Assembly (NCBI GenBank): GCA_001643675.2
Contig: LSRY02000052.1
Location: 558,001 to 622,000 of the forward strand
Origin: Monocercomonoides exilis PA203
Lineage: Eukaryota > Protista > Preaxostyla
Reading direction: 5' to 3'
Length of the DNA stretch: 64,000 nt
Position 1 is the stretch's first letter; every line of letters begins with the position of its first letter. Shown here piece by piece: positions 1-64,000 of this stretch. A model generated the notes under the pieces. It made no database searches, was not told the DNA's origin, and saw nothing but the letters and a program-made list of their open reading frames with translations. Position numbers and translations under genes: made by a program.

Positions 1-1498
1 GCCTTTGGAGGATGCTGTTTTGGGCAGCGAGTATATCATCACAACGTCGATGAACCAGCTGCTGAACATCAACTTGGCTTCTCGTTCAACCTCCTTCATT
101 CAGAGCTGGAACCATCTGTCTCGCGGAGAAACGCCTTTGGAGTGGCTCACTCTGTCGCCCACAAACAAAAGCATCATGTTTTCTTCATCAACTGATCCTC
201 ACCTGCCTCTGCTACTTCCGTGGACAAACTATCTTTTGGGTGTGATTGAGCAGCTGCACCGCTTGTTCTCCTTTATTCCTACCAGCCACCGCGTTGTACA
301 GGAAACAGACGCTCCTCTGTCCACCCCGTCTCTTCTGGCAAAGGGCGAAATTGCACTCAAATCGTCGCTTGCCATTCAGCCAGACTTTCTCGTTGAGCCA
401 GAGGCATTTCTGGTGAGCATGCAGCTGGAGGCCACAAATGCAATCAACTTCTGCATTGCTATCAAGTCGCAGATGAATGAAGATTCGATGCATCTGCAAT
501 CGCATCGCACAAGAGACAGATTCAACAGACAGAACACTTCTCTGCACTCATCGAGAATTCGCCAGCTTCCTCTTCCATTCACATTCGCCTTTGTTCATCC
601 TAAAGCCAATTCTTATTCATCCTCTTCTTCTTCCTCTGCTGCTGCTAATTCTTCCTTCGTTTCAGCTCTGCGCACAAATAAAATTTCTGCCCGCCAAACG
701 CTCTCAACAGGAGCAAGTTCTCTTTCTATGTATCCTCTCGTATGCTTTTCTGATCTTTATATGTTACTTCTTCCAACGCACATCCAGACATTCGACAGCA
801 TCCCGCTCAATCAAGCAGCCTCGATGAAAATACGATCCTTGTCGTCTCTTTATTGGGGAGGAGTGCGATTGGCCAGCTCTCCAAACTCTGAATACAGCCT
901 CAAGGAAATGAAAATGTATTATTCTCGAAGTTCGGATGATGTACCATCAGCATTCGCAACCGCTTCATCGTCTTCTTCAGCTCTGTCATCAATCAATACA
1001 GACAATCGTTCTTTTGCAGCTGAACAGCCATCTCAAAATGACAGAAGAGTAAATTTGGTGCCTCGTTCTCAGCATCATTCGAGGAAAACGCTCGATTTCT
1101 CTCTGCAGAACATTTCAAAGTTTATTGTTTCTCTTTGCGAGCCGGATAAAATAAACACGCTGAACGGGATAAGCTCGCCGATGGCAACAAATGAAAAGAT
1201 GATGGGATTGCCATTTCTCCGAATGATTATTTGCATAAGGTTGACTAATAACACTTTCTGTACGTTAAATGGAAATCCTGTTGATGATTCACTGCTTCAA
1301 TCTTCAAATATTCTTCGAATTCCTTTATCGGCAAGAAATTTCTTCTACAAAATTAAAAACAGCATTTTAGCAATACGAGAAGAATCAACCACTTTTCAAC
1401 TTCAAGGAATGCCAACTTCTAAAGCTACAGCAACACTTACCCCTCATTTTGATTCTTTTCATTCATTCTCTTACTTCAAACTTTGTTCAACATCTTAA
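1..1498 (+). CDS. 3' part of a hypothetical Ser-rich protein (open from window start)
   Basis: Uninterrupted ~497-codon frame ending TAA at 1498, coding-like GC then AT-rich intergenic DNA; no recognisable domain. Confidence 0.7.
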   Translation, partial: PLEDAVLGSEYIITTSMNQLLNINLASRSTSFIQSWNHLSRGETPLEWLTLSPTNKSIMFSSSTDPHLPLLLPWTNYLLGVIEQLHRLFSFIPTSHRVVQETDAPLSTPSLLAKGEIALKSSLAIQPDFLVEPEAFLVSMQLEATNAINFCIAIKSQMNEDSMHLQSHRTRDRFNRQNTSLHSSRIRQLPLPFTFAFVHPKANSYSSSSSSSAAANSSFVSALRTNKISARQTLSTGASSLSMYPLVCFSDLYMLLLPTHIQTFDSIPLNQAASMKIRSLSSLYWGGVRLASSPNSEYSLKEMKMYYSRSSDDVPSAFATASSSSSALSSINTDNRSFAAEQPSQNDRRVNLVPRSQHHSRKTLDFSLQNISKFIVSLCEPDKINTLNGISSPMATNEKMMGLPFLRMIICIRLTNNTFCTLNGNPVDDSLLQSSNILRIPLSARNFFYKIKNSILAIREESTTFQLQGMPTSKATATLTPHFDSFHSFSYFKLCSTS

Positions 1499-1678
1499 AA
1501 GAAATTGTTTTATTGTTATTAGTTATTTTTTAAAACTACATTTTCGTTATTTATGAATATGTAAAAGTGTATTTATTGATATTTAATGATCAAATTCTCC
1601 AACATAAAATTTTATTTATTAACTAAAAGTTAACTTTTTAACAAAAAAACATTCTTGCATGTAAACAATCATGCACAT

Positions 1679-4600
1679 ATGTTATATATCTTATTGATGG
1701 TGATGTCTGCGCATGCAGAGTTATTTGTGCCTCTTAATGCCGATTCCTCTGCCTCAAATTTTTTTGAGCAGTGTTTTTCGCATGCATTATTTCGCAAAAC
1801 TTCATTTATCAATAAAAATGTTAACGCATCAACTGTTTTTATTCTTCATGCATTCCATCATTTAAATTCTTCGGTTAATTTTGTTAATTCAGTTTTTTCT
1901 CTTCAAGAAAATTCATCATTCATATTTGACCACTAAAATGCTCAACATCATTTAAAGCATGCTTCGTCTGCTTTAAAAATATTGTGAACAATTCTCCATT
2001 TCACATTTCTGGAAAATTTTCATTTTCAAATGTATCTATCATTCTTCCGAGTTCTTTTCTTCCTTGTGAATTGTTCCTTCTTTCAGTAAAAAATGTAGCT
2101 ATTAATGTTGATGAAATGAACTTTAATTCACTTCAATTGGATATCGGCACATCTTTGTCCAGTGGATGCGCAGACTTGGTTTCTTGTTTTTCATGTCGTT
2201 TTTTCAACCTTTCAATCACATCCAGAAAAAAGTTCAAAGATGATATCATTTCCTTATCTACAATTCACAATTTTCATTCTCATTCCTGTTTTATTGGTAA
2301 CAGCATTGTGCTTTCATTCCCACCTGTTCCGGCTCCATTCATGTCCATCTGTTCAAATTTTAAATCATTTAACACAACTTATTCTAATCTATCTAGAATG
2401 AAATGGAATGTTAAAAACATTGAATATTCAGATCAAACTGTTATTACTGAAACAAATTCGTTTGTTTCTGATTTATTCTTACACTGCTCAACTGAAGTTG
2501 AAGATGGCAAATGTTCTTTAACAGACCACAAATGTAATGGTGGTGCAATTTTTGCATTTTCAAACACAAGCCCAGAATTAGACAGGTGCTTCAATTCACT
2601 GAACCCTTTCACCATTGCCAAAGAACTTTTCGTTAGTCGTTGCAGCTTCCAGCAGTGCAAAGCATCAGGAAGAGGTGGTGCGATTTTCGTTAAAGGATTT
2701 GGTAAAGTTCAAATAATGTTTTCTGTTTTTAATGCGTGTCAGGCATGCTGCGGAGAAGGGGGCGCAATCTCTTTGAATTCTGTGCATGATGGGTCTGTAT
2801 TGGGACATGTAGAATTGAAGCAGTGCTCTTCATTTGATAATAGCGGATGCTGCATCCAATTTAGTTCATGTCAAGGCGTTTTGATGAATGAGTGCAATTT
2901 AACAGACTCCTTTATTCCTATTCAAATGGAAGATTGCATTCAGCAACTTTTTCATTTGGATGATGCTTATCAAAATGATGAAGTTCATTTAGTGTGCAAA
3001 TGGTCTGGATCTCTTGTTCTATTTGAAAGCAGCGAAGGTATTGTTCATTCTACTTCTATAACAAATTCACCTGTTGGTGGGTTAGAAGCTCGCGACAGTG
3101 TCATAAGCTTGGAAAGCTGCGTCTTCAAAGGCAACAATCCGAACATTGAAAAATATCAGTCGGCTCGGAGAAATGTTCATTGTGTTGATTCTGGTTCTTT
3201 GAATGTATCTGGCGTGGAAGAAGGAGATGGAGTAGGAGAAAATGACTCACTTTGGATTTTGAATGAAGGTTGTGTGCTACTCGGCATCGCTTCGGAGCGG
3301 ACATCTCCGTTTTTTGTTCCGCAATTGACGTCAGTTAGCAGCGTGAGCGATGACAGCACCACATTTCTCACATTCATTGGGACTCTTCTATTCCCATGTA
3401 ATTTGTCATTCCAAATTGTCACAGAAGTTGGAGAAGCAGAGCTTTCACGAGAATTCAAACTAACCGAGTTTGTATCAGAAACAGAGGTTAGAGGCTCCAT
3501 CCCTTCCTTCACCGTGAAATCTGCACCAGACGAAGCAGAAATAAAAGTTCGTCTTGTTTACCAGACGGCTTCTAGTTCAAATGTAACTAAGGCTGTAGTT
3601 TTGAAGCCGTTCAAAGAACCAAAAACAAGAAATCAAATGGTTGTTATTATTTCGATTGCCTGCAGCATCGTTTTTGTTGCCTTGCTGCTTATTGTTGTTG
3701 TTGTCATTGTGGTTGTTCGAAGGAAAGTCAATTTGGCAAACCGCAAAATTGAGATTGAACTTTCTGCAAAGCAACCGGCGGCAGAAGTGAATGGAGACAG
3801 ATGCAACATGGAAGTCGAGTCAAACATCACGTCGACATCTCGGCCTCCGTCCAGCGCGCTCCAATCAAACGACTCTCAGTCCAACGGCATTTTGTCTTCG
3901 GCAGAAGAAATCAACAGAGTCAGCAGCGCAGGCAGTGCTTCCTCTTTGCCTTCTGCCATCCTGTCTGAGCTGACAGGATCAGAGCACGGCGCAGCCTCAA
4001 CTCCCGACAGCGTCAAGGGAGACCTCAAAAAGCTGAACTTATTCAACAGCAAATCTGATTTGGGGCCGCATCTTCTGCTGCCGAAAGGCTCAGAGTGTTT
4101 TCCAGACTACCAAAACGACAATCACCTTCTTTCACATTCACAATCATGTCAGTCACAATCCTCCTTTCATCCGATCGTCAAGCCATCTCCTTATCCTCCG
4201 CTGGGCGAAGAAGACTCGATTTCTGACGAGCCTTCGCAGCTGTCTTCTCTTCCTTCGTCTCCTTTTTTTCCTTCCTCAATGGTATTCCCATCACTTGCAC
4301 CGGAATCTTCACATCCACAACAGTCGTCATCATCATCTTCTTCTTCTTCAGCTGCTTCTTCTTCGATCATTGCAAGTGACTCATTTACTTCAACTCAAAC
4401 TCCTTCGCTTTCTCCCTGCACTCCAACATCTTTGCGTTCTCTTCAGCATTCATCCCGAATGTCGTTGTTGTCACTGGATGCTGATTTGAGCTCGCCTCCC
4501 AGCGAAAACATTTCAGCTGATTATCTCCCTTCTTTGTCTGATGGCATCACTTTCATCGCTCCAAAGAGGCAGAAATCTGCTCCTTCAACTGTCACCTCAA

Positions 4601-5193
4601 CGAGAAATCCTGTCAACTTGTCTGTGACTGTGCCAACGCCACTGAACCTGTCTAATCTGTCGTCCCAATACTGCAATCCTTCGTCATCTCCATTTTCTGT
4701 AACTTCTTCGGGTCATTCATCCTCAGCTATCATCTACTCCTCCACTTCCCCCACCCTCTTGGCATGCACCTCTCCTCTCCCTGCCACCCTCTCTCCGCGT
4801 GCCTCTCCCTCTGTGTCTGTTTCATCGACTGCCTCGTTTTCCTCTCTTTCGAATCATTCGCCTTCGATCTCTTCTTTCTCTGCCACGTCGCTTTCCTCCC
4901 ATTCGCGCACATCACACATCCACCAGCTCTCTGGCATGTCTGGTGCATCTGGCCTGTCCTCGCTGTCGCTGTCTCTTTCCACTTCTTTCCACTCCTTCGA
5001 TTCTCGGCGCTCGTCTGCTGCTTCGTCAAAGCTGTCAAAGCCATCAATGGCCGAAGGGAGCTCACTTGGCTCTGACCTATTTGCTCCTGTTACTATTAGT
5101 GATTTTAACATATACATTTCACAACCTTCTGATCAGGAATTGTCAACGGAATTGCAGCCGATATCACTTGATCAATCAACATTCAAAACATGA
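1679..5193 (+). CDS. Type I membrane protein: signal peptide, GGAI/FxxC beta-helix (pectin-lyase/Pmp-like) ectodomain, one TM helix, Ser-rich tail; apparent 1-nt frameshift near 1930
   Basis: ATG 1679 gives MLYILLMVMSAHAE (signal-peptide-like); that frame stops at 1936 while the long frame opens at 1930; motifs NGGAIF, GRGGAIF, GEGGAI; hydrophobic IISIACSIVFVALLLIVVVVIVVV followed by RRK. Confidence 0.7.
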
Positions 5194-5439
5194 GTAATAA
5201 AATCAAATGCAAATGTGATATTATCGTTATGTTACTCAATATTATGTTTGAAATATTTATTTTTTAAATATTATGTACATAATTATTTGTGAAATTGGTT
5301 ATTAATAGATTATATTGCTTCCTTTTGTTTTTGAAAAAGTTAAAGCAATTCATTTTCATTTTTTCATTTTTTGTTTTAATATTGATATTACGAAGAACAT
5401 CTTTTTGTGTAAATAATTTACCCATAAGAAATTATTTTG

Positions 5440-6223
5440 ATGGGGCCAGAACAAAGTCTCCCTTCTGCTGGCGGCCCAGTTAAACCTGGAGATGGTGATG
5501 TATCAACACAATTGCAAAAACTTAATCCAGATATCAATTTTTCACGGGTTTGTGTCGTTATTTTTACAAAAATAAATGAAAAGTTAACATAATTTAAATA
5601 ATGAAGACAAAGGTTATTGGAGAACTTCCTCCTCAACTTGAGGGATCAGAAAAAAGGGGGGTTATAGAAAGTGTACAGCTGCGTATGTTTCAAGGCTTTT
5701 TATATCTTTAAAAAAATTTGGAAATTTATTTTTTAGCTCAAATGACATCTGGAGTTTTACTTCCTTTTATATACGGTCTTGAAAAGCAAAATAAGGATAA
5801 AATCGGTTCCGCAAAGCAAAAGCAAGAACAAATTGTTGGATATGTTCGTTATTTAAGGGAAACTCTGCTTCCAATTTGTAATGAGTTATACAATTATGGA
5901 ACTGACATCACCTCACAAGCTCCCGGACTAACAAAAGAAAGTATGACCTTTCATTTCAGTGAATGTTATGATTTTTGAACAATGATTGAATTTTAAAAAT
6001 AGTTATTGATGTGAAAATCGAAATAGATCATCTTTCTGAGCAGTTAAAGAATATAACTGAGCAAGTGTGCATAATATGCTTCAAATTTTCTTTTTCATCT
6101 GTCTGTAAATAACTTTCTTTTAAGGTGAAAGATCTTCAGCGAGCATTGCCTAATACTCTTTCAATTCCTCCTTTCGAACAGAATAAAAATTATCATCGTA
6201 TTCTTCAAGATGAGTACTTTTGA
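5440..6223 (+). CDS. Five-exon coiled-coil protein, BORCS5 (myrlysin/LOH12CR1)-like
   Basis: Four GT-AG introns give MGPEQSLPS...KQKQEQIVGYVRYL...IDHLSEQLKNITEQVKDLQRALPNTLSIPPFE...; N-terminus resembles BORCS5 MGSEQS and C-terminus resembles its LNSMLP..LEPF end. Confidence 0.5.
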
Positions 6224-7089
6224 TGAGTGATTTATCATAATATTTTGAGTTTTTTCATTACATAACTCTTGTTATACATCTCAAATTTTTTTAAAGTATT
6301 TTTGTTTAAATAATAAATTTCTCATAAAATTAAAACTTGTTTGATTTTTGAAAAAATTGATTTCGATTAATATTTTTCTTGCCTTTTGTTAATATCATGC
6401 AGTAGAATAACATTTTAAAGAATTTGAAATCATCTAAGGATGTTCAATATATGTTCAAGGCTGAACAACAAAAACTGGATAATTGTTGCGAAAAATGTGG
6501 ATATCAAAAAATTGTCAAAAGGGCAATGAGAATTAAAAGTCAACAATTGACTCTTTCTAAAAATGAAATCAAATTATGATAAATTATCTGATTCAAATTT
6601 ATTCTTTATAGATTTCAATTCAAAAAAGTTGCTGTTATTTGCAGAAATTAATTAACAGCATTGCTCACAACATCAAAGAAGGACACTTCTTTTTCTGATT
6701 TCAAACAATATGAATCAAAAATTTCGTTGCATTTTTTTTTTTTTTGAAATGAAAAATGTTCACTTTCCTTTGATTCCTTTCACAAAATTTGTCGAGTGTT
6801 GATTTTCCCAAATATTACTCTTCATGATGCTTTGATGTTAGTCCAAATGCATCAAGCCACATTTGAAATGTGGTTGACTTTTGCAATTTTTATTAGTTTT
6901 TAAAAGAAGTACTAAAACATTCTTGAAGTGTTTTATCTTGTTAGAGTTGCTTGATGCAACATCTTTGATTTAAAAGAGCAATGAATGTTTGTGAAAGAAT
7001 TGAGACTGTAAAGAAAAAGGCAATGTGAGTTGTATAGAGTCAAAGTGACGGAAATAAAATATGGTGGGAAAATGTTGATTGAAGACTTA

Positions 7090-9070
7090 TTACTGCTCCT
7101 GTCTTTCTCTTGGAGCGGCAGTAAGAATTGTATCCACACGTAAAATCAGCTCGCATGCTTCGCTGGCTGAGTTGAGGACTGCATTCTTAACACGAATAGA
7201 TTCCACAACTCCCAACTTTTTCATGCTCCCAACTTTGCCTGAATCCAGATCCAACCCCAAATCACATTCACCAGATGCTGAATCTCCTGCTTCTTTTCTC
7301 TTCAACGAATGTTCATAATGTGCTGCTCTGAGCTGGGATACGATCTCATGTGCATCATAACCAGCATTGTCTGCAAGAATTGTGGGAATTTGGCGAAGAG
7401 CACTTGCAAATGCAAGCATAGCCAATTGCTTTTTGCCTCCTGTTCTATTCGCTTCCTCTTCAACTGCTTGTGCCATAACCATTTCCACAGAACCACCACC
7501 ATACACAACACGGTGATCGCGGGCAGTCTGCTGAAGCACGCAAAGGGCATCATGAAGAGATCTCTCAGCCTCATCCAGCACGTGCTGATTTGCTCCACGA
7601 AGCACAATAGTTGATGCTCCTTTGAATGGTAAACCAGAAAAGCGGATGACACGATCTTCTCCAATTATCACTTCTTCAATCAAATCGCATGTTCCCAGTT
7701 TGTATTGTGTGCCTTCACTGAACTCACCCACAATCTCTGCACCTGTCACCTTTGCCAATCGTTCTATTCCATCAAATTCTGCATGTTGAATGGAGACAAC
7801 TCCTTTTGAAGTGAAAAGTTGTTGTGGATAATCGTAGATTAAGAGGCGATTGATAAATACTGTGCAGCCCGAGGAGCAAATTCTGTCGACTTTCTTCTTC
7901 ATCTTCTCTTTTTCGGCTGCTTCCAATTCAATAAGATCTTCCATTTTCGATGTTTTAACTTTTGCTCCATATATTTTAATCTTATCAGCATCCATTCCGG
8001 TGTTTGCAATCATGATTTTTGGATGCTCAACTCTGTGTGGCTGTCCAACACCAATGGACTTTGGCAGCAATATTCCATCATCCAAATAACTGTCAGCAAG
8101 TGTTCCTCCAATCTTCTTTATAAATCCAATTGATTCAAGACTCACATCCTATGAAAATACAAATATTTCAATTGTTAATACAAAAAAATACATGAACGTT
8201 AAGTTTTTTGTTTTATTTTGTTGCGTAAAGTGCACACATCTCCTTGTCTCAAGATGGCTTCAACTGCCATTCGCGAAAATTGTTCTCTATCTTGAGTGAG
8301 GATCTTGGACGATAGCGTTGTTCGAGCAAGATTTAATAGATCATTCATGTATTTTTCTAAATAAATTTTCGTAAAAAATTATTGAAAAAAGGCAAAATGT
8401 ATAAAAAGTGGTGCACCTTTATCTTCTGAATTATCAATAGCACATTTTAACAAAGCTTTTTGAGCAACTTCTTGTGCTTTCCTGAAACCTATAATAAAGA
8501 AAAAGCATTCAAAATAAAAATACTAATTGAGAATCAAACCCATGATGATTGTTTGAGGATGGATTTTTTTATCAACCAATTTTTCTGCTTCGGCAAGCAA
8601 CTCACCAGTTAAGACAACAACGCTAGTTGTTCCATCTCCGACTTCAGAATCTTGTGTCATTGAGACATTAATTAGAATTTTTGCTGAATTAATACAAAAA
8701 CATGAAAATCATTGAATAAAAAATCCAATATCATGATAAAAATTGGTGATAAAATTCTGTTTATCAAAAACAAAATGAAATATTCAAACCAGCAGCATTA
8801 TCGGATGCCAAGCTCTTCAAAATGGTGGCACCATCATTTGTAATTGTTATCTCTTTAGGATTTGTTGTGCTTTGCATAATCTTATCCATGCCTTTTGGGC
8901 CGAGTGTTGATTTGACAAGATCTTTCACCGCAATTGCTCCAACAAAATTTGACTAATAAAAGAAAGATGAAATAAGCGCAAAGTTGATAAATATTATAGT
9001 AGCAAACCATCCTCGCATTTTCAGCTTTGTCTTCACTTGCCCCTTGCCTCAGAATTGGATTTACAGACAT
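7090..9070 (-). CDS. CCT2: T-complex protein 1 subunit beta (CCT chaperonin), multi-exon
   Basis: [21 protein letters not shown] start; [26 protein letters not shown] in upstream exons; last exon has [24 protein letters not shown] and [13 protein letters not shown]. Confidence 0.96.
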
Positions 9071-9255
9071 TTTTGAATTCTTTGATCTGATCTTTAACCA
9101 ATAGCAGTAATTTTTTCTGTTTTGAGTTTATTGGGAAAAGCACTACACAAAAAATTTATTGTAAGCAACGTGTATTTTTTGATAAGATGTAATGAGAATT
9201 TTCAAAATATATATTATGATGGTTATCGATCATTCTCAATTTAAAATAAAGACTT

Positions 9256-11532
9256 ATGAGAGAAATATTAACAATACAGTGCGGACAGTGCGGGAATCAA
9301 AGTTTTGTTATTGATATTTATAATTTGTTATTAGTTGTTTTAATGAATGAATGATACGTTTTTGCTGAATAATTTTTATTGAAATTTTTTTTAGTCGGGA
9401 ATGAATTTTGGAAAAATATTACAACTGAGCATGGAATAGAATTAGATGGAGTATTAAAGGATGAAGCTGCAGCTGTGGATGATCGAAAAGATGTCTTTTT
9501 TTACCAAGTTTGATTTTATAAAGAAAATTCTTTTTCCTCAATTCAAAAATAATATTACATTCTGCTTCATTAATACAAATGTTGAAATGTAGGCCGATGA
9601 CGATAGATTTGTGCCTCGTGCAGTTTTAATTGATTTGGAACCAAAGGTACTTTTTTAAAGATTTGAATAATTGTATTATCAATATTGCTAAATTGCAATA
9701 TTTTCTTTTTATTAAACAGGTTATCGGAGGGATTAAAAATGGACCAATGAAGCATTTTTTTAATCCAGAAAACTTTTTTATGCCAAAGATATCAGAAGGA
9801 CGAGGGGCAGGGAATAATTGGGGAGCAGGTTGAAATCCATTTTTTTATAGCATTTTTAAAGGACTTGCAAACATCAATATATAATGCACTTTAATAGGAT
9901 ATGAAATGGCAAGCAAAACGCATGAAGAGCTGTTTGATCTCATTGATCGAGAAGTTGATGGATGCGACAGCTTAGAGGTTGAAACATTACTTGCATTGAT
10001 TTTAGATTTTACGTATTTTAATATTCATTACGTAAATATATATTTCTTAAAACAAACAATATGGTTTGCCTTCTTAATAGGGTTTCACTTTGTGCCATTC
10101 AATTGCTGGAGGAACTGGCTCTGGTTATGGATCCTATCTTTTGGAGCAATTAAGTGACAGATATCCACATAAAGTTCTTCAAACGTATTCAGTGTTTCCC
10201 AATATGGCTGGGGCAAGCGATGTGGTGATCCAGCCGTACAACTCCTTGCTTACGTTGAAGAGGTTGGAAGAGTGCGCGGACAGTGTGGTGGTGCTGGACA
10301 ACACAGCACTTTATCGTATTGCAGAAGAGAGGCTGAAGATTGCTGATCCATCGATGGCCGATTTGAACACGTTTATATCATCTGTCATTGCTGCGTCGAC
10401 ATCAACACTCCGGTTCCCATCATACATGAACAACGATCTTGTTTCTATTCTCTCTTCTCTAATTCCAACTCCGAGATGTCATTTCTTGATGACTGCATAC
10501 ACCCCGTTCACTTCAACCACAGTTGTTTGTTAACAATTTTCCGTTTTGTAATTTTGTTTTGTGTTCTGTTCTTTTTACATCTATTACTTATTGTTGAACA
10601 CTTTTCCTTTTAATTTTTTATTTTGTTTTATTTTAATTGAATTGATGAAATTTCTAATTTTTTTTTCATCTTTTTATGACAAACTTGATTTGACAGACAC
10701 AATCAATTCGAAAGACAAGCGTGATGGATGTGCTTCGTAGACTTTTACATCCTCATCAGGCGATGGTTTCTGTTTCTACCAGTCGCGGGTTTTTTTCGTC
10801 TTTGTTGGCAATCATACAGGGAGGAGGTGCAGGAGGAGGCGAAGGAGTGGAACAAATGCAAATACACAAATCACTTCAACGGATCAAAGAAAGAAAGATG
10901 ATCAACTTTATTCCCTGGGCGCCTGCCAGCTTCCAGATCACAGTAGCTAGAAAGTCGCAATTTGTGGAGCAGAGAAATAGGGTAACTGGGCTGATGTTGG
11001 CAAATCACACGAGCATCAGAACTGTTTGTTAAGATATTGAAACTTTATGTGCATTATATTGTTTATTTTTTATTATGATAATTAATTGTTTAAATTTTGA
11101 CAAACATGAAATTTGATATTCAGCTTTTGAAGAAGAACTACGATGAATTCAAGAAAATGTACGACAGACGCGCTTATCTTCAGGAATATGAAAAGACATC
11201 ACTGTTTTCAGACGGAACATCTGAATTTGATGAGGCTGCGTTTGTTTTTTTTTTTTTTTTTTTGAAATTGCATATTTCTTTTCGGTTTTGTTTTGGAAAT
11301 TATACACATTTTATTTTTAATTTAAATATTCTTTATGCATAACATTTTTTTTATGAATTAACTTTTTATTTTAAAATTCAGTGAGACTGTGAAATCATTG
11401 ATTGACGAGTATCAAGCTATGGAATCTCCTTCATACACTGAATGGGGAACAGAAAGAGAAATGGACGAAATGGCTCCGATGTCTTCATCTGCAATTCCTT
11501 CTACTTCTTTCCCTTCTTCTACTCAGCCATAA
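9256..11532 (+). CDS. TUBG: Gamma-tubulin, eight exons
   Basis: [17 protein letters not shown]...[92 protein letters not shown]; GT-AG introns; TAA 11530-11532. Confidence 0.95.
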
Positions 11533-12131
11533 TTTTTATTTTTATTTTTTTACTCTCTTTTTATTGTATTCACTTCACAATTATTAATGTTTGTGTTATT
11601 TTGCTTTTTTTTTTATTCACATATTATGTTTTTTAAATCAAATGAAGTCACAATCACAACAAACAAAAATTATGATACGAATCACTTGAAAATATGATAT
11701 AGGATTGTTAAGTCCAAATGATTAAATGATGATCTTAATAAGTGTTTCATTCATTTTTTCTTTCAAAAAGTTTTTTTTTTTTTTTTTTTTTTTTTCATTT
11801 CATCAAATTAATGCGCATTTGATAATTGTATCAGAAACGGTAAATTATTTGATTTTTGAAAAAACAATTATACGCAAACTAGTTTTATCTTTTTTAAAAA
11901 TTTTATTGGATTTCAAAGAAGATGAAATGAAAGGCTTAATAAACCAAAAGCAATTGATGATACGAACTTATGCCAAATATAGAAATCCAAAGCATTGCTA
12001 AAAACAATTATAACTAATAAAAATAAAAAACATATTTAAAATTCTTCAAAAGCAACTATAATGCTATTTGTCTAAAGATCAATATTGTGTAAAAAATGAA
12101 AGCAAAATTTTTAAAAAAAAGCAAGTTTATA

Positions 12132-15100
12132 AGATACAATGCAGATTAAGTTGGGAAATTTGAATTAATTGAGGTTTTTTAAATAAACCTCTATTAATTT
12201 GAATTATGTCCACTTAATTCAGATAAAAGGACAAAAATTTGAAATCACCATCCAAATTCAAATTAGAAAAGATCATTCAAATAAATAATAATTGTGGGAA
12301 AGGAAAATAAAACAAACAAAAAACACTAATAAAAACAAAGTGTAAATAACAGAAAAATCAAACCTTTTTTGACGGTCTTATTAAACAAACCTTGATAATT
12401 CAATAGAAGCTTGTTTTCACGCAAAAATTAAATAAATATTAAATAAATAATTTGTTAATAAAGTGAAATTATAATTTGTTTTGAGTTTTGTGTGAAGAAT
12501 GATTCACTTTGAAGATAATTTTTATAGTTTTTGCATAAATAATAAAAAGAAAACAACAATATTCTGTAAATTCTGAAGAATATATTTGTTTCGTGAGTGT
12601 GTTTTATTATACAGAATGCATAAACACTTTTTGCATAAAATGGTTATGTTAAAGTTGCAGAATCGTAGGTCTATTTTCTTTTCATTTTTCATTTTCCTTA
12701 TTTCCTCATTTTTTCACTCATTTTCTCTTTTGCTGTAATCTCATAATTTCCAAATGATCTTTCTCTTTTTCTTAAATTAAGCCTCTCTCTTTCTCATAAC
12801 TTCACGCATCTTCTTTATTTTCGTTATCAATTCTCTCTTCATTTTCATACATCATCCCCGGAAAATCTCTAATGCCAACTTCTTTGAAAAGAAGTACATT
12901 TTCTTCCTTTCGCCTTTGCATCTATTTTTAGAAGCATCCCACATTCTCTGTAATTTTTTCCGCTTTTATTTTCTCGATATCCGTTTTCCTTTCGCTCACA
13001 GAGCAGCTGGAGAAATTGGTGTTGCTCGCCGAAAACGAGTTGGCAGAGGCAGATGAGGCGAATGAGATGCACCCGTCATTGGTGGGAGTCTGTTGGTTTT
13101 GTGGAGCTGAGTTGATGTTGGTGATGGTGCAGTTGGCGAGGGAGAGGGAGAGGGCGGGAGAGGTGGCAGAAGAGAGAACACAGCTGGCGGGGGAGGCTGC
13201 GGAGGTGATGTCGGTGATGTTGGAGGAGTTGATGGTGAGGGGAGCTGTGAGGGAGGCGAGGTGGAAGATGCTCTGGCTGTTGAGGGCGAGACTGGTGATT
13301 GTTGTGTGGTTGAGGACGAGGGAGCCAGCAGTGAGGAAGAAGAGGGATGTGGTGATTGATGATGAAGATGGGGTTGTCCCAGTGATAGTGGTTGTGTTGA
13401 GGTTGAGGGAAGGGGAGTTTTGGGAGAGGTGGAAGAGGATGGGGGTGATTTGGTTTGAGGAGTTGTGGGCGATGGCGAGGGCAGAGACTGTGAGGGAGCC
13501 CTGGGTCTGTTGGAAGAGGGAAGACGAGGCAGATGTATCAGTGGATGATGAAGGAGAGGAAGAAGAAGATGATGATAACAATGATGATAACAATGATGTT
13601 GATTGTGATGACTGTGAATATGAGTTTGATGGTTGGAGAATGCTACTGGAGGTGATGGTGGTGGCAGTTGTTCCATTTCCAGTGATTTTTGTATTTGGGG
13701 CACGGAAGGAAAGTGTTTGAGCGGGAGTGAAAATGGAGCTGAGGAGAGTGAGGGAGGCATCACTGAAGGGAGCAATGCATCCGAGAGTATACTCCACTGT
13801 GGCACAGGAGCTTTGCTGTGTTTTGCCACAGGCATCGACATCACTTCCACCATTTGAGACTATTTTGTTCTGGTTGATGATTGGAAGCCAACTGTTGTAC
13901 ACATCACTATCAGCTTTTCCATTATTATACACTCTTTTTGTTGGAGTTGTTGAACCACATTGCTGGAATGGGGATAGGGTTATGCTGCTGCCATTGAAGA
14001 ATACATCATTCCCTCTGCCATTAGTTGCAATATTTCCATCGAAGAAACAAAATATGATGAATCTGATTTCATTCATCCAAGTGAAGGTGTTTGTGCAACA
14101 AAGCCCAGCTCCTCCCCATGAAGTTGAAGTTGATGTCAATTTGTTATTTATAAACTGACAATCATTGACCAAAAATTGACTTGGTTTGTTGCTTGGAGGC
14201 CAATTAAATGTTAAAGAACCAGCTGCATCACCACCAGAATTAGCAATGCACTTGCATTTGGTGAACAGGAATTGACAAGTTGAAGTCATATTATTGAGCC
14301 AGAAATACCAACCCGTTCCACACCAATATGTTATTGAGCAACTTTCAACTCTGTTTTCCGAAATGTGATAAATAGAATTCGTTTGCGGATACCATGTGTG
14401 AACTGCTCCTCCATGAGCAGCTGAACAGCTTGTGAAATTGGATTTTGTGATATCAATTTTTAACAAACTATCGCAATATAACGCTCCACCATGGCCATTA
14501 CCTGTGCATGAACAATTATTGAATGAACAAGAAATGATTGTGAGATTTGCATTTGTGCAACTCACTTTAAGTGCGCCTCCATGATCACTTCCGCTATTAG
14601 AATCATTCCATTCGCACCATTCAAAGCGATGACTGTTTTCATTGAATGAGTCTAATCTGCCTGGTGTTTTTCTTTTATTTTCAGATCCAATATGCACCAC
14701 AGCAGCATTTGGTGAAGGGCGTGTTTGGTGCAGGAAAGAGGAGTTGAAGGCGGAGAGAGAAGTGGATTGGCTGTTGAGGGAAGTAATGATTGATCATTTG
14801 ATAGTGTTCTGAATGTGTCGGAAGAGAAATCTGTTGATGGGGACGCGAAAATAAATAAATGTGATCAAAGAAATAAAATATCTGTTTGCGAGTAATCCTG
14901 AGGATGAAGAGAGTTAAAAATATGGAGCATCAAAAAATAAAAAGGTTTATAGAATTCGGAACACGAAAGAAAAAATGTGTAATCGGCTAAATAATTAGAT
15001 AAATATCGAAAAAGAAAATTTTGAAATAATATAAAATGTTCTTCATAAAAAACTAAATCTTGAAAAAAAAACCATATATACCTTTTAATATTTATCGATT

Positions 15101-15704
15101 TATCTATTTCACGTAAATGATTAAAGGTATTGTTTTTCAACAAGGTGAAAAATGAAAAACAACATTGTTTGAAAATTGCTGTTGCTTAAAACAAAAAAAA
15201 AGCAGTAATTACCTTATGAGTGCTGAACAAAATGGCACAGAAGTTGTTGTTGATGTTACAGTTATTAAGAAACAGTTTGCAATTGCGAAGAAATAAACCA
15301 AAAATTTGATGAAGCTTTTATGATTTGTATATTGGGAAAAATGAATTTTTAATTGTTAAAACCATACATACTCGCATTATTAAACTCATGTTTTCAATAA
15401 CATAAGTTAAAATAGCATTTTAAACGAATTATCGAATTATTCTATTTTTTCGAAGTTGATTATTGAAAGATCAAAATTTTATGCAAAAAGAAAATCGAAA
15501 TGAACTTTTGTATTTTATATCAATCTTTTATGAAAATAATTAATTGCAATCTACTTTCATATTTGGAACATTCAATTCAAAATAGGATGTAGATTTTAAA
15601 AATAAGCAAGTCAATTCAAATAAACAGGGGTTATTTTAAATAACCCCCACAATTTTAAATTATTTTTTCTATTTGAATAATTTGATTCAATCTGCATTGT
15701 ATCT
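12132..15704. mobile_element. Candidate old non-autonomous TIR element enclosing a gene fragment
   Basis: Perfect 16-bp IR AGATACAATGCAGATT (12132-12147) / AATCTGCATTGTATCT (15689-15704) containing TA|CAATG...CATTG|TA; further diverged inverted similarity 12157-12270 vs 15540-15661. Confidence 0.4.
12928..14790 (-). pseudogene. Truncated GGA-repeat beta-helix surface-protein gene
   Basis: ~590-codon frame with HGGAL, HGGAV, WGGAG motifs; no ATG start, in-frame TGA just upstream (~14795); 3' end switches abruptly near 12995 into a degenerate K/E-rich fragment; exon-like remnant at ~15213-15300. Confidence 0.65.
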
Positions 15705-15824
15705 ATAAATTAAAAGATTGAATTCTACAACTCAATCCCACTTTTTGACATCTTTTATTCTCGCTTTCATTTATCCTGTTTCCTTAAACCTGCCTGGCAT
15801 CTCCATTTTTCCTCATAGAAAAAA

Positions 15825-17095
15825 TCAATCTGGTTTATATCGAAAAGAAAGCTCAATATCATCCCATCCTTCTTCTTCCAACATTTCTAAAATTTTACTT
15901 TGAAAACTTCGAAGATGCCTCAAGGTGTATGTGCTGTATAATTCAGTGGCAAGTGAAAGGAAATTCATACATTGTATTTTAACCCTTTCTGTCTGTGTCG
16001 GCCGACGTAATATGTTCAAGCACAGAGAGGCTACTCCTCCTCTTATTTTATAATCAATGGTTATTGTGTGCGAGTAATCAAAGTCAATGTCTTTATTATT
16101 TGATATTAGCTCAAAACAATCGTAAAATGTCCACATATCAAAATATGAAACAATCACGCACAGCCTCGCAATGCAATTAATCACCAACATTTTATCCCAG
16201 TTCCCAAGCACATTGCATAAAAAGTACATATGAATGATTTCGCACCATTTCTTCACAAGATCCGCATAGTCCCTTCGCTCTTCCTCAAATCTCGTTCTTT
16301 TCCACAGCTCTTCTTGTTCCATCTCTTCAACCACCATTATTGCTTCTCTCAAAAAGTTAAGCTTAGTTGCAATAAAGTAGCCTATTTTTTTGTTGTAATA
16401 CATTCTATTGAACAGAAAAATACAAGCAAATAGATTCTCGAAAGGAGTGAGACAGCGATGCTCTTGTCGAAATCTAATTATCTCTCTCATTTTACTCCTG
16501 TATAATTTTGCATCCACTTTCTACAACCTAAAGCATATGAAAGTTTATTGAAATTGTCAATTAAAATGCTCTAAACATACGTGTATCTTGCTGAAGTTGG
16601 ACAAGCCCATCAATCCTATAATCACTACTTTTTCCTTATCCTTCTTTTCCATAATCTCCAATGTAATCTTTAATATACATGGTACGCAAATAGAAACTAT
16701 CTCATCTGCTATGTGCCTGTTGTAACTTAACGCTAAATAGCATTTGCAAAGCTCAAACATGTTGTTTTCATTCTCTTTATCCTTTAGCTTCTCTTCATCA
16801 CGAATCATGTTCTCCAATGTGACACGCAAATGGGAACAATAGAATTGAAATCGCTACGCATCTTTCTTTATTACCCAGAATCCAATTATCTTCAAAAGCA
16901 AAAACATGTTTTTCAAATTTTCTTTCTTTTTCTCAATCATATCGTTAATTTTTTTCTGAATTTTATCTGAAATAACTGTTTCAATTTCAAAGCTGCTCAT
17001 GTTTTCCATTAAAATATAATGTCTCTATTACAGAAGTCTGTTCAACAGAAGTGCAATTATTAAGTTCATCAAGGAGTTCTTAAAAATTATGTGAA
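15825..17095 (-). pseudogene. Degenerate member of a lineage-specific expanded helical protein family
   Basis: Broken frames 16557-16829 and 15825-16517 with ENMIRDEEK..ELCKCYL, CVPCILKI, EIIRFRQEHRCLT, LEMLEEEGWDD; same motif order as the 53.5-54.9 kb copy. Confidence 0.7.
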
Positions 17096-17124
17096 TAACA
17101 AATAAATATTTGAATATCAAATTA

Positions 17125-19007
17125 CCATTGGTGGAAAACCCGGTAGGTGGTGGAAAACCCGGTAGCTAACACTCGAAATAGTCAGTTTTTTTCATTGAAA
17201 AAGCTATCTCATTTTATTTTAAATATTTTTATTTTTGTTTTGGAAGATGTTTGTGAATATAAAATTTTATGTTTATAAAAAAACTTTTCGAAATTCGTTG
17301 AGAATATTTTTTTCTATAATTTGATCAAAAGCATTAAAATATAAAAATAATACAAAAATCTCAGCTACAGTGTGTAGTTCATGTATGCCGAAAATATTTC
17401 ATTAAGCCATTAATAATAAATTATATTTCTCTATTATACAACTATTATTTTTAGTGAACGGGCACGCCAGATACATGCTTTGATTGGAACTTGCATTTTT
17501 GGAAGTCAAACATTTCATATGCAAGTTAACAGTTTGTTATTTTTTTAATGTTATGCACTTTATTATTTTTTGCTATTCTCTTAGTTAAAAATACAAATTC
17601 ATGCTTTTTAGCTGATTTGACGATTGCATATTTTTATTTGAGTTTGTCAGTGTTAAATATTTCATGGCTTTTACGATTGAACAATATTGTGTAGAAAATA
17701 CTAACTTCTTGAGATTATTCAATTTTTAAAACATTTTAATAAGTTGATTCTAATATTTTTGACTTTTATCATTTTTAATAATTTGACGATAAGTTTGTTA
17801 AATGTTTGTTTCAAGTTCCAATTTTGTCTCTATTTATTTTTAAGTGTTATAAAGTAAATTTTGAATGTAATTATCACTTTAAATTTTTTTTAACGATATT
17901 GATAAAACAGTAGATATTTAATATATGTTTTTTACAAAATCACTAAATAAACATGGTTTCCGTCCATTTTCTAAAGAATGTTGAACAAAAATGTGCAATA
18001 ATTATTAATTACTTCAGTTTTTAATTAATAATGATATCTGCAAAACCGATTTATCAACAAATATTTGAAATTCAACAATCATGAGTTTTGAAATGCCACG
18101 TTGAAATTATTGTTATCACTCACTGGACAATAAAAATAATATGTTGAAATAACATATTGCCAATATTTGTTGAAAATTAATTGAAAAATCTCAAAATCTT
18201 AAATCTATTAATTAATAAAAATATATATATACAAATAAAATTTTAATAGCATTTAAATAAAAATAACAAAATAAATAACATCGTTTGTATATTATGTATT
18301 TTCAACTTGCCAAACATATAGAAACAAAATTGGAACTTGAAACAAACATTTAACAAACTTATCGTCAAATTATTAAAAATGATAAAAGTCAAAAATATTA
18401 GAATCAACTTATTAAAATGTTTTAAAAATTGAATAATCTCAAGAAGTTAGTATTTTCTACACAATATTGTTCAATCGTAAAAGCCATGAAATATTTAACA
18501 CTGACAAACTCAAATAAAAATATGCAATCGTCAAATCAGCTAAAAAGCATGAATTTGTATTTTTAACTAAGAGAATAGCAAAAAATAATAAAGTGCATAA
18601 CATTAAAAAAATAACAAACTGTTAACTTGCATATGAAATGTTTGACTTCCAAAAATGCAAGTTCCAATCAAAGCATGTATCTGGCGTGCCCGTTCACTAA
18701 AAATAATAGTTGTATAATAGAGAAATATAATTTATTATTAATGGCTTAATGAAATATTTTCGGCATACATGAACTACACACTGTAGCTGAGATTTTTGTA
18801 TTATTTTTATATTTTAATGCTTTTGATCAAATTATAGAAAAAAATATTCTCAACGAATTTCGAAAAGTTTTTTTATAAACATAAAATTTTATATTCACAA
18901 ACATCTTCCAAAACAAAAATAAAAATATTTAAAATAAAATGAGATAGCTTTTTCAATGAAAAAAACTGACTATTTCGAGTGTTAGCTACCGGGTTTTCCA
19001 CCAATGG
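17125..19007. mobile_element. Non-autonomous foldback-type element, ~690-bp near-perfect TIRs, TA target duplication
   Basis: TA|CCATTGGTGGAAAACCCGGTAG...CTACCGGGTTTTCCACCAATGG|TA; arms 17125-17833 and 18318-19007 are reverse complements; ~485-bp AT-rich spacer; no ORF. Confidence 0.9.
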
Positions 19008-19211
19008 TATTGGGGATATTAAAATGAATGAAAAACCTGAAAATAACTTATCTATGTTGTTCAAATTCTCATTTAAAACAAAATATTGATCTATTCAACA
19101 ATTATTAGGGTCATAGTTTTATCTTGACATTTTGTTTTTTATCAAGACCTTTTTTTTTTGTTTAATCAGTATCTTTTCCCACAATTTCATATTTGAAAAG
19201 AATTTTAAGTA

Positions 19212-19472
19212 CATGGGTGATTATTTTTGAAATCATATCTTTTTTCGGGGTGTCTGTTTTTTGAGATTGTCAGATAAATAAAAGAAAATTTTAATTCAAA
19301 AGTGAAAAAGCATGATAAATGTTTTTAAAACAAATGGTTTTTCGGAATCAAAGATTAAAATGTTAACAATAAGCCTTTTCACATTTTTGTCATTATTTCC
19401 ATATATTCAAGTGTAATTTTTGAACCGAAATTTTTGAACGAAAAAATATGATTTCAAAAATAATCACCCATA
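19212..19472. mobile_element. ~260-bp MITE nested in the 5' region of copy A
   Basis: TA|CATGGGTGATTATTTTTGAAATCATAT...ATATGATTTCAAAAATAATCACCCATA|TA. Confidence 0.8.
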
Positions 19473-19754
19473 TATGTGAATTCAATAGATAAAAATAAAT
19501 ACATTTTGAAACAAACACAATTTCGCATGGGGGGAAGATGGGGGGTTAGGCTCCTTCATTGAACTTCTGTGTAGAATTGGAGGGTTACATGTGGCATAAA
19601 ACCTTCAGTTTGTTAAAAATGTTATTTTTCGATTTTTTTTCATATAATTTCAATTAAAAAAATAAAAAATTATTATGATCTTAAAAATATTATAAAAAAA
19701 ATGAAAATATCTACAGAAACAAAATAAAAAGGTCAGAAAAAATTACAGAAAGCA

Positions 19755-21009
19755 ATGTCTTCACGCAAGTACAGGAATTATCACAGTCGGCTGGATCGAA
19801 TGGCTCACATCGTTGTCGATGGAGTTGTTAGCATAATGGATACTATTAATTCCAAGGAATTCAGCCGTACAGGAATAAAGAAGACAGTTAGAGCGCTGAG
19901 AAAAGGAAGGCTGGTTGGAAAAGTTGGCAGACCTGCAACAGTTGTCGGAGAAAAGGAACAAAGAGTTTTAAATATTATTCACATTGAAGCAAAGTCTTGA
20001 ATATGTTGACTTTTAAAAAAACAAGTGAATTGGTTTGTTATATTTTTATTTATATGTTAAAATCATTTGTTTTTCAGAAGGAAAACGTTAAAAAGACAAC
20101 GATGATGAAGACGCACCATTTACAGAAGTTTCAATGTCTACGGCATATGGCCTTGTCAAGCATCACCCGGAGCTGAAGACTGGAACGCAGAAAAATTTGG
20201 ACATCAACAGACTGGCTGTTTTGTGCAGAAGCGTTTTTAAACCCTGGTATAAAACATACGACGAGCTGCATGAAAAATACCGTTTCAGTCCAGCTTTAAT
20301 TGCAAACATCGACGAATCTTCAACGCGCGTTCCCACAGACTCAAAACAGCTTGTTGTGCATACTACAGATACGAAAGCAGGTTTCACCAAAGAACCGCCA
20401 AGAATGATTAATTCCACATTCGTGGCAGCTGTTGCAGCGGACGGATATGCCTTTCCTTCTGTCATTTTGTGGCCAAGTGTGAAGCTTCCAGAAGAGCTGA
20501 AAAGCCTGTTATCTCCAACGCTTGAGATCTGGGCAAATGGAAGCGGCTGGATGGACAACGAGTGCTTTAAAAGGTATGCTCTTACGATTCTTCTACCTTC
20601 GATTATCGAAAGACGAAAGCGCATGTCACTTGAAAATAAACACATTCTTCTCCTTCTTGATTCTCATGTTTCTCGCGCAGATCCATCAATCTGGCGAGAA
20701 TTCCAAAAACAACAAGTCGACGTTTTAACCTTCTTTCCACACAGCACACACCTCTGTCAACCACTGCACAGAGGAGTGTTTGCTGTGTCCAAATCTGAAC
20801 TGACAAACAGATTTGAAGCTCCATCTTCTTCTTCATCTTCCTCCAAACGAGCAGCAATTTCCGACGCTCTGCCTCAAGCCATCCACACTGCATTATCTCC
20901 TTCTGTAATTCAGAAAGCTTTTGTCTGCAGTGGTGTTCTGCACAATTCTTCTGGGCCAGTTCTTTTGAAACTGCCCGAATCTTCGATTTACCCTCTTCTA
21001 TCCCGATGA
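19755..21009 (+). pseudogene. Inactivated DDE_1 (pogo/CENP-B-like) transposase
   Basis: N-terminal GRP motif; frame break near 20000; GT-AG intron 20033-20077; IANIDES (D1 20311), LLLLDSHVSR (D2 20659), HLCQPLH with third Asp replaced by His (20767, spacing 35); premature TGA 21007-21009 before NRFNFYGKVITDE. Confidence 0.88.
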
Positions 21010-23576
21010 AATAGATTCAACTTTTATGGAAAAGTGATAACCGACGAAAATCTTTTAGAGAAATGGGAAAATCATTTGAAAATGAATATTGAAAGGAAAA
21101 ATGAAATGGATGAAAAGGAGAAAGATGAAGTGAAGACTGTTGTGGATGATAAAAAAAAAAAATAAAAAGAAAATTTCGACTTGTAAAAAACGATGATTCT
21201 GATGATGAAAAGAAAGATTATGCATTCAATAGAGGTGAAGGAAAAAGGAAAGTTATCAGAGGAATTAGTTCTGATTTTGTATTCTTCTAATTATGTTGTT
21301 TTTTTGAACTTTTCACACTTCATTTTTGGGTCAGAATAAAGAAAAAGGGTTAAAATATAATTATTACCCTCTATCATTAGAAACCTTCTATATTAATGCA
21401 TTAATATACGAAAAAATTAAAGAATTAAGAAAAATGTGAGAAATAATAAAACGGAACAATACAAATGAAGTGAAAAATATCTTTCCATGTGGCAGTTCCT
21501 TTTTTATCAGACTTTCTTTCAAGTTTTGATTTAATCATAAATCTCAATGGAATATTTCTTAAAGAATGAGTTTCCAAATACAAACATTTTGCTATGATGC
21601 AGTTTTGAATTAAATATATTTAATTTTTTATCCATTTTAAATAAAGATTTTGATCAAAATTTGAATAAAAGAATTATTGAAAAAAGGATTATCCATCTAT
21701 TCATGGTGCCAAATAAATTATTATCTAAATTTTGTTTTTTAAAAACAAACTTTAAGATGAATCTATATTGAATCATATTAATTGAGGAGTTGATAAACCT
21801 TCACCTTTCTATTAATTTAGCAGTGTGATTGAGAAATATTTTATTAACATTTTAATATGAATAACTCTTTTATACGAAAAAAGTTCAAGAAATAATTCGC
21901 ACGCAGAATATTTTTTTTTGTTTAAAAAAACTTTTTTTCTCATTTTTTAATCGTGTCATTTTTCATTGAAATAAATTGAATAAAAGACAATTTTTGAGAA
22001 ACTGTAAATTTTTCATTGAAGTAATTTTGTTATCTTGTTTTTCACTCGTTTTGAAAGAATGATAAAGAAATAATTTATTAAAAAAAATAAACTTCAAACA
22101 CTTAAAAAATATTTTTTTTGTTGAAGTTGAAAAATTTATTTGTTTTCAAATATCACATTTAAATTTAAATTACTCCTCTGTAATAATGATGTGGTCAACC
22201 CGCACATTTGCATAAACCCGCACACTTTGGTTTTGATGAAAGTTCAGACTGGATATATTTGAAAAATCAATTCGAATTTTTTTGTAAACATTTCTTGATG
22301 AGAGAAAAAATCCGCTATAAATAATATTTCATGTTGGGTCAGCTTTGATCTTTAAACTTGATCCTCTCTTTTTCCTCCACTATCTTTTGTTTTTGTATCA
22401 TATTAACTAACAGTTGAAATGGAAAAAAACAATATTAGTGGAAATATTCTTTTGTCTTTATTGTTCAAATTGTTTTTTAAAAGTGAAAATCAAAAAAGAT
22501 ATAGCAAAAGCCAAGAAAATGAATATCTTTTCAAAACGTTTATTAAAAAATCGTTGTCGTTGATTTCGATCCATAAAGTATTTATCAGCGTAGTGCAAAA
22601 TCAACTGTGCAAAAAAGCTGATGCACTATTTTGCATAATGTGCTGTCCTTGAAGAGACTTTAACATAACTTAAGAAAAGGAAACTGATAAATAAAATAAA
22701 GAATAATACCACACAAAATTTGGATGTTTTTCGTTTTATCACTTCACCACAGAAAGAACGAACAATTTTTGTTTTTTTAGTAAATTATCAAAACAAATTA
22801 TGGTTTTTGTCCCATGAAATATATTTATTCCAAAAATTTAAAATAAATATCTTGTAAAAGTGTTTTCAATGATATCTCTTCTCGCAACGATTATTTAACA
22901 ATTAATAATTAATTCAATGTTACGTTCTGATATTCGAGAATGAGCAAAAATGTTTGATTTTATTCTTGGCATTATAAATATTATTAATTTTTTATTCTGA
23001 ACATGAATAGAAAATAGGCAAGAGTGAGATGATTAACAATTATTCGAAAAAAAGATTTGAAACTCAAAAAAAATGAAAGGACTAGAAAATAACGAAATTA
23101 TTTTTCTAATAAAGAAAATTTCATTCAATGCAATAATTAAATCAAATTTGCTATTTGTTCTCGTAGTGCCGAATTATTACAGCTGAAAATTAATCCTCAT
23201 AAAAGCCAGAACGAATGGTGTGACATTTGATTGATTTTTTTATTAATTTAATGAAAAATAACTTTTTTTTTTACTTTTTTTATGATAATTATGGCGTTTT
23301 GGTTTGTTTTTCTTCGATATAAGAGAATTCTCTTTTTTCACATATCATTTTTTGTTTTCATTTGAAAAATGGCAAACATTGGTTAACTTATAGCTATATG
23401 AAGCACTATTCACTTTTAATCAAGAAATGAATGATTTCACCTCGAGATTTGCCATGGATTAAACAAAAAATCATCGTTGTTGTTTCAAACACTATCAAAT
23501 CAAAGTGACATTTGCACTATTCAAGAGGTGATAATTATGTGGATATGAGAAAGGCCGAAACATGATAAATATGGAA

Positions 23577-24055
23577 AATTCTTTTTGAAAAGTCGCAAAT
23601 GAATTATTTTCAAATAAAAAAAAATAAACATATTTTTATAAAATATTTGTCCGCGAACATCAAACTTCTCTAATGTAAAATCTATTTCTGGATAATGCTA
23701 TTTCAAACATTCTTAAGAAGATTAGTGAGTGGAAACAGAAATTTGAGCTAAATATGAAAATTTCGGTTTTTTTTGATAATTGGGTAAATCTTTTTGAAAA
23801 ATCGCAAATGTTTAATTTACAAATAAATCAAAAATTTCATATTTTGCTCAAATTTTTGTTTCCACTTTCGAAACTTCTTTAGAATGTGTGAAATAGCACA
23901 ATCCTTTTATAGATTCCATATTAGTGAAGTTTATGTGTTTACCAACGAAAATTTGAGCAAAATATGAAATTTCTGATTTATTTGTAAAATAAATATTTTG
24001 CGACTTTTCAAAAAGAATCACCCAAATATACATTTGCGACTTTTCAAAAAGAATT
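23577..24055. mobile_element. Nested MITE-like inverted repeats inside the central transposon
   Basis: Perfect 25-bp IR AATTCTTTTTGAAAAGTCGCAAATG at 23577-23601 / 24031-24055; inner ~80-bp IR 23779-23860 / 23945-24026 flanked by TA. Confidence 0.7.
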
Positions 24056-24851
24056 ACACATTTTTTCTAATTGATTGTGTTATTTTGAAGCAGTATTGTT
24101 ATTATTTTCGATGAAATGAAAACATTGTGAATTGATTTTTTAAAAACAATTATTCGATCATTCTTGTTTCATTTATAATATTGTCTTGTTCTCAAATTCT
24201 TTTCTTTTCATTGTTTTTCGACATCATCATCCTCATCAAAGTCTGGATGCACAACGTACTCCTGTGAATATTTAGTTGTCATTGTTTTTATTGACCGGGT
24301 GGAGTATATCTTTTGAATAAGATGAGTTTTGGTTGTTTCACTAATATCTTCATCTGAATCTTCCGTATTATTCAATTTTCCATAATCTTGTTCGCTATCA
24401 TTTCTTAATCTTTTTTTCTTTATTTTCTCATTTTTTGAATGTGTTTGTGTGTTTTGTGAAATTTGTGACGAAGATATACAGCTGGAGGAATAATATGATT
24501 AAGAACTGTTATATACTGATTGACTTTCATCCGAACTACTCGACGAATGTTCATGAGCATGGGATCTTTTATGTTTCATTTTGGGAAATAGCTGTTCATC
24601 CAAAATGTTATCCTTTCTTTCCTGAGAATCGGAAGGTTCGGTTTCTTCTTCTGAGTGATGAACTTCTCAAATTGTTCCAATCTGTTTTGGAGGTTGCTCC
24701 ATCTTTTCAAGTGAATCTTCCGAAGAAACAAACTTTGGAATTTGCTTTGAATACTCTGAATTTGCACAATTGTCGTATCCGCCAGAATCAATGAATTTTG
24801 TTTGTTTTTTTTTTCATTTGTTATTTATTCTTTTTCTTTCTCAAACAACTG

Positions 24852-26712
24852 TCAATCTGTCAGAAACTCATGAGCTGTGATACATTTGCCAGAAATGGAC
24901 CAACGTTTTGTGCTTCTTGCAGGCTTCACTTCGGGAGAAAGAGAATCAAGAGTTTGATCCACAACATGCGCAGTTGATGATGAAGTAACGCCAGCCTCTA
25001 AAAAGCCATGTCTTATTGTTTTCGGTGCCAAAGCGTAATAAACACAATCTGCGATTGCTCTGACGAATGGCATGAATTCTTTTTTCATTTTTTTTAATTG
25101 AAGGCTCACTTTTCACTTTTTTGAGTCGGCTTTTTAGTACTGCGTTTGGTCCGAGGTCCAAGGGTTGCAAAATGTGCGACGCATGCGCGGGAATAACAAC
25201 CACATCCACATTTTCAGATGCAAATTGCTAAAAAAGTTGAAGGTTCTGTCTTGACGAATGAACGTCAAAGATGATATGAGCAGGTGGAATGGGTTCGGTC
25301 TCCTCATCGCAGTTTGTCTTGACATTTTTATTTTTTAGGACTCTTTTTGTTTAAGCCTTTTTGTTTCAGTTTCTTCTTTCAACAACCAATTGATTTCATC
25401 GCAATTATCTTCACTTTTCAATAAGCAAGTGGAACAAGAAGCGTCTTCCTCAAAAAAAGAAACAAAATCTTCACAAGAATTATAAATTTGTCCATCGAAA
25501 TCCATTTGTTGTTCAGCAGAAGGCCAAGTGTGTTGAATATGAGAGTGAAAGTTGTCTGAAGTAACTTGTTGAAATTGAAGCGATTCTCTTTGAACAGAAA
25601 TCTCACTTTTTGCGGCTGCGAATTCACCAATATAGTAATATGATCTCCGTCATTAGAAGAGATGCCAGTTGTTTTCACTGTTTCTGAGATGTGTGAATTA
25701 TAAAAAAATTCGCAATCATTTGAGTTTTTATTCACATGTGAAGTGATTTGCGATAATTCTGAAATTGCATTTTCTTCATTTTGTATCTCTTCATGGCTTT
25801 GTATTTTCCTTCTTGACTGAAATGATTGTCTGCTCTCTGTTATTCCATTTTTTGATTTTCTTTTTCATTCTTTCTTTAAAATATCGTTTTATTCGAATCA
25901 CGTTTTATCGTTGCTTTCGAATATTTGGCAGCACATTTTTCATCAAAATTTCTTCGAATAAGTTTTTTGTCATGCATCCTTTGTTTGACGTACGCAATAT
26001 GAAATTTTCCTCACTCCACTGTTCTTTTATTTCTTTTTCAAATTTGTTGGGAAAGAGAAGATGTGTAGGTAGATGGCATCCATCTGCCCTAACAATAAAA
26101 AGAAGAGTCAAATGATGAAGCGGAGGAATTTTCAAAGAAGGAACGAATTTACATTTGCTCGAGACAACCCTTTTATTTTCTCTTTTGTCAGAAGATTGGT
26201 AAATTGTTTCATCCAATTGAAAGATCAATGAAGGATGATATTTTTTCTGTTTCATCAAGTTACGCAAGCTCGACAAAAAAGACAAAACATTACTTTTCAA
26301 TGAGGCTCTTATGCGTGCATGATCAAGCTTTATTGGATGGATTGTTCTAAGTTGTTTATGTCTGGAAAGAAAACCATATACCCAACGCATGCTAGGCATC
26401 TCAATATAAACAGCAGATTTTTCAGAACGTTGTTTTCTAATTCTCCAAGCCTTAGTTCATATAAACTTACTGGAAAAAACAAAGAAATCAAACTATTCTT
26501 GGGATGTCTTTCAATGTTGGTTGAGTCAAAACATCAACCCAATTTAAAAGTATTTCTTCTAGTCTATCTTCTTCCTGTGACAAATATCTTGGCCTTCCGT
26601 TTTTCCCAGCAATTTCTCCTTTTGAAATCATTCGAAGTGCCCTTTGTTGACAATAATAGCTATTTCGTTCAGATTAATTGATGTTTATTTTTTCTTTTTT
26701 CATATCATCCAT
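24852..26712 (-). pseudogene. Degenerate pogo-type transposase (HTH CENP-B + DD35D)
   Basis: PSMRWVYGFLSRH (HTH), IFQLDET (D1), IIFDVHSSR (D2 ~25266), IPAHASHILQPLDLG (D3 ~25158); several stops and frameshifts. Confidence 0.85.
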
Positions 26713-27484
26713 TAAAGAAAGTTGAAAAATGTTCTAAAATATTGTTTTTCGATGAAAATTATTTAAAGATATGTGATAAAACAACCATAACAGAATTTCA
26801 AAATAGTAAAATAAATGATTTGAAAATCCATATTCAATTGTTAATAACTTTTGATGGAAATATCAATTACAAAGAAATTTTCCTTTCATTTGAACTGAAT
26901 TGTGCGGGTTTGTGCAAATGTGCGGGTTTATGCGCACATCATATATATTTTTTTAAACTGACGGATGATTGATTAAATGATTTGTCAGACCAGACAGGCT
27001 TAGTTCACAAAAGCCATTTTTCTTCATAATTAGTGTTTGAAATAAAATTGTTCTGTTCAAAACAAATTTGAATTGAATCTTTTAATGTGATTCATTTTTA
27101 CCAGTATGATCATGAAGCCATAATTGGGATATTATTTCATCTTGACCCTTTTTCTTTATTCTGACCCAAAAATGAAGTGTGAAAAGTTCAAAAAAACAAC
27201 ATAATTAGAAGAATACAAAATCAGAACTAATTCCTCTGATAACTTTCCTTTTTCCTTCACCTCTATTGAATGCATAATCTTTCTTTTCATCATCAGAATC
27301 ATCGTTTTTTACAAGTCGAAATTTTCTTTTTATTTTTTTTTTTATCATCCACAACAGTCTTCACTTCATCTTTCTCCTTTTCATCCATTTCATTTTTCCT
27401 TTCAATATTCATTTTCAAATGATTTTCCCATTTCTCTAAAAGATTTTCGTCGGTTATCACTTTTCCATAAAAGTTGAATCTATT

Positions 27485-28739
27485 TCATCGGGATAGAAGA
27501 GGGTAAATCGAAGATTCGGGCAGTTTCAAAAGAACTGGCCCAGAAGAATTGTGCAGAACACCACTGCAGACAAAAGCTTTCTGAATTACAGAAGGAGATA
27601 ATGCAGTGTGGATGGCTTGAGGCAGAGCGTCGGAAATTGCTGCTCGTTTGGAGGAAGATGAAGAAGAAGATGGAGCTTCAAATCTGTTTGTCAGTTCAGA
27701 TTTGGACACAGCAAACACTCCTCTGTGCAGTGGTTGACAGAGGTGTGTGCTGTGTGGAAAGAAGGTTAAAACGTCGACTTGTTGTTTTTGGAATTCTCGC
27801 CAGATTGATGGATCTGCGCGAGAAACATGAGAATCAAGAAGGAGAAGAATGTGTTTATTTTCAAGTGACATGCGCTTTCGTCTTTCGATAATCGAAGGTA
27901 GAAGAATCGTAAGAGCATACCTTTTAAAGCACTCGTTGTCCATCCAGCCGCTTCCATTTGCCCAGATCTCAAGCGTTGGAGATAACAGGCTTTTCAGCTC
28001 TTCTGGAAGCTTCACACTTGGCCACAAAATGACAGAAGGAAAGGCATATCCGTCCGCTGCAACAGCTGCCACGAATGTGGAATTAATCATTCTTGGCGGT
28101 TCTTTGGTGAAACCTGCTTTCGTATCTGTAGTATGCACAACAAGCTGTTTTGAGTCTGTGGGAACGCGCGTTGAAGATTCGTCGATGTTTGCAATTAAAG
28201 CTGGACTGAAACGGTATTTTTCATGCAGCTCGTCGTATGTTTTATACCAGGGTTTAAAAACGCTTCTGCACAAAACAGCCAGTCTGTTGATGTCCAAATT
28301 TTTCTGCGTTCCAGTCTTCAGCTCCGGGTGATGCTTGACAAGGCCATATGCCGTAGACATTGAAACTTCTGTAAATGGTGCGTCTTCATCATCGTTGTCT
28401 TTTTAACGTTTTCCTTCTGAAAAACAAATGATTTTAACATATAAATAAAAATATAACAAACCAATTCACTTGTTTTTTTAAAAGTCAACATATTCAAGAC
28501 TTTGCTTCAATGTGAATAATATTTAAAACTCTTTGTTCCTTTTCTCCGACAACTGTTGCAGGTCTGCCAACTTTTCCAACCAGCCTTCCTTTTCTCAGCG
28601 CTCTAACTGTCTTCTTTATTCCTGTACGGCTGAATTCCTTGGAATTAATAGTATCCATTATGCTAACAACTCCATCGACAACGATGTGAGCCATTCGATC
28701 CAGCCGACTGTGATAATTCCTGTACTTGCGTGAAGACAT
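27485..28739 (-). pseudogene. Inactivated DDE_1 transposase, identical to copy A
   Basis: Identical 81-aa and 291-aa translations including D-to-H change and premature stop. Confidence 0.88.
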
Positions 28740-29021
28740 TGCTTTCTGTAATTTTTTCTGACCTTTTTATTTTGTTTCTGTAGATATTTTCATTTTTTTT
28801 ATAATATTTTTAAGATCATAATAATTTTTTATTTTTTTAATTGAAATTATATGAAAAAAAATCGAAAAATAACATTTTTAACAAACTGAAGGTTTTATGC
28901 CACATGTAACCCTCCAATTCTACACAGAAGTTCAATGAAGGAGCCTAACCCCCCATCTTCCCCCCATGCGAAATTGTGTTTGTTTCAAAATGTATTTATT
29001 TTTATCTATTGAATTCACATA

Positions 29022-29282
29022 TATGGGTGATTATTTTTGAAATCATATTTTTTCGTTCAAAAATTTCGGTTCAAAAATTACACTTGAATATATGGAAATA
29101 ATGACAAAAATGTGAAAAGGCTTATTATTAACATTTTAATCTTTGATTCCGAAAAACCATTTGTTTTAAAAACATTTATCATGCTTTTTCACTTTTGAAT
29201 TAAAATTTTCTTTTATTTATCTGACAATCTCAAAAAACAGACACCCCGAAAAAAGATATGATTTCAAAAATAATCACCCATG
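29022..29282. mobile_element. MITE nested in copy B (mirror of 19212-19472)
   Basis: Same TIRs and TA flanks in reverse orientation. Confidence 0.8.
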
Positions 29283-30016
29283 TACTTAAAATTCTTTTCA
29301 AATATGAAATTGTGGGAAAAGATACTGATTAAACAAAAAAAAAAGGTCTTGATAAAAAACAAAATGTCAAGATAAAACTATGATCCTATTTGCAAAAAAT
29401 ATTTAGAACAAAACTGTGATATTTTTTCAAATGCAAAAATTCAGCACAATATTCACAAATTAAAATAATGAATAAAATTAAAATAACGAAAATGACTATT
29501 TATTTAAAAGAAACATAAACAAATCAGGAAAAAAGTGCAATTATTTCCAAGGAATGAATTATATTTGTTTTGAAAAATAAAGTGACAGTTTGAGAACAGA
29601 TGATGATTCTTTAATTTCAATATTTCCTTTTTGTGAAAGCATGAAAAATTCCATTGAATATATGTTTCTCATTTTTGAAGATATTGAAAATCATATATTC
29701 CATTATAAATGAAAATATTAAAGAAGATACATTTTTTTGTAATCATTTTGGAAGTTTTCAAAGAAAAAATCCGGAACCAATAAGTTATTTTTTAACCTGT
29801 AATTCTTGCAAAATTAGATAAAAATAAATAGATAAAAATTTTCAAGAAATATTATTCAAATCGAAAGTAAAATATTCAAAAAATTTTCGCTATTTAAAAA
29901 ACTAAGACAAAATGCAGTTTCTTCAATGGCCTCATCATTGAAATTAATTTGATTGAAACAAATGTGAACTATTTCCAATGGAATTTTTAAAAAAGGAAAT
30001 AAACACATATTGATGT

Positions 30017-31801
30017 TCAAGTCAATGTATCGCTCAACTCATCTCCAATTCCATCAACCCATTTCATCACTTCGTCTGCCTCAGCCATCAACTCATCGTC
30101 CGATTCACTAAAGCTTTTCCTTGTTTTTACATTCCTGAATTGATTTCCAACCATTGATGATGAATTTTTGGTTAGAAGCTCTTCAAGCTTTATCGAAGAT
30201 GAATCGTCCTCTGAAACTGGAGGTGTAATAGTTTGAGAGTCCATATCATCAGAAAAACCAACATCTGCGTCTTTTCCAATGTCAGCTGTATTAACAGATG
30301 GAGAGAATGTGCCATTAAGTTGTTTGGAGTTAATGGGATGAGGAGAGATAGCATTTTTTCGAGATTCAGGAGTAAAGCGACTGAGCTGTTTGACCTGCTC
30401 AAGGGTAGTAATTGAAGTGTGCAGAACTTCTTCTTCAATCTGTTCCCTCATCTCTTGCATGAACTCAATGCGTGATGCTATTTTTTTCCTTTTCCTGCGC
30501 CCGACATTGCTGTTTTCAAACCCTTCCAATTCTTCATCGTTAAGTTCTTGATCCCTTTCTCTATTTAGACGTGCAGCCTTCTCTGCATCTTTGTGAAATG
30601 TGTGTGCTTTTATCCGTTTCGCAGCATCTTTGCATTCTTCGCGTGTGAAACCCCATGTGATTCGCTGTGCTGCTGCATTGTGGTTCCCATCGTGTATTTG
30701 TGCAAGTGCCGTGAAAAGTGCCTCAGCACTTCTTTTCGAAGGAGAAATAATCCGTTCTTTTGATGAATGTGGCGATCTGGAAAGAGACGGATTGAGCTTC
30801 TCCTCAGAGCTGTGGTGTGGATTCTTTGACGTTGAGTGGAAAATGGGAATACTAAGCGTATGCTTTTGCGGAGGGATATATTTATACTCATTAGGATCAA
30901 ACATATCCTTACTGTGTAAATGAAATAATAATTATAAAAAAAAATATTGCTTGAATTATGATATTTGAAGTGATATAAAAATAACCTTTTGTCATTAACA
31001 CTTTGAAATTTACTTATTTTTTGTTTCCGATTTGAAACAATACCTGGTAAAGAAGGCACAATTTTAATTGAACGAGCATCACCCCTTTATAAAATAAAAC
31101 AAAAACAAATCACTTGTTTGATAATAAAAAACAAAATTTAAATACATTCCCAAAGTACGGGAGTATGATGCTTTCACTTTTACATCGCCAGTTTCTGAAA
31201 TATCTCCCAAAACAACTGGATCAACATCAGGCTCGCACAAATAAGAAGGTGAAGCACCAATTAAAGTTATAGGTTCAGGGACGCTGACTAACCTCCATTG
31301 ATTACTTCGCCCACCAACAAATGCTGGCTGAGAATCACAAGGAATTGAATGAGCTTGTTGTTTTGAATCTGCTGAATTTGATTCCCACAACACTTGACTA
31401 AACTGTCCTAATCCCATCATTTTACTAGATTCTTCAATAAACTTCTCACTTTTTTCAGTTGTAGTTCGACCATCAATCAAGTAAGAACGAGGAGTTTCAA
31501 CAAAAACTTTAAAATATATAAATGGAGGAAATACAGTTCCTCCAAAACGAAAACGAACTCTTGCCTCCATAGAACTATCAGATAAAAGCATTGCATCCTT
31601 TGGAGATAATAGTCTGAGTATATCATTCGTTGAAGCTTCTTCAATCCTTCGAATAGAATCTTTAAGTCTTGTGAAGATTTCTCTCGAATATTGATTGCGA
31701 AACCATCGTTGAATGGTAGTAGCAGCCTTTACCTGTTTCTGAAAAGATATCACTTCGTCGTCACGATCTTCCACCATGGAAAACGAAGTTTCTTGATTCA
31801 T
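30017..31801 (-). CDS. CXorf58/C11orf65(MFI)-family IQ-motif protein, multi-exon
   Basis: KAATTIQRWFR...LLSPKDAMLLSD...VRFRFGGTVFPPFIYFKVF; KMMGLGQF; DSQPAFVGGRSNQWR; C-terminal EADEVMKWVDGI. Confidence 0.75.
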
Positions 31802-32007
31802 TTATTTCATAATTAAAACAGATGTGGTACATTTGATCAAAGCTGTTCTGAATAAAACATTGAAAATACGCATTTGTTTCAAAAGAAGATTATTTGTCAT
31901 TTCGCTTGATTCTTCTTTGTAAAAAAATTAATTGTGAAAATTGGAAATGACTTCAAGAACATTATTATTGAAACATTAATTTCTTTTCTTTACGAAGAGA
32001 TAATTAT

Positions 32008-32831
32008 TTATTCCTTCTTTGCTTCTTTTCTTGCACGGCGAGCTGCTCTTTGAACAGATATACCTTTTTCGGTCATGATCATTTCAATGTGGCATGGTGT
32101 TTTATTGAATCCTGTTAAACACAAAGCACAAAAAAAAAATAAAAAAGAAAAAGAAAAAAAATTTTTTTTTGTTTAAAAAAACATTTTTCAATTTCAAAAA
32201 ATGAGACAACATACTATTAATTCTACCATGAGCACGATACATTCTTCGGCTATGGATACGAGCCTTGTTAACTTTGATGTGAGCAATTGCACAGTTTCTA
32301 ACATTGAGATTGTTTTTCTGAAAAAAATTCAATTCATAAATATTAATTGACAATTTACAAAAAATAGTGCGAAAAACATTAACGGATGCAATACCTTTGC
32401 ATTGCTTTCACAGTTACGAATAAGTTCAAGGAAAACTCGGCTTGCTTTAACAGGGAAGCCGCTCTGCGACCATTTCCATGCTTTTCCCTGTGGATTATGT
32501 CCAATGCCGTATTTATAGCGACGGAATGGAACGGCTTCTTTGTGTTGAATAACGTGGCAAAGAAATTGCTTTGCTCTTTTCAATTTCATGTGACGGAGAA
32601 CTCCTGCAATTTCTCGTGCTTGCTGTTATCAGAAAAAAGTTTGATATAAATGTTAACAAAGAATAATAAAAAAATTAACCTTGAAATGAATGGTTACATC
32701 ATTTCCTTTTGCTTTTGCAACTGTGATTAAAAATCACATTAAAAATAAAAAATTTCTCGCAAAATTAAAAGAGTTCGAGAATTTTAACCTTTTTCTTTAA
32801 CGTTACGGTAATTTACGACGTGAGCCCTCAT
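32008..32831 (-). CDS. RPL17: 60S ribosomal protein L17 (uL22), multi-exon
   Basis: AKAKGNDVTIHFK, HKEAVPFRRYKYGIGH, FPVKASRVFLELIRNCESNAK, RRMYRAHGRIN, PCHIEMIMTEK. Confidence 0.95.
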
Positions 32832-32921
32832 GAACGAAAAGAGTTTATCTGCTGTTCTGAGTAGTTAAGGAATATTCAGATCAAAATACCAAAAATTTTC
32901 AATCAAATAATTGTATTAAAA

Positions 32922-33773
32922 ATGGAAAAACTTGAGCCTGACGTTGAAAAAATTACTTCAGATATTCTTTTACAATCAGGCCAATTTGATCCAGATTGCG
33001 TCACACATATTTCTTTCTGCAATCGAGGAATCTCTTCAATATCATTTTTGACTCTTTTTGGTAGTCTCGTGCATCTAGATTTGTTTGAAACAATAAATTT
33101 TGATATCTCAATATTTAATAATAAAAAAAAAATAGATCTTGCAATCAAATTACTTCACTTTCTTCGCTTGTTGTTGTTCCATGTTTGAAGACTCTAATAT
33201 TGGATTCTAATCAAATTAGGAAATTAGGCATGTGTTATTGCTTTATTTGAATTCCCTTTTATTCGCCTTTTTTTCCCCCCAGATGGTATCGAATCATGTA
33301 CACAACTTGAACGCCTTTCGTTATGTGGAAATCAAATATCCACATTTTCTGATATTTCAATGATCGATTCTTTAACTAACCTAACGCATATTTCTTTTTC
33401 AGATGAAAAAAGAAGTTTATCATGTCCAATTTGTGCGCTAACAGATTTTGAAAATTTATTAATATCGATGCTTCGAAAACTTGTTTCTATTGATGGGAAG
33501 CGAATCGCTTTCCGCCAGCTTCCAACAGCTGAAAGTGTTATAGCTTCAATTGATACTCGAAAAGAACAGCCGATTAAGTCTCAATCATGGATTCGTCCTG
33601 GAGGTTTATTTTCATAAAGATTTTTTTCAAACTAAACAGAAAATTTCTTCCAAGCATTTTCATTTAGAACAGATCAATTTATGAATCCTTCCACATTTTT
33701 AGTAGATTCAATTCAAAGAGCAATGTCTCAAATAAAAAGTTCTGCAATTGATAAAAAGGATGAAGGAAGATGA
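32922..33773 (+). CDS. SDS22-like LRR protein, LRRC61-like
   Basis: Spliced LVHLDLSCNQITSL, LKTLILDSNQIRKLDGI, LERLSLCGNQI, LRRcap CPICA...LVSIDGKRI; N-terminal SGQFD. Confidence 0.75.
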
Positions 33774-33895
33774 AAACATTTCGATTACTGCAATCAACAT
33801 TGCAATTCATTTGCTGGGAAAAAAAAATCTTAAACTTAATGGAAGATGAAATGTCTTAGAAGAAGAAGATTGAGATGAAATGTACATTTTCAATT

Positions 33896-34452
33896 TCATT
33901 TCTTTGCGAATGTGACCACCATTTTGTGCTGTTCAGAAAGAGGATATCCTTGAAGCGCCTCCAACGCTTTTGTCGCATCTGCTTCTGATTCAAATTCAAC
34001 AAATCCAATGTCTCGTCTCGCGTCAGTCAATCTGACTTCCTTAAATCCAAGGAAGGAAGCAAATAACTTCTGCATGTCTTCTTCTGTCCTTGTTGGAGGA
34101 AGATTCTGAATGAACAGAATAGAATTTGGCGCCCCAACACTTGCGGGCATTGGAACAATTCCGGATGGTGTAGCTGATCCAAACAACTTAGATTGCCCAG
34201 ATATCGAAGAGGATATATTTTCTTGCTTTTTCTTTGCTCTTGCTTCTTCTTGCCCCTCTTTTTCTGCTTTTCTCTCCTTTCTACGATCCCTCATTACTAA
34301 GAAAAAAATATAAATATAATCTTTTGTTTATTTTTTAAAGTGAATAAAAATCAACAAACTTTTAAGTCTGGATAGTTCTTTGAAAGGTGCAATATCAATT
34401 CCTTGACTCTTTAACGTTGCATATGAAGGTCCTTTTGAAAAATTCAGTCTCT

Positions 34453-34506
<54 letters not shown>

Positions 34507-35024
34507 GCACAAAATGACTCATCTTAAAAAACAAAAGAAAGTAATAAAAAACACAAACTACAGGCTTTCCAAAAAGAAGAGCTCCTTGCATTTCTTGGAT
34601 GGCTTTTGTTGAATGAGAGACATCAGTAAACACAATGAAAGCTTGACCTCTTCGCTTGAGGCTTGTCATGCAAATAATATCAGCAATTTCTCCAAATCTT
34701 GAAAAAAGAGCACGCAATTGTTCCTTCATTTCTGTAAGAATAAATAATTTTTTTCGAAGTGTAATAAAATAATGAAATAAGCAGACTATCAGGTTGTATC
34801 TTTTCATTCAAATTATTCGCATAAACAGTTTTTGAAGCTATTATTGAGTTTTTCAGAATACGACAAAAGAATTACAAAATAAATGTATTGAAAAAATTTA
34901 ACATACGCTCTAAAAGAGGCGGCGCAATAATTGGTGCAGTCATTATTGGAGCTTGAGGCATAATCATAGGCATGGGTTGCATGCCAAACGGCATAAACGG
35001 CATTTTCATTGGAATTGTTTGCAT
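33896..35024 (-). CDS. U1A/U2B''/SNF-family spliceosomal two-RRM protein
   Basis: TVYANNLNEKI...LRALFSRFGEIADIICMTSLKRRGQAFIVF; second RRM PNSILFIQNLP...GFKEVRL...IGFVEF...TFAKK. Confidence 0.92.
34454..34504. repeat. (TAA)17 intronic microsatellite
   Basis: Perfect trinucleotide run next to the 3' splice site of an intron of the U1A-like gene. Confidence 0.95.
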
Positions 35025-35199
35025 TTCACAATTATTTTGATCCACATGAAACTTAATAAAAAAAAACAAATGATTTTTTGATTCTTCGCTGAAATTATTG
35101 TATTGTTTTATATTTTTCAAGAATATTTGACAGATTTATATTTATCGACATGAAAAGTTCAGCCCACATTTTTTATTTTTTCTTTTTCATTGTGTTTCC

Positions 35200-38089
35200 A
35201 TGATTACAGGAATTGTTGCAAAGTTTATACAGGTATTCTTCAAACATTTATTTATATTTGATATAAAATAATGTATTTTTTTTATGAAAACACGAAGCCA
35301 TACCTTCTCAATTTCGATTCGAAAACACTTAACATCAGCCTTTCAGGCGAGGCAGTAATCCAAAAAGCTGGTTTGAATTTATGCTAGAATGCATTTATCT
35401 CATTTATTGATTTGGGTATTGCATTAATTGAACTGTCTGCAAAATTTTATTTTGATAAGAGTTGAATGTCGAATTTTTGACAGCACAACTTAATTTGCCT
35501 TTTTTGATTGAAAGAGCAACTTGTAATCATATATATGCTACAATCCCGTTAAGTTCCGCAGATACTAATCCATTGCTTGTAACTATCGACAAACTCGAAG
35601 TGTATATGGCACTTGAAACGCCTCCTCCAACAAGGCCACTCAAACTAATTCTCACTCCCGAGGCTTATGAAACCGTAATGAAGCAACAGCAAAAGAAAGA
35701 AGAGAAAAAAAAAGGAGAAGAGAAGAAAAAATTAAAGGAAGAAAAAGAAGAACGAAAAAGATTACTGAAAGAAAAGGAAAAAGAGAAAAAAGAAAAAGAC
35801 ATAACACTTTCTACAAAAGAAATCGAAAGCGAAATTAAAAAGCAACATAAAAAGGAACAAGAAAAACAAAAAGCAGACACAAACGAATTTGGATTACCAG
35901 ATTTTATAATGAAACGAATACGACATGCAAGCGTAAGGATTCACGAGATTATCATAAATGTCCGAGGGCCCGGAGAAGCACCGGAAACACCGGAAACACC
36001 TTCGAACGATCGCTTTCAACATATTCCAACACAGCCTCCCTCTTCTTCATCGCAAAAGTCGTCCTCTTCGCCTCGGACTCCTCAGCCTCCTCCACCGTCG
36101 AACATGTCGCTCAGACAAAGAAAGGTGTTTCGAGCACCCTGTTTGATATTCCACATACACAACTTCCTTTTGCACACAGCCGACGAAGACGGGAAGCTGC
36201 TGAAGCCATCAGAGTGGACGCGTAAGGAGAAAGGAAAGAAGGAGAAGAACCTCAACAAGGAGCTTCTCATCGAACGTGTTGGAGTCTCTCTTGTGTCGCT
36301 GGTCGGGTCACTCCGAACAGAGCCTCGTGTCATTCCCTCCGCCAGCGACGGGAAGAAGAAAGGATCCACTGCGCAGCTGCAGCTTCTGCCGTGGCTGCAC
36401 GGGCTGCCCGCCTACCGCCATGCGCACATTCCGATCCCGGTCGTTCCCGACTTCCCCTTCCGCGCTCGTATCAGCGCCGGAATTGCGCGGCAGACGCACG
36501 CGATTGTGGCGGTGGGGCTGATGATTACGCTGGATGTGCTGAGTCTGCCTATTACAATCTACACCGCACGCACCTTTGCGCAGTGGGTGGACAGCGTTGT
36601 GCAGTTCATAAAGACAAGCAAAGAGGAGCGGAGCAAAGAAAACACGCTGACTGCAGAGACAGAAGAGAAGACGAAGAAAGAGGCGAAAGAGAAGGAGGCG
36701 AAAGAGAAAGAACGAAAAGAGGCAGAAAAAGGAGAAAATCTTCTTGAGACAGAAGGACGGCTGACTGTCACGTCGCTTTTGAAGCAAATTCCCTTCCGCC
36801 GTATTTCGTTCTCCTTCTTCCTCCACAAATTCTCTCTTACGCTCAGCTGGCCGAAGCAGAGGAGAGCTGCCTATGCAATGCACTCACAGATGCAATCACA
36901 CACTTTTCAGCTGCTCCAGTCAAATGCAACATCCACAAAACAGCTTCCTCCTCCGAATGCTTCTGCCAATCCTTCTCAGTCAACTTCTTCCTCATCTTCC
37001 ACTAATGCCACCAACAACACAGCAAATCCTTCTTCATCTTCTGCTCCATCCAAAGCAGAGCCAGGGTCTCCTCATTCAGCACTCGAAGACGTCTCTCCCA
37101 TCAGCCCGTCTGCGCAGACGAAGATTATTTCGCTTGTGGCTGAGCACATTCTGCTGGGCGTGACACTCACAAACATTTCTCCTTCAAAGCCAGAAGCTTT
37201 TCTTTCGACTGTTCTGACCAAAAAGGAGAGGCAGCTGGGGACATCCTCGCTCAATCCGAATGCTCTCTCTAATTCCCTCTTCTCTTCCATTCCTCATTCG
37301 CTGAGCGCTTCACACCCGAATCCTTATCCTTCCATGACTTTATTTCGCTCCTCGGCATTCGACCAGAAATCTCTTATTGCACTATACTCTGCAGCTGCTG
37401 GTTATATTTCTCCTTCTTCCTCCTCTTCCTCCTCTTCTTCTTATGCTCATCCGGCTGTTCTTATTCCACCTCCTTCATCATCCACAATCATCACAACTTC
37501 ATCTGATAATTTTACTGCTCAGACTGTCAACACAACTTCTGCATCTTCTTCATCCACTTCGGCCTTATCAAATCCATCATCATCATCAGCATCATCATCC
37601 CCTTCATCAAACTCTTCTTCTTTGAAAGAGTTGTCTTCTCTTTCGTTTTCTCAGGTGGGTCTGATGGCTGTTGGAATAGCAGCAGTCATCGGCAGAGTCA
37701 CCACGTCACACAATCCAATCTACGCAAAGAAACACGAACCTCCTTCGCCACATTCAACAACCACTGGAAATGATTCAAATACTCCATCATCATCATCATC
37801 ATCATCCTCTTCTTCTTCTTCTTCTTCTTCTTCTTCTTCTTCTTCTTCTTCTTCTTCTTCTTCTTCTTCTTCTTCTTCTTCTTCTTCTTCTTCTTCTTCT
37901 TCTTCTTCTTCTTCTTCTTCTTCTTCTTCTTCTTCTTCTTCTTCTTCTTCTTCTTCTACTTCATCTGCAATCAAACCGCTTTTTCCATCTCCTTCTGCAC
38001 ATCCTCTGTTTATGTACATTCCTTCTCTCTCCCGTTCTGCTGCTCCTTCCATTTCTCATCCGTTTTCTCCTTCTTTGCACAAACCATCT

Positions 38090-38122
<33 letters not shown>

Positions 38123-41100
38123 ATTCATCACTATCCAAATATTCAGCGCCAAGGAAGAGGAAGAGGAAGAGGAAATCGCTCGATGGATTCGAAGTTTATG
38201 CCCATTGCCGACAACGGCCTCCTTTTCGAGTGGCCGACCTCTCTTTTCTCTCAAACCGTGTCGTACAGCCAGCTTCTCGTCCAAAACGACTCAGCTGGCT
38301 GCATCGGAGGTGCCATCACAGAAATCTCTTCGGCCGACCCGCCGTTCTTCTCGTCCACAAAACGATTCGACAATCCGAAGGCGTTCATCACACTGGAAGA
38401 GTCCAACGCAAATGGCGCATCGTATCTGCCTGCCATCCATCCGCCGCTGCCTCCGCCTTCAAACTTCCACAAGCCAAAAGTCAAACAGATCTCTCTCAGT
38501 GCTTTTTTGCCTTCTGTCTCTTCCTCTTCCCCTTCTTCATCAACACCTTCATCATCTTCTTCATTGTCTTCTATTTCTTCATTGTCTTATTCTTCTTCTG
38601 CTGCTCAGCTTCAGCCCCGTTCTCGTGCCCAATCTGTTGCCGTGTCATCCCTCCACACTCGCTCTTCTACTGGTTCTGCTCCAACATCGATACCACCTTC
38701 AACAAGTTCTCAATCTTCCTCTTCGCCTTTCTCTGCTGCAACTTCTTCTTCTTCTTCCTCCTCCTCCTCTTCCTCTTCCTCTTCCTCTCATCCATCCCAC
38801 AAGTCATCTGGTCTGCAGCGTTCGTCTTCTGTCTCGTTGAACTCTTCAAATGAAAGCAGCCAACAAACATTCAATCCATTCGCATCTGTCCAAACAACTG
38901 CCTCAACTTCACAAAACCGCCCAACTCCTCCTCCGCCTCAATCTCCTTCTTCCGCAGCATCAGCACAGCCTCCTCTGCTGACACAGACACTGAAGCCTTC
39001 AAATTCTGCCTCTCCTTCTCCTTCTCCCTCTCCCCTTTCCTCGTTGCCTTCTTCTTCTTCCTCCTCTCCTTCTTCTTCCCCTTTCTCTTCTCCTGTTGCC
39101 TCGTCTGTCTCTCAGCCTTCTGCTGCTGCCACTCGCACTCGCAGCGGAAGTGTTGCTCCAATTGCTCCTCCTTCTCTCCCAGCTGCCCTTTCGTTCCCTG
39201 TTGTCACCACTTCCTCATCCACCACCCAATCTGCTCATCTCTCTGCCTCTTCTTCCTCTCCTGCTCTAACACAGACACAGACACCAGATGCCTTTGCCTC
39301 TGCCTCTGCCTCGCGCTCTCATCCTCCTCTGCCTTCCAACGTGATTGATCCATACATTTCCCATCACATCGTCGATCCTTCCCTGCGCGATGACACAGAA
39401 GATCCTTATTTGTACTACTTCTCTGAGACTCCTGCGCTGCTGATGCGTTTTGAGGTGTTCCGCCTCTCTTTGAGCCCCGACGACAAAGAAGTGACCTCAA
39501 TTCTTGTTAGACGGAAAGTGGAGCAGGAGAACAAGCCAAACAGCATATTCAATCGCCATTCAGACAGAGAAGAAGACGCAGCGAAGATTAAGCCACCCGA
39601 AAAGGCATCAATCTCAACACACCTGCGCCTCTCAATAGCACCAATGCATTCTGTGTTTGGGGCACCAGTGGTGAGTGACATCATCACATATGCAACAGAA
39701 ATGCTGCGGATGAGCCGAAGAGTCGAGAAGGAGATTGCACCGTCTGCCACACCAGGCATCTCTGCCCAGCTGCCAGCCACAAACATTTCTCCTCCTCCGA
39801 CTGCTGCTGTGTTCTCGTCTGCTTCTTCTTCCTTCACAGCAGAAAGAGAACAGCCAGATGGACAGCAGAGAAGAGCATCACAAGCAGATGAGCAGGTGCT
39901 GGCGACCGTGAGAAGTCCATCTCCTCTTTCATCACCTGCTCTGTCTGATGGCACTACACACACGCAAAACACACAAAACACACAGAATGCACAAAATGCA
40001 CAGAGAAAGCAGAATGAGGGAGCTAAGCCAGCATTCATGTCGAAGTTAGTGAATGAGATTATGGAAGAGTTCTTTTCTGATACGAAAGACAGCGAAAACA
40101 ATCCAAACATCGTTCAGGTAGGGCAGCACGAAACAACTGCATCAAAAGGCGAGTCAATCAATCCATTTCAGCTGGCATCCACAGCCTCCTCTCTTGCTCA
40201 GTCCAATTCGCTCACAACTGTCCCTCGCTCCACACACAACATATCAATTGTTCTGTCTGATTGTATTCTCTTCCTGCCAATCGTTGTGGCTAATTCGATT
40301 TCTTCCTCTTTTGCCCTCCTTCCTTCCTCATCGCCTGTGATGAATGCTTCTTCATCGCCTTCTCTTTTCATGCTCCGCTTGGGTCCTCTGAGTCTGCAGT
40401 GTCTTCGCGACAGCTCTGCCTCTTCACAACAACAAGCAGACAATCAGATCAGAAAGAAGACACAAATCACTTCTTCTTCTTCATCCAGTGGCAAGTTCTC
40501 TCTTCTTCTGACTGGGGCACTTCAGAATCTGTCTCTGGCGTATCTTCAGCCAGGTACTGATCTTTGGTCCTTTGTGTTGCATCCTGTCTCGTCGGGTGTG
40601 GTTTGCACGCTCTCCTCCTTCAAAGACATCGCCCGGCGGATGCAGCAGATTGCCACACCGCCTAATTTGGCAGAAGGGAATGGGCAGAGCAGAGAAAGAG
40701 GAGCACCCGAGGCACTGGTGGCAGTCAACTTCGAGATGAACTTCTCTCCGCTGGCTGTGTCGCTGAGGAGGCATCTGCTGTTTCTCTTTCAGATGTTCAT
40801 TGCTGACTACACAGCAGTGTTTAGAGCGAAGATTGAGAAGCTGACGCTCATCACAGAGTGGGTGAGGAGAGACGAGATTGAGGCTCGTTTACAGCAGCAA
40901 CAGCAGATGCTGCAGAAGAGCGACAAGATCGCAGGTGATGTTCAGAATGAGACAGACTCTTCTGTTGCTGTCAGTTCTGCCACTCCTCCTCCTTCAACAG
41001 CCACACCAGGTGCACCTTCATTGGACATTCCTTCTGCTTCAACCACAAATACCCTCAAAGGCGACAGTTCTGCTGTGATTGTGGCGCCTTCTGCTGTCCG

Positions 41101-44100
41101 TTCGAGTGCACTTGTTGAATCCAGCACAGCCACACATACTTCTTCTGATGCTTCTGAAGCAGAGTCTCGCAGCGCCGAGCAGTCGAGTCTGTTTTCTGTG
41201 TTTCTGTCAGTCAACTTCAAATCGATCAAGGCGAACATTTCAGCCCAACAGAGCTGGCTCCATCGCATCGCTGATGCTGTGCGGGTGCGGCCAGGTTTCC
41301 ATCTTCCTCCTCCGTTTGGTACATCGAGTGAGCTGATGGCGCTGAGTGAGACGATTCTGGCACTTGCATACGAAAAACCGCTGACGATGCTGTCGGAAGA
41401 AGAGAAGCAGACGGAGACACTCGCAAAGGGCTTGACTTTGGCAACATCAAAAGAGGAGACGTTTCTCTGTGTAGTCATCTCGTCTGTTGCCCTCACAACA
41501 CACATTGTCCCCCCAACACAGACGATGAAGACGAGACAGTTTTCGTATCTGCAACTGAATGGAGAGGTTGGAAAGATGGCGATGTTCCGCCCGTTTCAGA
41601 ACTCAGCCACAATGGGCGATGGCATCTTGTATTTGAAGACATTTGACGGGAACGACATCGAAAAGGCAGGAATGAACCAACCTCAGAACTTGCATTTGAA
41701 CTCTTCTATATCTTCTGCATTTCCGTCTGAAACAAATGATTCAACGATATTCCCCACTTCTCCAAAAGACAATGCACAACCTTCTCAATCTCGCAACTCA
41801 TCATCATCTTCTTCGTCTTCTTCTTCACATCCATTTGTGATAGATGGAGTCGAACGTGCCAGCGCAACAAAGCTGAAGCTGTCGATTGCTGCATTTCCTC
41901 CGCCGAACTACAAAAAGCCGCCGAAGTTTGATGTGGACGAGGCGTTTGTGAGGTGGAAGGCGACAGAAGCTGAGCGGGCAAAGGAGAAGAGGCGGAGAGA
42001 GCTCATTCGGGTGCAGGAGATATTCGACTCACAGCAGCGCTGGCAGCTCGGCCAGGCGACACAAGAATGGGAGGAGTTTCTGTGGAAGGACGAGGAGATC
42101 GAAGCGAATCCCTTCGACATACACAAACGCCGCCCGTTTGGGATGTTTGCAGAGAGACAGGCGAACATCGTGCCTTCTCCTTCGTCTTCTGCGTTCACAC
42201 AGCTCTCTCCGAAGCCCTCGCGCACCCAGATGGAATCATCACCCTCAGAAAGTGCTGAAAGAGGCACACTTTCAAAAGAAAGAACAAGAAGTTCTCTTTC
42301 TTCGCTGCCAACACCGCCACTCCCGCTGAACTCGACTGCTGTTCAGAATGGAGAAGACCCACTCAGCCAGCCGCCAATCATTCGCCCTCTTCTGCTAAGT
42401 TCAAATGGGTCACTGGATCCTTCAACTGAATCTGCTTCTGCTTGCACAAATTCTTCGGCTTCTGCTTCTTCATCATCTTCTACATTATTGTCTTCCATTT
42501 CGCGATCCAATAATTCATCATCATCATCGTCTTCTTCTTCTACTACTACTACTACTTCTACTGCTGTTAATTCTTCCTCCTCTCTTGCTACACATGAATC
42601 ATCACCTCCAGTTGATCCACCGTGCACTGTGATTGACATGGCATTCCCAACTCTTTTCCTCTCGACTGACTTTGTACCGATGGTGCAACTTCTCCTCCTC
42701 TTTCTCCCCATGCAGATGGCTGAAGGGCCAGGAAATGCTATGAAGCTGAAGATCAAAGTGGACGAAGCCTCCGTCCATCTGCCATCCGACGATGTTGTCA
42801 GCAAAGAAGGCCACCTCAGCGACGGTTTGTTTCTGTCACTGATGAAGGCAGATGTCGGCGTCGCTATCGAATGCACAGGCGATTTGAGAGTGAATGGCAA
42901 GGCGACGATAAGCTCAGATGAGCTGCTGTTTCCATCGCCGACTGTCAGCTCGCTGCTTTCGAATGTGCAAACGCCGACTCCTCCGTTTGACATAACTGCG
43001 CACAACAGAATTCCCTCTGATTCTGAGTCTGCTGCAATCAGGGCACAAATTACAGGGCAGACTTTTCTTCCGCCAAATGTGGATGCGACGCGTCTTCCTC
43101 TTCCCATTCGGCTGCTTCTTTCTTCGCTTTCCACAAAGGAAGTGAAATATCTCCCAAAACTGACTCAAATCATTGTTCCGTTTGACTTCGACTTTGACAT
43201 GATTATTCCTCCTTCTTTTTCTCTTGCTCGGCCTGAAGCACCACTCGGAACAGTCTTCCCATTCAAGCTCCTCAAAGCAAAGTTTGACAAAGCTCGCAAC
43301 AAGCCAGATGAGCCAAGTGGAGAAATTGAAGGAGGAGAAGACAGAGAAGACAGAGAAGAAGAAGAAAGGGAAAGAGAAGGAGGAGAAAACAACGCATCCT
43401 CAACATCGTCCCCAGTTAAGAAAATAGCAGCACCCACTCCGCAGAAGGAAGAAGTGGCTGATTTGAACAGCTGGCCCGTTGCCTTCACTGCCCACAGCAT
43501 TCGAGCACTTGGCAACTTCATCGCGAGAGTCGTGCGCTTTTCGTCGTCGATCTCGCTGGTGATGCAGGAGTGCTATCCGAAGACACGCCAGTTCACAAAG
43601 CGGATTCTTGCCTCATCCAAATTCCGGCGCATCTTCCAGATCCCGTGGGAACCCCTCTTCCAAAGAGAAGAAGAAGAAGATGATGAAGAAAGAGAAAGAG
43701 CTGAAGGAGAAGGGGAGATGTGTTTGAGAAAGGGCACAGCAGTAGGAATTGAAAATGTAACTGAAAGAGAAGAGAAGCAGAAGTGTGAAGGCAGCAGCCC
43801 ATTTGCCACAACTCCTCCATCTGCCCTCCAAACAGAGACTGATCCGTTTGCCACTCCGCGGCGTGTGCAGCGGACGGCGACTGAAACGAGACGCGATTCG
43901 GAGGCGCTTCGGTGGGTGAAGCCAGATAGGCCGAAGATGAATGCGGGGAATGCCTCGCAGCACTCGGCGGAGGAAGAGGAGGAGGAGGACGAGATAATCA
44001 GAGAGATGAGGGAAAAGAAGAGAGCGAAGGAGACAGAAGCGCAGAGGAGAAAGAGAGAAAGAGAGAGAAAAGCGAAGCAGCTTGGCGATGCACAGAGCTC

Positions 44101-44425
44101 GTTGAATGAGATTGTGATGACGAGAGAAGAAGTGGCTAAGCTGAAGGGAACACGAAAGGACCTGATGAGGATATCGAAGGAGGAGCTGCTGCAGCTGCAG
44201 GAGCAGTTGGAGCGGCAGAGAGAAGAACACCGAAGCATCCTGCAACAAATACAGCGCGGAATACTCGAAAGAGACTTGCTGCTTCTCGATATCTTCAAAA
44301 AGCAGCAGAAAGTGTCGCAGCCTCCGCCTGTTTATCTTCCGGCTAAAACAGGCTCGGACCCAGAACATGTGAATGCATTGCGGCAGCAGGAGCAACTACT
44401 TGCAGGAAGGCAAATTCGAAAGTAG
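35200..44425 (+). CDS. ~3020-aa chorein-N bridge-like lipid transfer protein, BLTP3/UHRF1BP1-like
   Basis: Two small 5' exons give MITGIVAKFIQPYLLNFDSKTLNISLSGEAVIQKAELNVEFLTAQLNLPFLIERATCNHIYATIP...PLLVTIDKLEV (chorein-N pattern); beta-rich hydrophobic blocks separated by Ser-rich inserts; C-terminal coiled coil. Confidence 0.7.
37787..37957 (+). repeat. Coding (TCA/TCT)n microsatellite, ~57 consecutive Ser
   Basis: Mostly pure TCT run in frame within the large ORF. Confidence 0.95.
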
Positions 44426-44731
44426 TGAAGCTCATATTGAAATAACTTCAATTTATTTATTTTGCAAATAGTTTATTTACGTTTCTTTTAACTTTGTTTT
44501 GTAATTTGGTTATGAACATTATTTAGAGGGTTTTGATTTTTCTTTTCTTTTCTTTTTGCTTTTCTGTTTCTGTTTTTGTAATATGAACATTTGAATTTGT
44601 TGATTTTATACATTATTTTAGGCGTGATATTTTGAATTACAATGATCAAAATTCCCAAACAACTTATTTTTTAAATTAAAAGTTTAATTTTGAATAATAA
44701 AACTTTTTAATTGACCTTGCCAAATTTTTCC

Positions 44732-47700
44732 ATGTCCTCAAATGCTCGTCTAACTCATTCTACACCAGTTGGACCAAATTCTTCATTTAACATATCACCT
44801 CCAAAGGATCCTGCTTCTCTTGATGCTGATTATCATAATGAGCCAACCTTTTCGCCTCAAGTCCTAAATGGTCTTCATCGTTCCCAAAATCAAACTCCAA
44901 CTTCTCGCGCATCATTTCCTGGAGGGATGACTACACCTGCAACTCCATCTTCGTTTTGGGGAGGCTCTTTGGAAGATTTTGAAGTTTCTCGAGTTTCTTT
45001 GTCTTCTGTGAAAACTCCAGAAACATCAAATGCAAGAGTTATAACAATGTCACCTGTTTCAACATATTCGACGAATTATCCTTTTGATGGTTCATCTCTT
45101 ACAACCGGAATTCAAAAAGACATAACTCACCCCTCAAAGCAACCTCTTCCACCGACAAGCATACTTCCACCGAAACTACCTCCAATTGACTTTGAAAGGG
45201 ATGAAATATATTTTCCAAAAGAAGAACTTTCACATTTCCCTTCTCCATTAAAGGAAGCAGACGATCATAATTACGATATCCTTGGAGAAAGTCCAGCAAA
45301 TACAATCTATTCTAGTCCATCTCAAACAAAGAATAAATCAAACGAACATTCAAAAATATTGCAACCTTCGCGAGATGTTTCTTCTCCTGAAAAGTCTGTT
45401 CGAGACAAAGATGACAAAATCAATGATAATTCTCACGAACCAAAATCAACTTCTTTTTCTGATGCGCATGTTAAACCTTCAGATACAAATGGGTTTGAAA
45501 TGGCATACATTGGTGAAAGGAAAAACGAAGGGCAAAATGTTTTGCATCAAAAAAACCCGGAAATGTTAATGAGTCATGAAGATATAGCCTCTATTAAGAG
45601 CAAAGCAAGTTATTCAAATTCAGAAAAGGATGTAAGTGCATTTGAAGATGGAGGGAAAATTAGAAAGAAAGCGAAAAAACACTCGAAGAAGAACGAGAAT
45701 GAAAAATCGTTGGGGCTCAAAAATGAACGAAAACATTGTGAAAATAAAAAACCAGTTGAAGGAAAAGAGGAAGAAGAAAATTCCGATGAGAATATTTCCG
45801 AATTAAAAAATAATCATCTCAACAAGGTAAAAATTGGAGCTAAAATAAAACACAGGAAAAATATTTCCCAATACAAGGATAAATCTGAAGAAGACGAGGC
45901 TGAACCAGAAGAAGAAGAGAAAGATGAAGAAGAGAAAACGGAAAAAGAAGATAATAATGAAGGGGATGAAGATTATACTGATGATTATATTGATGATGAT
46001 GACGACGACGATGAAAAAGAAGACGATGCCAATGAGGAAGAAGAAGAAGAAGAAGAAGAAGATGAGGATAATGATGATGAAGAGGATGAAGATGATGAAA
46101 TGGAAGAAGAGGAAACAAACAAAAGCGAATATGGCAGTCAGCACGATTCAAGTGAAAACAAAGAAGACGAAGCAGATGAAACAGAAGAAGAAGAAGATGA
46201 TGATGACCAGTCTGCAACTGAAGAGACCAATGGAAAAAGTGAAGTGGAAGACTCCAAAGATGAAACGGATGAAGAAAGCGATGCTGATACGTTCACTAAC
46301 GATGACAACGATGATAATGAAAATAGAGAATATGAAAGCTCTGATGAGAAAGCTGAATCAATCAAATCGAAAAATGCAAAAAGAAAGAGGAAAAACAATC
46401 GTGAAAATGAGAGCTTTTTAGAAAAAAGTGTGAGGCTGCGACGAAATGGAAAAAAAAAGGAAGCAGTGATGGAACTGTTCCTCGCAGAAGTTGACGAGCT
46501 AAGAGAGACGCTAAGACGCAAAGAAGAAGCTTTGGACAAAAGAGAAAAAATGTTGAAAACACAAGAAATAAAGCAAAAAAATGCAAAAGAGAAAGCAGAA
46601 CGAAGAGAAAAAGACAACGAGCCCAACATTCTTAAAAGCAAATTGGAAGATGAAAACGAACCTGAAAAAGAAGAGAAAAGAAAAACCACAAAGGCAGAAA
46701 ATGAGCTTGATGAAATAACACAACAAGTGATTGAAGATACGATTAAGAGTGCAGAAGCAGAGTGGAGAGAAGAAAGACAGCTATTGAATGACTCATTTGA
46801 AGAAGAGCTAAGAAAAAAGAACGAAGAACTGCAGAAAGTGAAAAGTCAGCTGAAAAAAGAGAAGGCCAATGGAGAAAGGATGAAGCAATGGGTAGACACT
46901 CTCAAAAAGGAGAAGAAGGCAGCTGTCCAGGAAAAGGAAGAATTGAACGAAAAACTGCAGGCTATGCAGAAGCGTTCTGGAGTGTTAGAAAGAACAGTGA
47001 ATGTGATGAAGAAGGAAAAGAAAGAAAAAGAAGAGGAGGTAAAGAAGAACGAGGAAGAAAGAATTCGAGAAAAAGAAAGTATAAGAAGAGAAATGGAGAG
47101 AATGAAAGCAACTCTTCGAGATAAAACAAAAGAAGACAATTTGTTGCGACAAGAACAGCAGCAAGACATCGAAGCAAAGGCAAAGGAGATCAAAGAGCTT
47201 CGTAAAAGAATGCAAGAGCAGACAGAACAAATTGCGAATCTGCAACAAAAGCTTTCGACGACGCAACATCAAAAAGATGAGCTGTTGAGATTTTTGATGA
47301 AAAAAGAGGAGCAGGAAAAGAAGGAGAAGCAAGAAGCTATCATGAGAATAGCCACCGAAGAAAATGAGCAACGAAACGAACAAAAGAAGGTTCTCGAAAG
47401 AAATGAAATGGAAAAAGATGGATCAGACTCATCGTCGTCTGCAGCGGTTCCACAATCTGAGGTTGAAAAATCTACACAATGCACTCAAACAGACTTTCCA
47501 GAGAATGTCCAGCCAGAAAAGAAAAGAAAAGTGACCTTCCAACAAAATTCCTCACAGCCCCAGTTTGAAAGCAATGCAATTGAAGCATCAACTGCAGGTA
47601 CTACTTCCGATGCGGAGTTATCTGTTCCCTGTTCTCCTCCTTTCTCGTCTTTTGCATCTTCTCCAACATGTAAACAGCCGCATTTTCAGTTGCAACAATC

Positions 47701-50700
47701 ATCTGAACAGTCAAGCATGACTGCAATTCCCGCAGAATCTCCAAAAGAACAATATTCTTTGGCAGCCCAGAGTTATCCGTCGGTCTCCTCAACTTCTGTA
47801 CCTGCTGTTCCATCCTCATACACTTCATCTGAGCATCCAATTACCTTAGAACTGAATAAGAATTCTTTAGCACAGCAAACATCTTATCTGCCTTCTTCGA
47901 CACAACCCACAACAGACAATTCAGTTCCAGATGGATGTTTCCCTGCGTCTCGCTCCAATGACGAAAGAAACGAGATCGTTCATAATCACTCATTAAATCA
48001 TCATCCTCATAATTACCAGCATTTGCCTGCTTATGCTACATATCCAGCCAACTCGGTGGAACAAACATCACCAAAAACGCAAATGAACCTTCAACTTCAT
48101 TCGCAACACATTCAATCTGTTCCGACCTCTGATTCTTTATCTGCATCTTCTTCATCTTTCACTCGCCCCAATATGTATTCCTCTGATACAATTGCTGCTT
48201 CAACACAGCTTGACTCTCAGCTTCTCACAGTCACAGCTGCACCTTCCCATCCAGCTAACATTCCAACAGCCATTCCGCCTCTTTCTTCGCCTGAAGCGCT
48301 TTTTGTTCTTCCAACAACATCCTCTCACAGCATCGAACCTTTCCTCATTCGCGAACCATCATCTACTTCGTCTTCCCTCCCAGCTGCTGATCAGCCGCAT
48401 TCTGTGTCTTCAGCACTTCCACACTTCCCTTCATACACACAAATTTCCGATGAACCCCCTCCAAAACAAAGCTTAGCACATCAGAAAGATTCGAACATTC
48501 ATCAGATAGAGAGCAATTCAGATGGTTTAACACAAGCAGCTCAACCTGAGTCTCCAAAGAAGCTTAATTCTACTGATCATACACCAAATAGAAAGCGCAG
48601 AACATCCAAAAGATCCTCCAGCAGACATCATCGACATGCTCACTCAACGACACGAGACCCAAAAGAAAAGGAGCAAATGCCTCGTGTTCTTTCGCAACCT
48701 TCTTCTCCAACGAAGCAAGCTGTTCCAGAGACTTTCAATCATCAAGAATCGCATCAAAGGAGTGATCGAGAAACAGAAATTGAAAGAACCACAAAAAAAC
48801 AGACTTCTTCTTCTCCTTCAAAGAATAAACTTCGATCAAAATCGCCTGAAATTTCAGCATCATTTTTACCATCTTTACAAAAAAAAGAGACGATCGTCGA
48901 TTCTTCTTTGGCAGGCAATCCAGCGACTTCAAGCACCTTGAGGCATCAATCAAATCCAGACCACATACGAATCTTGAATGCAGTTATCCCGATGATGGGA
49001 GACCTCGCTGTCAATTCACCTGCTGACCCTTCTCTCGATATGTCAACGCAAAGTGCAGCTTCCACCAATTCTGGTTTGTCTCCTCACTCGCTCGCATCTT
49101 CGCTCGCCTCTCTTTCCCCGTTCATAGGATCGCTTCCCGAGACCACTGCCTTCACACAGCATGTATTCCTACAGCTTCTGAATGCTCTATTTGCAGAAGA
49201 TATTCCACCTGCAACACAAATCGGTAATGTTGATGCGATGTGCGGAATCCATGTGATGGAAGAGTTGGAGACTCTGTGCATCGAGAAGAGGAGAAGAGGA
49301 GAAGAGAAACTTGAAAAGAAGGAAGAAGACGAAAGGACGGTGAGCCAAAAAGATATACACAAAATGGAACCCACATGTTTTGGAGCTCGACTGATGAATG
49401 TATTACTTGATATTTCTGAGGTCAATGCAATTAGCAAACCATGGGCGCATCCTCTTTCAGGATCAAGGCCAACTGATAATATTCATCTTCCACACGAAAC
49501 TCGTTCACAAAAATCTCATTCAAATGTTGTCTCTCCATTTTCTTCTCCCAAAAGACAGAGGAGATTAAATGCATCATCTGCATCACCCCCACAACGTCTC
49601 CGTCAGGTGAATTCAACAGATGAAGAACCAAAAATGATAGCATCGCTGAGACGGTCTGTCGCATCGTCAAAGACATCGTTCATTAACCAAGGTCAAGCTT
49701 CAGCAGAAGCATCGGCCACTTCTTCGTCTTTTGATGATTTTGGTGAAGAAGAAAAGCACCGCTGGTGTCTCACTCTGCTTTCATCGCTCTTGCTGCTATG
49801 GCTAATACCAATGCTACACAAGAATAGACGATCAGATGCTTGGACAGAGCTGAAAGCGTCAGAAACTGACAGCATTTCTTCATCTTTCACACCTTTCACT
49901 GAGCGATCGATCTCTTCGGATGCAAGCTCTGCCTCTGAGCAAAAGACGGAGAAAGATGACTGCAACGAATTATTGTGTATTTGCTTAGAAAGGATTAACA
50001 ATTGCATTCAGTACGCGCCTTCTGGGCTTGTTATTCCTGAATTTTTCCACAATCACGGTATCGCTTTCATTTCACCTCTTCTTCTTCACTCTCGAAAGCC
50101 AACAAGCACATCAACATCTTTTCATTCCACTTCATTCATTTCATCTCTCCGAATTGTCAGAAAGGCTTCTTTGATCCTTCTCTCACTGGCACGTTTTACG
50201 CAACCTTCTTTGACTCTTCCTCCACCGCTTCTTCCTTCAGCATCGTTTGCATCGTCATCGTCTTCCTCTCATTCTTCTTCGTATTTTCTTGCTACCTGTT
50301 CATCTGCCTGGCTCCAAACTCTTCTTTATCGTTGCCTCCACCGTTGCTTACGATATAACTTTTCTGTTGAGTCAGAAGTAGCACCTTCTCAGGAACATGA
50401 GAACATTGGATCTCAATCCAAATTAATGCTTTCTAATGGTTACGGCGAAGCTTCATTTGATGAATCAGCTAGCCAGTTGAATGATGACATCATTAAGTCG
50501 CTGTGCATCATCATTGAAAGAACGACAAAGTCTCATGAAATTGTGCGTACTCTCCCGACTAGAAGCAGATTGTTGCGGCTTTTGTCAGAATATCTCAGGG
50601 TAATTGAACACAATACAAGAAATACACAAAATTGCAGTGAATCTCTTTCCAGAGAGCAGACTCTGCTTCTTGCTAATCTAAGGTCCATCATTCGTAATCT

Positions 50701-50716
50701 CACTCTTTTAGATTAA
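44732..50716 (+). CDS. ~1990-aa acidic/coiled-coil protein with CCDC138-like C-terminal helical domain
   Basis: Single long ORF; D/E tract, long coiled coil; C-terminal FLATCSSAWLQTLL, IIKSLCIIIERTTK, EQTLLLANLRSIIRNL recall the CCDC138 C-terminus. Confidence 0.6.
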   Translation: MSSNARLTHSTPVGPNSSFNISPPKDPASLDADYHNEPTFSPQVLNGLHRSQNQTPTSRASFPGGMTTPATPSSFWGGSLEDFEVSRVSLSSVKTPETSNARVITMSPVSTYSTNYPFDGSSLTTGIQKDITHPSKQPLPPTSILPPKLPPIDFERDEIYFPKEELSHFPSPLKEADDHNYDILGESPANTIYSSPSQTKNKSNEHSKILQPSRDVSSPEKSVRDKDDKINDNSHEPKSTSFSDAHVKPSDTNGFEMAYIGERKNEGQNVLHQKNPEMLMSHEDIASIKSKASYSNSEKDVSAFEDGGKIRKKAKKHSKKNENEKSLGLKNERKHCENKKPVEGKEEEENSDENISELKNNHLNKVKIGAKIKHRKNISQYKDKSEEDEAEPEEEEKDEEEKTEKEDNNEGDEDYTDDYIDDDDDDDEKEDDANEEEEEEEEEDEDNDDEEDEDDEMEEEETNKSEYGSQHDSSENKEDEADETEEEEDDDDQSATEETNGKSEVEDSKDETDEESDADTFTNDDNDDNENREYESSDEKAESIKSKNAKRKRKNNRENESFLEKSVRLRRNGKKKEAVMELFLAEVDELRETLRRKEEALDKREKMLKTQEIKQKNAKEKAERREKDNEPNILKSKLEDENEPEKEEKRKTTKAENELDEITQQVIEDTIKSAEAEWREERQLLNDSFEEELRKKNEELQKVKSQLKKEKANGERMKQWVDTLKKEKKAAVQEKEELNEKLQAMQKRSGVLERTVNVMKKEKKEKEEEVKKNEEERIREKESIRREMERMKATLRDKTKEDNLLRQEQQQDIEAKAKEIKELRKRMQEQTEQIANLQQKLSTTQHQKDELLRFLMKKEEQEKKEKQEAIMRIATEENEQRNEQKKVLERNEMEKDGSDSSSSAAVPQSEVEKSTQCTQTDFPENVQPEKKRKVTFQQNSSQPQFESNAIEASTAGTTSDAELSVPCSPPFSSFASSPTCKQPHFQLQQSSEQSSMTAIPAESPKEQYSLAAQSYPSVSSTSVPAVPSSYTSSEHPITLELNKNSLAQQTSYLPSSTQPTTDNSVPDGCFPASRSNDERNEIVHNHSLNHHPHNYQHLPAYATYPANSVEQTSPKTQMNLQLHSQHIQSVPTSDSLSASSSSFTRPNMYSSDTIAASTQLDSQLLTVTAAPSHPANIPTAIPPLSSPEALFVLPTTSSHSIEPFLIREPSSTSSSLPAADQPHSVSSALPHFPSYTQISDEPPPKQSLAHQKDSNIHQIESNSDGLTQAAQPESPKKLNSTDHTPNRKRRTSKRSSSRHHRHAHSTTRDPKEKEQMPRVLSQPSSPTKQAVPETFNHQESHQRSDRETEIERTTKKQTSSSPSKNKLRSKSPEISASFLPSLQKKETIVDSSLAGNPATSSTLRHQSNPDHIRILNAVIPMMGDLAVNSPADPSLDMSTQSAASTNSGLSPHSLASSLASLSPFIGSLPETTAFTQHVFLQLLNALFAEDIPPATQIGNVDAMCGIHVMEELETLCIEKRRRGEEKLEKKEEDERTVSQKDIHKMEPTCFGARLMNVLLDISEVNAISKPWAHPLSGSRPTDNIHLPHETRSQKSHSNVVSPFSSPKRQRRLNASSASPPQRLRQVNSTDEEPKMIASLRRSVASSKTSFINQGQASAEASATSSSFDDFGEEEKHRWCLTLLSSLLLLWLIPMLHKNRRSDAWTELKASETDSISSSFTPFTERSISSDASSASEQKTEKDDCNELLCICLERINNCIQYAPSGLVIPEFFHNHGIAFISPLLLHSRKPTSTSTSFHSTSFISSLRIVRKASLILLSLARFTQPSLTLPPPLLPSASFASSSSSSHSSSYFLATCSSAWLQTLLYRCLHRCLRYNFSVESEVAPSQEHENIGSQSKLMLSNGYGEASFDESASQLNDDIIKSLCIIIERTTKSHEIVRTLPTRSRLLRLLSEYLRVIEHNTRNTQNCSESLSREQTLLLANLRSIIRNLTLLD

Positions 50717-50823
50717 TAATGCTTCAAACAAAATTGCCCAAACTTTTCAAATAACTGAGAAGAGTTTTTTTTACTTCAATAATAATACATAAAAAGATGA
50801 AATGGAATTCATATTTGAATTTT

Positions 50824-51417
50824 TTATGGAAAAAAATCCATGAAATGTTTAAATGTGATCCTAGAATTGAAGTGTTCAAGTGGATTTGTGAGATGTTTTC
50901 TCAAAGAATATAGCACAAAATACAAATGCAAAGAATATATAAAGCAGCATACATGTTGCTTTGGAAGACTATGCTTTATTATTCGAGATGCAGCAGCAGT
51001 GTCCAGATTTGAATGAGACAACTGAGGAAACACTTTATAAATGATATGTTTTAATATTGCATTCAACAATAATTCAATAATATTTGTTTCAGACCTCTTT
51101 GAGAGTGGGGATCCTGCCTCTGCAAGCGAATGAAAGCTCTTTGTACATCTTTTTGCCGCGGATCAAGTATCGTTGCTTCAAGTTCACGTCCATCCAAATG
51201 CAATAGCACTTTTAAATATATACTTATATATATAAATTGATTGATGATGCAAACTGTCTGTAAGCGACAAAATTGTCTCTGCCTTCAAAAGATTCAAGTG
51301 AGCTTGATCAAGAGATGAAGCCGATTGAATTAGTGCATCATCTTGTAGAAACGAGCTTGTTTTTTCAAGTTCAGAAAGATATTTTGTTGCATCAGAAAAA
51401 GAAAACGAACTTGACAT
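50824..51417 (-). CDS. C1D/Rrp47 (Sas10/Utp3/C1D) exosome cofactor-like protein, multi-exon; 3' end uncertain
   Basis: Spliced LDQAHLNLLKAETILSLTDMLLHLDG...; LDTAAASRIIKHSL matches the C1D LD..AA.R.I...L motif. Confidence 0.6.
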
Positions 51418-51580
51418 TCATAAATTTTTTATAATTTTTATTATTTTTGAAAATTTTTTTATTTCAAACAAGATGTATTTCGTTAAATAAATAACATTTT
51501 TGATTGTCTAGTTCATAATGAAATAAAAGATCAAAGAATCTATAATTATTTGATTTAGAGTGTTTTTCCAATCCTTCCAA

Positions 51581-52712
51581 ATGATGAAATTCTTTGGTTT
51601 TGCAATTTTTGTATTTTTCGTTTTTCTAAAAGCATTGTTTCGCAAATATAAAGGAAAATCCACTCCAAAAGAAACAAAATCTCTGGGGGAAATTACAGCT
51701 GGGGTTTGTTGCATTTTCGTGTTCTTATTGCAATAATCTTATCAATAAGCTATCTCAAAGGGAAAGTTATCTTGAAGCTGAAATAGAAAAAAAGAACAAA
51801 TGCATAAATGATATTAAAGTAAAAATGCAACAAACAAATTCACAACAACTGAAAGCTCAATTAAAAAATCAGGCTTTACCACTTTTGAAGCAAAGAAAAA
51901 CGTTTGATGTTAAAATGATTATAATTTTGTTCAATTAATTGTTCCGATGTATTGTATAGACTTGAATCACAACTTAATGCATTACGAGTTTGAAATATTA
52001 TTTTATAATGAAAAATTGTTGATTCACTTTGATTCAAGACTCAAAACATGACTATTTCCTCTGTGCAATACTCCACTGAAAGCGCACAAGCTGCTGCTGA
52101 AACAGTTTGTAAATGTCTTGGATTTTCATTTTTTGCACATATACTTTTTATAAATTAGATGTCTGCTCTCAAAGTTGCTCAAAAGGAAATGGAAAAGCAA
52201 TTTAAGTCATTTTCACCAGATAAAATGGAAGTTTGGCGATTTTTAATTTAATTTATTTTTTGACTAAGCATTATAAATGTGAAGAAAATGCTAGACAAAA
52301 TGTCTGGTATGCTTGAAAGAACTGAAGAAATAAATGAAATAATCGGAAGATCATACGACACAGACGTATTTGTTGATGAATCGGAATTAGATGCAGAACT
52401 TGAAATGATGGGGGATGAACTTTTAATGGATACAGGATCCGTGCCCTCTTTGCTGTCTGCTGAAATTGATGGTTCATCCAGCAATGCTGCTTCATCGCCT
52501 GAAGATGGCAGCAATGGTGGAGATGGAAGTCATAGTGGTAGCTCTGGAGGAGGAGGAGGAGGAGGAAGTGGTGACGGAGGTGCTGCATGTGGAGGTGGCC
52601 CACCTAAAGGTTTGTAGATAATAAAAATGTATTTGCTTTTATTTGATGTGCACATATTTATTTGATAGATGTAATTGATCAAGAGTTGCAAAATCTCAGC
52701 CTTCAATTGTAA
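51581..52712 (+). CDS. ESCRT-III Snf7-family protein, Vps60/CHMP5-like, eight exons
   Basis: MMKFFGK...LKNQALPLLKQRKTLESQL...EEINEIIGRSYDTDVFVDESELDAELEMMGDEL. Confidence 0.8.
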
Positions 52713-53473
52713 TTCACTTCAACTTCAAAAAAAATATATTTATCATTTTTATTTTTATTATTATTTTTTTGATTTGAGTTGTATTGATTTGATTTGATTT
52801 TTGTTTTGATTTTCTTCTTCTTTTGGTTTGGCTATTTGTTTTTAAGCTTATTGAACGAATGCTATTTTGAGGAATAAAATTGTCGATTTTTCAAAATAAC
52901 TTTTGAACATGTTTTATACAAATTTTATTGAGTAAAAATTCCAAATTTGAAAGATTATTATAATAGTAGTTAAGAAATTTTTTGAGTTCTTTTTTTTTAT
53001 ATTTTATAATTATATCTTTTTATTGCATAAAAGATTGATATGTTAAAATTTACGGCATCTTTTTATCAAAGGTTATTTTTTTTGAAATAAAAATAATTGC
53101 AAACACTTTTATTCATTTGATCCTTTACTATTCTAAAGTATTAAATTCCAAAAACAGACGAAATTTGTTTTATGAAAAGCAATGAACTTAAAAGTTATTT
53201 TCTTTTTTTCGATTCTAATTTCTGTTGGTTAGATCACAGAAGAAATACAAGAGCGGCATTCGTTTCCTCAAAAGTCAAGCCCTTGTTTCGTTATTCTTTA
53301 ATAAAAAACTGATTTTAGTTAAGCAAGGGAATAGGTGTTGGACTGCAATCTTTTCAATTTGTCGGATTATTAACGATATTTGAATAATTGCGATATTTTT
53401 TGTTTGATGGACTTTAAATAGTTAATTGGATATATCTTACAATAAATAAAATGAATTCATTAATTTATAACAG

Positions 53474-54937
53474 AACTGAAGATGAAATTCAAGAGCTGTC
53501 CCCTGTAAATAAGTTTTCAAGTTTGTTAATTTTCACAATTGTTTTAGAGGCACATATTTTTTGTACCAATTATTTTCTAAGAATTGTTCACTGAGCTGGA
53601 GTTTTGTGTTGAAATTGACCAGAAAGTTAAAATCGAAGAAATAAATGGACTTATGGAAGAGATAGGAAAAGAAGAATTTCGATATTTTTTCACAACAGAG
53701 CTGTTCAACAGAATAGACAAAATGATTGGAAAAAAGGAAAATATTAATGGAAACTGCACTTGCCTTGCTGAAGCATGTCGGGTATTTCAATATAATGAAG
53801 GGCATCCACAGTATTTTTTTTGATTATTCTTCATTGAGCAACAGATTTGAGAAGATGATTGCTGATGAAAATGAGAAGAAAGAAAGGAAAAATGAAAATC
53901 TACTGTTTGATCTTTGTGAATGTTATCTGATACTGAATGAAAACTTCGTTTCTGACGAATTGTTTACTGTTTGTTTTCGCAGCCTTCTTGTTGTTGCATC
54001 GAACAAAGAGGAAAACGAGGAAACACAAAAGGAAGTGGAAATGGCATTTCTTGCTTTGAGCTGCATTTTTGGATTTTGCGTATGAGAATTTCCGTTTAGC
54101 TTTTTGAGTTATTGTGTTTTCTTTTACTGACTTTAATTAGAAAACGCAAGAAGAACTTTTCAGGGAAAAAATCAAAGAAATTATCCACTTCCATCAGGAA
54201 CGTCACAATCTTACACGAATTACCCATCAATCGGCTTGGCAGTTTTTGATTAACCGGACTCCTTTCAAAGAAAGAAATTTGGAAGAAGTAATTGTGGATG
54301 AGCTACACTTTGCGAGAGAGGCAGCAAAAGAATTGAAAGAGCTATCGAAATCCATTGATTGGAAGAAAAAAAAGAAAAAAGTGGAAAAGATGAGAAAGAA
54401 GAGCTTTCTTTGTTGAGATGGCTTGTAACGCTTGTGAATTATTTTCTCTATTGTGGATCGAGGAACGAAGAATCTGAACTGCTTATTAACAGCATTATTC
54501 GAGTGTTCCGAGCAGCAAAGAATAATCACAGAGATATATGCAATCAATGCATTTATTCCTTGGGAAATGCAGCGATAAATAGATTTGTGAAGATTGATGC
54601 CTTACTGAAAGCCAAGGCAATTGATGTTGTTTTGGAGGAATTTCAGCAACAAACAGTGGATTACAAAATTGCGTATTACGGCTTGATGTTTTAAATGACA
54701 GTTTCAAGGCAATTGAAAGGAAAGGATAAAGACGAAAAAAGAAAGCAAAAAAAAAAAGAAAAGAAAAGAAAAAAAGAAAAGAAAAGAAAAGAAACAAAAA
54801 TGGAGTTACTTGAATAGATGGAAGAAGAAAGATACGATGATGTCATAGCATGCTTTCAAGAGATAATTAATTTTCTTCACAGTAAATTTTATAATTCTTT
54901 ATCATTGGATATTTCTGATTATTTTGTGAATGCTTGA
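53474..54937 (+). pseudogene. Frameshifted member of the same expanded family as 15825-17095
   Basis: LFTELEFC..KIEEINGLMEE, LLKHVGY, FEKMIADENEKK..LCECYL, QKEVEMAFLALSCI, terminal MEEERYDD...DISDYFVNA*; several frame breaks. Confidence 0.8.
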
Positions 54938-57626
54938 GGAAATGATAAGTTATTTGGTTTGCAACAAAATAATATGTAGATAAATATTGCTTTGTTTGCG
55001 TTTTGCGAGCAGAAGTATAAATGTTTCAAAGCCATTTTTTCAACATATCTTTGATTGAAACTTAACAACAAAAAAATATGAAAAATACAAATGGTTGTTC
55101 ATTTGTTTTTTTTTTTATTTATTCAAAAATCTTCTTTAAATGAATTGTTTCTTTCTTGAAAAAAAAATTCACCTTTTATTTGTTCTGTGAATATCTTTAA
55201 CAACGTTTTCTGCGCATTTTCATGATAAATGTATTTTTCTTTATGCTTCCTGTGCTTTCTCCAACCCCGAATAATTTTATAAAAATTGAAGAATGAAAGG
55301 GAAATGTATCGAGTGTGACTGTAATGCATGTATTTAATGAGAATAAAATGAAGAAGAATCCTGAGGATGAGAAATTGCAATTAAAATACAATTATAATAA
55401 TAATAAGCTGTAAATGCTTCTCATTTGAAAAGCATTCCCTCCAATTCCTTACGAGGTTGATTTGTGTCTCAGAAAGGAAAAAACTACGTAAGATAATGCT
55501 TTCAATCACTCATTTTCTCTGGAAAACAGCAACAGACTTTCTGTCGATCACTGCTAACTGATTTTCCGGCTTTCCGAAAGGCAGCATCCGTGATGCTTCT
55601 GTGTTATTTTGGATTTCCCCTCCTTTGATCTCCCTGCGATTGTAGAACGTATCATTAGCTTCTTTAACAAAAAAAAACTGTGTTTTCAAAAATATCTTTT
55701 CTTCTTTTTCTTATAAAACGATTTCGCCCTTCTTTCATTTATTTCCTTGTTGTTGGTCTTCCGTTTTAACTTAAACTAGGTTTGGTTGTTTTACAAAGAA
55801 CAGTCAAGTGTGCTGAAGATGAACAAACTTGGATATGCTCTTTTCTGATGAAATGCGAATTTGTTGAAAGATATATGAGTAATTGCAATTCGCAACTTTA
55901 GTTGGAGTTGAAGCGCTAACCGTAGGAAAGTTAATATGGACTGCAGGTGCTCGGAAAAAGATTAATATCAGCTTCAAAGTGATTTTCCGAGTTGATCAAA
56001 ATTTAAGTTGCAAGCCTATTTGAACGATTGAAATTGTTTTTCGTTTTTTATAGCAAATAAAGCACAATTAAGTTGTCCTGAGCAATAACATTCATGAAAA
56101 TTTCCGAGAATTTTGGTAGTAATCGGTCTGAGTATCATTATATGTCAGAAATTATAAAAACTTAAAATCTCTAAAAATAGGCATAGTTCAACATCCAGAA
56201 AATCACGTCAAAATAAGCATACATTGTTTATTCAAGAAGTGCATTTTCATTGTCCAACGTTGAAATTATTGCAACTCTCAAATACTCCAGATTAAAAGAA
56301 TTTTCACGCAGTTATGATGAAAGGTCCAGGATTTTTAGCGTTGAATAATTGTCTAATATGACCCAGATATTCCAAATGGTAATTCGAGGAGGAACAAAAG
56401 TGTCTGTTCTTCAAACAAAACGGGTTTATAATGAATGCAAAGGAAAAGTAATAATAAAATCGCTCAAACTGGTTATATGCAATGTAGTTGTAAATAACAT
56501 GCAGATGACTACTCAAATATTCAACTAATTAGCAAAACGTCATCATCTAATTAGCGGTGCTGTTGTTTTCACATAATGAAGAAATGTAGTATGTAACATG
56601 ATCATAATTTTCATCAAAATGAATTCTTGATAAAAACATTTCATTTTCACAAGAAAAACTCTTTTCAAAAAGTGGAAGATGACATTGTATGGATTTTTGA
56701 CCATTTATGATTTGCTGAATAGAAAATTCTCATTTTAATTTGAACTTGAAATATGTTCAATTATTTTAGCCTGGCTATTGTAAAGATAAATGAGAGTATT
56801 GGTAAAGGGGTCATGCCTGAGAAGGACGGATTAGACGAATCCGAGTTATCAGAGGGCTGTGCGTCTCAGAGTGTTTTGTTTGCACGATTTACTGAGGCTT
56901 AACTCTGAATATTGTCCAATTAAAAAATTTTGACTAAGTAGGAAACGAAAAAAAAGTCCGTCTAAATTATTAACCCCACAAGTTAATGTTTTAAAATTCA
57001 TAGATATTCTCTTAAACCTTTTGAAGGGTTTTTAACGTATGAATGATTGAATATAAAAACATTGAAAAAAACTTTAACGACGGATGATTGGAAAGCCTTA
57101 ATAATACCATGGATGAAGTACTACCCCCCAAATTAATTTTGGGAAAGGAAAAAATAAATGGGAATTTGAGGGAATCCAATGTGGGAAAAAGTCATAAAGG
57201 ATGAAACTTTTTTGAATCAAAAATAAATAATTTCAAAAAATAAGTTTCTATTCTTCTTTTAAAGGAGTTGAAAGAAACATTTTCAAAAAGATGATGATAT
57301 TAATCAAACAGATTAAGTCAAAACTTTTTTAAAGTTAATTTTTGAGTCAAAAAAATTGACACAAGTCAAATGAAAAATTGGGTCAAAATTGACCAAAAGT
57401 TAAAAATGTTTCTGACTGCAACAAATGAGAAGAAAGAAACATTTTCAAAGATGATGAAAGCATGTGCTAATCAAGTTCGATATGGTTGCACATTGTTAAA
57501 GTCATCATTTCTTTGAAGTATTTTTGACTCAAAAAAAGACACTTTCAAAAAAAGTTTCTAACTCCAAAAATAGAAAAAAAAGGGGAAAAATTAAGGAATA
57601 AGTAAGAAACAGGCACGTGGGGTGGG

Positions 57627-57698
57627 GGCCGCGCGACAAACGCGGCAAAAGGGCGGGGAGCGTAAGCGACCGAACTTTTGCCGTGTGGCGCGTCGGCC
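57627..57698 (+). other. GC-rich imperfect hairpin capped by GA-GC-GTAA-GC-GA
   Basis: GGCC..ACGCGGCAAAAG..CGG GGA GC GTAA GC GA CCG..CTTTTGCCGTGT..GGCC in otherwise AT-rich DNA. Confidence 0.7.
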
Positions 57699-57894
57699 AT
57701 TGGGTGGGACTCTTTCCAATCAGAAAAGGCCTTTATTTTCTTTGATTTGACACCACCAAATTGTTCCTCTTGCTATGTTCAAATATGAAGGTTTTCAAAT
57801 TTTTGTTGAAAATTTTTGCCCCTCCCCCCTCGAAATCCTAAAAGTTTATCTTTTATTCTTTTTTTATAAACTTTATGTGATTTTCTTCTTTTTT

Positions 57895-58010
57895 TCGCGA
57901 GATGGATGAATATCTGCGCGCAGGAATGATGTGCGCAGATTTCATCCAGCGAGCGCTACCGGAGCAGTAGCGCGAGTGATGTGACCCTGACCTCGCGGTT
58001 AGCGAGAAAA
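57895..58010 (+). other. GC-rich multi-hairpin structure (possible ncRNA or ssDNA signal)
   Basis: Stems TGGATGAA-T-ATCTGCGCGCA / TGTGCGCAGAT-TTCATCCA, GCGCTAC/GTAGCGC, CTCGC/GCGAG. Confidence 0.7.
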
Positions 58011-59287
58011 TTTTGAAAAATAAGGAAAAAAAGAGGTCATTTTCTATTGAGAAAATTGATTTTTTTGTTTTATTTTTTTTGGAAAAAATACAATATTTTT
58101 CTTATGAAATATCTTTTTTACTACTTATCCCCTCTCATCTATTGATATAATTTTTATTAAAATCTAATATGTATTCCTCATGCTGTCATCATTTTTTATT
58201 TTTTTTAACTTTATATTTTTTTTTAATTTTTTATTTTTGATGAAAATTGGATAGAAGATATATGATATGATAATATTAATTGTGATGATATAATTGAAAG
58301 AATATTGTTAGTTGTGGTTGAATAATAATGAAAAAATAACATTCTGAAATATCAACAAAAATAAGATACTTTTTTGTTTGCTCAGAACCAACCATCAATA
58401 TCAGTATTCTTATATGTTATTATCATCTTTATTATATATATTATATTATATAAAATAACCAATTGAATTCAACTTTTCTTTGTGATGTTATTATTTTTTT
58501 AATTTTTTTTATTTTTGATATTATTTTTTTATCTCAACAACTGACTTTTTCTTTCTATTGAAAAAATTCAACAATAATGATATTATGATATTGTATATAA
58601 TATAATTTTTTAATGTTAATCTGTCCATCAAATTTGAAGATAAAAAAATAATTTCAATTTTTTGTTAAAAACAATAAGAAAATTATTTTTTTTATTTTTA
58701 CGGAACTTTCATTCCATCTCAATTTTTATATCAAATAAATAGTATTCATATAACACATCTCTATTATTTTTATTTTTAATATTAAAAGAAATCCTCTTGA
58801 GAAATAATTTTTTTAACCAAAATTTTCAATCTTAATTAATATTTTTCTTGTTATTCCATGAACAGATAAATTTGAAAATAATATTATGTATAGGTTATGA
58901 GGGGTGTGGAATGTGTTGGTGTATAGTGAGATTGGTAACAAACTGTTTTTGAGAAGTCGAATTCTTAACATAGAAAAATGGTTTTGATCTAGATCAAACT
59001 TTTTTTAAAAAAATTGATATTTTCATAAGAAGTAGGAATTAGTGGTTGATGAAAAGTTACGTATATGGGTAATAATATGAGGGGAATTGATTGGTGTGAA
59101 AATCAGAAATTAATTGATTCAAATTGTGGAATGATATGTTAAATAAAATTTTTTCAGTCAAAATTTACTTAATTATTTTTAAAATATCTCGATGAATAAA
59201 TTTTTCTAAGTTGTGAGACTTTACAGGAGTGTTAGTTGGACCAATTGTGAATTTTTGAAGTCAAGGTCAAAAATTCGAAAAATGCGA

Positions 59288-59350
59288 AATTTTTCATTTT
59301 TTCTGATTAAGTTGAATTTAGCTCAAGTTAGTCAGAAAAAATGAAAAATT
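59288..59350. repeat. 23-bp-arm inverted repeat
   Basis: AATTTTTCATTTTTTCTGATTAA / TTAGTCAGAAAAAATGAAAAATT, one T-G mismatch. Confidence 0.85.
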
Positions 59351-59949
59351 GGTGAAAATCGGTTTTTATGAAAGTTGTGATCGAAAGTTATGAAAACACA
59401 AAAAGTTCGGATAATTCACGAATAGTCCGCTGAATTTTTTTCTCGGGCCAGATTGGTCTGGTTAGTGAGAAAATGTGATATGAAGATTTTGACTGAAAAA
59501 GTGGTGATCTTAGATCAACGACCGAAAAATATGAGGTCTCAGATTCCTTTGATAATTGGCAGGTGGCAAGGACGTGGGCCCCTTATAAACATACTCGAAT
59601 CTAAATTTTTTCTACCGAGCGGTTGTGGCAGGGCAGTGCGGACAAGTTGGTCATTTTGACTGAAAAAATGAAAAAAATTTTTTTTCTCGAAAATTTCAAA
59701 GTCGATTTAAAATATGATTAAACACATGAATGTGAGTTGTAATGTTGTATATTGGTGATTTTTAATTGGATACACTTATCTGTAGTTTTTGAGTTATAAT
59801 CGAATTTTTGAGTGAAAAAGGTCATTTTTGAGGTAAATCGAGTATAACTCCAGAAGTAATGGCCAGATAATTTTGATATTAATGTATGATATATGTGCAT
59901 ATAGTTTGATAATAGCATGCATATGGGTGTTGGTGGCGGGTGTCTGGCA

Positions 59950-62900
59950 GGCTGTCCAGAAAAGAAATAAATTTTTTGACTTTGACTGGGGGTGCCTGGT
60001 TGGTGAAGTCACAGAGAGCGAACCAGGGGCAAGTGGCTGAATCGAAACACATATGACCGGCACAGTAACCCATGCCCGGATGTGGCCAAACGGCGTTACG
60101 ATCGGCCCAGTGGTTGCTGAGAAATTCCAGCGGCTAGTTGTTTTGAGTTCGGTTCTGATTTTTCACATAGAAAAATGACTTGGGGGTATTGACTTGGTGA
60201 TGCTGTGGAGTGTGAGAGGAGGGCAAGTGATCGGAGTTAGAGGGATATGTTGGGGAATGTTAGTAGATGTGAAATGTGGTGTAATTGCTAAGAGATTGGC
60301 CCAGTGGTTATTTCTGCACACATCAGTTAGTATATTTTTCCTTTAAAAATTGAATATTTTCTATGATAATTTTTCTATGTGATTTTGACTGCCCGACCTC
60401 GAAGTGCCATCTTTTTCGAAAAACTCACAGACTCAATTTGAGTTTGACTGAAAAAGGGGTTGAGTGGAGGATATCTGTGGAAGGGCTGATGGGCAGGGCT
60501 GGCAAAGGCCACAGGGCAAGTAGCGAGTAAGGCGGGCTATGGGCTGGGCCTATGGCTGGGCAGGCCCTGTGGCTTGGCCTGGCTCTATTCCACATATACT
60601 GTATTTCCCCAGTGAGAAAAAGTGAGTGAGGGTGGTGTGTTGGAAGGGTCGTGGAGCTTTACTGGTGAGAGCCAGAGCTCCAGAAACAAAAGTGACAGTG
60701 TGCGCACAGACTGTGGCTGCATGCTGGGCAGGGTGCTGCTGGGCGTCTCTGGATCCTTCTGGCTGGGTGGGTCAGACACTCACTTTTTTCACTGGAAAGA
60801 CTGACTGGAAAACCATCTTCATCGGGGTGTATCTTTTTATCGGTCATAACTTACAGCTTGGCTGATGTGGGCAGAGTGGGCGTGTGGGCAGTGGCTACAA
60901 GGCTGGGTGGTGGGAGTCTGGCTGGGCTGGCTGGCTGGGCTGTGGTATAAGAAAAAGAAGGTGAAAAATGACTGGGCCAGCCATTGAGGCACCCCATCTC
61001 TTTCAACGAACCTATCTCCTCAGGTGTTGGAGGGAGAGCTCCAGAAACAAAAGTGACGGTGTAGCGGGGGACCAGGGCTGTGCAGTGGGCGGGGTCTGGT
61101 TTGTGGGCTGTGGGCCGGGCCGGCTGGGTGGGCTGTGCACTGGGTTTTGTTCAGTCACTTTCATTGAAAAAACCTCAAATATGGAGAATGACCCCGGGTG
61201 CCCAGACAAGAAAATCCATCTTTTTCGAAAAACTCATAGACTCAACTTTACTACACTGAGGTTTCCTCGATTTTTGTGACTTTTGATACTAGAAATACAC
61301 TATGAAAATGGGGTGTCTGAAAAACCTGCTTTGATACTAAAAAAGGGGAAAATTACACTACGCCGAGGTTTTTGTGTCGTAGTGTAATAAGGATGATTTT
61401 GATACTAGAAATTTGAGCTCCTAGGAAAAGTGACTAAATTACACTACACTTCGAAAACCTCGGCGTAGTGTATTTCGAGGTTTTTGATACTAGAAAATTT
61501 TGTCTATGTAATTTCTCTATGAAAAATACACTGTGGACCTTTCATGTTCACAGACTCATAGCGCCTCAGGGGCAAGTCAGCGAAACTTCTCGTTGCCATA
61601 GAGGGTCTCGCTGCACACTCGCTCTACACAATGGTCGCAACCCTGAATCCATCCTATGTGATGCCCTGAAGTTACACACCAAATACTCATATCTTTCCTA
61701 TCAAAAACCCTTTCTCAATGATATTTTACACTATGGACCCTGTATATTCCATGGGTCATAGGGAACTACCTTTAAGAGCTGGAAAGTTCTTGATGCCATA
61801 GGGCAAGTAGCTATGCTCTTGGAGTATCCAATGGTAGTAATATCTTTGCCCTCGGTCCATATGCCTTTTCATTATACTCAATATACTGACATTCATATAT
61901 GATTTTTTCACTTTTTTCATAGGGTACCCATTGTGTTCCCACTGTCATATCTTTTTATCGGTCATAACTTACAGACATGCCAATGGTGCTGTGGGGTGGG
62001 CATGCCCTGCAGGTACATTGTGGCACACATTCGGCTGGTGGGCTGTGGCTCGGCTGAGGGCTGTGCCAGAAAAAGTGAGTCTTTTCCATTGACTTTTTGA
62101 GTGACTTGGACGCTCCTCATTGGCTGGCCTGTAGCGAATCACACAGGAATCTGGGAAAGTTCTCGATGCCATAGGGAAACTCGCTCCACACTTGCTCTAT
62201 CCATTGGTGCTATCGCCATTGCCACTGCTCAACTTCCCTTATATCTATGGTCGATATACTAGTATCCTTCCTATGAAAAACTCCTTTTCAATGAAATTTT
62301 ACACTAGGACCCCCTATGTTTGTTGGATCATAGCTCCACAGGGTTAAGAGCTGGAAAGTTCTAAATGCCATAGAGGGTCTAGCTGCACACTGTGCCTAGC
62401 CAATGGCAGTATCCCCATCTGGCTCCTATGTAATGCCACACCACTACACTCAATATACTACTATCTTTCATATGAAAAATACACTGACAAAATATTGACT
62501 GGGAACTCTTATGTTCCAGCCCTTGTAGTGCCTCAGGCTTGAGAGTGCGAGACTCGAAAATGTTATAGAGGGTCTAGCTATACTCTCCCTCTATCCAATG
62601 GTAGTGGTAGGATAACAACCTCTCTATTTGCTTTGGAGCCATAGGCAAAATACATGAACTTTTCATAGAAAAAGTGACAGACCTCCCCTGTGTTCCCGCT
62701 CTCATATCTTTTTACTGGTCATAACTTACAGCCAATCTGATATCACTGCAATGTGCCTACACACTGTGCCTACAATATGGCACACATCCAGTGTCTATGC
62801 CCTGCCTGTGTATTCCACTACAGCCATTACACTCACTTTTCATAGGGAAAGTTGACTCAGACCCCCTTATGTTCCAGCCCTTGTAGCTTGCCAGGCTTAA

Positions 62901-63540
62901 GAGCTGGAAGGCTGGAACAAAAAACCAGATGAAAGGCAGTGAGGGCATACACAAGGTGGTGTGGTAGTGGCAAGGCTTTGGTGTGTCCCCATCCCAAGAA
63001 ACACTATGGAAGGATACTAAAAATTTAAACCTAGTTTGAACCTAGTATCATTTTTGGGGATTTTCACTAGGCCGAGGTTTTCGCGACGTAGTGTATTTGG
63101 GGCACTTTTGATACTAGCCGATATTTTCTAGTATCAGTATACTCTTTATTACACTACGCCGAGGTTTTGGTGGCGTAGTGTAATTTTGAGATTTTTTAGT
63201 ATCAAAGCAGGTTTTTCGATGACCTCGTTTTTGTAGTGTAATTGTAGTATGAAAAAAGGAAAAAAACGCGAAAACCCGGGCGTAGTGTAATTGAGTGTAT
63301 GAGTTTTTTGGAAAAGATGGTGTTTGTAGTGCGGGCTATCGGGGATTTTTACGGAAGTATACTTAGGGGGACACCCCCCGAAAAAATTTTTTTTCTGACT
63401 TCATTTTTTTTCGACAAAAGTTGTCTGGTGAGGATAGTCTGAGCCAGGGCTTATGTGATATGGGGTTAGTATAGAAGTGTGACTTGTATATGAAACTCCA
63501 TAGGAAAAAAAGTGGATTTTGAATGAAAAATTTATATAGG
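59950..63540. repeat. Complex diverged satellite-like array (~195-200-bp units with higher-order recurrences)
   Basis: GGCCCAGTGGTT 194 bp apart (~60104, ~60298); GCCATAG-type motif at ~61596, 61797, 62169, 62368, 62563; ATCTTTTTATCGGTCATAACTTACAG at 60831, 61949 and a variant at 62706; AGAGCTCCAGAAACAAAAGTGAC at 60674 and 61035. Confidence 0.75.
61186..63350. repeat. Pair of ~310-bp diverged inverted arms (61186-61495 / 63040-63350) made of ATTACACTACGCC palindromes and TTTTGATACTAG boxes
   Basis: Colinear reverse-complement similarity, e.g. GAAAAACCTGCTTTGATACTAAAAAA at ~61319 vs TTTTTTAGTATCAAAGCAGGTTTTTC at ~63192. Confidence 0.85.
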
Positions 63541-64000
63541 GGGCTGTCTATTAGACTGAGGGATTGTGTAATAGTGGTCTATTGTATATATATGTATATA
63601 GTATTATGTCATATGTATAGCAAATAGGTGAGTAGGCTTGTATGTTAAGGAAGATAGTATATGGTATTTGAATGGGAATAATATGTATATGTCTCTTTGA
63701 ATGAAATACCTTGCATGATTATACAGAAACTCACTGAGTGAAGTATAAATGAAGGTGGTTCAAAAAGAGTGGGTTTGTTGGTTCTGATAAGAATGAAAAG
63801 CAACATGTGATTGTATATAAGGGCATCACAATACATGTTTTATGAAAACATCTTCTGGTAGCAATGGCTGATCAGATGGGTCGAATAATAAAGTGAGTTG
63901 TTTGAATCTTTGAGTCTGATGTGTAATAATGTTGGATGAAGAGGTTTGGATGACTCTAATAAAATCGATGTGTCTGAGAAGTTGTTGTGAGAGAGTGCTA

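Follow-up and report, generated by a model that had tools for sequence, protein, structure and literature searches.

A module of palindromic, directional sites, gathered in two inverted arms on either side of a repetitive core, lies in the ribosomal DNA (rDNA) intergenic spacer of Monocercomonoides exilis PA203, and its sites keep the same order and direction in the rDNA units that we compared. This feature of the spacer is real and well conserved, and it is apparently undescribed. By analogy with rDNA spacers of other eukaryotes, we propose with a probability of roughly 60% that the module is an RNA polymerase I promoter-enhancer region with clustered putative protein-binding sites. The DNA analysed, called the window below, is a stretch of 64,000 nucleotides of contig LSRY02000052.1 (positions 558,001 to 622,000 of the forward strand). 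An earlier note, made from these letters alone, had seen in it a protein-bound recombination, replication or segregation module. To see a protein-bound module here is reasonable in general terms, but the recombination, centromere and mobile-element-end readings are unsupported by the results presented here.

Rfam gave no match above threshold between 50 and 64 kb of the window. The rRNA genes appear in its continuation (L003), where Rfam places the start of 18S at window-equivalent position 64879, followed by 5.8S and 28S, all on the + strand; the 18S start is thus 1.53 kb downstream of the module end. In a tandem unit (L005, also annotated with Rfam), sequence matching the window begins ~250 bp past the 28S end and remains colinear, at 93.6%, up to the next 18S. 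This colinear match identifies the window from 56762 onward (56762-64000, + strand) as rDNA intergenic spacer and the start of a probable 5′ external transcribed spacer. The module accordingly sits between the 28S end and the 18S start of an rDNA unit, in agreement with the earlier suggestion that a location next to rDNA would point to a spacer element. About 50 rDNA units have been reported in the M. exilis genome (PMC6759080).

Other features were observed in and around this spacer. A short GC- and CpG-rich island (57600-58000) stands out in AT-rich spacer ~1 kb past the 28S-end equivalent and is a candidate terminator, barrier or origin. A palindrome at 59288-59350 in the upstream spacer has 28-bp arms (93%) separated by a loop of 7 nt, and an AT-rich palindrome of ~58 nt is found immediately 5′ of 18S (L003:14281-14338, window equivalent 64819-64876). 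The 18S match itself (L003:14341-17344) extends over ~3.0 kb, compared to 1.8 kb for the Rfam model. Hypothetical genes have been annotated inside the spacer (MONOS_18197, 17623, 18502, 18247, 18385, 17285 and 16380; window 60539-60987 and L004-L009). These models have no Pfam match and their structure differs from copy to copy; they are probably spurious. The open reading frame at 60968-61279 corresponds to no recorded protein and has no homologues. On the other side of the spacer, a member of a repeated gene family and a 0.8-kb block (64-88% alike) precede it on five contigs (window 53570-56750 and L006-L009), which points to an inner rDNA boundary common to chromosome ends. A 28S fragment is retained at this boundary in L006 and L008 and is absent from the window. 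Further away, two adjacent inverted-repeat structures (17148-19003 and 19106-29388) have arms of 692 bp and 2070 bp that are 100% identical, the larger one bearing DDE_1 (pogo-like) open reading frames.

The two mirrored arms of ~310 bp that had been described from the sequence are confirmed: the left arm (61192-61493, - strand) is an inverted, diverged copy of the right arm (63042-63344, + strand), and alignment of 61192-61493 with 63344-63042 gives 71% identity over 303 bp (E ~2e-47). Identity between arms is 70-76% across five units. Part of the outer arm block is present a third time (60390-60439, - strand), in the same direction as the left arm. The left arm carries S0, a degenerate half-site with its centre forward (61250-61275, + strand, located by arm alignment), the full sites S1 (61352-61388, + strand) and S2 (61438-61474, - strand), and four GATACTA boxes. 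The right arm, our candidate for the gene promoter, carries the full sites S3 (63061-63097, + strand) and S4 (63148-63184, + strand), the half-site S5 with its centre reversed (63265-63290, - strand, located by arm alignment and unit comparison), and further GATACTA boxes. All the sites listed by the earlier note were found where it had placed them, far above chance: the window contains 16 copies of the arm 9-mer with at most 1 mismatch, where 2.5 would be expected, and as many were found in 0 of 100 shuffles. Its count of about nine boxes in both orientations is also borne out, since nine GATACTA boxes, some pointing one way and some the other, lie within or next to the arms and one more in the core.

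The arm box and the GATACTA box have the hexamer AYACTA in common. Its density reaches ~30 per kb in the arms and 4.6 per kb in the core, compared to 0.3-0.5 per kb in upstream spacer and unique DNA, a low background that is partly due to general TpA depletion. We also considered that AYACTA might be avoided outside the module and rejected this, since general TpA/CTA depletion accounts for it. Between the arms, motif columns are 82-92% identical and the other columns 66-71%.

Read on the + strand, the three sites of each arm follow one another as forward, forward, reverse. For the arms to mirror each other perfectly, S4 would have to be reversed. In the global arm alignment, the longest run of mismatches is precisely the S1 centre facing the S4 centre, and the centre is therefore reversed relative to its flanks, as the earlier note had recognized.

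A site consensus was built from 19 full sites in six units. In the 37-bp sites, positions 1-23 are nearly fixed, positions 24-27 variable and positions 28-37 fixed again, so that the conserved geometry consists of two 10-bp boxes, inverted relative to each other, on either side of a 17-bp directional centre; the variable bases are the last four of this centre. The arrangement first proposed, with 13-bp arms and an 11-nt spacer, holds in the window for S4 alone; perfect 13-bp arms exist in some copies only, and the geometry shared by all sites is 10+17+10. The central 7-mer is identical in 17 of the 19 sites, whereas the 11-bp spacer differs between sites. Symmetry in full is limited to the outer 10 bp: the inner pair 15/23 is complementary in 0/19 sites and pair 14/24 in 4/19. 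Single sites fold well as DNA. Changes at positions 24-27 break pairing and are not compensated, which argues that neither a long hairpin nor a lox-type inner symmetry is conserved. The 7-mer GGTTTTC of the site centres is also present in a small hairpin between telomere-repeat runs (L008:11277-11297), possibly by chance.

Across five units, 121 of the 132 columns at fixed site positions are invariant, compared to ~80% in upstream spacer and core, whereas the four variable bases are invariant in 7 of 16. This contrast suggests constraint on putative binding motifs, to which site-to-site conversion could contribute.

The other units were retrieved with the first exon of the spacer gene model (60539), which led to six further loci on six contigs (L004-L009). 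Complete modules are present upstream of 18S in the window and in L005, L006, L007 and L009, and partial ones in L008 and L004. The five complete units, on five contigs, carry all six sites in a common order and direction, and their cores also run in the same direction. S1 is forward and S2 reversed in 6/6 units that retain them; S3 and S4 are forward in 5/5. The two broken units agree with the complete ones wherever sequence remains. L008 retains a matching left arm and is interrupted within the core at a telomere-like seed, and L004 has lost S1 and S2 via a join of the S1 start to a similar box in the first core repeat, and this very join is also present in two culture runs. Not one inversion was observed in the five complete and two partial units. 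Spacer divergence between units is 5-12%, and the right arm as a whole, with 79% of its columns invariant, is no better conserved than ordinary spacer.

We further compared window positions 60001-64000 with contigs from two gut metagenomes, one bovine and one from rat, and from two M. exilis culture runs of a single sample. No strand-change joint was among those listed for the four data sets; rare variants drop out of contigs. Bovine gut contigs are colinear from left arm to core and from core to right arm. A flipped S4 would add 11 mismatches, and the bovine contig over 63151-63534 has 6 in all, so S4 is unflipped there. Likewise, a flipped S3 would add 9 mismatches and the rat gut contig over S3 has 4. 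Contigs over S1 and S2 show differences no greater than those of unflipped paralogues. A few low-depth joints were detected in culture run X1, linking S4 to the S1 flank and S3 to S4. They fit variant S1, S3 and S4 copies aligned to the wrong site, an account drawn from the resemblance of S1 in L006 and L009 to window S4, and in contigs such joints look the same as real excisions.

The flip-flopped spacer of the earlier note is thus static, every copy examined having identical directions. Given these identical directions and no strand-change joint listed, we interpret the "flipped" centre as one old, fixed micro-inversion. On the evidence available, the reversed S1/S4 centre is historical and not dynamic, although rare flipping would escape contigs.

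The core (61501-63035, + strand) consists of degenerate subrepeats of ~195-200 bp, all in one direction, with weaker copies of the arm box. It is the part of the module that changes in length: the distance from S2 to S3 is 1587, 1524, 823, 1953 and 1950 bp in the five units. Sequence was gained and lost with breaks in the core subrepeats and not in the sites; more generally, rearrangement breakpoints are at core subrepeats or short microhomology and not at site centres. The core has blocks in common with spacer beyond the arms, with direction preserved (61948-62066 and 60830-60940), and is for this reason taken to be native spacer. At three loci, rDNA units were also found broken at short telomere-like seeds and directly adjoining telomere repeats: in a core subrepeat (L008:11245-11270), in upstream spacer (L004:3500-3570) and near the 18S 3′ end (L007:17667).

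Conservation of the spacer is highest directly after the right arm, in a stretch (63341-63500, + strand) with 152 of 160 columns (95%) invariant between the five units. The left arm, read leftwards, runs on into a degenerate version of it. The stretch holds TATACTTAGGGGG, found once per unit, 1508-1542 bp upstream of 18S in the five units. This motif resembles the plant rDNA start motif TCTTTAGGGGGG, in which initiation is at the A (PMC4043768). Its position and conservation, together with this analogy, designate A 63365 as the candidate polymerase I start, at or near which transcription would begin. Promoters of this polymerase are poorly conserved in sequence (10.1101/2024.10.30.621142), and a plant-like motif in an oxymonad is therefore only a lead. 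With +1 at 63365, the right arm would extend from about -325 to -20 and S4 from about -217 to -181. A second start-like motif (63533-63545) was rejected because it varies between units. In the RNA runs, 5-6% of words were present.

The order of these elements parallels that of known rDNA control regions. In mouse, a spacer promoter 2 kb upstream is followed by 6-22 enhancer repeats, the terminator T0 and the gene promoter (PMC6628108). M. exilis has an arm, 0.8-1.95 kb of ~195-bp subrepeats, a second arm and the best-conserved stretch with its start-like motif; subrepeats in variable number (823-1953 bp between S2 and S3) thus precede a conserved start region, as expected of a promoter-enhancer region. 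Under the promoter-enhancer reading, the right arm would form the upstream portion of the polymerase I promoter, transcription would start from ~63365 and the 5′ external spacer would measure ~1.5 kb. The core repeats would be enhancer-type subrepeats that expand and contract by slippage, and the left arm an old inverted duplicate of the 300-bp promoter arm, ~2 kb upstream, where a spacer promoter would be expected. The 37-bp sites and the GATACTA boxes, through their AYACTA hexamer, may be repeated binding sites for one or two rDNA-binding proteins, the inverted 10-bp boxes accommodating a dimeric binder next to a directional 13-bp centre. The S1/S4 centre could have been reversed once, by a template-switch micro-inversion between the arms of its own hairpin or through conversion of one of the two sites by the other, and concerted evolution would then have carried the reversed form into every unit. 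A reason for its retention may be that S1, S3 and S4 would then all face the direction of transcription, like polar terminator-type sites. Concerted evolution inflates similarity between units, which makes conservation weak evidence of selection. Against the promoter-enhancer reading stands the inversion of the upstream copy, since spacer promoters are, to our knowledge, direct copies. It is conceivable, if doubtful, that antisense spacer RNA is made from the left arm by a functional polymerase I promoter facing leftwards.

The lox-like appearance of the sites raised the alternative of an active site-specific recombination module, in which a tyrosine recombinase would invert the core or the site centres, or excise circles, perhaps amplifying rDNA as the yeast 2-micron Flp system does. 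Palindromic arms with a directional centre, the near-identity of the central 7-mer, the one centre that did invert at some time and the few low-depth site-to-site joints in X1 speak for it. Sites of the loxP/FRT type have arms of 11-13 bp around 6-8 bp. As in these, inverted arms surround an asymmetric centre and sites occur in both direct and inverted arrangement, but the M. exilis sites are built as 10+17+10 with varying inner bases, and the bases beside a centred 7-bp overlap are asymmetric and variable, so that symmetric arms do not directly flank a 6-8 bp overlap. Recombination products were not found either: no inversion or excision at sites was found in the seven assembled units, no strand-change joint was listed in the four runs, and the gut contigs have too few mismatches for a flipped S4 or S3. 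The arms have drifted to 70-76% identity, and deletions and insertions break away from the sites. No cognate recombinase was found among the ten window open reading frames scanned. An 888-aa gene in L008 gave a match to a Myb domain only (Pfam, PDB) and follows the telomere-seeded core break, not a site. Orientation is the same in every unit and in the independent gut samples, and the site geometry does not fit a tyrosine-recombinase crossover site; frequent flipping is largely refuted, and active recombination of this kind is very unlikely. We give as little credence to a host or domesticated recombinase that would act rarely or in particular states, inverting or excising spacer to amplify or move rDNA. 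The other two identities put forward at first, a centromere-like element and the end of a large mobile element, are not suggested either by a module found once per rDNA unit, next to 18S, at one fixed place.

A replication origin, a polar fork barrier of the rDNA unit or both, in which the arms would bind initiator or barrier proteins and the core between them would unwind, as in the upstream rDNA spacers of Tetrahymena and Physarum, is compatible with the promoter reading but unlikely in our estimation. Replication origins are commonly held by rDNA spacers, and the sites are clustered, directional and hairpin-capable. GC skew, at +0.2 to +0.6 on both flanks and ~zero to -0.23 over most of the core, also favours an origin; the change is local, and subrepeat composition and transcription could produce it. 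That a conserved start-like stretch abuts the right arm fits this reading poorly. It is quite improbable that the module is the relic, perhaps domesticated, of a foldback or MULE-like transposon with 300-bp terminal inverted repeats, inserted in an ancestral spacer and spread by concerted evolution. Long inverted arms with internal repeated motifs are indeed common to both, and the genome has many inverted-repeat elements, two of them in the window. Nevertheless, the arm ends are ragged, with neither sharp termini nor a visible target-site duplication, the sequence between the arms is native spacer, the module has one fixed position per rDNA unit and its motifs were not found in the ~77 kb of non-rDNA M. 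exilis sequence examined. The earlier note had named, as evidence against its own reading, the finding that the motif is a subterminal repeat belonging to a known TIR transposon and has one fixed orientation throughout; the orientation is indeed fixed in all copies, but the motif did not turn out to be such a repeat. A resemblance to CACTA-transposon or Helitron 3′ ends was rejected too, the flanks being inverted, not duplicated, and the hairpin-plus-CTAG lying at a fixed spacer position in both directions. We likewise rejected the relic of a head-to-head rDNA palindrome, as the left flank has no similarity to the 5′ external spacer. Finally, a hairpin-prone spacer might have been shaped by duplication, template switching and gene conversion into a by-product with no function and no selected sites. 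The 5-12% divergence between units, a right arm no more conserved overall, the loss of two sites in L004 and the ability of gene conversion between sites to keep motifs alike are all in its favour; the sharp contrast between fixed and variable bases inside the sites, the constant 17-bp spacing and the persistence of the sites in independent gut isolates run against it, and we hold little belief in such a neutral origin.

Returning to the promoter-enhancer reading, the likeness to the vertebrate rDNA control region lies in a promoter-like copy ~2 kb upstream, variable short repeats in between, all before 18S (PMC6628108), and directional sites near -200. In contrast to vertebrates, the upstream copy is inverted in M. 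exilis, the sites are palindromic with a directional centre, there is no similarity to the Sal box, and the promoter role is deduced from layout. The plant 35S rDNA spacer (TATA/TCTT-AGGGG) also has a subrepeat region followed by a start-like motif ending AGGGGG, and inverted start-like copies have been reported in oak and beech spacers (PMC4043768). Plants are an unrelated lineage, and 300-bp mirrored arms with 37-bp sites are absent from their plan. M. exilis units are chromosomal, arranged head-to-tail or as single subtelomeric copies, unlike the extrachromosomal rDNA palindromes of Tetrahymena and Physarum. The upstream spacer in these two organisms contains type I repeats and inverted repeats, with protein-binding elements common to promoter and upstream domains; M. 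exilis resembles them in having repeated, here putative, protein-binding elements in promoter and upstream spacer.

A scan of JGI metagenomes for the exact motif gave no hit. When metagenomes and viral contigs were scanned with a relaxed arm-N17-arm pattern, and bacterial genomes with the core, all matches were unrelated and lacked both the centre motif and a comparable cluster of sites. No paper describing the rDNA spacer of an oxymonad came up in our literature searches, and the word rRNA is absent from the main text of the M. exilis assembly paper (PMC8767320). An inverted promoter duplicate with palindromic, directional sites would be an unusual variant of the rDNA control plan and is not evidence of a new recombination system. 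If the promoter-enhancer reading is true, a polymerase I promoter, its start site and a binding motif would each have a precise candidate in an amitochondriate metamonad, and these could serve to build expression constructs and to look for the proteins that bind M. exilis rDNA.
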